Both the position numbers and the translations under genes were made by a program. The notes below the pieces were generated by a model. The model was not told the DNA's origin. It saw nothing but the letters and a program-made list of their open reading frames with translations, and did no database searches. A DNA stretch of 64,000 nucleotides from Planctomycetota bacterium (lineage in GTDB: Bacteria; Planctomycetota; UBA1135; UBA2386), in contig JBKAGP010000001.1 of assembly GCA_046290465.1 (NCBI GenBank), forward strand, positions 1,312,001 through 1,376,000. Direction: 5' to 3'. Below are positions 1-64,000 of this stretch, piece after piece (position 1 is the first letter of the stretch; each line of letters begins with the position of its first letter).

Positions 1-11
1 CCCGACCGCAC

Positions 12-1712
12 ATGCTTCGCGCTGCCCTCGAGACGCCCAGACCCGATCCGCGCGAACAGGCGCTCGCCCGCACGCTCGGCATGCCCGATCTGGTCGCGCG
101 GGTGATGCTGGCGCGCGGCATCGACAGCCCGGAGCAGGCCAGGAGCTTCCTGCGGCCGGATCTCGGCAGCCTGCACGATCCGTTCCAGTTCCAGGACATG
201 GAGAAGGCGGTGGCGCGCGTGCGCGACGCGCTGCGCGCGGGCGATCCGATCCTGATCCACGGCGACTACGACGTCGACGGCATCAGCGGCACGGTGCTGC
301 TGCACAAGTTCCTCAGCCTGCTGCACTGCACGACGCGGCCGTACATCCCGGCCCGCGCCGACGGCTACTCGTTCTCGGCGGCGAGCGTCAAGGCGATCAA
401 GGACGGCGGCTTTCCGCTGGTGATCTCCGTCGACAACGGCACCAACGCGATCGAGCCGATCGCCGAGCTGCAGCGCTCCGGCGTCGACGTGATCGTGACC
501 GACCACCACGGCACCACCGAGAACGTCGCCGACGCCTACTGCCTGCTGAACCCGCGGCTGCCGGACGCCGGCTACCCCGACCGCAACCTGGCCGGCTGCG
601 GGGTCGCGTTCTGCCTGGTCGCCGCGATGGCCGAGTCGCTGAGCACGACGATGCGGCGCAGCTCGGAGTTCGCCGACTTCCTGGTCGACGCGATGGGCTA
701 CATCGCGCTCGGCACCGTCGCCGACGTGGCGCCGCTGTGCGGCGAGAACCGCACGCTGGTCTACCACGGCCTGCGCTCGCTGAGCGTCAGCCGCAACCCG
801 GGCATCCGGGCGCTGATGGACGCCGCCGGGCTGCTGCATCGCGGCGCCGGGGTCGAGGACATCGCGTTCCGGCTGGCGCCTCTGATCAACGCCGCGGGCC
901 GCGTCGGCCACGCCGACGACGCCGTCGCGCTGCTGTGCGCCAAGGGCTTTCCCGAGGCGCAGGCCGCCGCCAGGGTGCTCGAAGGCCACAACGAACAGCG
1001 CCGCAAGGTCGAGCGCGCGCTGCAGGACGAGGTGCTGCAGCTGACCGCCGAGCACGAAGGCCCGGCGGTCGTGCTGGGTGCCGACCACTGGCACCCGGGC
1101 GTGCTCGGCATCGTCGCTGCGCGCATCGCCGAACAGACCCACAAGCCGGTGCTGCTGCTGGCGTTCGAGGGCGACACCGGCCGAGGTTCCGGCCGCTGCA
1201 CCAACGGCGTACACCTGCGCGACGCGCTCGGCGCCTGCTCCGACCTGCTGGTCGCGCACGGCGGCCACGCCGCCGCCGCCGGCCTCGAGATCAAGCGCGA
1301 GAACTTCTCGGCGTTCCGCGAGCGCTTCGGCGAGGCCTGCCAGCGCCTGGCGCCGAGCGAGCATCCGTTCCGGGTCGACGGACTGGCAGCCTTCGGCGAG
1401 CTCGATCCGCAGACGATTCGTCGGCTCGAGTCGCTCGGGCCGTTCGGCAACGGCCATCCGCGTCCGCGCTTCGTCACCCACGACGTCAAGATCGTCGGCA
1501 ACCCGTTCGTCGAGATGCGCGGCCAACACGTGCGCGTGCGGCTGGCCAAGGGCGGCGACCTGCTGCCGGCCCGGGTCGTGCGCGGCGTCGAGCACTTCGA
1601 GACCATGCGCAACAACAAGGGGCCGTGGTCGATCGCCTACACGCCGCGGCTCAGCTCGCGCGGCGAGGACGGCCCGGTCCAGCTCGACGTGCACGACCTG
1701 TCGGCGGGCTAG
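12..1712 (+). CDS. recJ: Single-stranded-DNA-specific exonuclease RecJ
   Basis: DHH-family motifs GDYDVDG, VDNG, VTDHH, GTVADV, INAAGR, plus GGHAAAAG and PFGNGHPRP. Confidence 0.93.
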   Translation: MLRAALETPRPDPREQALARTLGMPDLVARVMLARGIDSPEQARSFLRPDLGSLHDPFQFQDMEKAVARVRDALRAGDPILIHGDYDVDGISGTVLLHKFLSLLHCTTRPYIPARADGYSFSAASVKAIKDGGFPLVISVDNGTNAIEPIAELQRSGVDVIVTDHHGTTENVADAYCLLNPRLPDAGYPDRNLAGCGVAFCLVAAMAESLSTTMRRSSEFADFLVDAMGYIALGTVADVAPLCGENRTLVYHGLRSLSVSRNPGIRALMDAAGLLHRGAGVEDIAFRLAPLINAAGRVGHADDAVALLCAKGFPEAQAAARVLEGHNEQRRKVERALQDEVLQLTAEHEGPAVVLGADHWHPGVLGIVAARIAEQTHKPVLLLAFEGDTGRGSGRCTNGVHLRDALGACSDLLVAHGGHAAAAGLEIKRENFSAFRERFGEACQRLAPSEHPFRVDGLAAFGELDPQTIRRLESLGPFGNGHPRPRFVTHDVKIVGNPFVEMRGQHVRVRLAKGGDLLPARVVRGVEHFETMRNNKGPWSIAYTPRLSSRGEDGPVQLDVHDLSAG

Positions 1713-1876
1713 GAGCGCGTCCATCTTGTGGACGCGTTGCCAACCGTGATGGCGTAAGCGACGTATACGCGTGCGGACGGGGCTTTGCCCGTTAGAGCGC
1801 GTCCATCTTGTGGACGCGCTGCCAACCGTGATCGCGGAAGCGGCGAGTACGCGTGCGGAAGGGGCTTTGCCCGCTA
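1713..1876. repeat. Two imperfect tandem copies of an 82-bp unit containing a GCGTCCA-TCTTG-TGGACGC hairpin
   Basis: Unit 1 at 1713-1794 and unit 2 at 1795-1876; both begin GAGCGCGTCCATCTTGTGGACGCG and end GGGGCTTTGCCCG(T/C)TA. Confidence 0.9.
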
Positions 1877-1950
1877 GCGGACCGCCGTTCTCGACAGAAC
1901 CGGCGAAGCCACGTTCGCAAAGGCAGGGCCACTTGCCGATAGTGACCGCC

Positions 1951-2667
1951 GTGACGAGCACCGCCGACCACGCCACTCCGCAGCAGCCCGAACGCAAGGG
2001 CCCGATCCGCCGCCTCTACGACTGGGTGATCGGCTGGGCCGACACGCGCTTCGCGGTGGCGGCGCTGTTCGTGCTGGCGTTCGCCGAGAGCAGCTTCTTC
2101 CCGATCCCGCCCGACGTGCTGATGATCGCGATGTGCATCGGCTGCGTGCCGATGAGCTACCGCTACGCGACCTGGTGCTCGATCGGCTCGGTGATCGGCG
2201 GTGCGGCCGGCTACGCGATCGGCTTCTTCCTGTGGGAGATCGACGGCGTGCAGCAGTTCTTCTTCGACTACATCCCCGGCGTCAGCCCGGCGACGGTCGA
2301 CAAGGTCGGCGGCCTCTACGAGCAGTACAGCTTCTGGATCGTGTTCGCGGCGGCGTTCACGCCGATCCCGTACAAGGTGATCACGATCCTGGCCGGGGTG
2401 TTCGCGATCAACTTCCCGATGTTCCTGCTCGGTTCGGCGATCGGCCGTTCGGCGCGGTTCTTCCTGGTTGCGTGGCTGTTCAAGAAGTTCGGGCCGGGCA
2501 TCAAGGAGTTCATCGAGAAGCGCTTCGCGCTGGTGACGTTCCTCGGCACCGTGCTGCTGGTCTCTGGCTTCGTCGCGATCAAGTTCGTGTTCCACACCGA
2601 CGATCCGCCGAAGGTCGAGGACGGCCGGCAGTTCGACGGCCCGAACGGCAACGACGACGGCAAGTGA
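1951..2667 (+). CDS. YqaA/DedA (VTT domain) family membrane protein; start approximate (GTG at 1942 or 1951)
   Basis: FAESSFFPIPPD and FTPIPYK motifs, several TM segments; the upstream part of the track ORF runs through the tandem repeat. Confidence 0.88.
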   Translation: MTSTADHATPQQPERKGPIRRLYDWVIGWADTRFAVAALFVLAFAESSFFPIPPDVLMIAMCIGCVPMSYRYATWCSIGSVIGGAAGYAIGFFLWEIDGVQQFFFDYIPGVSPATVDKVGGLYEQYSFWIVFAAAFTPIPYKVITILAGVFAINFPMFLLGSAIGRSARFFLVAWLFKKFGPGIKEFIEKRFALVTFLGTVLLVSGFVAIKFVFHTDDPPKVEDGRQFDGPNGNDDGK

Positions 2668-2704
2668 TCTCGCTTCGATCCGCCGCGGCGCTACAAAGGA
2701 GCGC

Positions 2705-5410
2705 ATGGCGAAGCGGCTCTTCCTGATCGACGGCACGGCACTGGCATATCGAAGCTTCTTCGCGTTCCAGGGAACCGGGCGATCGCCGCTGACCACCGAG
2801 GACGGCCACCCGACGGCGGCGACCTACGGCTTCTGCATGACGCTGCGCGCGCTGATCGAGCGCGAGAGCCCCGACGCGATCGCGATCGCGTTCGACGGGC
2901 CGCGCAGCGACCTGCTGCGCACCAAGATCTACCCGGAGTACAAGTCGACCCGGACCAAGATGCCGGACGAGATGGCGGTGCAGCTCGACGACATCCGCGC
3001 CGCGGTCGAAGCGTTCGGGCTGCCGGTCGTCTCCAGCGACGAGCACGAGGCCGACGACGTCATCGGCACGCTGGCCGTGCGCGGGCGCGAGCACGGCATG
3101 CAGGTGTTCATCGTCACCGGCGACAAGGACTTCCTGCAGATCGTCGACGACCACATCCAGCTGTGGAACCTGCGCAGCTCGACCAGCAAGCCGGAGATCT
3201 TCGACCCCGCCGCGTGCGAGGCGAAGTGGGGCCTGCCGCCGACCGCCATCGTCGACATGCTGGCGCTGATGGGCGACAGCTCCGACAACGTGCCGGGCGT
3301 GCCCAAGGTCGGCAAGAAGACGGCGGTCGACCTGCTGACGCAGTTCGGTTCGATCGACGGCATCTACGAGCACCTCGACGAGGTCAAGAAGCCGTCGATC
3401 CAGAAGACGCTGACCGAAAACAAGGACCTCGCCGAACTGTCCAGGCAACTGGTGACGCTGCAGCTCGACCTCGACCTCGACGTCGACGTCGCCGATCTCG
3501 GGCCGGCCGAGCCCGACCCGGAGCAACTGCGGCCGCTGTTCCAGCGACTGCAGTTCAAGAACCTGCTGGCCGACCTCGCCGCCAAGAAGGCGCCGCAGGA
3601 GGACATCGAGCAACACTACGACCTGGTGCAGGACGACGAAGGGCTGGCGAAGTTGCTCGACCAGGTCCGCGGCTGCGACGAGGTCGCGATCGCCGCCGAG
3701 ACCTCGGGCATGTCGCTGCGCAAGCGCAAGCTGGTCGGCATCTCGTTCGCCACCAGCGCCGGCGTCGCAACCTACGTGCCGCTCGACGACGACAACCGCC
3801 AGCAGCGACTGGACGCGCTGCAGGAACTGCTGGCCGCGCCGAAGCCGAAGAAGCACTGCCACGACCTGAAGCGGCTGCTGGCGGCCCTGCGCCCGCTCGG
3901 CGTGAGCCTCGGCGGCGTCGACCTCGACACCATGCTCGCCAGCTACTGCAGCGAGCCGGGGCTGCGCTCCCACTCGCTCGCCGACCTGGCGCTGCAGCAC
4001 TTCGCGTTCAAGAAGACCTCCGAGAAGGACGTCGTCGGCAGCGGCAAGAAGCAGCGCACGTTCGCCGAGGTCGACCCGTCGCTGGTCGGCAACTACGTCA
4101 GCGAGGAGGCCGACCTGGTGCTGCGGCTCAGCACGCCGCTGCGCGAACAGCTCGAGCGCGCCGGCACCACCGCGCTCTACCGCGACCTCGAACTGCCGCT
4201 GGTCCCGGTGCTGCTCGACATGGAGTGGGAGGGCATCGCGATCGACACCGAGCACCTGCGCAAGCTGTCGGCCGAACTGCAGGACCGCATCGAGGACCTG
4301 CAGGAGCGCGTGTTCGAGCGGGCCGGCCACGAGTTCAACCTCGGCTCGCCGGCGCAGCTCGGCAAGGTGCTGTTCGACGAGCTCGAGGTGCACCGCGCGG
4401 CCGACATCAGCAAGCCGCGCCGCACCCCCACGGGTCAGTACAAGACCGACCACGAGGTGCTCGAGAAGGTCGCCGACAAGCACGAGGTGCCGCAATTGGT
4501 GCTCGAGTGGCGTCAGCTGACCAAGCTCAAGTCGACCTACATCGACAGCCTGCCGGCGTTGGTGCAGCCCGACAGCAAGCGCGTGCACACGACGTTCAAC
4601 CAGGCGGTCGCCGCGACCGGACGCCTCAGCAGCGAAGACCCCAACCTGCAGAACATCCCGATCCGCACCGAGGAGGGCCGGCGGGTGCGCGCCGCGTTCG
4701 TGCCGCGCAAGAAGGGCTGGACGCTGCTGTCTGCGGACTACTCGCAGATCGAGCTGCGCATCCTGGCGCACCTGTCCGAGGACAAGGCGCTGGTCGAGTC
4801 GTTCCGCAAGGGTGAGGACATCCACGCGCGCACCGCAGCGATCGTGCACGGCATGCTGCCGAACATGGTCACGCCCGAGCTGCGCAACCAGGCCAAGATC
4901 GTCAACTACGGCCTGATGTACGGCATGGGCGCCTCGCGCCTGGCCAACGAGACCGGCATGCGCCCGCCCGAGGCGAAGAAGTTCATCAAGAGCTACTTCC
5001 GCGCGCTGCCGGGCGTGAAGGAGTACCTCGACGGTTCGCTCGAGCATGCGCGCACCGAGAAGGAGGCGCGCACGATGTTCGGCCGCCGCCGGCCGCTCGG
5101 CGACATCGACTCGACCAACGCCATGCAGCGCATCGCCGCCGAGAACATGGCGGTCAACACCCCCATCCAGGGCGCCGCGGCCGACATCGTCAAGCGCGCC
5201 ATGCTGGCCGTGCACACAGCCCTGCAGGAGCGCAAGCTCGAAGCCAGGCTGCTGCTGCAGGTGCACGACGAACTGGTGCTCGACGTGCCCGACGACGAAG
5301 TCACCGAGGTCGAACGGCTGGTCCGCGACGCGATGGTCGGCGCCGCCGAGCTCGCGGTGCCGCTCGAGATCTCGATGGGCACCGGACCCAACTGGCTGGT
5401 CGCGCACTGA
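2705..5410 (+). CDS. polA: DNA polymerase I
   Basis: 5'-3' exonuclease LIDG...EADDVIG...DKD, polymerase motifs DYSQIELR, AKIVNYGLMYG, QVHDEL; SD AAGGAG upstream. Confidence 0.98.
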   Translation: MAKRLFLIDGTALAYRSFFAFQGTGRSPLTTEDGHPTAATYGFCMTLRALIERESPDAIAIAFDGPRSDLLRTKIYPEYKSTRTKMPDEMAVQLDDIRAAVEAFGLPVVSSDEHEADDVIGTLAVRGREHGMQVFIVTGDKDFLQIVDDHIQLWNLRSSTSKPEIFDPAACEAKWGLPPTAIVDMLALMGDSSDNVPGVPKVGKKTAVDLLTQFGSIDGIYEHLDEVKKPSIQKTLTENKDLAELSRQLVTLQLDLDLDVDVADLGPAEPDPEQLRPLFQRLQFKNLLADLAAKKAPQEDIEQHYDLVQDDEGLAKLLDQVRGCDEVAIAAETSGMSLRKRKLVGISFATSAGVATYVPLDDDNRQQRLDALQELLAAPKPKKHCHDLKRLLAALRPLGVSLGGVDLDTMLASYCSEPGLRSHSLADLALQHFAFKKTSEKDVVGSGKKQRTFAEVDPSLVGNYVSEEADLVLRLSTPLREQLERAGTTALYRDLELPLVPVLLDMEWEGIAIDTEHLRKLSAELQDRIEDLQERVFERAGHEFNLGSPAQLGKVLFDELEVHRAADISKPRRTPTGQYKTDHEVLEKVADKHEVPQLVLEWRQLTKLKSTYIDSLPALVQPDSKRVHTTFNQAVAATGRLSSEDPNLQNIPIRTEEGRRVRAAFVPRKKGWTLLSADYSQIELRILAHLSEDKALVESFRKGEDIHARTAAIVHGMLPNMVTPELRNQAKIVNYGLMYGMGASRLANETGMRPPEAKKFIKSYFRALPGVKEYLDGSLEHARTEKEARTMFGRRRPLGDIDSTNAMQRIAAENMAVNTPIQGAAADIVKRAMLAVHTALQERKLEARLLLQVHDELVLDVPDDEVTEVERLVRDAMVGAAELAVPLEISMGTGPNWLVAH

Positions 5411-5420
5411 GGGTCGCGCG

Positions 5421-5453
5421 CTGGGGCTCACGCACTGGGGCTCACGCACTGGG
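5421..5453. repeat. Short tandem repeat, CTGGGGCTCACGCA x2 plus a partial copy
   Basis: Read directly in the intergenic region between convergent genes, after the polA stop. Confidence 0.75.
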
Positions 5454-5505
5454 AAGGGGAAGTGAGCGCCCGGCGGTGCCTCCAGCGGGGCACGCAGCGG
5501 CTCAC

Positions 5506-6507
5506 TCAGCCATCACACTGCTTCTGCAGCCACGCCATCATCACGTAGCCCTCGGCCGTGTGGCGCGGCCCCTGCAGGCACGCGACCCGCCTTGCACTGC
5601 ACTGCACCAGCCGCGCCCGGAAGAACTCGAACAGGATCGAGCCGCTGTCGCGCGCCGCCTCGTCGACGCGGCTGTCGAGCTCGATGCTGGTCAGGCCTTC
5701 CTTCGCCATCCGCACCGACAACCGCTCGAGCTCCTCCGACGAGGTGCCGAACAGGAACTCGCGGAACGCCTGTAGCTCCGTGTCGCCGTAGTCGCCGGAG
5801 GTGAACAGGTCGACGAACTCCTCGTCGCCCCCCTGCGTCATCAGCTGCACCAGTTCGCAGTTGCCGGCCAGCGAGCCGCCGATCACGCGCACCCGCAGCC
5901 GGGCCTCCCAGGTCGCGTCGAGGATCGGAAAGAACTCGTTCACGCGCCAGGTCAGCCGGTTGCCCCACAGCTGCGCCAGGTTGCGCACGCCCTGTGCGCG
6001 CACCTCGCGCTCGACCGAGCCGTCGGTGACCACGTCGGCGAGCACCTCCTCGACCAGCCGCGTGTGCACCGCGGTGCGCAGCCGGCGCGCCGCGATCTCG
6101 CGCAGATGCTTCTTGAGCACGTCGTCCTCGAGGCTGCCGGTCAGGTGCCACAGCATGCGCAGGAAGTTGATCTGCGCCATGTTCATCGAGCGGCCGACCA
6201 GCGCCTGCGTCGGCGCGCGGAACGGGAACGTCGCCTGGTCGGACGACACCATGCGATCGACCAGCGTCTCGAGACCGCGGCGCTTGCCGTAGAGAACCTG
6301 GTCACGCAGCGGCGACGGGTAGCGCTCGAGCAGCTCGCCGAACATGCGCAGGCTCTTGAGCTGGTGCTTGATCATCTTGACCGAGTCGAACGCGTCCTCG
6401 GTCGGACTCTCCTCGAGCGCGGCGACGATCTTCTGCACGAGGTCCAGCTCCTCTGGCCGCAGCGGCTGCGGGCCTTCCTGGGTATGGGCTGAGCTCGTCT
6501 CGCGCAT
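5506..6507 (-). CDS. Hypothetical alpha-helical protein (~333 aa)
   Basis: Protein-like composition and host codon style from MRETSSAH (ATG 6507); lies directly downstream of hisS. Confidence 0.75.
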   Translation of the reverse strand: MRETSSAHTQEGPQPLRPEELDLVQKIVAALEESPTEDAFDSVKMIKHQLKSLRMFGELLERYPSPLRDQVLYGKRRGLETLVDRMVSSDQATFPFRAPTQALVGRSMNMAQINFLRMLWHLTGSLEDDVLKKHLREIAARRLRTAVHTRLVEEVLADVVTDGSVEREVRAQGVRNLAQLWGNRLTWRVNEFFPILDATWEARLRVRVIGGSLAGNCELVQLMTQGGDEEFVDLFTSGDYGDTELQAFREFLFGTSSEELERLSVRMAKEGLTSIELDSRVDEAARDSGSILFEFFRARLVQCSARRVACLQGPRHTAEGYVMMAWLQKQCDG

Positions 6508-6539
6508 CTGTAGGGAAGTAGTGTACTCCGTATTCGCAG

Positions 6540-7892
6540 TTACGAACGCATCGTCGCGGCGACGTCTTTCACGGCGCAGGCCTGCTGCTCGCCGCGGTCG
6601 AGGTCCTTCAGCGCGACCGTGCCGTCGGCGACCTCCTGCGGACCGAGGATCGCGACGTGCGAGACGCCGATGGCATTGGCGTAGCTGAGCTGCTTCTTCA
6701 TCGCCACCGGGTCGGCATGGATCTCGACGCGCAGGCCGCTCTGCCGCAGCTCGCTGGCCACCGCGATCGCCTGGGCCGCCGAGACCTCCCCCATCCGGCA
6801 CAGCAACAGCTGCGGGCCGATGCCGAGATCGGGGAACATGTCGCGCTCGGTCATCACCAGCAGCACGCGCTCGAGGCCGAGCGAGAACCCGACCGCCGGC
6901 ACCTGCTGCTTCTGGAACATGCCGATCAGGTTGTCGTAGCGACCGCCGCCGCCCATCGAACCGCCGAGCCCCTCGACCTGGATCTCGAAGATCGGTCCGG
7001 TGTAGTAGCTGAGCCCGCGCGCCAGCGTCGGGTCGAACGTCAGGTGCTCCGCCGCGGGCCCCGCCGCCGCGCAGGCGAACAGCTCCTGCAGCTCGCGCGC
7101 CCCGGCCGCGCCCGGACCGTCACCATCGGCCATGCGCTGCAGCGCGCCTTGCTCGCGCATGCGATCGAGCGACGCCAGCAGCCCGTCGGCCTGCGCCGCC
7201 GCGATGCCCTTGTCGGCCAGCTCCTGCTTGACGCCGTCCTCGCCGACCTTGTCGAGCTTGTCGAGCGCGATCAGCGCCAGCGACTCGTGCTCGGCCGCGA
7301 TGCCGGCGTCGGCGACCAGCGCGCGCAGCAGTTCGCGGTGGTTGCTCAGGATGCGGAAGTCCGTGAAGCCGAGTTCGCGCAGCACCGTCGCGATCGCGCC
7401 GCAGACCTCGGCGTCGGCGACCAGGCTCTTTGTGCCGGTGATGTCGACGTCGCACTGGTAGAACTCGCGGAAGCGGCCGCGCGCCGGTCGGTCGGCGCGC
7501 CAGACCGGCTGGATCTGGTAGCGCTTGTAGAACGCCGGCAGGTCCTTGTAGTTGGCGACCACGCGCGCCAGCGGCACCGTCAGGTCGTAGCGCAGCCCCT
7601 CGGCGGCGAGGTCGAGTTCGCCGAGCCCGCCCTCCTTGTCGACGCCGGACTCGATCGCGCGCTTCAGCTTGTCGCGGCGGTGCAGCAGGCGGTAGAGCAG
7701 CTGGTCGCCCTCGGGGCCGTACTTGCCGAGCAGCGTGCTGAGGTTCTCGATGGTCGGCGTCTCGAGCGGCACGAAGCCGAACGACTCGTAAACGCGCTGC
7801 ACGACGCCGAGCACGTGACGGCGCCGGACCACGTCCGGCGCCAGGAAGTCGCGCATGCCGCTCGGGGGCTTCGTCGAGATCGCCTTGCTCAT
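6540..7892 (-). CDS. hisS: Histidyl-tRNA synthetase
   Basis: PSGMRDF, LRYDLTVP, RFREFYQCDVD, RGLSYYTG, GGGRYD, GLER motifs; alternative start at 7901. Confidence 0.97.
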   Translation of the reverse strand: MSKAISTKPPSGMRDFLAPDVVRRRHVLGVVQRVYESFGFVPLETPTIENLSTLLGKYGPEGDQLLYRLLHRRDKLKRAIESGVDKEGGLGELDLAAEGLRYDLTVPLARVVANYKDLPAFYKRYQIQPVWRADRPARGRFREFYQCDVDITGTKSLVADAEVCGAIATVLRELGFTDFRILSNHRELLRALVADAGIAAEHESLALIALDKLDKVGEDGVKQELADKGIAAAQADGLLASLDRMREQGALQRMADGDGPGAAGARELQELFACAAAGPAAEHLTFDPTLARGLSYYTGPIFEIQVEGLGGSMGGGGRYDNLIGMFQKQQVPAVGFSLGLERVLLVMTERDMFPDLGIGPQLLLCRMGEVSAAQAIAVASELRQSGLRVEIHADPVAMKKQLSYANAIGVSHVAILGPQEVADGTVALKDLDRGEQQACAVKDVAATMRS

Positions 7893-7955
7893 CGTCTCCA
7901 TGGTGTAGCCCGCGCCGCGCGCGAAACCAAACGACCGCTGCGCTACGTTGCTCGA

Positions 7956-9581
7956 ATGGGAACGTTCGCGCGTCGCCTGGGCCTCGCCCTGGTCGCCCTC
8001 TGGCTGTCGTTGTGCGCCTCGCTGCCCGCACAGCAGCAGTCCCCGCAGCTCGACCCCAGGACGGCGGCGGCGCTGCACAGCCTCGCCGAGGACCTGGCCG
8101 AGCGTCGTCAGGCGCTGGTCGCGGCGACCGCGTCGACCGACACGCGGCGCATCGCCGAGCTGACGCTCGAGATCCAGAAGCTGCGCTGGGAGTTCGCCGA
8201 GCTGGCCTCGCACCTCGACGTGCAGGAGTTCGAGCAGCCGGGCAGCGACGGCATCCAGCTGCAGCAGGAGGTCGTCGACCTGATCGCGCCGGTGATCCAG
8301 ACGATCAAGGACGTCACTGCCGAACCGCGCGAGTACGCGGCGCTCGAGAAGCGCCGCGACCAGATCAAGCAGCGACGGGACGTGGCGCTGGCCGCCCGCC
8401 GACGGATCGAGCAGACCCGCGACGCGCTGCCCGACGACAGCCTCGAGCGCGCCGAGGCCGAACGCGAACTGCGCGACCACTGGATCCCGCTGCTCGACGA
8501 GCTCGGCCGCGAGTTGCTGGTCGTCGAAGCCAACCTGCGACGGCGCGACAGCAAGCAGGTCTCGCTGTGGACGCGCGTCACCGACAGCGTGCAGAGCTTC
8601 CTGCAGAGCTCCGGGCTCAACGTGCTGCTGTGCGTCGCGACGTTCCTGCTGGTCTACCTCGGCCTGCGCTGGATCAGCGATCGGTTGCTGCGGCGCAAGC
8701 GCCAGCGCGGCTTCTCGGTGCGGCTGGCCGAGGTGCTGATGCGCGTGATGACGCTGCTGGTCGCGATCGCCGCGACCATGGGCGTGCTCTACGTTCGCAA
8801 CGACTGGCTGCTGCTGCCGATCGGCATCATCTTCCTGGTCGGCGCCGGCTGGGTCGTCGTCAAGACGGCGCCGCTGTTCTTCGAGCAGATCCGGATGATC
8901 CTCAACATCGGGCCGGTCCGCGAGGGCGAACGGCTGATCGTCGACGGCCTGCCCTACCGCGTCGACGCGCTGCAGTTCTACAGCACGCTGGTCAACCCGG
9001 CGCTCAGCGGCGGCCTGCTGCGGGTGCCGGTCCAGGACCTGGTCGGCATGCGGTCGCGGCCGCTCGGCCACGACGAACCGTGGTTCCCGTGCGCCGAGGG
9101 CGAGGTCGTCGCGCTGACCGACGGCATCGTCGGCCGCGTCACCCTGCAGACGCCGGAGGTCGTCGTCGTGGTCGAACGCAGCGACGCGCCGCGCACCTAC
9201 CCGACCGTGGCGTTCCTCGGCATGAACCCGCGCAACCTGTCGCACGGCTTCGAGATCGTGGTGACGTTCGGCATCGACTACCGCCACCTCGAGCACGCCG
9301 TCGCCAAGGTGCCGCAGACTCTCGCCGAGCAGCTGCGTCAGGGGCTCGCCGACGATCCGGACCACGAACAGCTGCGCTCGGTGCGGGTCGAGATCGAGGC
9401 CGCCGGCGACAGCTCGATCGACTACGCGGTGCTGGTCGAGTTCGCCGGGCACGCGGCGCTGCGCTACCACGACCTGCACCGCAAGGTGAACACGCTGCTG
9501 ATCGCCGCCTGCGTCGAGCACGGCTTCGGCATCCGGCTGCCGCAGCTGCGGGTGCACGGCGTCGAACAGCAGGGCGGCTGA
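7956..9581 (+). CDS. Membrane protein with an MscS-like C-terminal domain and an N-terminal coiled coil
   Basis: Signal peptide, helical periplasmic region, about 3 TM helices, GPVREGERLIVDG beta domain and MscS-like C-terminus (FGIDY...IRLPQLRVH). Confidence 0.7.
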   Translation: MGTFARRLGLALVALWLSLCASLPAQQQSPQLDPRTAAALHSLAEDLAERRQALVAATASTDTRRIAELTLEIQKLRWEFAELASHLDVQEFEQPGSDGIQLQQEVVDLIAPVIQTIKDVTAEPREYAALEKRRDQIKQRRDVALAARRRIEQTRDALPDDSLERAEAERELRDHWIPLLDELGRELLVVEANLRRRDSKQVSLWTRVTDSVQSFLQSSGLNVLLCVATFLLVYLGLRWISDRLLRRKRQRGFSVRLAEVLMRVMTLLVAIAATMGVLYVRNDWLLLPIGIIFLVGAGWVVVKTAPLFFEQIRMILNIGPVREGERLIVDGLPYRVDALQFYSTLVNPALSGGLLRVPVQDLVGMRSRPLGHDEPWFPCAEGEVVALTDGIVGRVTLQTPEVVVVVERSDAPRTYPTVAFLGMNPRNLSHGFEIVVTFGIDYRHLEHAVAKVPQTLAEQLRQGLADDPDHEQLRSVRVEIEAAGDSSIDYAVLVEFAGHAALRYHDLHRKVNTLLIAACVEHGFGIRLPQLRVHGVEQQGG

Positions 9582-9584
9582 CGG

Positions 9585-10985
9585 TCAGCGCCGCCGGGCC
9601 GCGCCGAGGAACGTCAACAGCATCGGCCGCAGCAGGTCGTCCTCGCCGTCGAGAGCGTGCAGCGCGGTCTCGATCGTGGTGCCCATCAGCTGCACCGGGC
9701 TCGCGTCACAGCCGTCGCGCACCAGCAGGATCGTGCGGTGCCAGGCGTCGGCGCGCAGCGACGCGTGGTCCTGGTCGCCGAGCAGGTTGAGCAGCGGCGC
9801 CTTGGCGAGGAAGCGGAACGCCTCCGGGCCGCGCCCGGCCTGGCGCAGCGAACGGTCGGCCAGCGGCACCGCCGCCAGCACCCGGCCGGCGAGGCCGTCG
9901 GTCTCCGCGGTCAGCGCGCTGGTCGCCACCGCCAGGCCGCCTTGGCCGTAGCCGGCTGCGAACCGCAGCGGCGCCCGGCCGGCGGACGCGCGCGCCGCGC
10001 GCAGCTCACGGTAGAGCGCGGTCACGCGTTCGCCGTCGGGGTCGTCGACGACCTGCACGACGACCTCGACCCCGGCCGGCCGGCAGACGTCGACGAGCGC
10101 GCGGCCAAGCTGCCGTTCGCGATCGTCGGCGGCGATCCACAGCATCGCGGAGCGGCTCGCACGCGCCTTTGCGTCGCCGCCGGCGGTCGGGTCGCGCAGG
10201 AAGCGCAGCACCGGTTGCGTGACCTGGTCGCGCCGGGTCCCGAACTGGAACATGTAGTTGGCGTGGTCGCGCAGCGCGTAGCGCTCCGAACGCACCGGCA
10301 CGCCGCGGCGGAGCAGCTCGTCGCGCAGCAGCTGGCCGCACAGGGACAGGCCCGGCAGTTCCCGTTCGGCCCACGCGACGTAGGCCGGGCAATCGCCCTC
10401 GTCGGCATACAGCCACGGGCTGGCCTCGCGTCGCCGCCTGGCGTCGAGGCCGAACACGCCATCCAGCGCGACGTGCCGCGCGCGCACGTCGTAGACGCCG
10501 GACAGCAGCACCGCGCCGCGCAGCGCGCGCTTGGGCACTCCGGCGAGCTGCAGCTTGCGGTCGTCGTAGGCCAGCCAGCTGCAGAGGTGCGCGCCGGACG
10601 AGTGCCCCATCACGAACAGGCGGTCGCCGTCGTAGCCGTAGTCGCGGCCGTGGCGGTGCAGGTAGCCGAGCGCGTGCGCGCAGTCGAGCACCATCACGTC
10701 CGGCCTGGCGAACGGAAACAGCTGCGTGTTGATGACCGCGCACGCGAAGCCGTTGCCGGCCAGGGTCTCGCCGATGCGCGCGAACCGCTCCTTGCGGCCG
10801 CCGGTCCACGAACCGCCGTGCACGAACATGACCAGCGGCGGCGGCGCCTCGACCTGCGGCACGAACAGGTCGAGCCGGTTGCGGCGCGGCTGGCGCGCGA
10901 CCTCGGCATACTGCACGTCCTCGTGCACGGCGACCCGTTCTTGGGGCGCGAGGGCGAGCAGCAGCACGCTGACGGCGGTGATCAT
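9585..10985 (-). CDS. Secreted alpha/beta hydrolase (esterase/lipase) with a second degenerate hydrolase-like domain
   Basis: HGGSW oxyanion motif, GHSSG nucleophile elbow, DH near the end of the domain. Confidence 0.85.
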   Translation of the reverse strand: MITAVSVLLLALAPQERVAVHEDVQYAEVARQPRRNRLDLFVPQVEAPPPLVMFVHGGSWTGGRKERFARIGETLAGNGFACAVINTQLFPFARPDVMVLDCAHALGYLHRHGRDYGYDGDRLFVMGHSSGAHLCSWLAYDDRKLQLAGVPKRALRGAVLLSGVYDVRARHVALDGVFGLDARRRREASPWLYADEGDCPAYVAWAERELPGLSLCGQLLRDELLRRGVPVRSERYALRDHANYMFQFGTRRDQVTQPVLRFLRDPTAGGDAKARASRSAMLWIAADDRERQLGRALVDVCRPAGVEVVVQVVDDPDGERVTALYRELRAARASAGRAPLRFAAGYGQGGLAVATSALTAETDGLAGRVLAAVPLADRSLRQAGRGPEAFRFLAKAPLLNLLGDQDHASLRADAWHRTILLVRDGCDASPVQLMGTTIETALHALDGEDDLLRPMLLTFLGAARRR

Positions 10986-11107
10986 GGGAGCAGCGTAGGC
11001 GCCCTACTTTGCACCGCCAAGCCCCGGCCGTTCTTCGCGGCTGGCGGCTGGCGAAGGTTGCAGGATGAACCGCGTACCGTACGGCAACCTACCGTACGGG
11101 GACCTGG

Positions 11108-14100
11108 TCAGTTGGATTTGCCGAGGAGGTAGGCGATCAGGTCGCGGAGTTCGTCGGCGGAGAGGCGGTCGACGAGGTCGGTGGGCATCGGGGAGATCGG
11201 CGACGGCTCGACCTTGGCGACCTGCTCGACGGGGATGCGCATCGGCACCGCGTCGGCCTTGGCCTCGACGACCTCGTAGACCTGCATGTCGCCGTCCCAG
11301 GTCTTGTGCACGACGCCGAAGTAGGCGGTGCCGTCGTGCTTGGTCAGCACCCGGCCGGAGTACTGGTCGCTGACGACCTTCGACGGCGCGAGGATCGACT
11401 CGAGCAGGTCCGTCGGGCGCATCTTGTTCTTCAGGCTGGTCAGATCGGGACCACCGAAGCCGCCCTCGCCTTCGAAGTAGTGGCACGACGCGCAGCCGGC
11501 GGCGTGGAACAGGTTGCGCCCCGACTTCTTGCGTCGGCCGTCGAAGCCCTGCTCGACGAGCGCGGCGATGTCGGCCTCCTGCCAGTCACGGCCGGGCCCC
11601 TTCGGCGGCTTGCTCTGGAAGCGCTGCTTCTTGGCGCGGGCGCGACCGACGACGAACTCGAGCGCCCGGCGGTGCTCGTCGCTGCAGGTCTCCCAGTGGC
11701 CGTCGATGATCCGGATCACGAAGCCGTCGTAGCTGGCCCCACCCGAACGCGTGCGTGCCTGCTCGAGGAAGCGGAACAGCGTGCGGCGCTGCTCGATGGT
11801 CCAACCGTGCCGCACCAGCCGCAGCGCGTCGGCGATCGCCAGCTGGCCGATCGGCGGCATGTTGGCGAGCATCGTGTTGATGACGCCGCCGTAGCTGGCG
11901 TTGCGCGACGCCAGCTCGGTCCATGCCGGCGGCTCGGACGGCCGCATCTCCGCGAGCATCGGCACCGCCTTGGCCAGCAGTCCCGGTGCATCGACGTAGG
12001 CGAGCAGTTCGCAGAGGTCCTGGTCGACGCGTTCGTCGCCGGACGGGAACAGCGGCAGCAGCCGGTCGCTGACCAGCTGGCCGACGCCGCGATCGACCGG
12101 GCCGAGCCGCATCACCGCGAGCGCGTGCGTGCGCAGCCACGCGATGCGCTGCTCGCGGTCGAGCTGGTCGAAGCAGAACCACCCGAGCGCATGAAGCAAC
12201 GGCTGCAGGTCGCGTTCGGAGCCGCGGCGGGCCAGCGCCATCAGGCCGGCGAACGCGCGCTCGGGCCGCGCCGGATCGACGTCCAGCACGGCCTCCCGGA
12301 TGTCACCGGACGGCAGCCGCTCGAGCGCGATGCGCATCGTCACGAACGGATCCATGCCCGAATGCTCGGCGTCGAGGATCTGCTGGGCGGTGCGCGTCTC
12401 GGTCTCGGTCCACGCAACCGGCTCGCCCCAGCGCTCGAGGCTGGCCGGCTCGCCGGCGAGCAGCGGCAGGCGCACCAGACGCGACGGCAGCCCGCGGCCG
12501 CCGGAGACCGTGTAGATGCAGTCCGGCGTGGTCGCGGTCCAGGTCAGGTCGGCGACCGGCCACGGCGCACCGACGATCCACGGCGCGCCCTCGCGGTAGA
12601 GCGTGCCGAACGTCCAGTCGAGGCCGAAGATGCCGCCGCGTTCGCCCGGCACGTAGATCATGCCGGTCGGCGAGCCGGGGCCGATGTCCTGCAGCGGCGG
12701 CGGCGCGTCCGGGTAGTCGGCCGCCCACTTGGCGCTGCCCTTGCGCCAGCCGTAGTCGACGCCGCTCTGGCCGGCGAGCCAGCGCGTCGGGCGGTACCAC
12801 GGCAGGCCGAGGTCCCACTCCATGTCGGCGTCGTAGATCACGACCTGGCCGTTGGGCAGCACCGCGAAGTCGAACGGATTGCGGAAGCCGCAGCAGATCA
12901 GCTCCCAGTGCTTCGCGTCGGGGTCGATCCGATAGAGGCAGCCGCCCGGCGGCGAGTAGCCGCCCCAGAAACCGCGCGCGTCGTTGATGCGCGGCGTCAG
13001 CCGATCCTCCTGCCACTCCGACGGCACCCGGTTGGCGTCGATCGCGGTCAGCCAGGTCATGTTGCCGTTGAGCACCAGCAGGTGCTCGCCGTCGGGCGCA
13101 ACGGCGATCGAGTGCGGACCGTGCTCGCCGCTGCCGTCGAACTCGCGCAGCAGTTCGACGTGCTCGAGCAGGTCGTCGCCGTCCTTGTCGGTGACGCGAT
13201 AGAGGCCGTCCTTGCCGCCGTTGACGACCGCGTAGAGCGCGTCGCGGAACCACAGCAGGCCGTGCGCACCGGACAGCTCTGCCGGCATCCGCGTGAACGT
13301 CGTGACGTCGCCAACCTCGCGCGCCGGCTCGATCCGGAACAGCCCGGCCTGGCGCTGGTCGCACGAATAGAGGCGGCCCTCGTCGTCGGCGCACAGCGAC
13401 ACCCACGAACCGAGCGAGCGCGGGATCTCGAGCAGCGTCATCGCGCCGTCGACCGGTCCGCCCGCCGCCATGCGCAGGTCGTCGGCCGGGAACGCGACCT
13501 GTGGTGCGTATTCGTCGACGTTGCTGCCGAGCGCGTCGGCACCGACGGTGCCGCTCCAGACGACGTCGCCACCGAGCGCGCCGAGCACGGTCACGCGGGG
13601 CCACGCCACGTCCGAGAAGCCGGGCGCGTCCCAGCCGTCGGGGTCGTCGGCGCTGCAGCGCCAGTGCTGGTCGCTGACGACCTCGCGCACCTGGACCCCC
13701 TCGCGCCACGCCAGCCGCGCGGCCATGCCGGCCGGGCCGCCGTCGTTCCACGCGTGCACCGCGATCACGTTCTCGCCCGGCCTCAGGTACGCGGCGACGT
13801 CGAGCAACGTCGGCGACTCCCACGAGTCGTCGCTGCCGGCCCGCTCGCCGTTGACGTAGATGCGGCAGTGGTTGTCGACCGTCACCCCGAGGCGCGCCTT
13901 GTCGGGCACCGAGTCCAGGCGGAACGAACGCCGGAAGAACAGTTCCTCTTCTTCCTCCGGCGAATCGTCCCAGAGCCACTGCGGCACGGCGCCCTGCGCG
14001 CGCTCCTGCGCCAGCTCGGCCTTGCGGGCATGGGCGCGCAGCAGCGGCGGCACGCTGCCGCGCCAGTTGTCGTGCGCCTTGCCGGAGAACTCGCGCAGCT

Positions 14101-14752
14101 CGAGGTTGCGGTACCAGACCTTCATCTTGGGACCGCGGTGCACCTGCAGCGCGATGCGGCCGTCGCGCGGCGCGGTCTCGCGCTGGTCGAGCAGCGCCGT
14201 GCACAGCTGGCCGTCGAGTTCGTGCCAGACGAGGTCGCCGATCGCGACGATGCGCAGGTCGTGCCAGGTGCCGAAGTCGACCGGCACCGGCGCCGCGAGG
14301 TCGCCGATCACGTCGCGGCCGCCGTCGCGCCAGCGAACGAACTGGCCGTGCTGCGCGACGATGCCGCCCGCCCCTTCGCCGTAGAGCATCGCCGCATACT
14401 CGGGCTTCGGGTGCACGTCGCACTGGTAGCCGACGACCCCGAAGGCACGCTTTCGCAGCACGCGGCTGCGGTACTGCACGCCGCCGTTGTTGTCGCCCTC
14501 CATGCGCACCTGCAGGCGCAGCTCGAAGTCGCCGAACGTGCCTTCGTGGACCAGGAACGTGTTGGCCTTCAGGTCGACGTCGTGGGTCGAGCCCAGCAGG
14601 GCGCCGTCGTCGACCGACCACACCGCGGGATCGCCGGACCAGCCGTCGAGGGTCCTGCCATCGAAGATCGGGACGGCGACGGCGACGTTCTGGGACGCCG
14701 CCACCGCCGCAAACAACATCGCCATCAGAGCCGAGGCAAAAGTCGTGCGCAT
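11108..14752 (-). CDS. Large secreted fusion: DUF1080-like domain, jelly-roll sugar-binding domain, PVC-type beta-propeller and C-terminal c-type heme domain
   Basis: IFDGRTLDGW...GRIALQVH; FFRRSF...VDN...YVNG; GFRNPF; CASCH heme motif followed by GPDLT...LLESILAPS. Confidence 0.85.
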   Translation of the reverse strand: MRTTFASALMAMLFAAVAASQNVAVAVPIFDGRTLDGWSGDPAVWSVDDGALLGSTHDVDLKANTFLVHEGTFGDFELRLQVRMEGDNNGGVQYRSRVLRKRAFGVVGYQCDVHPKPEYAAMLYGEGAGGIVAQHGQFVRWRDGGRDVIGDLAAPVPVDFGTWHDLRIVAIGDLVWHELDGQLCTALLDQRETAPRDGRIALQVHRGPKMKVWYRNLELREFSGKAHDNWRGSVPPLLRAHARKAELAQERAQGAVPQWLWDDSPEEEEELFFRRSFRLDSVPDKARLGVTVDNHCRIYVNGERAGSDDSWESPTLLDVAAYLRPGENVIAVHAWNDGGPAGMAARLAWREGVQVREVVSDQHWRCSADDPDGWDAPGFSDVAWPRVTVLGALGGDVVWSGTVGADALGSNVDEYAPQVAFPADDLRMAAGGPVDGAMTLLEIPRSLGSWVSLCADDEGRLYSCDQRQAGLFRIEPAREVGDVTTFTRMPAELSGAHGLLWFRDALYAVVNGGKDGLYRVTDKDGDDLLEHVELLREFDGSGEHGPHSIAVAPDGEHLLVLNGNMTWLTAIDANRVPSEWQEDRLTPRINDARGFWGGYSPPGGCLYRIDPDAKHWELICCGFRNPFDFAVLPNGQVVIYDADMEWDLGLPWYRPTRWLAGQSGVDYGWRKGSAKWAADYPDAPPPLQDIGPGSPTGMIYVPGERGGIFGLDWTFGTLYREGAPWIVGAPWPVADLTWTATTPDCIYTVSGGRGLPSRLVRLPLLAGEPASLERWGEPVAWTETETRTAQQILDAEHSGMDPFVTMRIALERLPSGDIREAVLDVDPARPERAFAGLMALARRGSERDLQPLLHALGWFCFDQLDREQRIAWLRTHALAVMRLGPVDRGVGQLVSDRLLPLFPSGDERVDQDLCELLAYVDAPGLLAKAVPMLAEMRPSEPPAWTELASRNASYGGVINTMLANMPPIGQLAIADALRLVRHGWTIEQRRTLFRFLEQARTRSGGASYDGFVIRIIDGHWETCSDEHRRALEFVVGRARAKKQRFQSKPPKGPGRDWQEADIAALVEQGFDGRRKKSGRNLFHAAGCASCHYFEGEGGFGGPDLTSLKNKMRPTDLLESILAPSKVVSDQYSGRVLTKHDGTAYFGVVHKTWDGDMQVYEVVEAKADAVPMRIPVEQVAKVEPSPISPMPTDLVDRLSADELRDLIAYLLGKSN

Positions 14753-14857
14753 GGGAGCGCCAGTGTCACCGAGCCTTGGCGCCACGTCCATCCACTGCAC
14801 CGGCTTGCGAGCATCGTCGGCCCGACCGGCTGGCCCGTCCCGTGCTACCCTTGAGGT

Positions 14858-15424
14858 ATGCGCTACCTCCCCCTGCTGATCGGCGCGCTGCTGTTCGCCG
14901 CCCCCGCCAAGGCCGACAAGTTCTGGCTGTCGGACCCCAAGGCCCAGGCCAACGCCGCCGAGGATTCGTCCCCCAACCTCATCGAAGGTGTACTGCTCGC
15001 CGAAGACGAGGACGGCTACCACGTCCGCGTCGAAGGCGGCGAGATCCTGCTGCCGAAGAAAACCGTGTTCAAGGTCGAGAAGGACGGCCTGACCCTCGAC
15101 GCGATCGTCGCGGCCGAGAAGGACAAGCAGGCCGCGCTCGAACGCGCCAATGCCGAGCGACGCCTGGCGCAGCAGACCGCGCGCGCCGAGCGCGAGATCC
15201 GCGCCGCCGAAGCGACGGCCCGCCGCCGCGCCCGTGCGGTCGAGGCCGACGTGTCGCGCGACGGCGGCGAGCGCGTCGAGCCACAGGGCTTCGATCCGGT
15301 GCTCGGCGTCGCCACCGGCGGCAACACCGACGCGGACCTGATGCGCGACGCGCAGATCGCCTGGTCGCTGACCAAGGACCGCCGCTACCTCAAGCTGCTG
15401 CGCCAGCTGCGCCGCCTGCGCTGA
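14858..15424 (+). CDS. Secreted hypothetical protein with coiled coil
   Basis: Signal peptide ending AKA-D; SD GAGG upstream; host codon usage. Confidence 0.75.
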   Translation: MRYLPLLIGALLFAAPAKADKFWLSDPKAQANAAEDSSPNLIEGVLLAEDEDGYHVRVEGGEILLPKKTVFKVEKDGLTLDAIVAAEKDKQAALERANAERRLAQQTARAEREIRAAEATARRRARAVEADVSRDGGERVEPQGFDPVLGVATGGNTDADLMRDAQIAWSLTKDRRYLKLLRQLRRLR

Positions 15425-15490
15425 TCGCCCCCGGCTGCCGACGAGGCCCCCCGCCTCGCCGCGCAGCTGGCCCGACTCAGCTGGCCCGAC

Positions 15491-17422
<1,932 letters not shown>

Positions 17423-17495
17423 CGACAGAAGCTCGCCGAAAGGCGTCGTCGGCGCAAGCGACAGCTCGGCGCCCCTCCCCCCTCCGACGCGCCGA

Positions 17496-18422
17496 CTAGG
17501 TCGCGATCCGGGACTCGGTCGGCCCCGGGCGCGCGACGTCCGCCTTCGGCAACTCGTCGCCGGCGCGCAGGGCGTCGAACAGCACCAGGCCGCGGCCGGA
17601 CTTCTTGACCTGGTACATCAGCGCATCGGCGCGCGCGACGATCGCTTCGACGCTCGCCGACGCCGCCAGCACCGTCAGCACGCCGATCGAGAAGTCGATG
17701 TCGAACGGCTGCCGCCACGCCGCCTTCAGCAGGCGCTTCTGCAGGCGCGTGATCACCCGGCCGGCACCGGCGTCGTCGGCGCCCGGCAGCAGGATCACGA
17801 ACTCGTCGCCGCCCAGCCGCGCGACCATGTCCAGCTCGCGCAGGTCCTCCTGCAGCGCCAGCGCGATCCGGCGCAACAGTTCGTCGCCGGCGTGGTGGCC
17901 GAACGCGTCGTTGACGCCCTTGAAGCCGTCGACGTCGATGTAGGCCAGCGAGAACGGGGTTCCCTGGCGCCGGCCGCGTGCGACCTCGCGCGCCGTCGCC
18001 GACCAGAACGCGCGTCGGTTGTGCAGGTCGGTCAGCGGATCGGTGCGCGCCAGCCGGCGCTCCTGGTCGAGCTGTTCGCGCAGCGTCGCGAGCAGCTGGC
18101 CGAACAGCTGGAAGGCAACGGTCAGCACCACCAGGTTGACGACTTCGAGCGCGGGCGTCAGCTCGTCGGCGTGGGTCGCCAGGTCGATGCCGAGCCAGAT
18201 GCCGGCGCTCAACAGGCCGAAGGCGCCCACGCCGACCCGGCCGATGCCCCAGGCGGCCAGCGAGATCGGCAGCAGGTAGCCGAGGCTGGCCGCGATCTCG
18301 GCACCGCTGAACCAGTCGAGCAGGCCGACGCATGCGAGCAGAACGGCGGCCACCACGGCCACCCGCACGGCACCCATCGACGCCAGACGGTCCAGGGACC
18401 GTTCCCGCCACCCACTGCGCAT
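17496..18422 (-). CDS. Membrane-bound diguanylate cyclase
   Basis: N-terminal TM helices, DPLTDLHNRR, D.D.FK.VND, RELD I-site, intact GGDEF. Confidence 0.93.
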   Translation of the reverse strand: MRSGWRERSLDRLASMGAVRVAVVAAVLLACVGLLDWFSGAEIAASLGYLLPISLAAWGIGRVGVGAFGLLSAGIWLGIDLATHADELTPALEVVNLVVLTVAFQLFGQLLATLREQLDQERRLARTDPLTDLHNRRAFWSATAREVARGRRQGTPFSLAYIDVDGFKGVNDAFGHHAGDELLRRIALALQEDLRELDMVARLGGDEFVILLPGADDAGAGRVITRLQKRLLKAAWRQPFDIDFSIGVLTVLAASASVEAIVARADALMYQVKKSGRGLVLFDALRAGDELPKADVARPGPTESRIAT

Positions 18423-18465
18423 GGCGGGACTCTAGGCCGTCCCGCCCGGGCGCACGAGAGCACAA

Positions 18466-19497
18466 CTAGGAGTTTCGGTCGCCACGGGCAGCTCCGCCCC
18501 GCACCGGAGGCGACTTGGCGGCAAGCTGTTGCAGCAGTTCGCGCTGCTCGTCGGTCAGCTTGTCCGGCAGCGCCAGCCGCACGACCAGGAACAGGTCGCC
18601 GCGGTCGCCATCGGTCCGGTGCAGGCCCTGGCCGCGCAGCCGCAGCCGCTGGCCCGACCGGGTGCCCGCCGGGATCCTGGCGGTGGCCGTGCCGCCGCGC
18701 ACCGCGACGTCGACCCGGGTGTCGTCGAGCAGGTCCCACGGCGCGATCTCGACGGTCGCCTCGACGTCGCCGCGGCCGCGGCTGCGGTAGACGTCGTCGT
18801 CGACCATCCGCAGCGTCAGCAGCAGGTCGCCGGGGCCGGCCGCCCCGGGCTGGCCGAGCCCGCGCAGCCGCAGCACCTGCCGATCGCGCACGTCGTCGGG
18901 GATCTTCAGGTCGATGTTCTTGTGCTGGTTGCTGGCGCCCAGGCCGCCGCACGCCGGACACGCGCCGGTCGCGAGCCGGCCACCGCCACCACAGGTCTCG
19001 CACGGCACCCGCATGCGGAAACCGAACGACCGCTTGCCGCCGAGCAGCGCTTCGCCGACCGACAGCTCGATCTCGGCCTCGGCATCGGCGCCGCGCTGCG
19101 GGGCCCGGTGCGCGCGACGCTGGCCGCCGCCGCCGGCGAACATGTCGCCGAACATCTGCGCGAAGAAGTCGGAGAACCCGCCGCCGCCCATGCCGCCACC
19201 GCCGCCGAACATGTTGGCGAACTGCTCCGGGTCGATGCCGCCGGCACCCTGGAACTCCTGGCCCTGGCGCCAGTTCGCCCCGAGCGAGTCGTAGCGCTTG
19301 CGCTTCTCGGGGTCGCTCAGCACCTCGTTGGCCTCGGCGATCGCCTTGAACTTCTTCTCGACCTCCTCGCGTTCGCTCTCGGGATGGCGGTCGGGGTGCC
19401 ACTCCTTGGCGAGCTTGCGGTAGGCGCGCTTGATCTCGTCGTCGCTGGCGGTGCGCGAGACGCCGAGGGTCTGGTAGTAATCCTGGAAGCTGGTCAC
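18466..19497 (-). CDS. DnaJ/CbpA-type J-domain chaperone
   Basis: J domain with HPD, G/F region, two CxxCxGxG repeats, DnaJ C-terminal domain. Confidence 0.92.
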
Positions 19498-19644
19498 GGG
19501 TCGCCTTCCTTCTATGGCTGCGCCCGCCGCCTCGCAACGGCGCGCCCCGCGGAACTGCCGCCACCGCGCGCCATGGCGGGTGGCGTTCGCGGGACTGCCC
19601 CGACGACCGCGGCCGTCGGGGCCCGATCGGCCTGCCCCGACCTG

Positions 19645-22308
19645 CTAGTACAGGCCGGTCGTGATCGCCACGCCGTTCGACGTGCGCGTCGTGTCGCTGA
19701 GCACCGACAGGTCCAGCGTCGCCGACTGGAAGTAGAGGTTCGCGCCGAGCGCGCTCACCGTCGTCAGGTCGACGCCCTCCCAGACCTGCGTGCCGCCGCC
19801 GCCGAACACGACGTCCGGACCGAGGATCAGATCCAGGCTCGCGTGCAGGCTGCAGTTGAGGTTGGCGCTCGGGAACGCGAACGCCAGCGGCAGGGTCAGC
19901 TGCTGCACGCCGACGATGCCGACGTGGAACACCGCCGTCGACGGGATGTTGCTGGTCTGCAGCTGGAACGGCGCGCCGAGCACCGGCGGCGCGATCGCGG
20001 TCAGCTCCAGGCCTTCGCGGTCGATGTCGGCGGCCAGGAAGCCGAACGGCGAGGCGGCCGACAGGTTGCGCGGCCCCGGGTCGTTGCTGACGCCTGCGCC
20101 GCTCTTGCCGACCAGCCAGTCCTCGGGACCGGTGTTGCCGAGCGCGCCGAACGAGATCACGAAGTTGCCGTTGGCCTCGTTGCCCCGGAACTGGATCGTG
20201 ACCGGATCGGACGTCGACCACAGGTAGACGCCGTCGTAGGTCACCATCCACTGGGTGCCCGACTCCTCGTACCAGACCTTGCCGCTGGCGGTCACGTCCG
20301 GCTGCAGGTCGGTCCAGGCGTAGTAGCCCTCCGACGGGTTGGAGAGCATCGTCGTGACGTCCGGCACGAAGCCGTTGCTGTTGCCCGGACCGCGCGCGAC
20401 CCAGCCGTTGGAGCCGACGTGCAGGCCGAGCGTGCCGGCCGCCACCGAGTCGTCGTCGCCGAGGTTGAGCTGGGTCGCCGCGCCGAGCGAACCGATCGCC
20501 AGGATCGTCGCCGGGCGGGTGTTGACGGTGTGCCCGCCGGTGGTCGCGGTGCCGAAGATCTCGAGGCCGGACAGGTCCATGCCCGCCTGCGTCAGGTACT
20601 CGTAGAACGACGTGAACGTCTCGACGCAGCCGGCGCCGTAGGTCTCGGCGACCGCGGTGTCGTCGCAGTTGCCACCGAGCGCGTAGAAGATGTTGGTGTT
20701 GACCACGCGCGGCTCGAAGCCCGGCAGCGTGAACGGCACGTTCGACGCGCGCCCGGCCGTCAGCTGCAGGTCGGCGTTGCTGTAGACCTCCGGGTTGCTG
20801 ACGCCGTTGGTGTAGCTGTGCGCGAAGCCGTTGGCGACCACCGCGACACCGAGGCAGCAGCCTTCGCCGAGCTGCAGCGGCGTGCCGAGCGCGAAGTTGG
20901 TCGGCACGTCGATGCCCGACGCGGTGCCGGCACCGGACGTGCGCAGCACCCAGACGCCGTCGATGTCGTAGCTGCACGAACCGTTGTTGGGCTGCACGTA
21001 GACGTCGATCGACACCGGCGTGCCGGCCGCCACGTCACAGTTGAGATCGAGGTCGCTGATGGTGACGCCGCCCGAACCCGTCAGGGCTTCGAACGAGAAG
21101 TAGACCGCGCCGCCGATCGAGCCGCCGTTGTTGCTGGCGAACGTCGTCGACAGCTGCGGGCCGCCGCCGGGGCCGCACACGCAGACGCCCTGCGGGTTGG
21201 CCAGCGCCGCCTGCAGGCCGGCGTTGTTGGAGCCGGTGCCGTTGTTGGCGCCGCCGCTGAGGCTGCAGCCGGCGTGCGTGTGGATGCCGATCGCGTTGTT
21301 GGTGCCGTCGAGGATCACCGGCGAACCCGAGTTGCCGCCGGTGGTGTCGGTGACGTAGCTGATCGCCGTGCCCGAGAACGCGTTGTACGGACCCGAGTGG
21401 GTCTTCTGTGCCTGGTTCCAGGTCGGCGAGATCGGCGAGCTGGTGGTGCCGTAGCCGGTGATGCGGATGTTCTGGCTGCCGACCGACGGCGGGCCGATCA
21501 GGTCGAACGCGACGTTGCCCTGCGCGGCGTAGGCCGACAGGCCGGTCGTCGAGTTGTCGAAGCAGCCGAAGTAGGCCCAGTCGTCGCCGATGCCCTGGCC
21601 ACCGTTGTCCTGCATCGAGGCCGGGTCGACCGCGTACTGGTCGGACGGCGGCGGGTGGTTGACGGTGCCGTTGTTGTTCGACAGCGGCACGTGGAACTCG
21701 ACGACCTGCGCGCTGCTGCCGCCGACGCAGTGGCCGGCGCTCAACAGGCAGTGGTTGCAGTCCTGGATCAGCCACGCCGTGCAGCCGATCGGCTCGAGTC
21801 GGCCGACGCGGTCGTCGCTGCTCGGCGTGCGGTCGTCGTTGGGCCCGCAGATCGAGTCCTGCAAGCGGAAGGCCGGGCCCGCGATCGCGCTCTTCAGCAG
21901 GAAGCGGTTGTTGCCGGTGCCGGGCTGGGCCAGCAGTTCGACCAGCACCGAACCGCCGTTGAAGTAGGCCGACGTCTCCTGCCACTCGCCGACGTGGCGC
22001 AGGTGCTGCGTCTGCACCGCACCGTCGCGCACCGACGTCAGCCGCAGGAACGAGCCGTCCTTGCCCGGGTCGGGGCTGCCGGACAGCACCACGGCCTCGT
22101 ACTCGAGGCGCAGCCAGGAGGCGTCCTGCACGGTCACGACCGTCGACCAGACGACCTGCGGCACGCCGACCGCAGCCGGCGCGGTGACGTTGTTCTGCAC
22201 GTAGCCCGAGTCGATGTCGAAGTAGTGCGTGGTGCTCTCGGGGTCGACCCCTTGAGCGGCGAGCGCACTGGTCAGGACCAGCGCGACGGCGGCTTGCTTT
22301 GTCTGCAT
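19645..22308 (-). CDS. Secreted trypsin-like (S1) serine protease with C-terminal accessory domains
   Basis: Signal peptide; catalytic triad context SAGHC, DDWA, GGNSGSP. Confidence 0.88.
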   Translation of the reverse strand: MQTKQAAVALVLTSALAAQGVDPESTTHYFDIDSGYVQNNVTAPAAVGVPQVVWSTVVTVQDASWLRLEYEAVVLSGSPDPGKDGSFLRLTSVRDGAVQTQHLRHVGEWQETSAYFNGGSVLVELLAQPGTGNNRFLLKSAIAGPAFRLQDSICGPNDDRTPSSDDRVGRLEPIGCTAWLIQDCNHCLLSAGHCVGGSSAQVVEFHVPLSNNNGTVNHPPPSDQYAVDPASMQDNGGQGIGDDWAYFGCFDNSTTGLSAYAAQGNVAFDLIGPPSVGSQNIRITGYGTTSSPISPTWNQAQKTHSGPYNAFSGTAISYVTDTTGGNSGSPVILDGTNNAIGIHTHAGCSLSGGANNGTGSNNAGLQAALANPQGVCVCGPGGGPQLSTTFASNNGGSIGGAVYFSFEALTGSGGVTISDLDLNCDVAAGTPVSIDVYVQPNNGSCSYDIDGVWVLRTSGAGTASGIDVPTNFALGTPLQLGEGCCLGVAVVANGFAHSYTNGVSNPEVYSNADLQLTAGRASNVPFTLPGFEPRVVNTNIFYALGGNCDDTAVAETYGAGCVETFTSFYEYLTQAGMDLSGLEIFGTATTGGHTVNTRPATILAIGSLGAATQLNLGDDDSVAAGTLGLHVGSNGWVARGPGNSNGFVPDVTTMLSNPSEGYYAWTDLQPDVTASGKVWYEESGTQWMVTYDGVYLWSTSDPVTIQFRGNEANGNFVISFGALGNTGPEDWLVGKSGAGVSNDPGPRNLSAASPFGFLAADIDREGLELTAIAPPVLGAPFQLQTSNIPSTAVFHVGIVGVQQLTLPLAFAFPSANLNCSLHASLDLILGPDVVFGGGGTQVWEGVDLTTVSALGANLYFQSATLDLSVLSDTTRTSNGVAITTGLY

Positions 22309-22440
22309 GATTTCGAGAGAGAGGCGAGACGAACGGGCCGGCGGCCCGCCTCGACCAGCATAGGCAGGATGCCCGATCCTTGGGCAAACTTGCTGCCGCA
22401 AGCTGCTGTTCCGCCACGGCGCGCGCCCGCCGACCTGCAG

Positions 22441-23253
22441 CTACGCCTTGCGGTAGATGCCCAGCAGGCAGTGTTCGGGGTAGGGCAGCCCCAGCGCGCG
22501 GCAGGCGCGCATGCCGAGCATCTCGCACTTCGACAGCGCCTCGAACCTGGCAAACGTGCGGCAGTCGTCGAGCCGCAGGAACGCCGCCTCCTTCATGCCG
22601 GCCGCGGCGAACTGGCGCTGCAGGTCGCCGCGGGTGTTCATCCGGAAGCGCGTCGGGAAGGTGTCCTTCGGCTGCGTGCCCCACAGCCACGACTTGACCA
22701 CGTGCCGCAGCCCCATCGGCGCCAGCCGCGTCAGCACCGGGATCGGCGAGCCCGAGAACACCGTGAACACCACCGCCAGCCCGCCCGGCCGCAGCGCCCT
22801 GCCGATCGCGCGCGTGCACGCCATCGGGTCGTCGATGTGCTCGGCGACCATGCGCATCGTCACCAGGTCGAAGGCACCGCCGCCGTCGTAGTCGTCGATG
22901 CCACCGGCGACCTTCTCGTGCACCCACGGGTTCTCCTGCAGCGTCGGGTCCGGGTCGACGCCGGTCAGCCGCGCGCAGCGCTTCGACAAAGCCTCGGCCA
23001 GGCCGAGGTTGTTGGGGAACAGCTCCCGGCCACAGCCGATGTCGAGCCACGACACGCCGGGCACGACCAGGCCGGCGACCAGTGCCTCGTAGACGTCGTC
23101 GGGCGTGTAGTAGCCGCAGCGCAGCCGCAGCCGCGGCCCCCATCCGAGCCGGTCCCGCGGGCCGTAGCGGCGATGGAACATCTGCCGCAGCGACGCTTCG
23201 TCGGGCAGCCGCAGCAGCAAGGGCGGCGGCGGCGTTGCTTCGATCTCGCTCAC
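22441..23253 (-). CDS. Class I SAM-dependent methyltransferase
   Basis: WLDIGCG, GVDPD, FDLV, LRPGG; GTG start overlaps the upstream stop codon. Confidence 0.88.
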   Translation of the reverse strand: MSEIEATPPPPLLLRLPDEASLRQMFHRRYGPRDRLGWGPRLRLRCGYYTPDDVYEALVAGLVVPGVSWLDIGCGRELFPNNLGLAEALSKRCARLTGVDPDPTLQENPWVHEKVAGGIDDYDGGGAFDLVTMRMVAEHIDDPMACTRAIGRALRPGGLAVVFTVFSGSPIPVLTRLAPMGLRHVVKSWLWGTQPKDTFPTRFRMNTRGDLQRQFAAAGMKEAAFLRLDDCRTFARFEALSKCEMLGMRACRALGLPYPEHCLLGIYRKA

Positions 23254-24200
23254 GCCGGGAAGATCTCGTCCAGTTCGGCGACGCACTCGTCGGACAACGT
23301 CACGTCGAGTGCGCCGAGGTTGTGCTCGAGTTGCCGTTGGTCCTTGGCGCCGACGAGCACCGACGAGACGCCGGCGTTGCGCAGGCAGAACGCCAGCGCC
23401 ACCTGGGTCGCGTCGTGGCCGTGGCGCTGCGCCAGGTCGACCAGCTGCTGGGCCTTCTGCAGGTGCTGCTCGGTCAGGTAGCGGCTGACGAACTTCTTGC
23501 CCGAGTCCTCGGTCGCGCGCGAGCCCTGCGGCGGGGCTTCACCCGGCTTGTACTTGCCGGTCAGCACCCCCTGCGCCAGCGGCGAGTAGACCAGCTGGCC
23601 GAGGCCTTCGCGCAGGCTGGTCGGCACCACCGCGGCCTCGATGTCGCGGCGGTAGAGGTTGTAGAGCGGCTGGTTGGTGACCGGCACGTGCCAGCCCTCC
23701 TTGCGGCACAGCGCGACGACCTCGGCGATCCGTTCGGCCGGCCACATGCTGAGCCCCCAGTAGAGCGCGTGGCCCTGGGTGATCAGGTCGTGCATCGCCA
23801 GCGCGGTCTCGCGCAGCGGCACCTCGGGGTCGAACCGGTGGCATTGGTAGAGGTCGACGTAGTCGGTCTCCAGACGCTGCAGCGACTTCTTGATCGACTC
23901 GTGGATGTGCTTGCGCGACAGGCCGCGGTCGTTGACGTCGTCGCTCATTGCGAAGAAGCACTTGGTCGCGATCACCAGCCGGTGCCGCGGCAGCTCGCGG
24001 ATCGCGACGCCGAGCGCGCGTTCGCCCTCGCCGGTGTTGTAGACGTCGGCGGTGTCGAACAGGTTGACGCCGCGGTCGAAGGCCCGCGCCACGAGGTTCT
24101 GCGAGCCCGCGTCGTCGATCTCGTTGCCGATCGTCAGCCAGGAGCCGAGCCCGATCGCGCTGACCTTGACGCCAGAACCTCCGAGGTAGCGATATTGCAC
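23250..24200 (-). CDS. Aldo/keto reductase
   Basis: YRYLGGSGVKVSAIGLG, DTADVY, ATK, DLYQCHR, YSPLAQGVLTGKY. Confidence 0.95.
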   Translation of the reverse strand: MQYRYLGGSGVKVSAIGLGSWLTIGNEIDDAGSQNLVARAFDRGVNLFDTADVYNTGEGERALGVAIRELPRHRLVIATKCFFAMSDDVNDRGLSRKHIHESIKKSLQRLETDYVDLYQCHRFDPEVPLRETALAMHDLITQGHALYWGLSMWPAERIAEVVALCRKEGWHVPVTNQPLYNLYRRDIEAAVVPTSLREGLGQLVYSPLAQGVLTGKYKPGEAPPQGSRATEDSGKKFVSRYLTEQHLQKAQQLVDLAQRHGHDATQVALAFCLRNAGVSSVLVGAKDQRQLEHNLGALDVTLSDECVAELDEIFPA

Positions 24201-24287
24201 GGCAGCGTTGTAGCAGCCGCGAACGGCGGTCGCCACAACGGCCCCATCGGGCTTCCACGGCGGCCTCGTTTGGGGGATGCTGCGCCG

Positions 24288-24803
24288 GTGAGCAAGAAGC
24301 GGATCGCCCTGATCTCGACCGGAGGAACGTTCGAGAAGACCTACGACGAGCTGCACGGCGTGCTCGACAACCACGAGAGCGTGCTCGACGTGGTGCTCGC
24401 CGGCCTGGAGCTGCGCGGCGTCGACATCGTGCGCGTGCCGCTGCTCAACAAGGACAGCCTGAAGATGACCGTGCGCGACCACGAGCTGATCGCGCGCACC
24501 GCGGCGTCGCTGTCCGAGGCCCACCACGGCGTCGTCATCGTGCACGGCACCGACCGCCTGCAGGTCACCGGCGAACGCATGGTGCAGCTGACGCCAGAGC
24601 CGATCGTGCCGATCGTGTTCACCGGCGCGATCCGGCCGTACATGCTGCGCAACACCGACGCGCTGCAGAACCTGACCGAGGCGCTGATCGGGGTGCAGAT
24701 CCTCGCCCCCGGCATCTACTGCGTCATGCACAACAAGGCGCTGCAGTTCCCGGGCGTGGTCAAGGACAAGGAGCGCGGCACGTTCGTGCGGAAGGATGGC
24801 TGA
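24288..24803 (+). CDS. Short asparaginase N-terminal domain protein
   Basis: STGGTFEK and HGTD motifs, about 171 aa. Confidence 0.85.
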   Translation: MSKKRIALISTGGTFEKTYDELHGVLDNHESVLDVVLAGLELRGVDIVRVPLLNKDSLKMTVRDHELIARTAASLSEAHHGVVIVHGTDRLQVTGERMVQLTPEPIVPIVFTGAIRPYMLRNTDALQNLTEALIGVQILAPGIYCVMHNKALQFPGVVKDKERGTFVRKDG

Positions 24804-25686
24804 GCACCCCACGGGCTCGGAGGCCGGCAGCCCCGATGCGCAGCCGACCGCAGCGCCGACGCCGGGCGCCCCGATGCAGAAGGCACCCATGCAGAAGGCA
24901 CCCGTGCAGTGGGCCGCCGTGCTGCCGATCGCGCTGGTCACGGCCCTCGGCCTGCTGCCGTTCGTGCTCTACCTGCTGCACCGCGCCGACCCGGTGCTGG
25001 CCGTCGAAGCCACCAACGCGCTGTCGTCGTGGACCGTGCGCGCGCTGCTCGCCGGCGGCGCCTGCGCCCTGCTGGCGCTGCTGCTCTATCCGCCGGCGCC
25101 GGCGTGGATCCGGCGGTTCGTCGATCGGCAGCGCCGCTCGTGGGCCGTCGACCGCGCCCCGCTGCTGCGGGCGCGCAAGGAGCTCGAACACTGCGAGACC
25201 GCGCAGAAGCACTTCGAGGTCGCCAGGCTGGCGTGGATCCGCACCGAATTGCCGCTGGTCGGCCCACACGCGCACCGCGCCGTCGAACTCGACCCGTCGA
25301 TGCCGCAGGCCCAGCACCTGCTCGGCCAGTTCCTGCTCGAAGCCGGTCGGCCGCAGCAGGCGGCCGCCGCGTTTGCCGAAGCCGAACGGCTCGACCCGGG
25401 CCACTCGTTCGGCGAAGCGCTGCTGCTCGAAGCCCGCGCGCGCTACGTCGCCGGGGACCGCGAGCAGGCGCTGGCCCGTTTCGAACAGCACCAGGCGCAG
25501 CACGGCGGCGGCCACCGCAGCAACTACTGGCGCGCCGAAGCGCTGCTCGCAGCCGGCCGGCGCGAGGACGCAGCCCGTGCGTTCGCCGAAGCCGCGAAGG
25601 ATCCCGGCCAGCGCCTGCCGACCGAAGAGAACTGGTTCCGCGCGCTGGCGCGCGTGCGCTGCTGGCGGCTGGGAGTGCGCGCGTGA
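24796..25686 (+). CDS. Membrane-anchored TPR-repeat protein
   Basis: Two N-terminal TM helices followed by TPR-like repeats (AVELDPSMPQAQHLLG). Confidence 0.8.
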   Translation: MAEHPTGSEAGSPDAQPTAAPTPGAPMQKAPMQKAPVQWAAVLPIALVTALGLLPFVLYLLHRADPVLAVEATNALSSWTVRALLAGGACALLALLLYPPAPAWIRRFVDRQRRSWAVDRAPLLRARKELEHCETAQKHFEVARLAWIRTELPLVGPHAHRAVELDPSMPQAQHLLGQFLLEAGRPQQAAAAFAEAERLDPGHSFGEALLLEARARYVAGDREQALARFEQHQAQHGGGHRSNYWRAEALLAAGRREDAARAFAEAAKDPGQRLPTEENWFRALARVRCWRLGVRA

Positions 25687-26549
25687 AGGACACCATCCAG
25701 AAGGTCGACGAGATCCCGGTCACGCTGGTCGTGCTGCTCGCGTACGTGACGATGGCGTTCCTCACCGGGATCGTCGACTACGACATCGAGAAGCTCGACC
25801 AGTACGGCATGTTGCGGCCGTTCCAGGTCGCCGCCGGTGAATGGTGGCGGCTGTTTTCGGCGGCGTTCCTGCACCTGGGGCTGCTGCACCTGCTGATGAA
25901 CGGCATGAGCATGATCTCGCTCGGCCCCGAGCTCGAACGTTCGCTCGGTAGCGTGCGGTTCGCGCTGCTCTACCTGGTATCGGCGCTCGGCGGCCACGTC
26001 GCGGTCTGCTTCGTCTACGGCCCGTTCGGCGCCGTCGCCGGCGGCTCCGGCGCGCTGTTCGGCATGCTCGGCGGCGCCGTCGCGATGCAGATGCACACCG
26101 GCCGGCACGTGATGTCGTTCCTCGAGTTCGAGGGGCCGCGCAGGCTGCTGTTCACGATTGTGATCTACTTGGTCGCCGGCGCGTTCCTACCGTTCATCAG
26201 CAACACGGGGCACGCCGGCGGGCTCGTCGCCGGCTTCCTGGTCACCTACCTGTTCCTGGTGCCGCCGCGGGCGGGCGCGCGACGCCTGCTGGCGTGGCGC
26301 GTCGCCGCAGCACTGCTGCTCGCCGGGTGCACGTTCTACGCGCTGCGTCCGGTGACGCGCTACGAGTGGCTGTGGAACACCTCCCTCACCGAACCCGACG
26401 CGAACCGCGCCGAACGCATGCGCCGCGCCGCGCTCGTCTCCTACTTCGGCCGCAGCAACATCAGCGCGGCCGACCGCTGGACCTGGGATGTCGAGGTGCT
26501 CCGCATCGAACACGAAGGCGACGGCCCGCGACCTCTCGACGGCCGCTAA
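25683..26549 (+). CDS. Rhomboid family intramembrane serine protease
   Basis: WWRL, FLH..LLHLLMN, GGSGALFG (catalytic Ser), GHAGG (catalytic His). Confidence 0.93.
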   Translation: MKDTIQKVDEIPVTLVVLLAYVTMAFLTGIVDYDIEKLDQYGMLRPFQVAAGEWWRLFSAAFLHLGLLHLLMNGMSMISLGPELERSLGSVRFALLYLVSALGGHVAVCFVYGPFGAVAGGSGALFGMLGGAVAMQMHTGRHVMSFLEFEGPRRLLFTIVIYLVAGAFLPFISNTGHAGGLVAGFLVTYLFLVPPRAGARRLLAWRVAAALLLAGCTFYALRPVTRYEWLWNTSLTEPDANRAERMRRAALVSYFGRSNISAADRWTWDVEVLRIEHEGDGPRPLDGR

Positions 26550-28117
26550 CGCGCCGCGTGCGCCCGCAGCCGCCGCACGCACGCGTCCTTGCCGAGCAGC
26601 CACACGCAGTCGAAGAACCCCGGCCCCTTGCTGGTGCCGGTCAGCGCCGCGCGCACCGGGTGCACGAACTGGCCGAACTTGATGCCGAGCTCCTGGATCA
26701 GCGCGCGCGTCCGTTCGCCGAGCTGGTTGGGCGTCAGCACCGTCGCCTGCGGCTCGTCCCCCTCTTCGGGGGTCGGCAGCGCCACCGCCTCGTCCGCCCC
26801 GCCGCGGTCGCCGCCGAAGCTCGCCGGCAGATCGAGGCCTTCGAGCAGGTCGGCGTAAGCGGCCAACCACTTGGGCGCGTCCTCGTGCTTGCCGAGGTTC
26901 TTCTGCGCGGCCTCGTCCGGCGTCGGGTCGTCGAACAGCCAGCGCAGCTTTTCCGGCAGCTCCGACAGCAGCTGGATGCGTTCTTGGAACAGCGCCACGG
27001 CGTTGCGCACGAAGCCGAGGTTGCCGTCCCAGTCGGCGCCCCCGAGCAGCGGCTCGACGAAGCCCCGCCCCTTCTGCACGAACGTGTCGAGGCTCCACTG
27101 CCGGATGTACTCGCCGCACATCCAGTGCAGCTTGTCGACGTCGAACTTCGCCCCGGCCTTGCCGACGCTGCCGATCGCGAACGCCTTGACCATCTCGTCG
27201 CGCGTGAACACGTCGCGGTCGGCCGAGAAGCCCCAACCCAGCAGCGCGATGTAGTTGAACACCGCCTCCGGCGGGTAGCCGAGGTCGCGGTACTCGAGCG
27301 TGCTCTTGACGCCCGGATCGCGCTTGCTGAGCTTGCCGCCCTTCTGGTTGAGGATCAGCGGGATGTGCGCATACTGCGGGCACTCGTGACCGAGCGCCTC
27401 GAACAGCAGCCGCTGCTTGACGCCGTTGAGGAAGTGCTCCTCGCCGCGCACGACGTGCGTGATCTTCATGTCGACGTCGTCGACGACGCAGGCGAAGTTG
27501 TAGAGCGGCACCCCGCCGGGCCGCACCATCACCCAGTCGTCGAGCTGCCGGGTGTTGACCTCGACGTCGCCGCGGATCAGGTCGTGCACCCTGACGACCT
27601 CGTCGTCGGGCATGCGGAAGCGCAGGTTGGGCTGGATGCCCTCGGCCTCGCGCGCGGCGCGCTCGTCGTCGGTCATCTCGCGGCAGTGGCCGTCGTAGCC
27701 GAGGAACGGGCTCTTTTGGGCCTTCTGCTGCTCGCGCACCTTCTCGATGCGCTCGGGACTGCAGTAGCACCGGTAGGCATGGCCGCTCTCGAGCAGCTGC
27801 GCCGCCGTCGCCGCGTAGCGGTCGAGCCGCTGCATCTGGAAGTACGGCCCGAACTCGCCGCCGCCGCAGGTGCGATCGCCGGCGTCGAACTCCGGCCCCT
27901 CGTCCCAGTCGATGCCGAGCCACGCGAGGCCTTCGAGGATGATCTGCAGCGACTCGTCGGTGCTGCGCGCGCGGTCGGTGTCCTCGATGCGCAGCACGAA
28001 CGTGCCGCCGAGGCTGCGGGACAGGGCCCAGTTGTACATCGCCGTGCGCGCGCCGCCGAGGTGCAAAGGGCCGGTCGGCGACGGCGCGAAACGCAATCGA
28101 GGGGTCGGATGGATCAT
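26546..28117 (-). CDS. gltX: Glutamyl-tRNA synthetase
   Basis: RFAPSPTGPLHLGG (HIGH), RIEDTD, KLSKR, C-terminal anticodon-binding domain (PVRAALTG...GPG). Confidence 0.96.
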   Translation of the reverse strand: MIHPTPRLRFAPSPTGPLHLGGARTAMYNWALSRSLGGTFVLRIEDTDRARSTDESLQIILEGLAWLGIDWDEGPEFDAGDRTCGGGEFGPYFQMQRLDRYAATAAQLLESGHAYRCYCSPERIEKVREQQKAQKSPFLGYDGHCREMTDDERAAREAEGIQPNLRFRMPDDEVVRVHDLIRGDVEVNTRQLDDWVMVRPGGVPLYNFACVVDDVDMKITHVVRGEEHFLNGVKQRLLFEALGHECPQYAHIPLILNQKGGKLSKRDPGVKSTLEYRDLGYPPEAVFNYIALLGWGFSADRDVFTRDEMVKAFAIGSVGKAGAKFDVDKLHWMCGEYIRQWSLDTFVQKGRGFVEPLLGGADWDGNLGFVRNAVALFQERIQLLSELPEKLRWLFDDPTPDEAAQKNLGKHEDAPKWLAAYADLLEGLDLPASFGGDRGGADEAVALPTPEEGDEPQATVLTPNQLGERTRALIQELGIKFGQFVHPVRAALTGTSKGPGFFDCVWLLGKDACVRRLRAHAAR

Positions 28118-28201
28118 CGTTCGGCGCAGCAGGATGGCGGATCGGCGCTTCGGATGGAACGGCTTTGCACCGCCGCACCCCGGTCGCGATCGCAGCGCCG
28201 G

Positions 28202-28813
28202 CTACGGGCGCATGCCCAGCAGGTCGAGCTGCCAGCTCCCGCCGGCCTGGCGCAGCACCGACAGCGACGCGAGCTCGACGCCGAAGGCGGTCTGCGGGGC
28301 GTGCTCGACCCCCAGCAGGGTGCGGATCGCGTGCTTGACGGTGCCGCGGTGCGCGACCAGCAGCATGTCGCCGCGCCAGTCGGTGGCGACCAGTTCGGTC
28401 ACCGCTGCCGCGACCCGTTCCGCGAACGCGCGCCGCGGCTCGCCGCCTGGAAACGCATCGACCCGGCCAGCCTCGTGCTCGCCCCAGAACGACGGGAACG
28501 CCGCGTCGATCTCCTCGCGCGTCATGCCCTCGGCATCGCCGAAGTGGATCTCGCGCAGCCGTTGGTCGACGCGCAGCAGATCGGCGTCGAGCGACAGGCC
28601 GTCGCGGAGCAGCTCCGCGGACTCGGCGGCGCGCGACAGCGGCGAGTGCACGACCTCAGCAAAACGCACTCCCGTCAACAGCGGGAGCAGGCCGCGGATC
28701 TGCTCGCGGCCGACGTCCGACAGCGGCACGTCGTTGCTACCGTGGTAGCGGATCGACGACTGGCCTTCGGTCTCTCCGTGGCGCACGAGCCACAGCCGCC
28801 GTTCGGACGTCAT
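28202..28813 (-). CDS. Histidine phosphatase (phosphoglycerate mutase-like) family protein
   Basis: LVRHGET, SPLSRA, LREIHFG, PGGE, VAH motifs. Confidence 0.92.
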   Translation of the reverse strand: MTSERRLWLVRHGETEGQSSIRYHGSNDVPLSDVGREQIRGLLPLLTGVRFAEVVHSPLSRAAESAELLRDGLSLDADLLRVDQRLREIHFGDAEGMTREEIDAAFPSFWGEHEAGRVDAFPGGEPRRAFAERVAAAVTELVATDWRGDMLLVAHRGTVKHAIRTLLGVEHAPQTAFGVELASLSVLRQAGGSWQLDLLGMRP

Positions 28814-28913
28814 CGTTGGAACACGCCGACGGATCGGACCTGCGCGCAGGTCCTCCGGAGGCGTTCCGTCAGGTGGTTGCCGGAAAGGTCCAAGCTGGCG
28901 AGCGGACGGTCGC

Positions 28914-29903
28914 CTACTTGACCAGCTGCAGCACGATCACCGCGCCGATGCCGATCACGACGAGGCCGATGCCGACCAGCACCGCGCGGTTCCAGCCAGC
29001 GTGCTCCTGCACGACCCGCTGCAGGCGGTTGGACTGGTCTTCGTGCGTGCGCCGCAGCGACGTCAGACTCTCCTCGTTGGCGCGCTTCAGCTCGTCGACG
29101 GCGCCCTCCTGAGAACGGCTGATGTCCTTGGCCAGGCCCTCGAGCTCCTCGGTGCGGCGCTCGGCGAGCTGCTTGGCGGCCGACGCCTGCTGGTTGCTGT
29201 TGTCGACCATCTTGTCCATCGACGTGTGGATGCGATCCATCGTCGACTGGAACTCACGAACCGTGGCAGCGGTGCGCTCGTCGGTCTTGGCGGCGCGGTC
29301 GAGCGCCTTCTCGACGTTCTCGAGCAGCGACGGCAGCTTCGTCATCGTCGCCGACAGCTGCACGCCCAGCGCGTTCTGCTTGTCCATCTGCGTGGACAGC
29401 GCCTTGAGCGCCTCGAGCTGCTGCTGGCCGAGCGCCGGCATCGAGCTGGTCGCATCGACGATCTGCTGCAGCTTCTCGTCGTTGGCGGCCTGCGCGCCCT
29501 TCATCAGCTGCGCGAGTTCCTGGAAGTGGTGACCCACCGCCATCATCGCCTCTTCGCGGTCCGACATCTTGCGCGTCGAACGCGCCTCGGTCGGCTGGAA
29601 GGTCGACGACACCGCGTGCGAGTTGCCGTTGGTGCGCTCGGCCTCGACGCGCGACGCGGCCGGGTGCGGCTGGGCGGCGGGCTTGGCTGCGGGCTTGCCT
29701 GCTGGCTTGGCGGCCGCGTGCGGCTTCGTGCTGCCGCTCGACGTGCTGCCGCCGGAAGAGCTGCCGCCGGGCGAGCTGCTACCCGTCGTGCTGCGGTTGG
29801 TGGAAGCGGCGCGCTTCTCGGCGGCCGGCTTTTCGACACGGACACCGGAGCCACTGCCCCAGCGTTCCTTCAGACGTTGGAAGAACGATCCCTTGTTGAC
29901 CAT
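28914..29903 (-). CDS. Hypothetical tail-anchored coiled-coil protein
   Basis: Ser/Ala/Pro-rich N-terminus, long heptad-rich helix, single C-terminal TM helix. Confidence 0.75.
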   Translation of the reverse strand: MVNKGSFFQRLKERWGSGSGVRVEKPAAEKRAASTNRSTTGSSSPGGSSSGGSTSSGSTKPHAAAKPAGKPAAKPAAQPHPAASRVEAERTNGNSHAVSSTFQPTEARSTRKMSDREEAMMAVGHHFQELAQLMKGAQAANDEKLQQIVDATSSMPALGQQQLEALKALSTQMDKQNALGVQLSATMTKLPSLLENVEKALDRAAKTDERTAATVREFQSTMDRIHTSMDKMVDNSNQQASAAKQLAERRTEELEGLAKDISRSQEGAVDELKRANEESLTSLRRTHEDQSNRLQRVVQEHAGWNRAVLVGIGLVVIGIGAVIVLQLVK

Positions 29904-30210
29904 CGTGCGCCTCAACGCCGCGTGACCAAACGCAGCGTCCAGTAGTGCGAGGACCGGGACCCGTGGCACCGGAGACCATCCGGGTGCGAAATCCGCGGAT
30001 CGATGACCATGCCGGCCCTCGTCGACCCGCACGAAGCTACCGTAGATCCGGCGCAGCGGGAAGCCGCAGTTTCACCAAGCTTCCGACAGGACCGGCAGAA
30101 TCCACCGAGGATTCAGGCTTGAACTCGCGCGTCCGGTCGCTAGCTTCTTCGCCCTCCTTCCGACTCCAGACGCCACGCGCGTCCGGCCGAAGAAGGAACG
30201 CAGTGCCGAT

Positions 30211-30286
30211 GGGGAGTTAGCTCAGTTGGTAGAGCGCCACAATGGCATTGTGGAGGTCAGGGGTTCGACTCCCCTACTCTCCACCA
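30211..30286 (+). tRNA. tRNA-Ala(GGC)
   Basis: 76-nt cloverleaf: acceptor GGGGAGT/ACTCTCC with G3:U70, anticodon stem CCACA/TGTGG with loop ATGGCAT, TTCGA T-loop, encoded CCA. Confidence 0.98.
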
Positions 30287-30433
30287 TTCAAGCACTGCGT
30301 CGGGAAAATCCTCAGGAGCGGCCATCAGGCCCCTGAAGGCACCGGGAAGCAGGAGTGGCGGCGATTCTGTCTCCTGCCTCCAAGCACGCACGACAACCAG
30401 CAGGCGCCTGAGAACTCCTCAAGTAGCCCTGAG

Positions 30434-30455
30434 CGATGTAGCAAATCGCGTAGCA
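30434..30455 (+). promoter_or_regulatory. Putative integrase arm-type binding site, left
   Basis: CGATGTAGCAAATCnnGTAGCA, repeated in the same orientation at 45198-45219. Confidence 0.6.
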
Positions 30456-30500
30456 AGGTCACGGCAGATCGTGACGGGGCCCATGCGGCTCCACGCTGAC

Positions 30501-31357
30501 CGAGATTCGACCTGTGGCAGTGCTGGCCTGTTGCCCACCGTGACCCACCCGAAGCCAGCACGCAAAACGGGCGCCAGAATGCAGGCTCTGCCGCTAGCAG
30601 CACTGCCCAGAGCTGCCGCCCCTCTTGCCGTGGCATGCGCCTTTCCTGCTTGGCGCTGACCCGTGCTTACCGGGAGCTAGCCGCGTTCCCGCTGGCATCA
30701 GCGCCATCCTCAGGCCCCGAGGGCCCCCGCGAAGCCGGGCCGTCCGACCGCTGAGCTGGCAGCCCGGGAAGCTCGAAAGATCCCGCGGGGCTGTCGCCGA
30801 CCACCGCTACCAGGTGGCGCCACTCGATGCTCTCGCAGCTGTCGCAGTCGCTGGAAGGGCATGGGGCAGGCGTTTGCTGTCATGCAGTGCCGGTCGGGAG
30901 GATGGTCTTCCGCGCCAAGCGGGCGGGCCAGCCCTCCACGGCCCACCAGTCCGGAGGACCTGCGCATCCGTGCTGCTGAATAGCGGGCTGCCCCCTCCGT
31001 TACTGGCCGCCACCAGGAAGAGTCACTCGATCTCGATGATGGAGTCCGCCTACGCGGGGCTGATTCGGCCGAGCCTGCTGAGTCGGGGGGACAGCCTGGA
31101 GGCCGTCATGGGAATCTGAGGGTGAAGGCCGAGCGGATCGCTTGGAGGGCCACCATGGAAAAGCCAGAGTGCTTCACGCCCACGGCGGTCCACGTGGCAC
31201 TCCGCCGGTGGTTTCAACGGGGGCCACCCGCGCTTCCTGAGCGGCCGAACCAGGGACCACGGGGCACCTCAATGCCCCTGGTGGATCGCAACGGTGCCCA
31301 GTGTGGCTCAAATGGCGTCGAGATTCGACCTGTGGCTGTGCTGGCCTGTTACCCGCC
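30501..31357 (+). repeat. Dispersed ~39-bp direct repeat (copies at 30501-30539 and 31319-31357)
   Basis: CGAGATTCGACCTGTGGC(A/T)GTGCTGGCCTGTT(G/A)CCC(A/G)CC, 3 mismatches. Confidence 0.8.
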
Positions 31358-31629
31358 ACGACCACGACACCAAAACTCGCCCGCGCGGACCGAGATACAG
31401 TCTCTGCCGCTTGCCGCACCGACAAGGGCTGTCACCGCTCTTGCTGAGGTTTGGGCCTGCCCTGTTGGCACTACCTCCCTACGCACAAGGAGCTTCCGCC
31501 GCTCCAAACACCTAACCCTCGCCAACGTGCCAGCACTGGCGCGACCCTCCGGAGCCTGAAGGCCCCAAGCGGCCTCGCTTGAGGCTGGGCATCACGCGAG
31601 AATCGCCCGACCGTTGCCTCAGAGGACAG

Positions 31630-32541
31630 CTAGTCAGCATCACCGCGCAACCGGCTCCGCAGTCCATAGGCGACCTCTGCGGCTTGATGAGTGGGAACCT
31701 CTAGTAGGCAGACATCAGCCCCAACGTTGATGCGATGAGGGACCCCTGCCAGCGATGGCCCAACCAATGCACGGAACGCCCCCAGATGACGCCTCTCACA
31801 GCCGGCCACGACTGCTCCAGCCTCGAAGGACCAGGGCATCCACTCGGCAGGCTTTCCGCAGCGCCCGATCGCGCCCTCGATACGCGGCTCCAGACTAGCT
31901 ACGCACCCACCAACACGCACCGCAACTAGGTCGACGCCCAACGTAGGACGGGCAACTGTGAGCACGGACAGGCCGCACTCACTCAAGACACCAACAAGCC
32001 TACTTACAGTCAGGTCTCCCGGGGCCTCGGAAATAACATCCACAGGCCACCATGAGTCGGCCGCGCTCAGCGGAACCTGATTCGCATCACCGGCTAACGC
32101 AAGGGCGATGCGAACCGCACTCCAGCGATATGCAAACAACGACACCGGATCACTTCCAAATGCACCCCATAATGGAGGCTCAAACTCGGAGTCAATGGAG
32201 TCGTTGAGCAACTTGCAGCGGCTTCGAACGACAGAGAACTCCGACGACGTCCCCCGCCACAGCACATACTCTCGCCACCTGGACCGCATGGCAGCATGTA
32301 GCCCCATAGCCCAGTCTTCACTCAACAGGGGATGCAGCGCCCTTAGAATGTGCATTTCGCCACTCTCTAAGCGATCCCCCTTGGGCACTTCGACTACCAA
32401 CACCTGCACGTCAACAGCACCGAGCCCCCCGACACCCACGCATTCCACGCGAAAACCCAAGCGTCGCAGCCCGTTATGACTTTCCACGAGACGCCGCATC
32501 TGGTCGTCTCTCCAGGCCGTAACTAGTGGCAACCAGTCCAT
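31630..32541 (-). CDS. Hypothetical island protein
   Basis: 303-aa ORF with a purine-rich SD (GAGAGGGGG) just downstream of the 374-aa ORF; no recognised motif. Confidence 0.55.
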   Translation of the reverse strand: MDWLPLVTAWRDDQMRRLVESHNGLRRLGFRVECVGVGGLGAVDVQVLVVEVPKGDRLESGEMHILRALHPLLSEDWAMGLHAAMRSRWREYVLWRGTSSEFSVVRSRCKLLNDSIDSEFEPPLWGAFGSDPVSLFAYRWSAVRIALALAGDANQVPLSAADSWWPVDVISEAPGDLTVSRLVGVLSECGLSVLTVARPTLGVDLVAVRVGGCVASLEPRIEGAIGRCGKPAEWMPWSFEAGAVVAGCERRHLGAFRALVGPSLAGVPHRINVGADVCLLEVPTHQAAEVAYGLRSRLRGDAD

Positions 32542-32565
32542 CGTAGCCCCCTCTCTAAGAGCCCC

Positions 32566-33690
32566 CTATCCAGCCGCACCCAAGATGGCTGGTGGGAAAA
32601 CAGGCATCGGAAGGCCCGGCGGCCACATGGGATACCGGGTGATTAAGAACCAAATTACCAAGCCTACCACGATTCCGATTCCGATTGCCCACTTTAACCA
32701 GGTGGGCACAGCTGGCTCTGAAGGCTCCCACGGCTGACCGCCGCCTCCACCGCCTCCACCAGGGACAGACTCGGGAGCGGGGTCGGGTGCCGGATCGGGC
32801 TCAGGCTCTGGCCACGGGGCCGGCCCGGGACCCGGCTCGGGATGCGGAAGCTCTGGCGGCTCCTCGGGGAGTTCTGCACGCTCCCCTCGCGGCGGCCACG
32901 GCACACCCATGGGAATACAGCGACAAAACCACTTCTTCAGATCGAACAGTTTGACGATCTCACAACGCCCTCGAGGGTGGCACGTCTGATTCACACAATA
33001 TACATCTCTGAAGTTAATACGCTCGCCAACACACTGAAACTCGGTGTGGTTATCGTGCTTCCATCCCTTCGGCGGGGTCCATATCTCAGAATCCCCCGGG
33101 CCGCGCATTGGCCCCGGCCCGATTGGTAGCAACACCTTGCCAGCCAACACCTGCGCTAGCCCCGGGCGAAGCAACCGAATCACGGAGGGGCTAACCTCCC
33201 CAGCACGCCCCACGTAGCGACCCAGGTCGGTCCGCTGCCCGCCACCACCAGACATTTGAGCGATAGACCTCAGACTGACACGGTTTGGAATTACAATACG
33301 GCGGCCCGATGCCACCTGTTCTCGCGCAACCCGCACTGCCCTATCAATAATGCTCGGGAGGGCCACATCATGCAGCCCCATAGAGTCGAGCACTTTTGCA
33401 GCTGCCCCGACGATATCCACCCTTGCCTTCGCTCGACGACCAGATTCGCGTGGCTCGGCAGCCCCACCGAATGGACGCCTGCATGCACAATCACTCGAAC
33501 CATCGCAACCACAGGCATCAATGCCGACACAAGATTCACCAAGATGCGACTGCCTGCGCCCCACATTCCACACACTCTTCCCGAACTGCGGATACTCACG
33601 CCCCACAGCCCCAATGTCACTCAGCCCCATGGGCCCAGGCTCCATCGTTGCAGAGCCACCACAACCGCCTTCACCGTGATCGCAATCCAT
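32566..33690 (-). CDS. Hypothetical Cys-rich protein with a Pro/Glu-rich stalk and C-terminal TM helix
   Basis: SD GGAG; two Cys clusters; PEP/PAP-rich linker and a poly-Gly run; WLKWAIGIGIVVGLVIWFLI TM. Confidence 0.65.
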   Translation of the reverse strand: MDCDHGEGGCGGSATMEPGPMGLSDIGAVGREYPQFGKSVWNVGRRQSHLGESCVGIDACGCDGSSDCACRRPFGGAAEPRESGRRAKARVDIVGAAAKVLDSMGLHDVALPSIIDRAVRVAREQVASGRRIVIPNRVSLRSIAQMSGGGGQRTDLGRYVGRAGEVSPSVIRLLRPGLAQVLAGKVLLPIGPGPMRGPGDSEIWTPPKGWKHDNHTEFQCVGERINFRDVYCVNQTCHPRGRCEIVKLFDLKKWFCRCIPMGVPWPPRGERAELPEEPPELPHPEPGPGPAPWPEPEPDPAPDPAPESVPGGGGGGGGQPWEPSEPAVPTWLKWAIGIGIVVGLVIWFLITRYPMWPPGLPMPVFPPAILGAAG

Positions 33691-33779
33691 GACTATCGCT
33701 CCAGTCTAGTCGATTTCAGGAAACTGAGGGGCACCGGGCCCGAATCGCCCCCGACGCCCCAGGTGAGACACAACTAGAC

Positions 33780-34139
33780 CTAGCGGTCGGTCCGCCAGGA
33801 CGGCTGGAGTGCCCGGAACATCACGAAATTGGTGGTCCCTTTGGTCCCGCCAGTGCTGAACTTGTAGCGCACCAACTCCTGCATGGTGTTCGTGCTATCG
33901 TCGTTGACGGCGACCTTTACCCCCGACTGCCCCGAGGTGAACGTGACCGCTGTTGCGAGCAGAGTGCTTGGAGTCACGCTCTCCTTGGTGCGCGTCTCGA
34001 CCTGCCACGTCAGGCTGGCCGAGCTGTTCTCCAGCACCTCGACACCGAATGTCGCGAAGTCACCACGCACCGGCATCCACGGTGTGTAGACTGCGGTAAC
34101 GCCGGTATAGAGAATCTGTCCTTGAAGCTGATTTGTCAT
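33780..34139 (-). CDS. Small beta-rich protein, paralog 3 of 3
   Basis: SD AGAGGA then ATG; shares W-M-P-x-x-G, ELVRYKF and F-x4-P-x-W with its neighbours. Confidence 0.85.
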   Translation of the reverse strand: MTNQLQGQILYTGVTAVYTPWMPVRGDFATFGVEVLENSSASLTWQVETRTKESVTPSTLLATAVTFTSGQSGVKVAVNDDSTNTMQELVRYKFSTGGTKGTTNFVMFRALQPSWRTDR

Positions 34140-34147
34140 GGGATCCT

Positions 34148-34489
34148 CTAGTTGGGCGACCACAAGGGCTGAGACAGCTGGAAGTGCATGACTGCAGATC
34201 CGGTGCTGTTGACGACGCGATACCGAACAAGGTCTTGGGCATTAACGACCTTGAACTGGAACAGCCCTGGCGTCGTAGAATCTACAACCTGGCTGCCGAT
34301 AGACGATGCACCCGAGTCGTCTTCATCGCTCGACTTGGTGTCCAAGTGGACGGTGTATTGGTTGGCCGCCGACACGTAGAACACCTCAATCGCCGCAACA
34401 CCATCGTTGCCCCCTGCCGGCATCCAGAAACCCTCGTATTTCACGGCCCCGTCTGAGGCCACGGTCTCTCCGAGAAGAAGTGGGTCCAC
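34148..34489 (-). CDS. Small beta-rich protein, paralog 2 of 3
   Basis: SD GGAGG then GTG; FWMPAGG, DTK..DEDDS, DLVRYRV, HFQLSQPLWSPN. Confidence 0.85.
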   Translation of the reverse strand: MDPLLLGETVASDGAVKYEGFWMPAGGNDGVAAIEVFYVSAANQYTVHLDTKSSDEDDSGASSIGSQVVDSTTPGLFQFKVVNAQDLVRYRVVNSTGSAVMHFQLSQPLWSPN

Positions 34490-34498
34490 TTGATCCTC

Positions 34499-34852
34499 CT
34501 AGTTTGGCTGCCAAATTGGCGCGTTTGAACGAAAGTGGATCCACGCCGCAGTGGACTCACCATCTCCTGATGCCGTGAACTTGAAGCGGACAAGCTCCTT
34601 GGCGGCCGAGGGGTTGATTGTGCCCAACTCTGGCCACGCAGTCCCATTGATTGTCACACTTCCCGTCAAACCCGTGGCGGAACTGTCCGCATCCTCGGCG
34701 TTTTTAGTCTCAGCCTCACAAACAAGGCTGTAAGGCGACATCGCCTCGATGACTTCAAAGACCCCCGTAAATGCATCCCCTTGCCGGGGAAACCACGGGG
34801 AATAGTAGGTCGCACCAGGCCCCGGGGCGAATACTGTTTGCCCGATCAGCAT
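34499..34852 (-). CDS. Small beta-rich protein, paralog 1 of 3
   Basis: SD GAGGAG then ATG; PWFPRQG, ETKNAEDADS, ELVRFKF, HFRSNAPIWQPN. Confidence 0.85.
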   Translation of the reverse strand: MLIGQTVFAPGPGATYYSPWFPRQGDAFTGVFEVIEAMSPYSLVCEAETKNAEDADSSATGLTGSVTINGTAWPELGTINPSAAKELVRFKFTASGDGESTAAWIHFRSNAPIWQPN

Positions 34853-34907
34853 CGAACTCTCCTCTAACCGATCCTAGCGAGTGCGCACACCTCAGCGTGC
34901 GGTCGGC

Positions 34908-34969
34908 AGCCTCGGCGCCACCGACAAGAGCATCCTAGAGCCTCGGCGCCACCGACAAGAGCATCCTAG
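34908..34969. repeat. Perfect 31-bp tandem duplication upstream of the paralog operon
   Basis: AGCCTCGGCGCCACCGACAAGAGCATCCTAG x2 (34908-34938 and 34939-34969). Confidence 0.92.
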
Positions 34970-35028
34970 CCGGCACCGGAACTGCTTTTACACGGCAATA
35001 GTCCCCAGTCCGACCACCGGCCCTACCG

Positions 35029-35048
35029 ACCGGACAGATCTGTCTGGT
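35029..35048. promoter_or_regulatory. 20-bp near-perfect palindrome, candidate operator
   Basis: ACC-G-GACAGATCTGTC-T-GGT: perfect 12-bp core with one mismatched pair. Confidence 0.45.
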
Positions 35049-35070
35049 TGATCACACAATCTAGCACTGA

Positions 35071-35520
35071 TTGAGCCGTCGCACACAAGCGGCGACGCGA
35101 CTCAGACACGAACCAGACATCCTTGACACAACAGGACTCACGCGGCCCGCCCCCATCGCGCACCAGGGCTGCCGATACAGCAGAACGCATGTCGGAGATG
35201 GACCGGCGCTACGCGCCATCATCCACCACAGCGCGCAGCCCAGACAGCATCTCCCGGCGAGCCCTCTCGCTGAGTCGGCCAAGCGCCAGCAGCTGCCTCA
35301 CCGCCCCCAGGACCTCCAAGTGGTCGCTAGGCCCACGGACGCCCGGCACACCTCGGCGCTCGCGATCAAGCTCCTGCGCCACGTCGATGACGTGCGCCGC
35401 CACCTCCTCGGCCGCCTCACGAACCTGCTGACCCAAGCGCACTATCGAGCCCACCACGCCAGCCTGGGCGGCCAGCTCGCTCTCAACTGCAACGTGGGCG
35501 GGCACGGGCGGACGCTGTGA
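35071..35520 (+). CDS. Possible hypothetical protein
   Basis: 149-aa ORF with a TTG start and a helical C-terminal half; no motif recognised. Confidence 0.3.
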   Translation: MSRRTQAATRLRHEPDILDTTGLTRPAPIAHQGCRYSRTHVGDGPALRAIIHHSAQPRQHLPASPLAESAKRQQLPHRPQDLQVVARPTDARHTSALAIKLLRHVDDVRRHLLGRLTNLLTQAHYRAHHASLGGQLALNCNVGGHGRTL

Positions 35521-35639
35521 ATCGCCGCCGCTGCTCGCTCGGGGCGCGGGCTGGTGGCCAGAATCGACGCTGCCACGCCCCAAGGCACCACGACCATCAT
35601 CCATGGAGGAAGGACAGGAATCGGCAAAGACAGCGACCC

Positions 35640-35939
35640 TCATGCCGCACCTCCCGCAGCCGGGCGACAGCTGATGCTGAAGACCGAAGCGCCGCTGGCA
35701 TCTCGCAGGTCGCAGCATGCAGCAACACCGAAGCGACCGGCGATGCTGTGGGCAACCACTCTGCAGTGGCTCTTCGCTTGACCGAGAGCCCCCTCGAAGG
35801 GGCCACGGACTGCTGGCTCCAAACGCCCCGAGCCACCTAGGCGGCTGCACAGAACGTGAAAGATGGACGGCTCTTGGGCCGCCAGATCGCTCGGCGCGGA
35901 TTTGATCCGCAGAGCGCTGGACGTAGTGTCGGCAGTCAT
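35640..35939 (-). CDS. Possible small hypothetical protein
   Basis: SD AGGAG before the ATG, preceded by a GC-rich hairpin at 35973-36004. Confidence 0.35.
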   Translation of the reverse strand: MTADTTSSALRIKSAPSDLAAQEPSIFHVLCSRLGGSGRLEPAVRGPFEGALGQAKSHCRVVAHSIAGRFGVAACCDLRDASGASVFSISCRPAAGGAA

Positions 35940-36153
35940 GACTGTCTCCTGGCTATACAGGGGGTGGTCTAGGGCTCTGGCCGGGCTGCAACCCGGCTGG
36001 AGCCTGCTTCATCCCGTTGGATGATGGCTCGACCCTTAGCAGGCGTGAGGGGTCGTTGTCAAGGGCTGGTCGGCGCCCCCAACCCCACCGACGCCACCAC
36101 TCGCTGGTGCAGCGGCTGCACCCAACGAGGACGTGTCTGCTCCAGCGATGGCG

Positions 36154-36630
36154 TCAGATGCCCTTGACCAGATGTGAGGTGGCTGCGTCCGCGATCTCCT
36201 TCGCGGTCATCGGCACCATAGCGTGGTCCAGTCCGGCCACCCAGTCCTCGATGTCCTTGCGGCGCCACAGCTGCTTCGAGAGCCGGGTGAAGCGGACGGG
36301 GGCCGGCGCCTCTCCGTAGGTCACCAGCCGCTGCCAGGACTGGATGCCCATTCCACTCAGGTGGGCAGCTGTCTTCGCATCGACCAGGAGCGGAGACTCT
36401 CGCTGGGAGCTGCGCGCACCCCTTGCTGGCGTCCTTGCCGGATCCTGACCGCCCATGTCGCCCCTGGATGCTCGCGCGACGCCTACGCTTGGCAACCTCT
36501 CCCGAATGGCGCCCGCTCCCCCTGCGATCTCAACTGCGTCGCCCAAGATCCGGACGAGCAAACGCAGCCTCCTCGCCAGGACTGCGGTCTCGGCGGGCGG
36601 GCCCTGGGCGGCATGCCGTTCGTTGCTCAT
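36154..36630 (-). CDS. AlpA/excisionase-like HTH protein (second copy)
   Basis: LLVDAKTAAHLSGM...GEAPAPVRF...LWRRKDIEDWVAG matches the AlpA-type winged HTH pattern. Confidence 0.75.
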   Translation of the reverse strand: MSNERHAAQGPPAETAVLARRLRLLVRILGDAVEIAGGAGAIRERLPSVGVARASRGDMGGQDPARTPARGARSSQRESPLLVDAKTAAHLSGMGIQSWQRLVTYGEAPAPVRFTRLSKQLWRRKDIEDWVAGLDHAMVPMTAKEIADAATSHLVKGI

Positions 36631-36724
36631 CGGGGCGGAGCCTACAAGCTGAGACGAGGAACACGCCGCCGGAACGAGAACTTCCATACTTCAACTGGCC
36701 GGCGGCTCATGCTATTGCGAAGGA

Positions 36725-37294
36725 ATGAGGAAGAAGACCGCTGCCGACACCGCGGCCAAGCCAGCTACGAGCGTGCTGCGTCCCCTGGTCGCCTTGGGGC
36801 TACTCGGGGCCCTGGGAGCCTGCCATGGACCACTGCGCCAAACCGACGCCGATGGCTGGCACACCTGGGGTGGACCACCACCACCACCGCTCCACCGGCC
36901 AAACCTCGGTGAACAGGTCCTGCTCTACCTGCCGAACAGGCTCGTGGACTTGGCGGAGATCGTCTCGGTCTCGTTCGGGGTGGGAGTCAGCCCCGGGGTA
37001 GATCTGCGGGTAACCCAATGGGGCCAATTCGCCCTCCAGGCAGGAGCAGGAGCAGGGTTCCAGTGGGACGACAGAGCGACCGACCCCAGGATAGCCACCG
37101 CCTATGCAACGGCGGCTGTGGGACCATGGAGAGCCGGAGCCGGCACAGGCCGGGTGGCGAGCGTGGGCGCATGGGAGGTCGCCGTAGGGCTTGGAGGCCA
37201 GAAGTTCGGGGTTGACCTTGCAGAGGCGGCGGACTTTCTGCTGGGGTGGTTCTTCATCGATATCCAAGGGGATGACTATGGTTGGGTCCGATAG
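36725..37294 (+). CDS. Hypothetical lipoprotein
   Basis: Hydrophobic stretch and lipobox LGAC; Gly-rich beta segments; C-terminal DFLLGWFFIDIQGDD. Confidence 0.7.
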   Translation: MRKKTAADTAAKPATSVLRPLVALGLLGALGACHGPLRQTDADGWHTWGGPPPPPLHRPNLGEQVLLYLPNRLVDLAEIVSVSFGVGVSPGVDLRVTQWGQFALQAGAGAGFQWDDRATDPRIATAYATAAVGPWRAGAGTGRVASVGAWEVAVGLGGQKFGVDLAEAADFLLGWFFIDIQGDDYGWVR

Positions 37295-38339
37295 CCAGCC
37301 CGAAGGCGCCCCAGACACTGCGAGCAAGGACCGCGACGACACAGCCAGAGCGCCTAACCGGGACTCATCAGAATTCCTGACCAAGGGAGATCCTGAGCAC
37401 TACGAAATAGCGGCGAGAGGCACAGCTGCCCTCAAGGCATGGGCAGCTCGCAACCCTGGATTCCCCCTCTCTCTCCGCTTGACAGGTGCGATGATGCCTT
37501 TGGCCCAACTGCGCGGAGCACCCCTCACGTTGGCGGATCTTTCGCATGCGACCCTGTCACATGCTGACCTGAGCAATGCGAACCTGACAGCCGCAAGCCT
37601 CCAGGGGGCCGATCTTGCGAAGGCAAATCTGAGTGGCGCAAACCTAACGAGGGCAACACTCAGCGGCGCCGACCTATCCTGCACGGATCTGCGCGGAGCG
37701 AATCTGAAGCACGCCGACCTCAGCGAAGCCGACCTGAGGAGACCGCCTATCGGCCTCATCCTCGACTGTCAGGACATTCGCGGCACCCGCTTCTCACCCC
37801 GGGCACCAGATCCATGGTCAGTTCTCCGACGCGAATACACCGGGCCTCGCCTCCTCTTCCACCTGCTCTTGCTGGTCGCGTTTCTGTCTCGCTATCTGAT
37901 ACGTGCCGCGAAGTGGTCGGCCTGGGAGCATGTCCAGCCGCACTTAGAGAATGGCGATTGCCATTGGATCGCATGGCAGTTGACCGGAGGACCGGGGGCA
38001 GGCATGGCTACCGCGTTCGAAATCATGAGCAAGCAGGTGGCGCTGACGAACTCGTGGCCCCGGTGGCAGCTACTCCTCGGGTGGGACCTGGGCAACTTGG
38101 CAGTCGCCACGTCAGCAATACTGATCGCCTACAATGCCACGCGACTGGTCCTGACCTATCGACTGTCGGCAGTCCGCGATGCCGAGGAACGATCCAACTT
38201 CGCCCCGGCGCGAGAGGACTATTGGCGGTGGTGGCTGGCCCACAGGTGGTTCATGCGCTGGGTAGTATGGTTCGCGACCCTATCGGCAGCAGGTCATATT
38301 ATCCCCTGGCTACTGGAGACGATCACCAGACCTCACTGA
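37272..38339 (+). CDS. Pentapeptide-repeat protein with C-terminal TM helices
   Basis: Run of A(D/N)LSxA pentapeptide repeats followed by about 3 hydrophobic helices. Confidence 0.85.
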   Translation: MTMVGSDSQPEGAPDTASKDRDDTARAPNRDSSEFLTKGDPEHYEIAARGTAALKAWAARNPGFPLSLRLTGAMMPLAQLRGAPLTLADLSHATLSHADLSNANLTAASLQGADLAKANLSGANLTRATLSGADLSCTDLRGANLKHADLSEADLRRPPIGLILDCQDIRGTRFSPRAPDPWSVLRREYTGPRLLFHLLLLVAFLSRYLIRAAKWSAWEHVQPHLENGDCHWIAWQLTGGPGAGMATAFEIMSKQVALTNSWPRWQLLLGWDLGNLAVATSAILIAYNATRLVLTYRLSAVRDAEERSNFAPAREDYWRWWLAHRWFMRWVVWFATLSAAGHIIPWLLETITRPH

Positions 38340-38410
38340 TTGTGACAGGGACCGACCCGAAGGAGAGGGCCGCACGAAGCCGAAGTGCGCAGATGCAGAG
38401 CAACGACAGC

Positions 38411-38839
38411 TCATCTCGCCGGCTTGTCGACCCACCTGACTCGGTCCTTCCCCAGGACCAGCACGTCTCCCCGCCTGACGATGACCTCCCGTAGGACCTG
38501 GCGTCGCTGCTGGTCGATGCGGTAGCGAGCACAGTCCGCCTTCGCCCGGACCACGATCCCCTCTGCGACCTCCCCGAGGACCCGCATGCGGAACAGGCCA
38601 TCGTGCCGAACATCGCCATCCAGCCGAACCACGACCACCTCCCCCGCCGCGAACCGCCGAGCACGCGGCTCGGAGGCCGTAGTGGAATGGCCGCAGGTTG
38701 AGACGAGCGTGTAGCTGGCCCGCTCCGGCCTGAACAGGTCCGAGAGGTTGCGGAGCGGAGAGCCCAGGGCCTGGAGCAGGGCGCAGAGGGCTTGCTCGGG
38801 GTTGACAGGACGAGAGAGATCGTTGGCGGGTCGCTTCAT
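38411..38839 (-). CDS. Hypothetical protein
   Basis: 142-aa ORF with SD GGAGG and a beta-rich C-terminal half. Confidence 0.5.
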   Translation of the reverse strand: MKRPANDLSRPVNPEQALCALLQALGSPLRNLSDLFRPERASYTLVSTCGHSTTASEPRARRFAAGEVVVVRLDGDVRHDGLFRMRVLGEVAEGIVVRAKADCARYRIDQQRRQVLREVIVRRGDVLVLGKDRVRWVDKPAR

Positions 38840-39335
38840 GATCCTCCACAGGTAGCCGAAGCCGCCTCAGGACCAGCGAACCCACCTCCTCGAAGAGAAA
38901 CACCAACCCTCGAATCGCCCCCAACTCACCGCCACCCACCACCCACCTCGACCCCCGAGGCCCCAGCATCCAACAAGCGAGTCCTCAGGACCCCGCTCGG
39001 CGGCTCAACCGATGCCCGGCAGGCAACCGGAACCCAGCTCGACCACCTGCTACCGACCACCGCCCAGCCCCGAACGGGGCCGCCGACCTGAGAGGCTCTC
39101 AGACCGCCTGTAATGCCGCGTATTTCGCGCCGCCTCCATGGCACCCGTAGCAAGAGATCGTCAATTCTAGACCCATTCGAGGCGCCCTCACGAGCCGCGG
39201 CCGACAGTGGCCAGACTTCCATCAAGCCACGGTCATCCTGCGGGATATCCCAGGTGGTTATTAGTGGTATTGGATGGGGTGCTCTGGTGGGTAGTGGACG
39301 TGTTTTTGGTGGATGATCTATGGGGCCCGATGGCC

Positions 39336-42300
39336 TTAGGAGCCACTGGCCACCACCGAGTCCATCTCCTCCACGACTTCACTCAGGGCCTGCTGGACCT
39401 TCAGGAAGTTCCTCTTGGAGTCTGCTCGGGTTGTGGTGGGGATTCCCTCGTGATTCCGCAGCCGCCTGAGACACCTCTGGACGGTGGAGCTGGATAGCCT
39501 GGTTCTGGTCTCGATGATCTGCTTGATGGTCTTCCTCTTCCTCTCGTGCCTCCACCCGGGAGCCAGGACATCAGATACGACAGGGTGGTCAACTAGGTCA
39601 GTTAACGACCCCCCATCCCCCATATCCTCTACCCCCTTAGGGTCCCGAGAATAACTGACCCCCCTACCTCTGAAGCTGGAGGAACCAGAGGGAGAGCTAT
39701 CAACACCCCCCAGGCCCCTTAATAGGGATTCAGTAGCCCTGAGGCTCGGAGGATCTCCATCAAGATCCACCACCCAATCCTTGAGGACCTTCTCGTGGAT
39801 CTCGGTGGTGGTCGTGGCGGGGCCTCTATCGAGGACCTGGCGGACCAGATCCCGGTGCCGGAGGGCCCTCGGCCCGCTGGACCACGTCAGCATCAGCCCC
39901 TCCGGGTCCCTCAGCAGATCCAGCCCGACCACCTCTACCTCTTCGGTCGCCTCCACTCCCTCCACCGGGTCGCTGTCGAACAGGACGATGGTCGACGAAG
40001 GGTTGGTCATCGGCCGGCACCGACCCACGGCATTGACCATGAGCTGAGCCTCCAGTGTCCTGTAGACCTGTCGGGCCCTGGGGTCCCGAGGCACCTTGAG
40101 CCCGTAAGAACGCTGAGCAGCCGGGCACCACCGTCGCTCCCAGCGGACCAACGACTCGGCAGCCTCCGACGCCTCCAGCGGACTCATTGGCAGCCCGAGC
40201 ACACCCTCCATGGCAGCGGTCAGCCAAGCACACTCGGCGGGATGGGGTCGATACCGCTGCACCAGCATCACCTCGGCATGATCGAAGGTGTTGGTCCCCG
40301 CGTGGTGCGAGTTGTAGTAGCCAACCCTGCTGCCGTGCTCTTCCAGGGACGGGGCCAGGTGCTCAAAGCTCACCTTCGTGGTCAACACGCCGAGACCGTT
40401 GCCAAAGGACTGAGACAGGCCGCTGGCGACCAGCCGGAACAGCTCGTCGGACTTACTCGGCTCCTGACCAACGGGGGCACCTCGACCCTTGTAACCCCTC
40501 GGCAGCTTGAGCCGGACAATTCGGTTGCTCAGGCTCCACTCGGCGTGCCTTCTCTCGATGCCCAGAGCCTGGACGACGAACTCCATCATGGGCCCGACGC
40601 TGAGCCACAGACACCTGCCCTGCTGGGCCTTGTCGATCACGAGGGTATTGGCCTCGGCCACGATGAGCTTCCCGCTCTTGCCCCGCTTGACGGCTCCCGG
40701 CCGCCCCTCCACGGCCTGACGCAGCAGACCAAACAGCCGCAGGGAGAACGCGGGTTGGTCGGGTTTCGACTCCCAGGGCATAGCGCTTCCAGCGCCAGTC
40801 TCACAATCGGCTACCAAGCCACGCTGCCCCTCGGACATCGAGCCTGCGAAGTGGGCCAGCCGATCGACTCCACCGTCATCGTCCAGCAAGCACCCGACCA
40901 CATCGCGCAGCAGGCCGCCCAACCGCACCAGCTCGGAGCTTGCTGCTGGATGATCTGCCAGCCACCGGCCGATTCGATCCCTGTAGTCGTCCAGCGGACC
41001 ACGGTGGAACTCCGAGTCCGTGAACAGCCCGAACTCGGCCCCCGGATCGTCGAGAATCAGAACGGCGTCATCTCGCCCCGCCTGCTCCAGCGCCGGCCTC
41101 AGGTGCCTGAGGTAGTCGATCGTCGTTACGACCAGCGACGGGCCGTCCTCAGAGATCGCCGCATGAGCGGCCTCCTGGCCCTTCAGGTATTGGCACTCCC
41201 TGGCGTGCTGGCTATCGCCTCGACAGCTTGTCCTGCCCAGCTGTGCCCGCCTCTCGTAGACGCTGCTCGCCGCGAACGAGCAATAGAACGGGCCATCGGG
41301 GTCCTTGCCGCGACCCATGGCCACTGCCAGCCGCGCGCCCGCTGCCAACAGCTGGTCCTCCAATGGCCCCTCCCCCATGTCGCCGCAGACCTCGTTGACC
41401 CGAGCCCGCTTGGCCACAGCCATAATGACCGTGCCGACCCGCCCCTCGCCCAGCAGCTCCACCGCCCAGGCCCTGGCCGTGCGGGTCTTCGAAAGCCCTG
41501 GAGGGCCGGAGAACGCGACCGACCGAGTGCCCGGCTCGAAGCTGACACCTGACCGTGCGATCTCCTGCAGGGCCTCGGGTTGACCAGACCGAGCAACGGG
41601 CAAAGTCGTCTCGATCTTCGGGGGCGCCTCTGCGGCGTGTAGATCGACCATCGGCCAGCCGGCTGCCTTGGCCCACCCCGCGACCGCTTCCAGGGTCAAG
41701 TCGCCATCCTCGTTGAAGCAGTCCCACTGACGCACGATCTCCGCGGAATCGTAGCTGTCCGGGCTCTGCTGGCTCCACTGATCCCATAGCTGCTGCCCGC
41801 CCGAGGATCCTCCGAATCCTTGGTGCAGGCCCATCCCGACATAAAGCCACGTCAGCCGGTCACTGTGACCCGAGAGGTGATCCAGCATTTCCCGCACGAC
41901 CTCGATATTCGGCGACCTTCCATATCGCTCGCTCTTTGGGTTCGGTCGATGATTGCGCCGTTCGACCTGGGGCACGGACAGCATGCTCAACAGAGGCGCT
42001 GGGATCGGCTCGATGCCGACCTCATAGACCGACCGTCCTGCCGCCCACGCGTAGCCCCCGCCGGATTGGTGGGGCGATGGAGGCGCGACGACCGGCTTCT
42101 TCCCCGTCTGAAGGTCGATGCCAGGATACCGCTTGGCGAAGCCACTCGGCTTGATGCCCTGGGCAGACCCCGCGGGCAGCCTCAGGTAGATGTGCATCGC
42201 ACCGTTGGCAGTCATGGCGGTGGCGGTGTTCATAGGAAGATCCACGCCCAGGTCTTTGCAGAGCTGCGCCAGAGAGGCCCGACCATCCTTCCCGTTCTTC

Positions 42301-42581
42301 ATGTCGATGTCGAGCACCAGCAAGCGCCGCCCCGTGACGAGCATCACCAGTGCATCCGGCCACCGAGCCCACCACTGCGACAGCTGCCCCTGATCCAAAG
42401 ACGCACTCTCTACCGCCTTGGTGATTCGGGGCTTTTTCCGCCCGTCTCGATGCTCGCCGGGGACCATGCCGACGCCCAGCCCTGAATTCCTGAGCCATGA
42501 GGCCAGCCGCAACACCTCGGCCACATAGGCACTCGACCCCGGCACCATCTCGGGCTCCGCCGCCACGTTCGTCTCGTCCAT
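39336..42581 (-). CDS. Replication protein: bifunctional primase-polymerase, PriCT-2 and helicase-like domain (alternative start 42611)
   Basis: LVLDID...G..SL, TANGAMHIYL, GIDLQ..VVAPPS (Prim-Pol); WLYVGMGLH...WDQWS...QWDCF (PriCT-2); GPPGLSKT, LILDD, NAVGRCR. Confidence 0.88.
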   Translation of the reverse strand: MDETNVAAEPEMVPGSSAYVAEVLRLASWLRNSGLGVGMVPGEHRDGRKKPRITKAVESASLDQGQLSQWWARWPDALVMLVTGRRLLVLDIDMKNGKDGRASLAQLCKDLGVDLPMNTATAMTANGAMHIYLRLPAGSAQGIKPSGFAKRYPGIDLQTGKKPVVAPPSPHQSGGGYAWAAGRSVYEVGIEPIPAPLLSMLSVPQVERRNHRPNPKSERYGRSPNIEVVREMLDHLSGHSDRLTWLYVGMGLHQGFGGSSGGQQLWDQWSQQSPDSYDSAEIVRQWDCFNEDGDLTLEAVAGWAKAAGWPMVDLHAAEAPPKIETTLPVARSGQPEALQEIARSGVSFEPGTRSVAFSGPPGLSKTRTARAWAVELLGEGRVGTVIMAVAKRARVNEVCGDMGEGPLEDQLLAAGARLAVAMGRGKDPDGPFYCSFAASSVYERRAQLGRTSCRGDSQHARECQYLKGQEAAHAAISEDGPSLVVTTIDYLRHLRPALEQAGRDDAVLILDDPGAEFGLFTDSEFHRGPLDDYRDRIGRWLADHPAASSELVRLGGLLRDVVGCLLDDDGGVDRLAHFAGSMSEGQRGLVADCETGAGSAMPWESKPDQPAFSLRLFGLLRQAVEGRPGAVKRGKSGKLIVAEANTLVIDKAQQGRCLWLSVGPMMEFVVQALGIERRHAEWSLSNRIVRLKLPRGYKGRGAPVGQEPSKSDELFRLVASGLSQSFGNGLGVLTTKVSFEHLAPSLEEHGSRVGYYNSHHAGTNTFDHAEVMLVQRYRPHPAECAWLTAAMEGVLGLPMSPLEASEAAESLVRWERRWCPAAQRSYGLKVPRDPRARQVYRTLEAQLMVNAVGRCRPMTNPSSTIVLFDSDPVEGVEATEEVEVVGLDLLRDPEGLMLTWSSGPRALRHRDLVRQVLDRGPATTTTEIHEKVLKDWVVDLDGDPPSLRATESLLRGLGGVDSSPSGSSSFRGRGVSYSRDPKGVEDMGDGGSLTDLVDHPVVSDVLAPGWRHERKRKTIKQIIETRTRLSSSTVQRCLRRLRNHEGIPTTTRADSKRNFLKVQQALSEVVEEMDSVVASGS

Positions 42582-42810
42582 CGCCCACCTCCAGACATCG
42601 CCCACGGCCATTGGTCAGCCGCTTCCATCGAACAGCACGCACCCCGGACCACCGGCCCAGACTCGGTGCGCTTGTCGAAGCCACCCCGACAGGGGCAGCC
42701 CCGTAGCCGAGCCGGTCACTCCCGAGAGGGAGCAGATCCGACACCCAGCCATCCACGAAGGTCCCGTCCGCTCCCGAGACGGAGCAGGTCCAGAACCCGA
42801 CCAACCCCGC

Positions 42811-43233
42811 CTAGCGGGAGACCGCCTCCAACCAGTTGCGGATGTCTTCCGGCTTCCAGAAGACCCTCCGCCCGATGCGACGCTCGCGGGGGAACTCGCC
42901 TCGATCCCTGAAGCGATTGATCGTGGTCGCCGATAGCCCGGTCACCGCCACCACGTCGGCCAGATCCCACTGCTCCTTCTGGTCCAGCGGGACCTCCACC
43001 TTGCGGCGCTTCTGGCTCGGATTGTAGGTCGCCCGACCCCGCCGGTTGGTGGTTGCGGTGCTGGCCCCCTCGCTTGTCTGCTTGGTGGTCGCAGCTCTGG
43101 GGCCCTGGACTGTCTGCTTGGTCGCGGTGTTGGCCACCTGGCTCTTATGCTGGTTGGTCGCAGGACTGACCGCCTGGCTCCCCTGCCGCTGCTCGCTGCG
43201 CAACTCTCTCTCACTCGTCGAATCGACGCTCAT
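42811..43233 (-). CDS. AlpA-family regulator / recombination directionality factor
   Basis: LADVVAVTGLSATTINRFRDRGEFPRERRIGRRVFWKPEDIRNWL; SD GGAGG before MSVD. Confidence 0.88.
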   Translation of the reverse strand: MSVDSTSERELRSEQRQGSQAVSPATNQHKSQVANTATKQTVQGPRAATTKQTSEGASTATTNRRGRATYNPSQKRRKVEVPLDQKEQWDLADVVAVTGLSATTINRFRDRGEFPRERRIGRRVFWKPEDIRNWLEAVSR

Positions 43234-43881
43234 GTCTACCTCCATGCTTCGGACTCTTCAGAGACCACCGGACCAACCGCAGCCCGGCGGCTTGCAGGAG
43301 AGGAACACGAGCTGCCGCCCCCTGTAGGGCCGGCCGGGATGCCACCCCGATCACTCAGTGCCCCGAGATCCTGCGGTCCCGGTCTCGGCTGGTCTTTGCG
43401 GCCCGCCCAGCCCTCTCTCGCCGGTCTGAAACCAACAGGCTCCCGAGGGCCGCTACACCCTCACCGACGAACAGGCCGCGGACTCTCTCAGGAGTTCAGC
43501 ATGCTCTGGCACTCACTCTGGATCACGAGGACCCGACGGGCACCATGGACCTCCTTTAGTCGGGGTGGAGGCGGCGCGCAAATCGACCCGGCGGATTTTG
43601 AGGGGCTGAGGTGGGCCGAGGTAACCGGGGGCAGCCGGGGATCCAGTGGATTACCAGGGCTCCGAGGGCCTCAAGGGCAGCGGTAGTTTCGGCCCAAAAA
43701 TGCGAGAGCCCCAATACGAGGGTGCCGGCCGGGCTTCCCCCCGTGCCCCCGCCGAATCGGCTGGGCTTGTAGAGGAGCGGGACCCCATGCAGACTGATGC
43801 CAACACAAGGCAAAAGGGGCTTGTCCAGCCGCCCCCCGGATCGCCTCAGAGCGCCCGCAGGTAGGGCACCACCAAACTGCC

Positions 43882-45150
43882 TCAGGCTTGCATGGGCAGA
43901 ATCGCGGGGCGATCAAGCCGGGCCACCGCCTCCTTCCCCTGACTGGGCCCCATCCGGGCGTATCGCTGCTGCATGACCGGAGCCGTGGTCGCCGTGAGCA
44001 TCGCAGACACCCGAGGATCCACGTCAGCCTCGTAGAGCCGGGTGGAGGCGTAGGTCTTCAACGCATGAAAGTCGATCCGCTCTCGGCCCGAGCACCGCTC
44101 GATTCCAGCGAACTCCAGGTCCTTATCCATGAGCCGCTTGATGTTCTTCGGGACCGGCAGCAAGCAGAACACCCGCTCAGAGGCGAGGGGCTCACGCCGC
44201 AGGTGACCAGCCATCCGAGATCTCCACGCCACGAACTGGTCCCGGAGCCACTCGGGCATGTCGGGCCGTGCCTCCCGACGGTTCTTCGCGTAGGCGGCCT
44301 GGAGCCGCAGGACCGATGCCTCTAGATCCAGGTCGCCCCATTGAATCGACCACAGCGCCTTCTGGCGGACTCCGAGTGTCCCCGCCAGCACGTAGGCCAG
44401 GGCACGCGCCTCCCCACGAATCCGCAGCTCCTGGAGGACGTGCACAGGAGTCCTCGGGTTGGCCTGCAGCTTGTTCTCTACCCCTCGCCGCACCGCAGCA
44501 TCCACGAGCCGAGCAAACTCGTCGGTGGTCATCGCCCGACGGACGAAGGTGGCCGTTGCCTCTGGATGGCTCGGAGAACAGAGCTTGGAGATCGAGGCCA
44601 GCGGGTTGGCATGCAGCCGACCGTGGATCACCAGCCAGCGGCAGAAGTGCCTGAGGCTGTCAAGGTAGTCGTCCCGGGTCTTGCTGCTCTTCGCGCGCAG
44701 CCGGCGCTGCCGTGCAGACTCAGACTCTCCCGCCAGCTCGTCCGCCGATAGACACCGATCCGGAATGCCCGAAGCACAGAACTCGATGAGCAGCGCCTCG
44801 GTGGCGGTGACGTTGATGTCCGTGATCCTCTGCACCCGCAGCCCCCTCAGCATCCGACCAAGCCGCATCGCGACCTGAGCCCGGTAGCCCGGAGTCGTCT
44901 GCCGTGCCTTCAAGTGTTGGAGGAAGTCCCCGACATGCTTGGGGACTGGCTGAGCGGCGAACTCGATCGACTTGTCCACCAGCCCGAACTTGCGGCGGGC
45001 GACCTCAGACTCCAGCTCGTAGGCGACCCGCTCGGCATCTCGCCGGCCGTTACCGTTCGCACGAAACGCTGTAGCCTTCCAACGTTCCTTGCCGTTCTCG
45101 TCCCTGTAGCGGATGGTCCAACGACCCCCGCGATCTACCAAACTCGACAT
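43882..45150 (-). CDS. Tyrosine recombinase / phage-type integrase with atypical catalytic boxes
   Basis: N-terminal arm-binding-like WTIRYRDENGK; GVRQKAL..IQWGDLDL, AKNR, IDFHALK, terminal RY; adjacent to the att repeat. Confidence 0.9.
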   Translation of the reverse strand: MSSLVDRGGRWTIRYRDENGKERWKATAFRANGNGRRDAERVAYELESEVARRKFGLVDKSIEFAAQPVPKHVGDFLQHLKARQTTPGYRAQVAMRLGRMLRGLRVQRITDINVTATEALLIEFCASGIPDRCLSADELAGESESARQRRLRAKSSKTRDDYLDSLRHFCRWLVIHGRLHANPLASISKLCSPSHPEATATFVRRAMTTDEFARLVDAAVRRGVENKLQANPRTPVHVLQELRIRGEARALAYVLAGTLGVRQKALWSIQWGDLDLEASVLRLQAAYAKNRREARPDMPEWLRDQFVAWRSRMAGHLRREPLASERVFCLLPVPKNIKRLMDKDLEFAGIERCSGRERIDFHALKTYASTRLYEADVDPRVSAMLTATTAPVMQQRYARMGPSQGKEAVARLDRPAILPMQA

Positions 45151-45197
45151 CGATTAGACCCCTTCTTGTTGACCTGCCCGCCCACCGGAAACGCCTC

Positions 45198-45219
45198 CGA
45201 TGTAGCAAATCAGGTAGCA
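45198..45219 (+). promoter_or_regulatory. Putative integrase arm-type binding site, right
   Basis: CGATGTAGCAAATCAGGTAGCA matches 30434-30455. Confidence 0.6.
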
Positions 45220-45281
45220 GTAGGCGTCGCCGGCACCGTAACCCGTGCGCAGGTCACGCGCAAACGCAGGCGACGGGAGGA

Positions 45282-45417
45282 TTCGACTCCCCTACTCTCC
45301 ACCATCTCGCACTGCGTTGGGAAGAGCATCAGGAGCGGCTTCAGGCCCCTGAAGCACCCACAGGCGCGAGTTGCAGCGACTCTGCCTCCTTGCGCCCAGA
45401 CACGCACGACACCCAGC
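45282..45417 (+). repeat. Distal att site: 24-bp exact copy of the tRNA 3' end plus ~110 bp of diverged similarity to 30288-30401
   Basis: Exact match at 45282-45305, then shared blocks GCACTGCGT.GGGAA, TCAGGAGCGGC, TCAGGCCCCTGAAG, CACGCACGACA.CCAGC. Confidence 0.92.
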
Positions 45418-45518
45418 TGAATAGGTAGTGCAGCATGCGCTCTGCGCTACCCCGCATCGCCCCTCCAGTTGCTAACAAGCTCCCAGGCTGCGTAGCATCC
45501 CTGCCAAAGGAGGTCGAG

Positions 45519-45968
45519 ATGGAAGAAGCGGAGACGTTGCGCATGGTGATCGGGGAGAGGCATGAATACTACCGCATGACGATGCGCCAGCTCGTCGTGT
45601 GGTTCACTGCATTCACCTCGCTGAACATGGCAGCGATGGGTGCGTTCGCCTACGCCGTCAAGAGCAAGGACTGGCATACGTCGCAGACGATTCCGTTCGC
45701 GCTCGTTGGATGCTTCCTACTTTCTCAGAGCGTACTCGGCGAACGGGCCTGCGCGAACGTCGCCAGGCTACTCAGAGAGTCCGCTGAGCAAATCGCGTCA
45801 GACACTGCCATCCTAGTGGAGACGACTCAGTCACCGCTCGCTAACGCTACGCCGTCGACACCCAGCTTCTGCAAGTCCATCGCACAGATGCGAATGGCCT
45901 TGCTCGGAGGGGCGGTGGCCTGGGTGGGGTTGATCGCCTACCTCCTCGTAGCGGCGTACGGATCGTAG
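45519..45968 (+). CDS. Hypothetical membrane protein (about 3 TM helices)
   Basis: Strong SD AAGGAGG, hydrophobic helices, non-host codon style. Confidence 0.7.
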   Translation: MEEAETLRMVIGERHEYYRMTMRQLVVWFTAFTSLNMAAMGAFAYAVKSKDWHTSQTIPFALVGCFLLSQSVLGERACANVARLLRESAEQIASDTAILVETTQSPLANATPSTPSFCKSIAQMRMALLGGAVAWVGLIAYLLVAAYGS

Positions 45969-46235
45969 CCACGCCGCCGCCGTCCACCGCGCTGTGCCCT
46001 CTTGACCAGCTGCGCCATCGCTTCCCGCGCCGGCGTGTCGCCCACTCGAAGGACGGAGGGCGTCCAGTCGGGTAAGCGCCCGATCTGCTTGATGATCAGC
46101 TCGCGAAGACTCTCCCCTCTCGGGGACATCGCACCGCGGACAACGAGCTCAAGGTCCCGCCGCAGGCCAAGCGCACAGGGCGTCACCACTCCCAGCGAGC
46201 GCCGCCCCCCCCCGATCAGCCAGCTTCCACCAGCC

Positions 46236-46670
46236 TCAAGCCACGAACGCCAACGCGTCGTCCAGCAGCGCCCCCGGATACTCCCCCACCTCGCGCAACG
46301 TGTACGCGACATGATCGACGATCGGCCAGCAGCGCTCCATCAGCGCCGCCACGTCATCGCCTCCGAGTTCGAACGAGTCGCCGCCGGGCTCCGTCGACAG
46401 CCGATGCAGCCCGCTCTGCATCGCCTCGAAGCTGCTCTGCTCGAGCGTGCGGTTGTCGCCCGTCTGCATCAGGCGAACGTGCGCCAGGTATCCGGCCAGC
46501 GTGATGACGAGGTGATCGGCCGGGGTCGGCTCGATCGCGAAGCCGAAGTCCGGGCGGATGGCGGTTCCGCGGTCCGCGTGCACGGACTGGGGTCGGTATC
46601 CCAGTTGGCAGGCGGCCACGGCGCGTGCGGCTTGCACGAAGGCGGTGGTGACCGTCGATTCGGGGTTCAT
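46236..46670 (-). CDS. Hypothetical protein resembling a degenerate M41 (FtsH-like) peptidase domain
   Basis: TAFVQAARAVAA in place of TAxHEAGHA; ITLAGYLAH; WPIVDHVAYTL. Confidence 0.5.
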   Translation of the reverse strand: MNPESTVTTAFVQAARAVAACQLGYRPQSVHADRGTAIRPDFGFAIEPTPADHLVITLAGYLAHVRLMQTGDNRTLEQSSFEAMQSGLHRLSTEPGGDSFELGGDDVAALMERCWPIVDHVAYTLREVGEYPGALLDDALAFVA

Positions 46671-47006
46671 GGTTGGCGAGTCGCTCTCTCCTCGAGCAGC
46701 TGACGGCCGCGGCACCCCGGAGAGAGTTCGGGTGCTGCGCGCCGGCCGATCCGATCCTTCCCCCTTGCCCGCTACCAACTTCGGCCCTGGCAACAACCCG
46801 CTCGATGGGCCGGGTGGCGTACGGGAACCCGCCTACGCGCAGCCCCCCTGCAGGAAGTCCCTACGCCGATCCGGCGACCACGAGCGATCGCTTGCGGGAC
46901 AACCCGCGTGGTTGCGGGAGATCCCGCAGCCCGCGCTCCGGTTTCCGGTCGCGAGCGCGAGACGAGGGTGCGGACATTCCCAGGTCCGCGAACGCCCGGA
47001 AAGCGG

Positions 47007-47636
47007 TCAGTTGCCGACGATCGTGTGCAGCACCGGGGAAACCAGGAAGCCGCCGGCGTTGACGCCGGGCGCGTAGCACAGCATCTGCGAGTAGAAGTAC
47101 TGGCCGAGCACGCCGGGCTTCGGCGTCCAGTCGAGCCGCAGCCGGCCGCCGGACTGCGTCAGGATCGTGCCGGCCTGCGGCGTCATGATGTACTCGGGTT
47201 CGAGCATCAGGTAGCAGCCCGGTGCCCCCATCGGCGCCAGCGACGTCGGTGAAGTCAGCTCGAACGAGATCAGCAGCATCGCCGGCCACGCGGGCGGTTC
47301 GCCCGGCACGGTCGGCTTGGTCGTCCACTCGACGTGGAACGGCTGGCCGACGTGCGGCACCCCCTCGGCGACGACGTAGGGCGCCCCGGGCCCGCCCTCG
47401 GAGAACGGCGACACGTCGCACGGCGTCGGCGGGTGGATCCGGCGCGCGAGCCCGTAGACGTGCTGCGGCGGAGGCGGCGCGTTCGGGGCCGGGGCGGGTG
47501 CCATGTCGGTCGGCAGTGCCCACGACGGCGCGCCCGCCGACGGCCCGGCGGCGTGTACGTCCGATGTGCCGAGCTGCGCGGCGGACAGGAACAGGGACCA
47601 GGCTACGAGGCGAGACGGAACGAACGAGCGGAGCAT
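47007..47636 (-). CDS. Secreted protein consisting mainly of a planctomycete-type C-terminal beta domain
   Basis: Signal-like N-terminus, Pro-rich linker, PHVGQ...APGCYL...LGQYFYSQ. Confidence 0.7.
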   Translation of the reverse strand: MLRSFVPSRLVAWSLFLSAAQLGTSDVHAAGPSAGAPSWALPTDMAPAPAPNAPPPPQHVYGLARRIHPPTPCDVSPFSEGGPGAPYVVAEGVPHVGQPFHVEWTTKPTVPGEPPAWPAMLLISFELTSPTSLAPMGAPGCYLMLEPEYIMTPQAGTILTQSGGRLRLDWTPKPGVLGQYFYSQMLCYAPGVNAGGFLVSPVLHTIVGN

Positions 47637-47826
47637 GGACTGGCGAGCGGCAAGCGTCGCGGGGGCGAGCTTCGCCGTGCCTACGCAGGGATGCGTCGCG
47701 GCGGCTCGCCTGGATTGCAGATCGCCGCTCGGACCGTGGTGCATGATGCCCGACCCGCCTGCGGTGTTCGGCGCAGCGTGCGACCCGCCGGTCGGTTGCA
47801 TGCGCGGGGGCCGGGTCGGCGATTGG

Positions 47827-49545
47827 CTAGCGGCGCTGGAGCTCGTGCGGCACCCAGGCGCGGTGCGGCCGCACGCCGAGCGGTCCCGGCACGCAGTCCT
47901 CGATGTCCTTGCGGAACAGCATCGACGCCATCGGGTGCACGATCAGCGCCGCTGGCTGCTCCTGGTGCGCCAGCTTGTGCAGCTGCTGCCACAGCTCGTT
48001 GCGCCGTTCCGGATCGAACTCCTGCTGGGCTGCGGCCGCGAGCCGGTCGGCCTCCTCGTGCTGCCAACGGCCCTCGCCGCGGTTCTCGAGACCTTCGCTG
48101 TGCAGCAGCGTGTAGGCGCCGCCCCACGGCTCGAATGCCTTCAGGCCGTAGATGCCGTGCCACTGCCGCGCCTTCTTGACCGCCAGGAACTGCGCGTGCT
48201 TCAGCTCGCGAAACTCGAACTGCACGCCAGCGCGGGACGCGGCGTCGGTGATGAGGTCCATCGTGCGCCGCACCGCCGGCGGCGACGGAAACGTCAGGAT
48301 CGTCACCTTCAGCGGCTTGCCCTCGGCGGGGTCGTAGCCGCACTCCCGCAGCAGCGCGCGCGCCGCCTTGGGGTCGTACGGCAGCGGCTGCAGGTCCGGA
48401 TACTCGTCCGAGCCGTAGCGCGCGTGCGCCGCCGCCGGGTGCGCCGCGCCCGACCAGACCTCGACGATGTCCTTGCGCGGGATCAGCATGCCGAGCGCGC
48501 GCCGCACCTTCGGGTCGTTGGTCGGCGCGATCTCGCAGTTCCACGCGATGCGCAGCACGCCGAGCTTGATGTAGTCGTAAACGAGCTTCTCGTAGTCCTG
48601 CTCGAGTTCGGGGCGCGACGCCAGCAGCTGGTCGAGCTGCTGGTCCATGTACCAGTCGACCTCGCCGCGCAGCAGCGCGTTCTTGGCGCCGGCCTGGTCG
48701 CGGAACATGATGCGCACGCCGCCGAGGTTCCAGGTACCCGGCTGCGCGCGGCGCCGCCAGCAGCCCTCGTTGCGGACCAGCAGCAGCTCCTGGCGGCGCT
48801 GCCAGTTCTGCTCGCCGGCCGGGTCGTTGCGCAGTTCATACGGGCCGGTGCCCGGGCCGCATTCTTCGTCGATCCGGTCGACCAGCTCGGCGAAGCGCGC
48901 GCTCGAGACCGGCGGCATCGGCTCGCCGTCGTCGAGCGCCTTCTGCACGCGCTGCTCGAAGAACCGTCGCTGCACCACCGTCCAGCGTTCGCCGACCTGG
49001 TCCAGCGCCGCGTAGTGGCGGCCGTCGAAGTGCACGCGGAAGCGCCGGTCGTCGAGCTCGTCGACCGCCCGCACCCGCTGGAACGCGAGGCCGACGTAGC
49101 CGAGGTTGAGGTGGCCGGCCTGCGCCAGCTCCCAGCCGAACAGCACGTCCTTCATCGTCATCGCACTGCCGTCCGCGAACGTCACGCCGTCGCGCAGCGT
49201 GAACACGCAGGTCGAACCGTCGGCCGACAGCTCGTAGCTCTCGGCCAGGGCCGGTCGCAGCTCCCCGCTCTCCGGGTCGCGGTCGAGCAGCGCTTCGTGC
49301 GTGTAGGCCAGCACCAGGCCGTTGGCGACCGGGTGGTAGGTCGTCAGCGGATTGACGTCGGACGGCTCGCCGCCCGGCAGCGCCCCGGAGTCGACGTGGC
49401 CCTGCGGCTTGCCGGCGAGCGTGCGCGGCATCGTGCCCGTCGTCGTCGGCGTCGAGCCGCTGCCCCACATCACCGTCAGCGCGAGGCCGCCGCCGAACAG
49501 CACGAGCAGCAGGAGCAACAGGAGTGGCAGGGTGCGCATCGGCAT
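47827..49545 (-). CDS. ABC transporter substrate-binding protein, family 5 (peptide/nickel)
   Basis: PALAESYE...FTLRDGVTFADG, GTGPY, DPKVRRAL, YDPKAARALL; no permease genes adjacent. Confidence 0.9.
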   Translation of the reverse strand: MPMRTLPLLLLLLLVLFGGGLALTVMWGSGSTPTTTGTMPRTLAGKPQGHVDSGALPGGEPSDVNPLTTYHPVANGLVLAYTHEALLDRDPESGELRPALAESYELSADGSTCVFTLRDGVTFADGSAMTMKDVLFGWELAQAGHLNLGYVGLAFQRVRAVDELDDRRFRVHFDGRHYAALDQVGERWTVVQRRFFEQRVQKALDDGEPMPPVSSARFAELVDRIDEECGPGTGPYELRNDPAGEQNWQRRQELLLVRNEGCWRRRAQPGTWNLGGVRIMFRDQAGAKNALLRGEVDWYMDQQLDQLLASRPELEQDYEKLVYDYIKLGVLRIAWNCEIAPTNDPKVRRALGMLIPRKDIVEVWSGAAHPAAAHARYGSDEYPDLQPLPYDPKAARALLRECGYDPAEGKPLKVTILTFPSPPAVRRTMDLITDAASRAGVQFEFRELKHAQFLAVKKARQWHGIYGLKAFEPWGGAYTLLHSEGLENRGEGRWQHEEADRLAAAAQQEFDPERRNELWQQLHKLAHQEQPAALIVHPMASMLFRKDIEDCVPGPLGVRPHRAWVPHELQRR

Positions 49546-49591
49546 TTTCGCTCCGCCCGGCATGGTAGCACGCGCCGCGCGCCGCGGTGTC

Positions 49592-49963
49592 TCAAGAACG
49601 CGACGCGAGCGTCATGCCGAGCCACAGGGCGGCGACCCCGAGCACGTTCTGCAGCAGCACGTTGAGGGCAAAGCTCGCGACGCGGCGTTCGTCGAGCAGC
49701 TGGTGGCCGTCGAACGCAAACGCCGAGAACGTCGTGAAGGCGCCGAAGAAGCCGGCCAACACGGCCACCGAGACGGTCTGCGAGACGCGTTCGTGCAGCA
49801 GCGCCCAGCACAGGCCGAAGCCGAAGCAGCCGACGACGTTGACCACGGCGACCGGCCACGGCCCTTCGCCGAGCAGCGAGCGCAGCAGGACCGTCGCGAC
49901 GTAGCGGCAGAGGGCGCCGAGCGCGCCGGCCGCCGCCACCGACAACACGACCGTCAGCTGCAT
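49592..49963 (-). CDS. crcB: Fluoride channel FluC/CrcB
   Basis: GALGALCRY, VNVVGCF, GFFGAFTTFSAF. Confidence 0.93.
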   Translation of the reverse strand: MQLTVVLSVAAAGALGALCRYVATVLLRSLLGEGPWPVAVVNVVGCFGFGLCWALLHERVSQTVSVAVLAGFFGAFTTFSAFAFDGHQLLDERRVASFALNVLLQNVLGVAALWLGMTLASRS

Positions 49964-49976
49964 CGCGAGCGCCTCG

Positions 49977-50021
49977 GGATCACTTCCGCTTGGATCACTT
50001 CCGCTTGGATCACTTCCGCTT
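49977..50021. repeat. Perfect 15-bp tandem triplication spanning the stop codon of the upstream gene
   Basis: GGATCACTTCCGCTT x3 (49977, 49992, 50007). Confidence 0.92.
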
Positions 50022-51239
50022 GGGGTAGTTCTTGAGCACCCACTGCCGCCACTCGGCGTCGAACGTCGCGCCGTCCAGTTCGAACGCCTCGTAGAGCAGC
50101 TTCGGCATCATCTTGCGCAGCCGCGCGCCGTCCGCCTCCCAGTCGCCGCTGCCGGGCACCTGCTTGAGCTTGTCGAGCATCAGGCCGACCTTCTGCGAGT
50201 CGCGCTCCATCAAGAACTGCATGCGCGACCACGACTGCGTGTGCGCGTGGAAGCCGAACTTCTCCCAGTCGTGCATCTCGCACAGCTTGTCGAACGCGAT
50301 CGTCGCGCCCTCGTGCCGCGAACGCTTGTAGATCTTCTCGTACCACTTGTTCTGCGAGTCCTGGTCGACCGACTCGCTGTCGCCGATGCGCGCGCTGATG
50401 AACTCGGACTCGATCTGACGCGAGTAGTAGTGCGCGAGGCCGGTCGAGAACCACAGCGGCAGCGGGTAGTAGAAGCCGCGATAGATGTTCATCAGGTTCT
50501 GCCACATCGCGAACACCATGTGGCTGTGCAGGCCTTCGCTGTCGAAGCCCTCCATGCCCTCGGCCGAGATGCACAGCAGCGGCTGGTGGGTCTGCTTGTG
50601 CACGAACCGGAACGAGTCCTCGGCCTGCGTGTCGCAGAAGCGCTGCATGTAGCGCGCCATGTCGGACTTCTTCTGGAACATCAGCAGCAGGTGCTTGTCC
50701 GGCGCGCCGAGGAACGGCCCCTTGCCGTTCTGCTTCGAGGTCTTGTCGAACGTGCCCTCGGGCGGCTGCACCAGCTCCTCGAACTGCCGGTAGGCCCGCT
50801 CGCAGCGCGCCGCGTACAGGTGCATCTGGGTCCACGGACCGAGCTTGCGCGGCTTGGACGGGAACTTGCGCCACCGCTGGTGCAGCGCCTTGCACTCGGC
50901 GTAGACGGCCTTCTTCTGCTGGTTGTCCTCGGGCAGCCGCGTGGTGGTCATGTTGAAGCCGATGCGGAAGTGCTCGGTCTCCATCCACAGCACGCGTCCG
51001 GGACCGAGCACCTTGTCGACGTCGGTGGTGCTGAAGTGATCCGCCCACGGAAACGGCCCGTAGCGCACCACGCCGAGCGCCTTCATCGCCTCCGGGTCCT
51101 GCTTGGTGAACGGGTCGCCCTTCTCGCTGAGCTTCTGGACCTCGTCGTCCTTCTGGGCGTGCACCGGGACCGTCGCCAGCAGGGCGAACAGCGAGAACGA
51201 CAGGACGGAGAGCAGCGGGCGGTGGTGCGGCGACGGCAT
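50010..51239 (-). CDS. Secreted hypothetical protein with a zincin-like pattern lacking HExxH
   Basis: Signal peptide ending VHA-Q; LPLWFSTGLAHYY resembles PxWxxEGxAxY. Confidence 0.7.
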   Translation of the reverse strand: MPSPHHRPLLSVLSFSLFALLATVPVHAQKDDEVQKLSEKGDPFTKQDPEAMKALGVVRYGPFPWADHFSTTDVDKVLGPGRVLWMETEHFRIGFNMTTTRLPEDNQQKKAVYAECKALHQRWRKFPSKPRKLGPWTQMHLYAARCERAYRQFEELVQPPEGTFDKTSKQNGKGPFLGAPDKHLLLMFQKKSDMARYMQRFCDTQAEDSFRFVHKQTHQPLLCISAEGMEGFDSEGLHSHMVFAMWQNLMNIYRGFYYPLPLWFSTGLAHYYSRQIESEFISARIGDSESVDQDSQNKWYEKIYKRSRHEGATIAFDKLCEMHDWEKFGFHAHTQSWSRMQFLMERDSQKVGLMLDKLKQVPGSGDWEADGARLRKMMPKLLYEAFELDGATFDAEWRQWVLKNYPKRK

Positions 51240-51375
51240 CGTGGCGGCGGGGTGGGTTCGCGAACCAGGGGCCATCGCATCGTCGCGGTGCCCCAGGATC
51301 GCAGCAAGGGGTGGGTACGCGACGCGGGGGCGTGAGCCGAAGCCCACGCCCCCGCGTCGGATCGAGACCGGCGGG

Positions 51376-52305
51376 CTACTTGGCGTCGCCAGCGCCGACC
51401 GTCTCTTCTTCTGCGGCCTTCAGGGCGAGGTCGCGCAGCTCCTTCTCCTTCTTGCGCAGCTTCTCGCGCTCCTTGTCGACCTTGTCGAGATCCTTGTCGA
51501 ACTTCTTCAGCTTCTTCGACTTGGGACCGTTCTTCTCGACCTCCTTGTCGATGCGGCTGCGGATCAGGTCCTCCTTGGCGTCGAGCTTGTCGTACTGGCC
51601 GAGCAGCTTGCGCAGCTGCTTGATCGCCGACTTGGCGTTCTCGTCGTAGCAGCGATCGAGGTACTTGAACATCACCTTCCACAGGTCCGACTGCGACTGG
51701 TCGCCAGGCAGCGCCAGCTTGTGGTCGCCGTTCGGATCCGCGAAGAACAGGTGCGGCACCTTCTTCTCGCCCTCGCCCTTCTTGAACAGGTTGTAGAAGG
51801 GATGCTTCTCGGTGAGCACGTTCGGCGGCAGCTTGACGCACCGGAACCAGTGCGTCAGCAGGACCGTCTGCTCGTTGTCGAGCGTGCGGCTCAGCACCGC
51901 ATGGTCCGTGCCCTTGCACAGCTCACACTCGCGCAGGATCAGCAGCGGACGCTTGTCGCCGTCGGCGACCAGTTCGTACGCCTTCTCGAGCGGGAGCGCG
52001 CGATCGACTTCCTTCGCGACGGTGCGCTCACCCGGCTTGCGGGCAGGCGTCGTCGGCTTGTAGACCGGGTAGGTCCAGTCGATCTTGAGCATCTCCTTCG
52101 CCGTGCGGCCACGACGGAAGTCGAGCGGAATGCCGCCGCCACGGCCACCACCACCCGGAGCGGGAGCAGCACCACGACCCGGAGCAGAACCACGTGGGGT
52201 CCAACTGGACCCGCCACCGCCACTTCATCACTGAGGGGCTGCGGGGCGCGCCAGGATCATGGCGGCCACCGCGCAGAGAGCGCCGGTTGCGATCGTACGA
52301 AGCAT
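51376..52305 (-). CDS. Candidate exported selenoprotein (309 aa): signal peptide, Q-U-U, Gly-rich linker, CxxC thioredoxin-like domain, coiled coil
   Basis: ATG at 52305 with SD GGAGGA is in frame (213 nt) with the track ORF start at 52092; the only stops between them are adjacent TGA TGA at codons 26-27 (52225-52230). Coding of 51376-52092 is well supported; readthrough is inferred. Confidence 0.7.
52194..52217 (-). promoter_or_regulatory. Putative bacterial SECIS hairpin
   Basis: mRNA GUG-GC-GGGUCC-AGUU-GGACCC-CAC; the loop starts 18 nt after the second UGA and has G at loop position 2 followed by U. Confidence 0.6.
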
Positions 52306-52526
52306 GTTTCGGATTCCTCCAGGTGGTGCCGGGTGTGAGTGGCACCTGGCTGTCTCGGGCAGGCAGCCTTATCTGATCAGTGTATCGGCCTGCCGCCCCC
52401 AGGCAACCCAAGCCGCAAAACGACCTTCGAGCGACCCGCACGATCGGCGCGTGGCCCGTTGACTCGATGCCGTCGGCAGGACACGCTGCCGCGCTTCTCC
52501 GACCCCCACCGCGACGCTGCGCCACC

Positions 52527-53018
52527 GTGAACGCCTCCGACACCCCCGACGACCCGACCCCGGCCCCCGATTCCTGGTCGGCGACACTGGAAGAACTCCG
52601 CACCCGCTACCCCGGCCAGAAGGACAGCGTGCTGTTCTGCGTGCACAAGCTGCAGCAGGACCCGGCCGTCGGGCTGCCCGACCTGCGCGACGAGGCCGCC
52701 GACCGCGGCATCCCGATGGCCGGTCGCGCGCTGCATTCGGCCAAGGTGCTGCTCGGCATGGCCGAGGCCAGGCCGCGACGGCCGGCGGCGCCGCGCGACG
52801 AGCGCGCCGCCGCCGGCCAACGTGCCTCGCGAGCCGAAGGACGCGCGGAGCGCAGCCGTTCCGAGCGGGGCCGCAGCGACGAGCCCGCCGGCGCCATCGA
52901 GGACCAGGTGCTCGCGGCCGTTCGCCAGATCCAGTCCGCCGCTGGCGCCGAAGCCGAACGCATGCGCACCGCGATCCGGCAGGCGATCGCGATCCTGCAG
53001 GACGCGTTGGAAGAGTAG
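52527..53018 (+). CDS. Hypothetical protein
   Basis: GTG start, host codon usage, helical N- and C-terminal parts joined by an Arg-rich linker. Confidence 0.7.
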   Translation: MNASDTPDDPTPAPDSWSATLEELRTRYPGQKDSVLFCVHKLQQDPAVGLPDLRDEAADRGIPMAGRALHSAKVLLGMAEARPRRPAAPRDERAAAGQRASRAEGRAERSRSERGRSDEPAGAIEDQVLAAVRQIQSAAGAEAERMRTAIRQAIAILQDALEE

Positions 53019-53107
53019 CCGTCGGTCGCGAGGCAGGGACGCCAGCTGGGTCGATCAGCCGGGTCAGCCAGCAGGGTCAAACCGCCGGGTCGAACCGCCG
53101 GGTTCGA

Positions 53108-54009
<902 letters not shown>

Positions 54010-54010
<1 letters not shown>

Positions 54011-56214
54011 TAGAACTCCATGTCCTCGAGCAGCTGCAGGCCCGCGTACTCGAGCACGAACTCGCGCTCGATGCCGTCGTCGAAGCGCACGATCGCGCGC
54101 GCGTTCATGCCGCGGCCGGCGATCCGGCGCACGACGCCGGAGCCGTAGAGGTCGTGGCGCACGCGCACGCCCTTCTGCAGGCCGGCCAGCGCCTCGGGAT
54201 CGGGCGTGACGCTCCACCCGGTCGAGTGCGAGCCCTCGTCGTCGAGGTCGTAGCGGCGCCAGGACGGCGCGTAGTTGTCGAGCAGGTCCTGCGGGATCTC
54301 GCGCAGGAACCGCGACGGCCGCATCGTCTCCATGCTGCCGTTGACCATCCGGTCGCGCGCCGAGCTGAGCATCAGCGTCTTGCGCGCGCGCGTCAGCGCC
54401 ACGTACATCAGGCGCCGCTCCTCCTCGAGGCCTTCGGGATCGTCGGCCGTGCGCATGCTCGGGAACGTGCCCTCCTCGAGGCCGCACACGAACACGTGGT
54501 CGAACTCGAGGCCCTTGGCGGCGTGCACCGTCATCATGCGCACCGCCGGTCCGTCGTCGCCGCGATCCGCCGACGTCAGCAGCGCGACGTGCTGCAGGTA
54601 GCCGGGCAGGCCGTTGGCCGGCGGGCCGTCCTCGTCGTCGACGACGTCCGGCGCCGCGTCGAACTGCACCGTGTCGCTGACCAGTTCGGCGATGTTGTCC
54701 TCGCGCGTGCTGTCCTCGGCGTCGCCGTACGAGGTCGCGTGCTTGACGTAGCCGACGCCCTCGAGGACCACCTTGAGCGCCGCGTGCGCGCCGTGCTCGG
54801 CGGCCGCCTGCGCCTTGTCGAGCGTCTCGGCAAGGTCGCGCAGGCCGCTCTGCGCCTTCTTGCCGAGCACGCCGTGCAGGCTGCGCTCGCCGACCGCCTC
54901 GCGCAGCGACATGCCCTCGTGCAGCGCGGCGTCGCGCAGCTTCTCGAGCGAGACCTTGCCGAGTCCGCGCGGCGGAACGTTGATGATGCGGCTCATGCTG
55001 ACGTCGTCGAGCGGGTTGATCAGCACGCGCAGGTAGGCCAGCAGGTCCTTGATCTCCCGCCGTTCGAAGAACGTCTGGCCACCGACGATCTCGTACGGCA
55101 CGCCCTTGTCCTTGAGCGCCTGCTCGAGGCCGCGCGACAGCCAGTGCGCGCGGTAGAAGATCGCGATCTCCTCGAGCGCGACGTCCTCGTCGACCAGCGC
55201 CTGCACCCGATCGACGACCGTCTGCGCCTCCTCGGTCGAGCCCGACGCCTTCAACCGCAGGATCGACGCGCCGGCCTCGGCATCGGTGCGCAGCCGCTTG
55301 TCCTTGCGCATCGTGTTGTTGGCGATGACGGTCTCGGCCGCGCGCAGGATGTTGGCGGTGCTGCGGTAGTTCTGCTCGAGGCGGACCACCGTGCACGGCT
55401 CGTAGTCGCTCTCGAAGTCGAGGATGTTGCGCACCTCGGCGCCGCGGAAGCCGTAGATCGACTGGTCCGGGTCGCCGACGACGCACATGTTGCCCGAGCC
55501 ACCCGCCTCGGCCGGCGGACACAGCAGCTTGAGCAGGTCGTACTGCACGCGGTTGGTGTCCTGGAACTCGTCGACCAGCAGCCACGGAAACCGCTGCTGG
55601 TAGCGCTCGGCCACCGCCGGATGCTCGCGCAGGATCTGCAGGAAGTTCAGCATCAGGTCGTCGAAGTCCATCGCCGACGCCTTCTTCATGCGCTCCTGGT
55701 ACGGGGTCCACAGCCGCTCGACCAGCCGCATCACGTCGCTGGAGCCGAGCATGCCGTCCTCGGGCGTCATCGCCGCGTTCTTGAGCTTGCTGATCCAGTT
55801 GCCGATCAGCGACGGCTTGGCCTCCTTGGTGGAGATGTGGTGGTCCGCCATCAGCTCCTTGATGAGCGTATCGCGGTCCTGGGTGTCGTAGATCGAGTAG
55901 TCGGGCGCGTAGCCGATCAGGTGCGCCTCGCTGCGCAGGAACCGCGCGCAGGCCGAGTGGAACGTCGCGACCCGCACGTAGTCGCCGCCGAGCTGTTCGA
56001 CGCGGCGCGCCATCTCGCCGGCGGCCTTGTTGGTGAACGTCAGTGCCAGGATCTGGTGCGAGCGCACCCCGTCCCGCATCAACCGGGCGATCCGCCGCGT
56101 CACCACGCGCGTCTTGCCGGAGCCGGCGCCCGCCAGCACCATCAAGGGACCTTCGCCGTGCGCGACGGCAGCGGCCTGTTGTTCGTTGAGGTCCTGGTAG
56201 ATCGAATCGTGCAT
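54010..56214 (-). CDS. uvrD: UvrD/PcrA superfamily 1 helicase
   Basis: [63 protein letters not shown]-terminal Tudor-like domain. Confidence 0.95.
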
Positions 56215-56305
56215 CGGCCGCGCAGAGCATAGTGCACGAACGGGACGCAGCAACAGCGACGATGACGCTGGATCTGCGCGGTGCGGCGCGGTTCGCTAGG
56301 CCGCC

Positions 56306-56446
56306 ATGACGCCCTCGCCGCACGAGTCGCGCGCGCCCCTCGGCAGCTGGCCGCTGCTCTACGTCCTCTGCTGCGTGCTCGCGGTCGTGGTGATGGCGCT
56401 GCTCTATTGGTTCACGTCGCAGTTCAACGTGCGCGTGGGAGCCTGA
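56306..56446 (+). CDS. 46-aa single-TM protein, likely partner of the SSS transporter (absent from the ORF track)
   Basis: [46 protein letters not shown]; stop lies 3 nt before the SSS start. Confidence 0.75.
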
Positions 56447-56449
56447 GCC

Positions 56450-58207
56450 ATGGGTGCACTCGACTGGATCGTCTTCTTCGCGTTCCTCGGCTACGTGGTC
56501 TGGGACGGCGTGCGTCGGCGCAGCAACGCCAACGACCTCGAGGGCTACTACGCCGGCGGCCGCCGGATCCCCTGGTGGGCCGCCGGCCTCTCGATCATGG
56601 CGACCCAGGCGAGCGCCATCACCGTGATCGGCACCACCGGCCAGGGCCACGACGGCGGCATGGAGTTCGTGCAGAGCTACTTCGGCCTGCCGTTCGCGAT
56701 GGTGCTGCTGTGCATCTTCCTGGTGCCGTACTACCGCAGCCGCAACGTGCTGACGCCGTACGAACTGCTCGAGGAGCGCTTCGGCCCGATGTCGCGTTCG
56801 CTGGCGAGCCTGATCTTCCTGTGCTCGCGCTGCCTTGCGCTCGGCGCGGTGATCTACGCGCCATCGGTCGCGCTCAGCGCGATCCTCGGCATCGACACCA
56901 GCATCGCGGTGTTCCTGATCGGCGGGCTGACCACCGCCTACACGATGCTCGGCGGCGTGTCCGCGGTGATCTGGACCGACGTCAAGCAGATGAGCGTCAT
57001 CCTGATCGGCCTGTGCATCGTGTTCGTGATGCTGCTCACGGACCTGATGCCGCAGTTCGGTTCGTTCGGCGCGATGCTCGACGTCGCCGGTGCCGCCGAC
57101 AAGCTCGGCGCGCTCGAGGTCGAACCGGCGCACGATGCGATGACGCCGCGCACGCACGCCGAGATCGCCGCCGGCGAGGGCGTCCCGAGCTTCTGGGAGG
57201 AGAAGTACAACGTCTGGGCCGGCCTGTTCGGCGGCCTGTTCCTCCACCTCAGCTACTTCGGCTGCGACAACAGCCAGGCGCAGCGGCTGCTGACCAGCGC
57301 CGACGCCGCGCAGTCGAAGAAGAGCCTGCTGATGTCGGCGTTCGCCAAGGTCCCGATGCAGGGCTTCATCCTGCTGATCGGCGTGCTGATGTGGCTGTTC
57401 TACGCCACCAACCAGCAGCCGATGCTGTTCAAGCCCGACCACGTGGTCGCGGCCGAGAGCCAGGAACTGGCGCCGCAGGTCGAGCAACTGCAGCAGCGCT
57501 TCGACGCGGCGCACGCCGAACGCAAGGCCGCGATGCTGGCGCTCGCCGAGATCGACGGCCCGGTCACCGACGCGCCGGAGGCGCTGCAGCGCTACCAGCA
57601 GGCCGTGCAGCAGGTCGACGCGGTGCGCGTCGAGGCGCGCACGCTCGTCGGCGGAGCGACCGACGACGCCGGCAACAAGCAGGACGACAAGGACACCAAC
57701 AACATCTTCTGCCGCTACATCCTCGACCAGATGCCACCGATCCTGCTCGGCCTGATCATCGCGGCGATCTTCGCGGCGGCGATGTCGAGCATCGACTCGG
57801 TGCTCAACGCCCTCAGCGGCGCCACGGTCATCGACTTCTACCGGCGCTGGGTCCGCCCCGATGCCAGCGACGCGCAGTCGCTGCGCGTCGGTCGCTACGT
57901 GACGCTGCTGTGGGGCGTGGTCGCGACCTTCACCGCGCTGTTCTTCGCCGGCGGCGGCTCGATCATCGAGATGATCAACCGGGTCGGGTCGTGGTTCTAC
58001 GGCAGCCTGCTCGGCATCTTCGTGATGGCGCTGTTCTTCCGGCGCGCCGGCGACCTGGCCGGCGCGCTCGGGCTGTGCGGCGGCATGGGCGCCGTCGTGC
58101 TGGTCCACAACGTCTGGAAGGTGCAGTTCCTCTGGTACAACGTCGTCGGCCTGGTCGGGGTGCTGGTCGTCGGCGGCGTGACGGCGCTGCTGGTCCGGCG
58201 ACGGTGA
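56450..58207 (+). CDS. Sodium:solute symporter (SSS) family transporter
   Basis: [44 protein letters not shown]; many TM helices. Confidence 0.95.
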
Positions 58208-58322
58208 CGCCGCGGCCGCGGGTCCGGCCCGACCCCGTGTTACCGCCGGGGCCGAGCGAAATAGCTCAGGCACCGGACTGGCCGGCCTCTCGGCGGTCTG
58301 CACCCCTTCCCGGAAGAAGGTC

Positions 58323-60833
58323 ATGAACCCCAACTCGTCCCGTGCGGCCGCCTCGATCGGCGCCGCGTTCCTGGCCACCAGCCTGTGCGCACCGTTCGCC
58401 GCGGCGCAGTGCCCCACCGTGCCCGCCCCCGGCCTCGGCATGCCGGGCGTCAACGACATCGTGCACGTGGTGCACCGCTGGGACCCGGACGGCCCCGGCC
58501 CGCAGCCCGAGCTGGTCGTGCTCGGCGGCCGCTTCGACGTCGCCGGCAGCCGGCCCTCGCCGCTGCTCGCAGCACTCGACCCGGCGACCGGCCAGCTGTC
58601 CACCCTGCCCAACACGTCGTTCTACGGCGTCGAGATCAACGCGGCGGTGACGATGCCGAACGGCGACCTGGTCGTCGCCGGCTACTTCGGCAACACCGGC
58701 CAGACGCTGGCCTTCGGCATCGCGCGCTTCGACGGCCAGAACTGGTCGCCGATCGGCAACGGCGTCGGCCAGAACGTGCGGGCGCTGGCGGTGCTGCCAA
58801 ACGGCGACCTGATCGCGGCGGGAGGCTTCCAGCTGACCGGGACCCCGGGACAGACCGCGATCGCGCGCTGGGACGGTTCGCAGTGGAGCGCGCTCGGCAT
58901 CGCCGACGGCACCCTGCAGACGTCGATCGAGACCACCTTCGTCGCCGCCAACGGCGACCTGATCGTCGGCGGCCTGTTCGACACCGTCGACGGCGTGCCG
59001 GCGCGCAACATCGCCCGCTGGAACGGCAGCCAGTGGCAGGCGTTCGGCGCCGGTGCCGATGCGACCGTGCGCGACGTGAGCCAGGACACCGCCGGCAACC
59101 TGATCGTCGCCGGCCAGTTCGTCTCGTTCGACGGCGTGCCGTGCGGCTTCCTGGTGCGCCAGAACGGCGCCACCTGGACGCCGCTGTTCCCGCCGCCGGC
59201 GGTCACGTTCGGCGCGGTGCTGGACGTGCAGCCGCTGCCCGACGGTCGCCTGGTCGCGTGCGGTTCGACCAACTCCTTCAGCGGCGCCGCGGTCGGCATC
59301 TACGCCGGCGGCAGTTGGACGAGCCCGCCGGCACTCGGCTCGGTCACGACCGGCGCCGGCATCCCACGTTCGCTGTGCGCGCTGCCCGACGGCAGCGTCG
59401 TCTGCGGCGGCCTGTTCCGCATGGCCGGCGACCAGCCGTGCAACCACGTCGCCCGACTCGACCTGCTGTCGGCGACGCCGTCGTGGTCGACGTTCGGTGC
59501 CGGCAGCAACGGCCAGGTGCGGGTGGTCCTGCGGGCCCGCGACGACACCGTCTACGCCGGTGGCGACTTCACGATGCTCGAGAACGTGCCGGCACAGCAC
59601 CTGGCGCGGCGGACGGCGGGCGGCAGCTGGCAGCCGTTCGGCGCGCCGATCAACGGCAGCGTGCACCGCATCGTCGAGCGGCCGGACGGCGAGGTCTTCG
59701 TCAGCGGTAGCTTCACCACCATCGGTGGCGTCGCGGCGGACCGCGTCGCGCGCTGGGACGGCAGCCAGTGGCACGCGATGGGCAGCGGCTCCTCGTTCGA
59801 GGTCAACCGCATGGAACTCGACCGCAGCGGCGACGTGATCGCCCAGGGCTCGTTCCCGACCGGCAACACGTTCTTGCCGACGGCACGCTGGGACGGCACC
59901 GCGTGGCAGCCGTTCGGCAGCAACGCGCCGCTGGTCGGCGGCGGCTCGATCACCCAGCTCGGCGGCCTGATCGCCGCGACGCCGGCCGGCGACCTGCTGG
60001 CGACCGCGTTCACGACGACCGGCCCGGCGCTGGTGCGCTGGGACGGCTCGGCGTGGCACCCGTTCGCGCCGATGCCGCCGACGCTCGGCGCGCGCCTGCT
60101 GCCGCTGCCCGGCGGCCAGCTGGTGTTCGGCGACATGATCTGGGACGGCGCCAGCTGGCAGCCGCACGGCCTCGCCGGTGACGGCGGCGCGACCGCCCCC
60201 CGCCCCGACGGCAGCAGCTGGCTCGCCACCAACACCGCCAACTCCGACACCAACCTCTACGCCGGCACGCCGCAGGGCTGGCAACTGGTCGCCGAGGGCG
60301 TCGACTTCATCACCACGCTCGCGACCGAACGCGACGGCACGCTGTGGGTCGGCGGCAGCCTGCTCGACTTCGGCGGGGTCGGCGGCGCCTTCCTGGCGCG
60401 GCTCGAACCGACCTGCCCGGCCGCCGTCAGCGGCGCCGGCACCGGCTGCCTCGGCGCCGCCGGACCGTTGGTGCAGCAGGCCGACGCGTTCGCCTTCGCC
60501 GGTGGAACGGCCAGCGCAGCCTTGTCCGGTGCACCGGCCGGCGCGCTGGTGCTGCACACGATCGGCTTCGCACCGCAGGTGTTGCCGCTCGCCAACGTGC
60601 TGCCGCAGGCGCTGCCCAACTGCACGCTGTGGCACACCGGAGACGTGGTGCTCGGGCCGGCGGTGGCCACGACGGCGCCGACGACGCTGGCCCTGACGAT
60701 CCCCAACGCGGCCGCGCTGGCCGGAGCGGACTACCGAACCCAGGCGGCGGTGCTCGAACTGCTGCCGGTCGGTGGGCTCGCGTCCCTGGCGACCAGCAAC
60801 GCGCTGCGCTGGACCATCGGCTCGCTGCAGTAG
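58323..60833 (+). CDS. Secreted beta-propeller repeat protein with a planctomycete-type C-terminal domain
   Basis: Signal peptide ending AAA-Q; repeated GDL(I/V)xxGxF...ARWDGSQW units. Confidence 0.88.
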
Positions 60834-60840
60834 CGCCGGT

Positions 60841-61623
60841 TCAGCACGAGCGCGGCCGGGCGAAGCCGCGCTCGCCGCCGACGAAGAAGTGCAGGAAGTC
60901 GCGCCCGGCCGGCTCGAGCCCGCACTGCCGCGCATCGATCGCCGCCGCCGCGCGGGTCCGGAAGTCACCCGGGCCGGCATAGACGGCGTGGTAGGCGCGC
61001 TTGAGATCGCGCAGCACGTCGGCGTCCATGCGGGCGCGGCGCAGGCCGACGAAGTTCAGGCCGCGCACCTCGTTGCGTTCGGCAGCCATCGAGAACGGCG
61101 GCACGTCGTACGACATCGACGCGTTGCCGCCGACCATCGCCCGCGCGCCGACGCGCACGAACTGGTGGATGCCGGCACCACCACCGAGGAACGTGCCGTT
61201 GCCGACCAGCACGTGTCCGGCCAGCATCACGTTGTTGGCCAGCGTGACCTCGTCGCCGACCACACAGTCGTGGCCGACGTGGCTGTTGGCCATCAACAGG
61301 CAGTCCTCGCCGACGTGCGTCAAGCCGTTCTCGCGGGTCGGCCGGCTGATCGTCACGCCCTCCCGCAGCACCGTGCGCGCGCCGACGCGCACGCAGCCCG
61401 TCGGCGTCGCGTCGACGCGCATCTGCGGGCGGCCACCGACCGTGCAGAAGCTGTCGACCCGGCAGCCGGCTCCCAGGCGCGAGCCCGAACGCACGACGCA
61501 GTGCTCGGCCAATTCGGTGCCGGGTTCGATGGTGACCCCCGCCTCGACGATCGAGAAGGCGCCCACAAGGACGTCGGCCGCGAGCACGGCCGAGGGGTCG
61601 ACGACAGCTGTCGGGTGGATCAT
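60841..61623 (-). CDS. lpxA: Acyl-ACP--UDP-N-acetylglucosamine O-acyltransferase (LpxA-like)
   Basis: MIHPTAVVDPSA, hexapeptide repeats, NSHVGHDC, LAGHV, IHQFVRVG, DVPPF, GLNFVGLRR. Confidence 0.88.
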   Translation of the reverse strand: MIHPTAVVDPSAVLAADVLVGAFSIVEAGVTIEPGTELAEHCVVRSGSRLGAGCRVDSFCTVGGRPQMRVDATPTGCVRVGARTVLREGVTISRPTRENGLTHVGEDCLLMANSHVGHDCVVGDEVTLANNVMLAGHVLVGNGTFLGGGAGIHQFVRVGARAMVGGNASMSYDVPPFSMAAERNEVRGLNFVGLRRARMDADVLRDLKRAYHAVYAGPGDFRTRAAAAIDARQCGLEPAGRDFLHFFVGGERGFARPRSC

Positions 61624-62834
61624 GCGTTCCCGTCAGCGTAGCGGCCATCGCGGCCGACACCTACTGCCGCGGTCTGCCCGGCCGCCGCGACCCGGTCGAA
61701 AGCGCGGTCGAGGTCGCCGATCAGGTCGTCGACGTGCTCGATGCCGACGCTCAGCCGCACCAGCCCGTCGCCGATGCCCGCGGTCCGCCGCGCCTCGGCC
61801 GACATCGCCGCGTGCGTCATCGTCGCCGGGTGCGCGACCAGGCTCTCGACGCCGCCGAGCGACTCCGCCAGCGTGAAGCAACCCAGCCCGGCGAACAGCG
61901 CGCGCACCTCGGCCTCCCCGGCCAGTTCGAACGCCAGCATGCCGCCGAAGCCGTGCTGCTGGCGCTTGGCCAGCTCGTGGTCCGGGTGGCTCGCGAGGCC
62001 CGGGTAGTGCACGGCCAGCACCTCGGGCCGCTGCTGCAGCCAGACGGCGATCGCCTGCGCGTTCTGCTCGTGCTGCCGCATCCGGACCGCCAGCGTGCGC
62101 AGGCCGCGCAGGGACAGCCAGCTGTCGAACGGCGCACCGGTGATGCCGAGCGCGTTGGCCCACCAGACCAGCTGCTCGTGCAGCGCCGCCGCGCGCGCGA
62201 CCACGGCGCCGCCGACCACGTCGCTGTGGCCGTTGACGTACTTGGTCGTCGAGTGCACGACGAAGTCCGCACCGAGCTGCAGCGGGCTTTGGCCGACCGG
62301 CGAACAGAACGTGTTGTCGACCACGAACCACGCCCCGACCTCACGGCACTTCGCGGCGAGCGCGCGCAGGTCGACCAGCCGCAGCAGCGGATTGGACGGC
62401 GACTCGGCCCAGACGATGCGCGGCCGCCGCGCCAGCGCCGCAGCGAGCGCGCGCTCGTCGCGCTGGTCGACGAACAGCACCTCGAAGTGGCCCTTGCGCG
62501 CCAGCGCGTCGACCAGCCGCCAGGTGCCGCCGTAGCCGTCGTGCGGCACGACCAGCAGGTCCTGCGGTTCGAGCTGGTGCAGCAGCAGCGTGATCGCCGA
62601 CATGCCGGTCGAGGTCACCACCGCGCCGGCCCCGCCCTCGAGCTCGGCCAGCGCCTGCGCGAACTCGTCGCGGGTCGGGTTGCCCGAGCGCGTGTAGTCG
62701 TAGGGCCGCTTCTGGTCGAAGCCGGCGAACGAGTAGTTGGCCGACAGGTACAGCGGCGGCGCCACCGAACCGTGGGTCGGGTCGCCGTTGATGCCGCACT
62801 GCACGGCGGCCGTATGCGGGTGGCGGCGGCTCAT
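61620..62834 (-). CDS. metB: Cystathionine gamma-synthase
   Basis: YDYTRSGNPTR, ESPSNP, VDNTF, HSTTKYVNGHSD (PLP Lys), AESLGGVESL. Confidence 0.92.
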   Translation of the reverse strand: MSRRHPHTAAVQCGINGDPTHGSVAPPLYLSANYSFAGFDQKRPYDYTRSGNPTRDEFAQALAELEGGAGAVVTSTGMSAITLLLHQLEPQDLLVVPHDGYGGTWRLVDALARKGHFEVLFVDQRDERALAAALARRPRIVWAESPSNPLLRLVDLRALAAKCREVGAWFVVDNTFCSPVGQSPLQLGADFVVHSTTKYVNGHSDVVGGAVVARAAALHEQLVWWANALGITGAPFDSWLSLRGLRTLAVRMRQHEQNAQAIAVWLQQRPEVLAVHYPGLASHPDHELAKRQQHGFGGMLAFELAGEAEVRALFAGLGCFTLAESLGGVESLVAHPATMTHAAMSAEARRTAGIGDGLVRLSVGIEHVDDLIGDLDRAFDRVAAAGQTAAVGVGRDGRYADGNA

Positions 62835-63805
62835 CGCAGCGCCTCCCGGACGAACGCCGACACGGCCTTGGTCTCCTTCAGGAAGCCGTCGTGGCCATAC
62901 AGCGTGCGCAGCTCGCGGTGGCCGCGCAGGTCCGGCAGCGCCAGCGCGAGTTCGCGCACGTCGGCCGGCGGCACCAGCTGGTCGCTGTCGAACGCACACA
63001 CGAACGTCGGCACGCGCAGCTCGCGCGGATCGACGCGGTGCGCATCGATCGAGCGGTTGCAGCACAAGAACTGCTCGGCGTTCCACGCGTCGGCGAAGCT
63101 GCTGCCACGCGCGTCGAGCCAGCCGGCCAGCCGGTCGTCGTCGAGGCCGCCGTCGAAGCGCTCGCGAAGCTCGTCCGGCGAGCGGTAGGTGGTCATCGCC
63201 AACGCCCGCGCCAGTTCGAGCTCGCGCCCGCCGTCGCCGCGCCGCAGGCCGAGTTCGACGAGCTGCCGCTGCACGTGACGCCACGCGCTCGCCTGCGCGT
63301 GGCTGCGGTGCGCGGCCGCGATCGAGACCAGCCGGCCGCAGCGCCGGGGCTGCTGCGCCGCCGCCTGTTGCGCGACCATGCCGCCGTAGCTGCACCCGAC
63401 GATCGCGTGCACCTGGTCGACGCGGAGCGCGTCACAGAGCGCCCACAGCGCGCGCGCCTGGTCGCGCACGTCGACGAACGGGAACGCCTCGCCGCGGTCC
63501 GGCGTCGTCGAGTTGCCGGCACCGCCGAGCCAGTCGAACGACAGCACCTGGAAGCGCGACGTGTCGACGCCGAGGCCCGGGCCGGCGACCCCCTCCCACC
63601 AGCCGCGCTCGGGCAGGGCCGCGTGCGCGCTGACGTGGCGGTGCGCGGAGATGCCGCCGAGCACGACCACCACCGGCGCGTGCTGCGGCCCCTGCCGTTC
63701 GTAGGCCAGCACCGCTCCGTCGAGCGTGCCGCCACGGACCAGCGGGAACGGCGACGGCAGGTGGCACAGCTCGACGCCCCACGGCAACGTGATCGCGGCG
63801 CTCAT
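62831..63805 (-). CDS. metX: Homoserine O-acyltransferase (MetX-type alpha/beta hydrolase)
   Basis: LGGISA, GWW...GPG, GCSYGGM nucleophile elbow, DSDQLVP, YGHDGFLKE. Confidence 0.88.
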   Translation of the reverse strand: MSAAITLPWGVELCHLPSPFPLVRGGTLDGAVLAYERQGPQHAPVVVVLGGISAHRHVSAHAALPERGWWEGVAGPGLGVDTSRFQVLSFDWLGGAGNSTTPDRGEAFPFVDVRDQARALWALCDALRVDQVHAIVGCSYGGMVAQQAAAQQPRRCGRLVSIAAAHRSHAQASAWRHVQRQLVELGLRRGDGGRELELARALAMTTYRSPDELRERFDGGLDDDRLAGWLDARGSSFADAWNAEQFLCCNRSIDAHRVDPRELRVPTFVCAFDSDQLVPPADVRELALALPDLRGHRELRTLYGHDGFLKETKAVSAFVREALR

Positions 63806-64000
63806 CGCGACACCTCCCGCAGCTGCGCGGCCACGTCGACCCACAGCGCTTCGGCGGTGCGTTGGTAGCCGACCCCGAGGCCGGTGTGCACGCGCAGGCC
63901 CGATGGCAGTTCGTAGCCGTAGACGACCCGGTCGGCCGGCGCCGCCAGCGGCGAGCCCAGCACCACCTCCTCGAAGCCGACGCGCAGGTCGCGACCGTCG
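63802..64000 (-). CDS. Partial CDS (C-terminus), possibly homoserine dehydrogenase-like
   Basis: ...HTGLGVGYQRTAEALWVDVAAQLREVSR* resembles GxGAGxxxTAxAxxxD; ATGA overlap with metX. Confidence 0.5.
   Translation of the reverse strand, partial: DGRDLRVGFEEVVLGSPLAAPADRVVYGYELPSGLRVHTGLGVGYQRTAEALWVDVAAQLREVSR

Follow-up and report, generated by a model that had tools for sequence, protein, structure and literature searches.

A conserved, predicted exported selenoprotein family of Planctomycetota with two adjacent putative selenocysteines and a pseudo-peptidase neighbour

Does the TGA TGA doublet at 52225..52230 (minus strand) of the window, i.e. the whole stretch of 64,000 nucleotides analysed here, end a short peptide or encode two consecutive selenocysteines (Sec, U)? 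Read from the ATG at 52305, the frame has 25 sense codons, then the doublet, and is open from there through to a TAG (51378-51376). The full CDS (51376..52305, minus strand) gives 309 aa with both TGA codons read as Sec, and homologs are present in 51 of the 61 related genomes. A Shine-Dalgarno sequence GGAGGA (52315..52320, minus strand) lies 9 nt upstream of this ATG, and a similar purine-rich motif precedes most of the 26 homolog starts listed. The first-pass annotation had described this ribosome-binding site, its spacing, the in-frame doublet and the 309-aa readthrough product, all of which we recovered. It had also judged the internal ATG at 52092 to be poorly placed for initiation, and this codon is indeed preceded by AAGGAG with zero spacing. 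As it had supposed, gene callers truncate the gene: the ESM Atlas holds the 238-aa truncated form, which matches letter for letter. No promoter-like or terminator-like site was found at the locus, and an Rfam scan gave no match above the gathering score. Beyond that annotation, we found a SECIS-type hairpin and a conserved pseudo-peptidase partner gene. Our answer, drawn from sequence comparison, is that this gene almost certainly belongs to a real, conserved, probably exported selenoprotein family, with a tandem Sec-Sec in the present member.

The doublet is not an assembly error, since it occurs in 33 homologs and since a contig of run X1, which may be the source sample, is identical to the window over 49994-52600 at a depth of 117. 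Furthermore, all 15 best same-genus matches (this genome and 14 relatives) contain exactly two in-match TGA codons, at the same place. A metatranscriptome contig of a relative (X16) spans 52046-52306 with 34 differences, and none of the 30 listed falls on the TGA codons. The X16 contigs tell neither expression level nor strand, and the lack of RNA cover over the partner gene is no evidence.

Recoding presupposes the Sec machinery, and selA, selB, selC and selD were all found in the host genome (6.59 Mb, 70% G+C), with selB at 353.7 bits (cut-off 242) and the tRNA-Sec gene selC at 72.8 bits (cut-off 47). Among the 61 related genomes, 60 have selA and 58 have selB. In this genome, selA and selD are adjacent and located just before the window start (contig 1310605-1311945; L001:368-1435, minus strand). 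Since selD has an in-frame TGA at its own UxxK active site, it would itself be a selenoprotein. A reassigned code, with TGA read as Trp or Gly, is ruled out: TGA is the commonest stop, ending 1185 of the 2018 long ORFs of the genome, which excludes codes 4 and 25. It also terminates 27 of the 70 family members.

In a crude genome-wide scan, 27 in-frame TGA codons were followed by a hairpin and by sequence that looks coding; judged by eye, many resemble real selenoproteins and some are ordinary stops. Candidates that we take, by eye, to be selenoproteins include two MsrA-like proteins, a peroxiredoxin-like and an AhpD-like protein and a thioredoxin with UxxC. Others are presumably several HMA-like proteins, an FG-GAP protein and a MetE-like protein. 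The host lineage thus seems to have many selenoproteins. Elsewhere in the genome, a signal-bearing frame of 441 codons (contig 4051363-4052685, minus strand) that is unrelated to the Sec-Sec family has another in-frame TGA TGA (near 4052097), with a hairpin after it. It was rejected as a second UU protein, eight distant homolog loci having neither TGA nor Cys there.

The main evidence for recoding comes from the homologs. Searches of the 61 genomes of the same genus, family and order gave 86 matches. Twelve were left out (seven full-length, paralog-type matches without stops and five partial ones) and one was the second piece of a gene already counted. Among the 73 ORFs examined, three lacked an anchor, one being cut by the locus edge and two having neither U nor C, since the motif was located by a search for these residues. 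In the other 70, the two codons are UU in 33 cases, UC in 18, CU in two, Cys-only in 12 and a single U in five, four of these five having a Cys four or five residues further on. The first motif codon is TGA in 56 members and TGY in 14, without any other codon, and TGG is found at neither position. A Gln directly precedes the motif in 62 of the 70, as does Gln25 before Sec26-Sec27 here. None of the refuting conditions named at first pass was encountered. An interchange of TGA and TGY among UU, UC, CU and CC had been proposed at first pass; the first three forms were found, but CC never was.

Kin among these homologs are not independent, 15 of the 33 UU genes coming from one genus. On a quick maximum-likelihood tree, UU needs nine changes, seven of which are forced by well-supported branches. 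Therefore, swaps of Sec and Cys at the second position are recurrent, with a direction that cannot be read from this midpoint-drawn tree.

The family extends beyond these genomes. A stricter, phylum-wide search found a homolog in at least 52 of 301 genomes. A search for related loci with the single protein gave 20 loci, mostly labelled Planctomycetota, and a profile search at E 0.001 brought in 550 representatives. Among the best 150 of these 550, 85 have no hydrophobic start, and the full-length proteins mostly have a single Cys, sometimes none, and never CC. The CC motif is thus absent from the 70 genomic members and from the 65 database proteins with a hydrophobic start, which suggests that the vicinal pair needs at least one selenium here. 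In thioredoxin reductase, the strain of the eight-membered ring is relieved by selenium, which fits the missing CC form. The vicinal pair is not needed family-wide, since 12 paralogs manage with one Cys. One such Cys-only paralog (L055) is carried by the same genome (contig 4244537-4245463). It has no SECIS, and a pseudo-peptidase gene of its own lies upstream, so that the genome contains both a Sec and a Cys version of the module. Homologs that are 87-88% identical occur in two records labelled Luminiphilus sp. and Brocadiaceae. Because of this identity to proteins of the genus studied here, labelling differences are more likely than transfer.

More distant relatives (at least 15 proteins from other families of the phylum) also have a U after a signal-like peptide, with UC, CU or UxxxxC-type motifs and short linkers. 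Among the 15 listed, none has UU, and none has CxxC where the region is shown. At the loci L119-L131, the motifs are UC, CU and UGGGxC, the linker is nearly absent, and two copies sometimes stand in tandem (L122, L123). The hairpin of the strict type described below is lacking in most of these relatives, which may use another SECIS form.

In bacteria, a SECIS element is part of the coding region, and its distance from the UGA is fixed (20 nt in E. coli fdhF). Here, a candidate in-ORF SECIS (52197..52212, minus strand) has a 6-bp stem, a loop AGUU (52206-52203) and an energy of -10.4 kcal/mol. The loop starts 18 nt downstream of the second UGA; measured to the loop G, the distance is 20 nt from that codon and 23 nt from the first UGA. 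A strict rule (at least six pairs, a loop with G then U or G, a loop start 17-23 nt downstream) was satisfied by 51 of the 58 Sec members, none of the 12 Cys-only members and 43 of 1624 background downstream windows. The first count is partly fitted, since we formulated this rule with the Sec members already in view; both controls share the rule. When the same peptides were recoded with synonymous codons (500 trials), 2.4 of the 58 passed on average and never more than 7, against 51 observed, and the hairpin is therefore selected beyond the encoded protein. Moreover, four of the six stem pairs are changed on both sides among 15 examples with a four-nucleotide loop, in rows that were pre-selected for pairing, which leans towards structure, and two of which are out of register. 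The global folding energy of the 86-nt region is not exceptional for the hairpin (z +1.17). A loose hairpin rule separated the classes poorly, 7 of 12 Cys-only members passing it, and was abandoned; position plus loop type separates them.

The same hairpin would have to serve two codons. For 26 of 32 UU genes, the spacing of the loop G is 20 nt from the second UGA, hence 23 nt from the first, and the single-Sec members have a spacing of 19-20 nt in four cases and of 22-23 nt in 15. This use of both spacings by single-Sec members is our strongest reason to think that a single hairpin can suffice for the two UGA codons. The hairpin also agrees with a published consensus bSECIS model, i.e. a G in the first two loop positions, a spacing of 16-37 nt and an energy below -7.5 kcal/mol (PMC13188914). 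From these comparisons, Sec readthrough of the UGA codons seems hardly in doubt, and it is very likely that both of them are read as Sec.

The first pass had seen a single gene beginning with a signal peptide, and the homologs agree with it. Codons 1-24 (52234..52305, minus strand) specify a basic start and a hydrophobic core, whose best 11-aa hydropathy is 2.7 here and at least 1.6 in 70 of 70 homologs. A K or R is found within the first seven residues in 63 of 70 homologs, and RR in only five. In 17 close homologs, pN/pS over codons 2-25 is 0.33 in frame versus 1.25 and 2.51 in the other frames, and falls to 0.01 over codons 19-25. These values indicate that the signal region is under purifying selection. 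In addition, the Met at position 72, which corresponds to the internal ATG at 52092, is found in only 8 of 63 aligned homologs. The protein is thus predicted to be exported through a Sec-pathway-like signal. Cleavage would leave the Sec pair at or near the mature N-terminus; the cut may fall a few residues before the Gln, since the commonest motif puts a Pro before the Gln, an unusual -1 residue.

An AlphaFold2 model built from 63 sequences (mean pLDDT 85.1) contains the disordered arm ahead of a thioredoxin-like domain that had been anticipated at first pass. It comprises a signal helix, an arm at residues 28-55 with segments of pLDDT below 50, the thioredoxin-like domain (about residues 65-220; 51646..52113, minus strand) and a C-terminal helical hairpin (residues 224-291; 51433..51636, minus strand). 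The predicted disordered linker, about residues 28-62 (52120..52224, minus strand), is rich in Gly, Pro, Ala and Ser, and linker length varies from 13 to 116 aa among the 63 aligned members. Nearly all top Foldseek rows are thioredoxin-fold proteins (best E 0.008, none at E 0.001). VIA-align gave the C-terminal domain of DsbD (1vrs_D, Z 9.0, rmsd 3.0, 110 residues aligned), 3f9u (Z 8.8) and AGR3 (Z 8.6), most other rows matching the hairpin only. An HMM search reached 3fk8 at E 0.01, and ESM Atlas neighbours belong to PF13899 at 0.80-0.82, which serves as a lead only.

The CxxC (C127 and C130; 51916..51927, minus strand) directly follows strand 121-125, the usual thioredoxin position. C127 is kept in 55 and C130 in 52 of the 63 aligned members. 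By class, CxxC is present in 33 of 33 UU, 11 of 18 UC, 2 of 2 CU, 2 of 5 single-U and 11 of 12 Cys-only members, and it is absent from 10 of the 58 Sec members. Hence, the exchange between arm and CxxC put forward at first pass is unsupported as an obligatory step family-wide, being precluded in 7 of 18 UC and 3 of 5 single-U members; moreover, the arm is undocked in the AlphaFold2 model, and it was left out of the complex prediction described below.

The partner gene (50010..51278, minus strand) starts at 51278, 97 nt downstream of the Sec-Sec gene and on the same strand. It encodes 422 aa with a signal-like N-terminus, a predicted gluzincin fold and a degenerate zinc motif. A homolog of it lies on the same strand, upstream or downstream, in 48 of 70 loci and in 29 of the 33 UU loci, paralogous copies included; it was not seen in 22 of 70 loci, several of which have cut flanks. 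The model of the partner (pLDDT 90.9) has 7zbv as best Foldseek row (E 6.4e-4, TM 0.37), and the top six rows are collagenase peptidase domains. The HExxH zinc motif is found in none of the 44 partner members, which makes the partner a pseudo-peptidase. The catalytic Glu and the second His are lost, and the third-ligand Glu is present in only 20 of 44, while H251 (38 of 44) and H283 (37 of 44) are kept near the dead zinc site. Further along the same strand, after the partner, the window carries genes for a CrcB/Fluc fluoride channel and for a family-5 extracellular solute-binding protein (47827-49963, minus strand). A 422-aa ORF at 43882-45150 (minus strand) is tyrosine integrase-like by eye, which suggests that a mobile element has its boundary there, some 5 kb downstream from the partner gene.

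The two proteins are likely to form a heterodimer, as judged from the predicted complex between partner residues 40-422 and residues 57-298 of the Sec-Sec protein, which has an ipSAE of 0.83 versus 0.02 for the best of three controls. In the calibration, 116 of 157 solved complexes attain this ipSAE mark, as do 2 of 215 mismatched pairs; since our own alignments were used, these figures are only rough. The runs share at least 74% of contacts, with a partner pLDDT of at least 80. To our knowledge, and as far as single-chain fold searches go, there is no solved complex of this kind for the model to recall. The main predicted contact joins the hairpin tip (246-261) to partner residues 302-325, and residues by the CxxC (126, 128, 158-165) would touch partner residues 89-95 and 203-213. 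Several interface positions are conserved, with E or D at 126 in 60 of 63, G260 in 54 of 63, and, in the partner, K203 and R209 in 38 of 44 and R319 in 35 of 44. E126 and E128, beside the CxxC and in the predicted interface, may be partly shielded. According to this model, the Sec-Sec protein probably works bound to its dead-peptidase neighbour.

These elements can be assembled into a mechanism. SelB bound to the single in-ORF SECIS would deliver Sec at two consecutive UGA codons, a step with very strong genomic support. Once the protein is exported and its signal peptide removed, a long disordered tether would carry the Sec-Sec at, or close to, the N-terminus of the mature chain, while the thioredoxin-like domain and the helical hairpin would dock on the neighbouring pseudo-peptidase. 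We infer that the vicinal selenol pair would act as a swinging redox arm, alternating between the diselenol and the cyclic diselenide. Its substrates, periplasmic or at the surface, would sit in the dead peptidase cleft of the partner and have their disulfides, or other oxidised groups, reduced or reshuffled by the arm. The CxxC probably re-reduces the arm in the UU subgroup, and the family can manage without it. Overall, an exported double selenoprotein with a redox arm, docked on a pseudo-peptidase, is the explanation towards which we lean, and the redox chemistry of the arm, taken by itself, is mildly favoured. The fuller picture of a two-protein extracytoplasmic redox machine of Planctomycetota, in which a diselenide arm and a thioredoxin-fold subunit act with a dead gluzincin that presents peptide substrates, is put forward only tentatively.

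The arm might instead be a trap or hand-off site for soft metals (Hg, Cu, Ag, As), without any disulfide exchange, a reading that we consider unlikely but worth weighing. Mercuric reductase, with a vicinal Cys pair on a C-terminal arm, offers a model for it, and a freely tethered vicinal pair is well suited to bind a metal in two-coordinate fashion. The dispensability of the CxxC in some Sec members, the several candidate Sec proteins with HMA-like motifs in the genome and the two His kept near the dead zinc site of the partner would all fit, as would a report in which CU motifs mark organometallic systems (bioRxiv 10.1101/2022.07.06.499078). However, the only conserved neighbour among those tested is the pseudo-peptidase, all UU members have a thioredoxin fold with a correctly placed CxxC, and the CC variants that would also bind metals well are lacking.

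If the double UGA were mainly a selenium-sensing translational gate, the Sec residues would be chemically minor. Two inefficient recodings very early in the ORF would then allow the domain to be made only with ample selenium; the low complexity and variable length of the arm and the repeated U/C toggling at the second position are compatible with such a role. This is improbable, since a Cys is kept at the same place in paralogs without UGA (12 of 70, and most full-length database proteins), which argues that the side chain of the motif is selected, and since in the UC, CU and UxxxxC variants the Sec still has a second chalcogen adjacent or close by. It is even more improbable that only one UGA is efficiently used for Sec, the other giving Trp or Cys by near-cognate decoding, or termination, and hence a mixed product. 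Bacterial SECIS spacing is regarded as tight, and a single hairpin faces two UGA codons at 20 and 23 nt in most UU genes. Nevertheless, both spacings occur in single-Sec genes of the family and no member has TGG at a motif codon; the published consensus also permits 16-37 nt (PMC13188914). Finally, a true double stop (giving a 25-residue peptide and a 238-aa protein from ATG 52092), a pseudogene, an assembly error or a reassigned code can practically be dismissed: gene callers do read TGA TGA in this way, TGA is the commonest stop and the unconserved doublet with hairpin elsewhere in the genome means that the pattern can arise without meaning, but here the frame is always kept, TGA and TGY interchange, the SECIS is found only in TGA members, the upstream codons are under purifying selection, the Met at position 72 is rare, full-length Cys paralogs exist (one of them in the same genome) and, TGA being the main stop, codes 4 and 25 are excluded.

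The preferred reading, an exported double selenoprotein, can be compared with known systems. Mammalian thioredoxin reductase, with its C-terminal Gly-Cys-Sec-Gly, also has a vicinal pair on a mobile terminal arm, which would be a possible electron shuttle in both cases. This is an analogy only: here there is no flavoprotein, and the arm would be N-terminal, extracytoplasmic and Sec-Sec. As in other bacterial SelB/SECIS selenoproteins, an in-frame UGA, an in-ORF hairpin, the full sel machinery and Cys homologs are found, but one hairpin would serve two consecutive UGA codons. Extracytoplasmic thioredoxin-fold domains, i.e. the DsbD C-terminal domain (1vrs), the Thioredoxin_7 type (3f9u, 3fk8) and AGR2/AGR3/ERp18, are alike in fold and CxxC position (VIA Z 8.6-9.0, Foldseek E 0.008-0.08), whereas the present protein adds a Sec arm, a helical hairpin and a dedicated partner. 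The partner resembles gluzincins (7zbv, 7wss; Foldseek TM 0.37-0.41), has a conserved P-x-W...G segment and gave weak Pfam matches to Peptidase_MA_2 in two and to DUF1570 in one of 44 members. Unlike active gluzincins, all 44 members are devoid of HExxH.

Searches of Pfam, NCBIfam and PDB sequences assigned no family to the Sec-Sec protein. No selenoprotein or thioredoxin model of NCBIfam 20.0 matched any of 63 members at E 0.01, and none of the 63 matched Pfam. The first-pass view that no such family had been described holds for these databases, but adjacent Sec-Sec as such is already in print: the algal protein PDI_e has a GUGUU motif, presented as the first reported consecutive Sec-Sec, and its authors found no bacterial homolog (PMC7539508). 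Going by that description, PDI_e shares two consecutive Sec and membership of a thioredoxin-like protein family with the present protein, but differs by eukaryotic decoding, a 3' UTR SECIS and three Sec (PMC7539508). Its motif is not matched here, where the residues are Q-U-U with at most two Sec. SaoC (NF040734) and KCU-star (NF033934) also have a vicinal chalcogen pair at a chain end, and SaoC is exported (bioRxiv 10.1101/2022.07.06.499078). Their pair is a C-terminal Cys-Sec-COOH with mostly CC homologs, whereas here it is N-terminal, mostly UU or UC and never CC. In PMC13188914, Table 1 has 119 prokaryotic families, none with a UU motif, some rows being without motif, and Planctomycetes are not mentioned in the parts available. 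Likewise, the accessible parts of BSepDB (PMC13326102), deep-Sep (PMC12013277), bioRxiv 10.1101/2022.07.06.499078 and PMC10778597 contain no such family. It is therefore uncatalogued in the catalogues searched, although the candidates of BSepDB or of Deng et al. 2026 could contain it. No bacterial Sec-Sec was found in the literature searched, which does not prove its absence from print.

If these conclusions are true, two things would be new, namely bacteria that recode UGA codons in tandem and a selenoprotein paired with a pseudo-peptidase. A conserved gene with one hairpin for two UGA codons makes the spacing tolerance of SelB directly testable, and provides protein engineers with a natural model for introducing a vicinal Sec-Sec pair. 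Furthermore, the series UU, UC, CU, UxxxxC and C, never CC, on one scaffold would let one ask directly what a vicinal pair gains from selenium as compared with sulfur, a long-standing question. Moreover, with 550 representatives at E 0.001, this would be a widespread family of exported selenoproteins that databases largely hold without its N-terminus.
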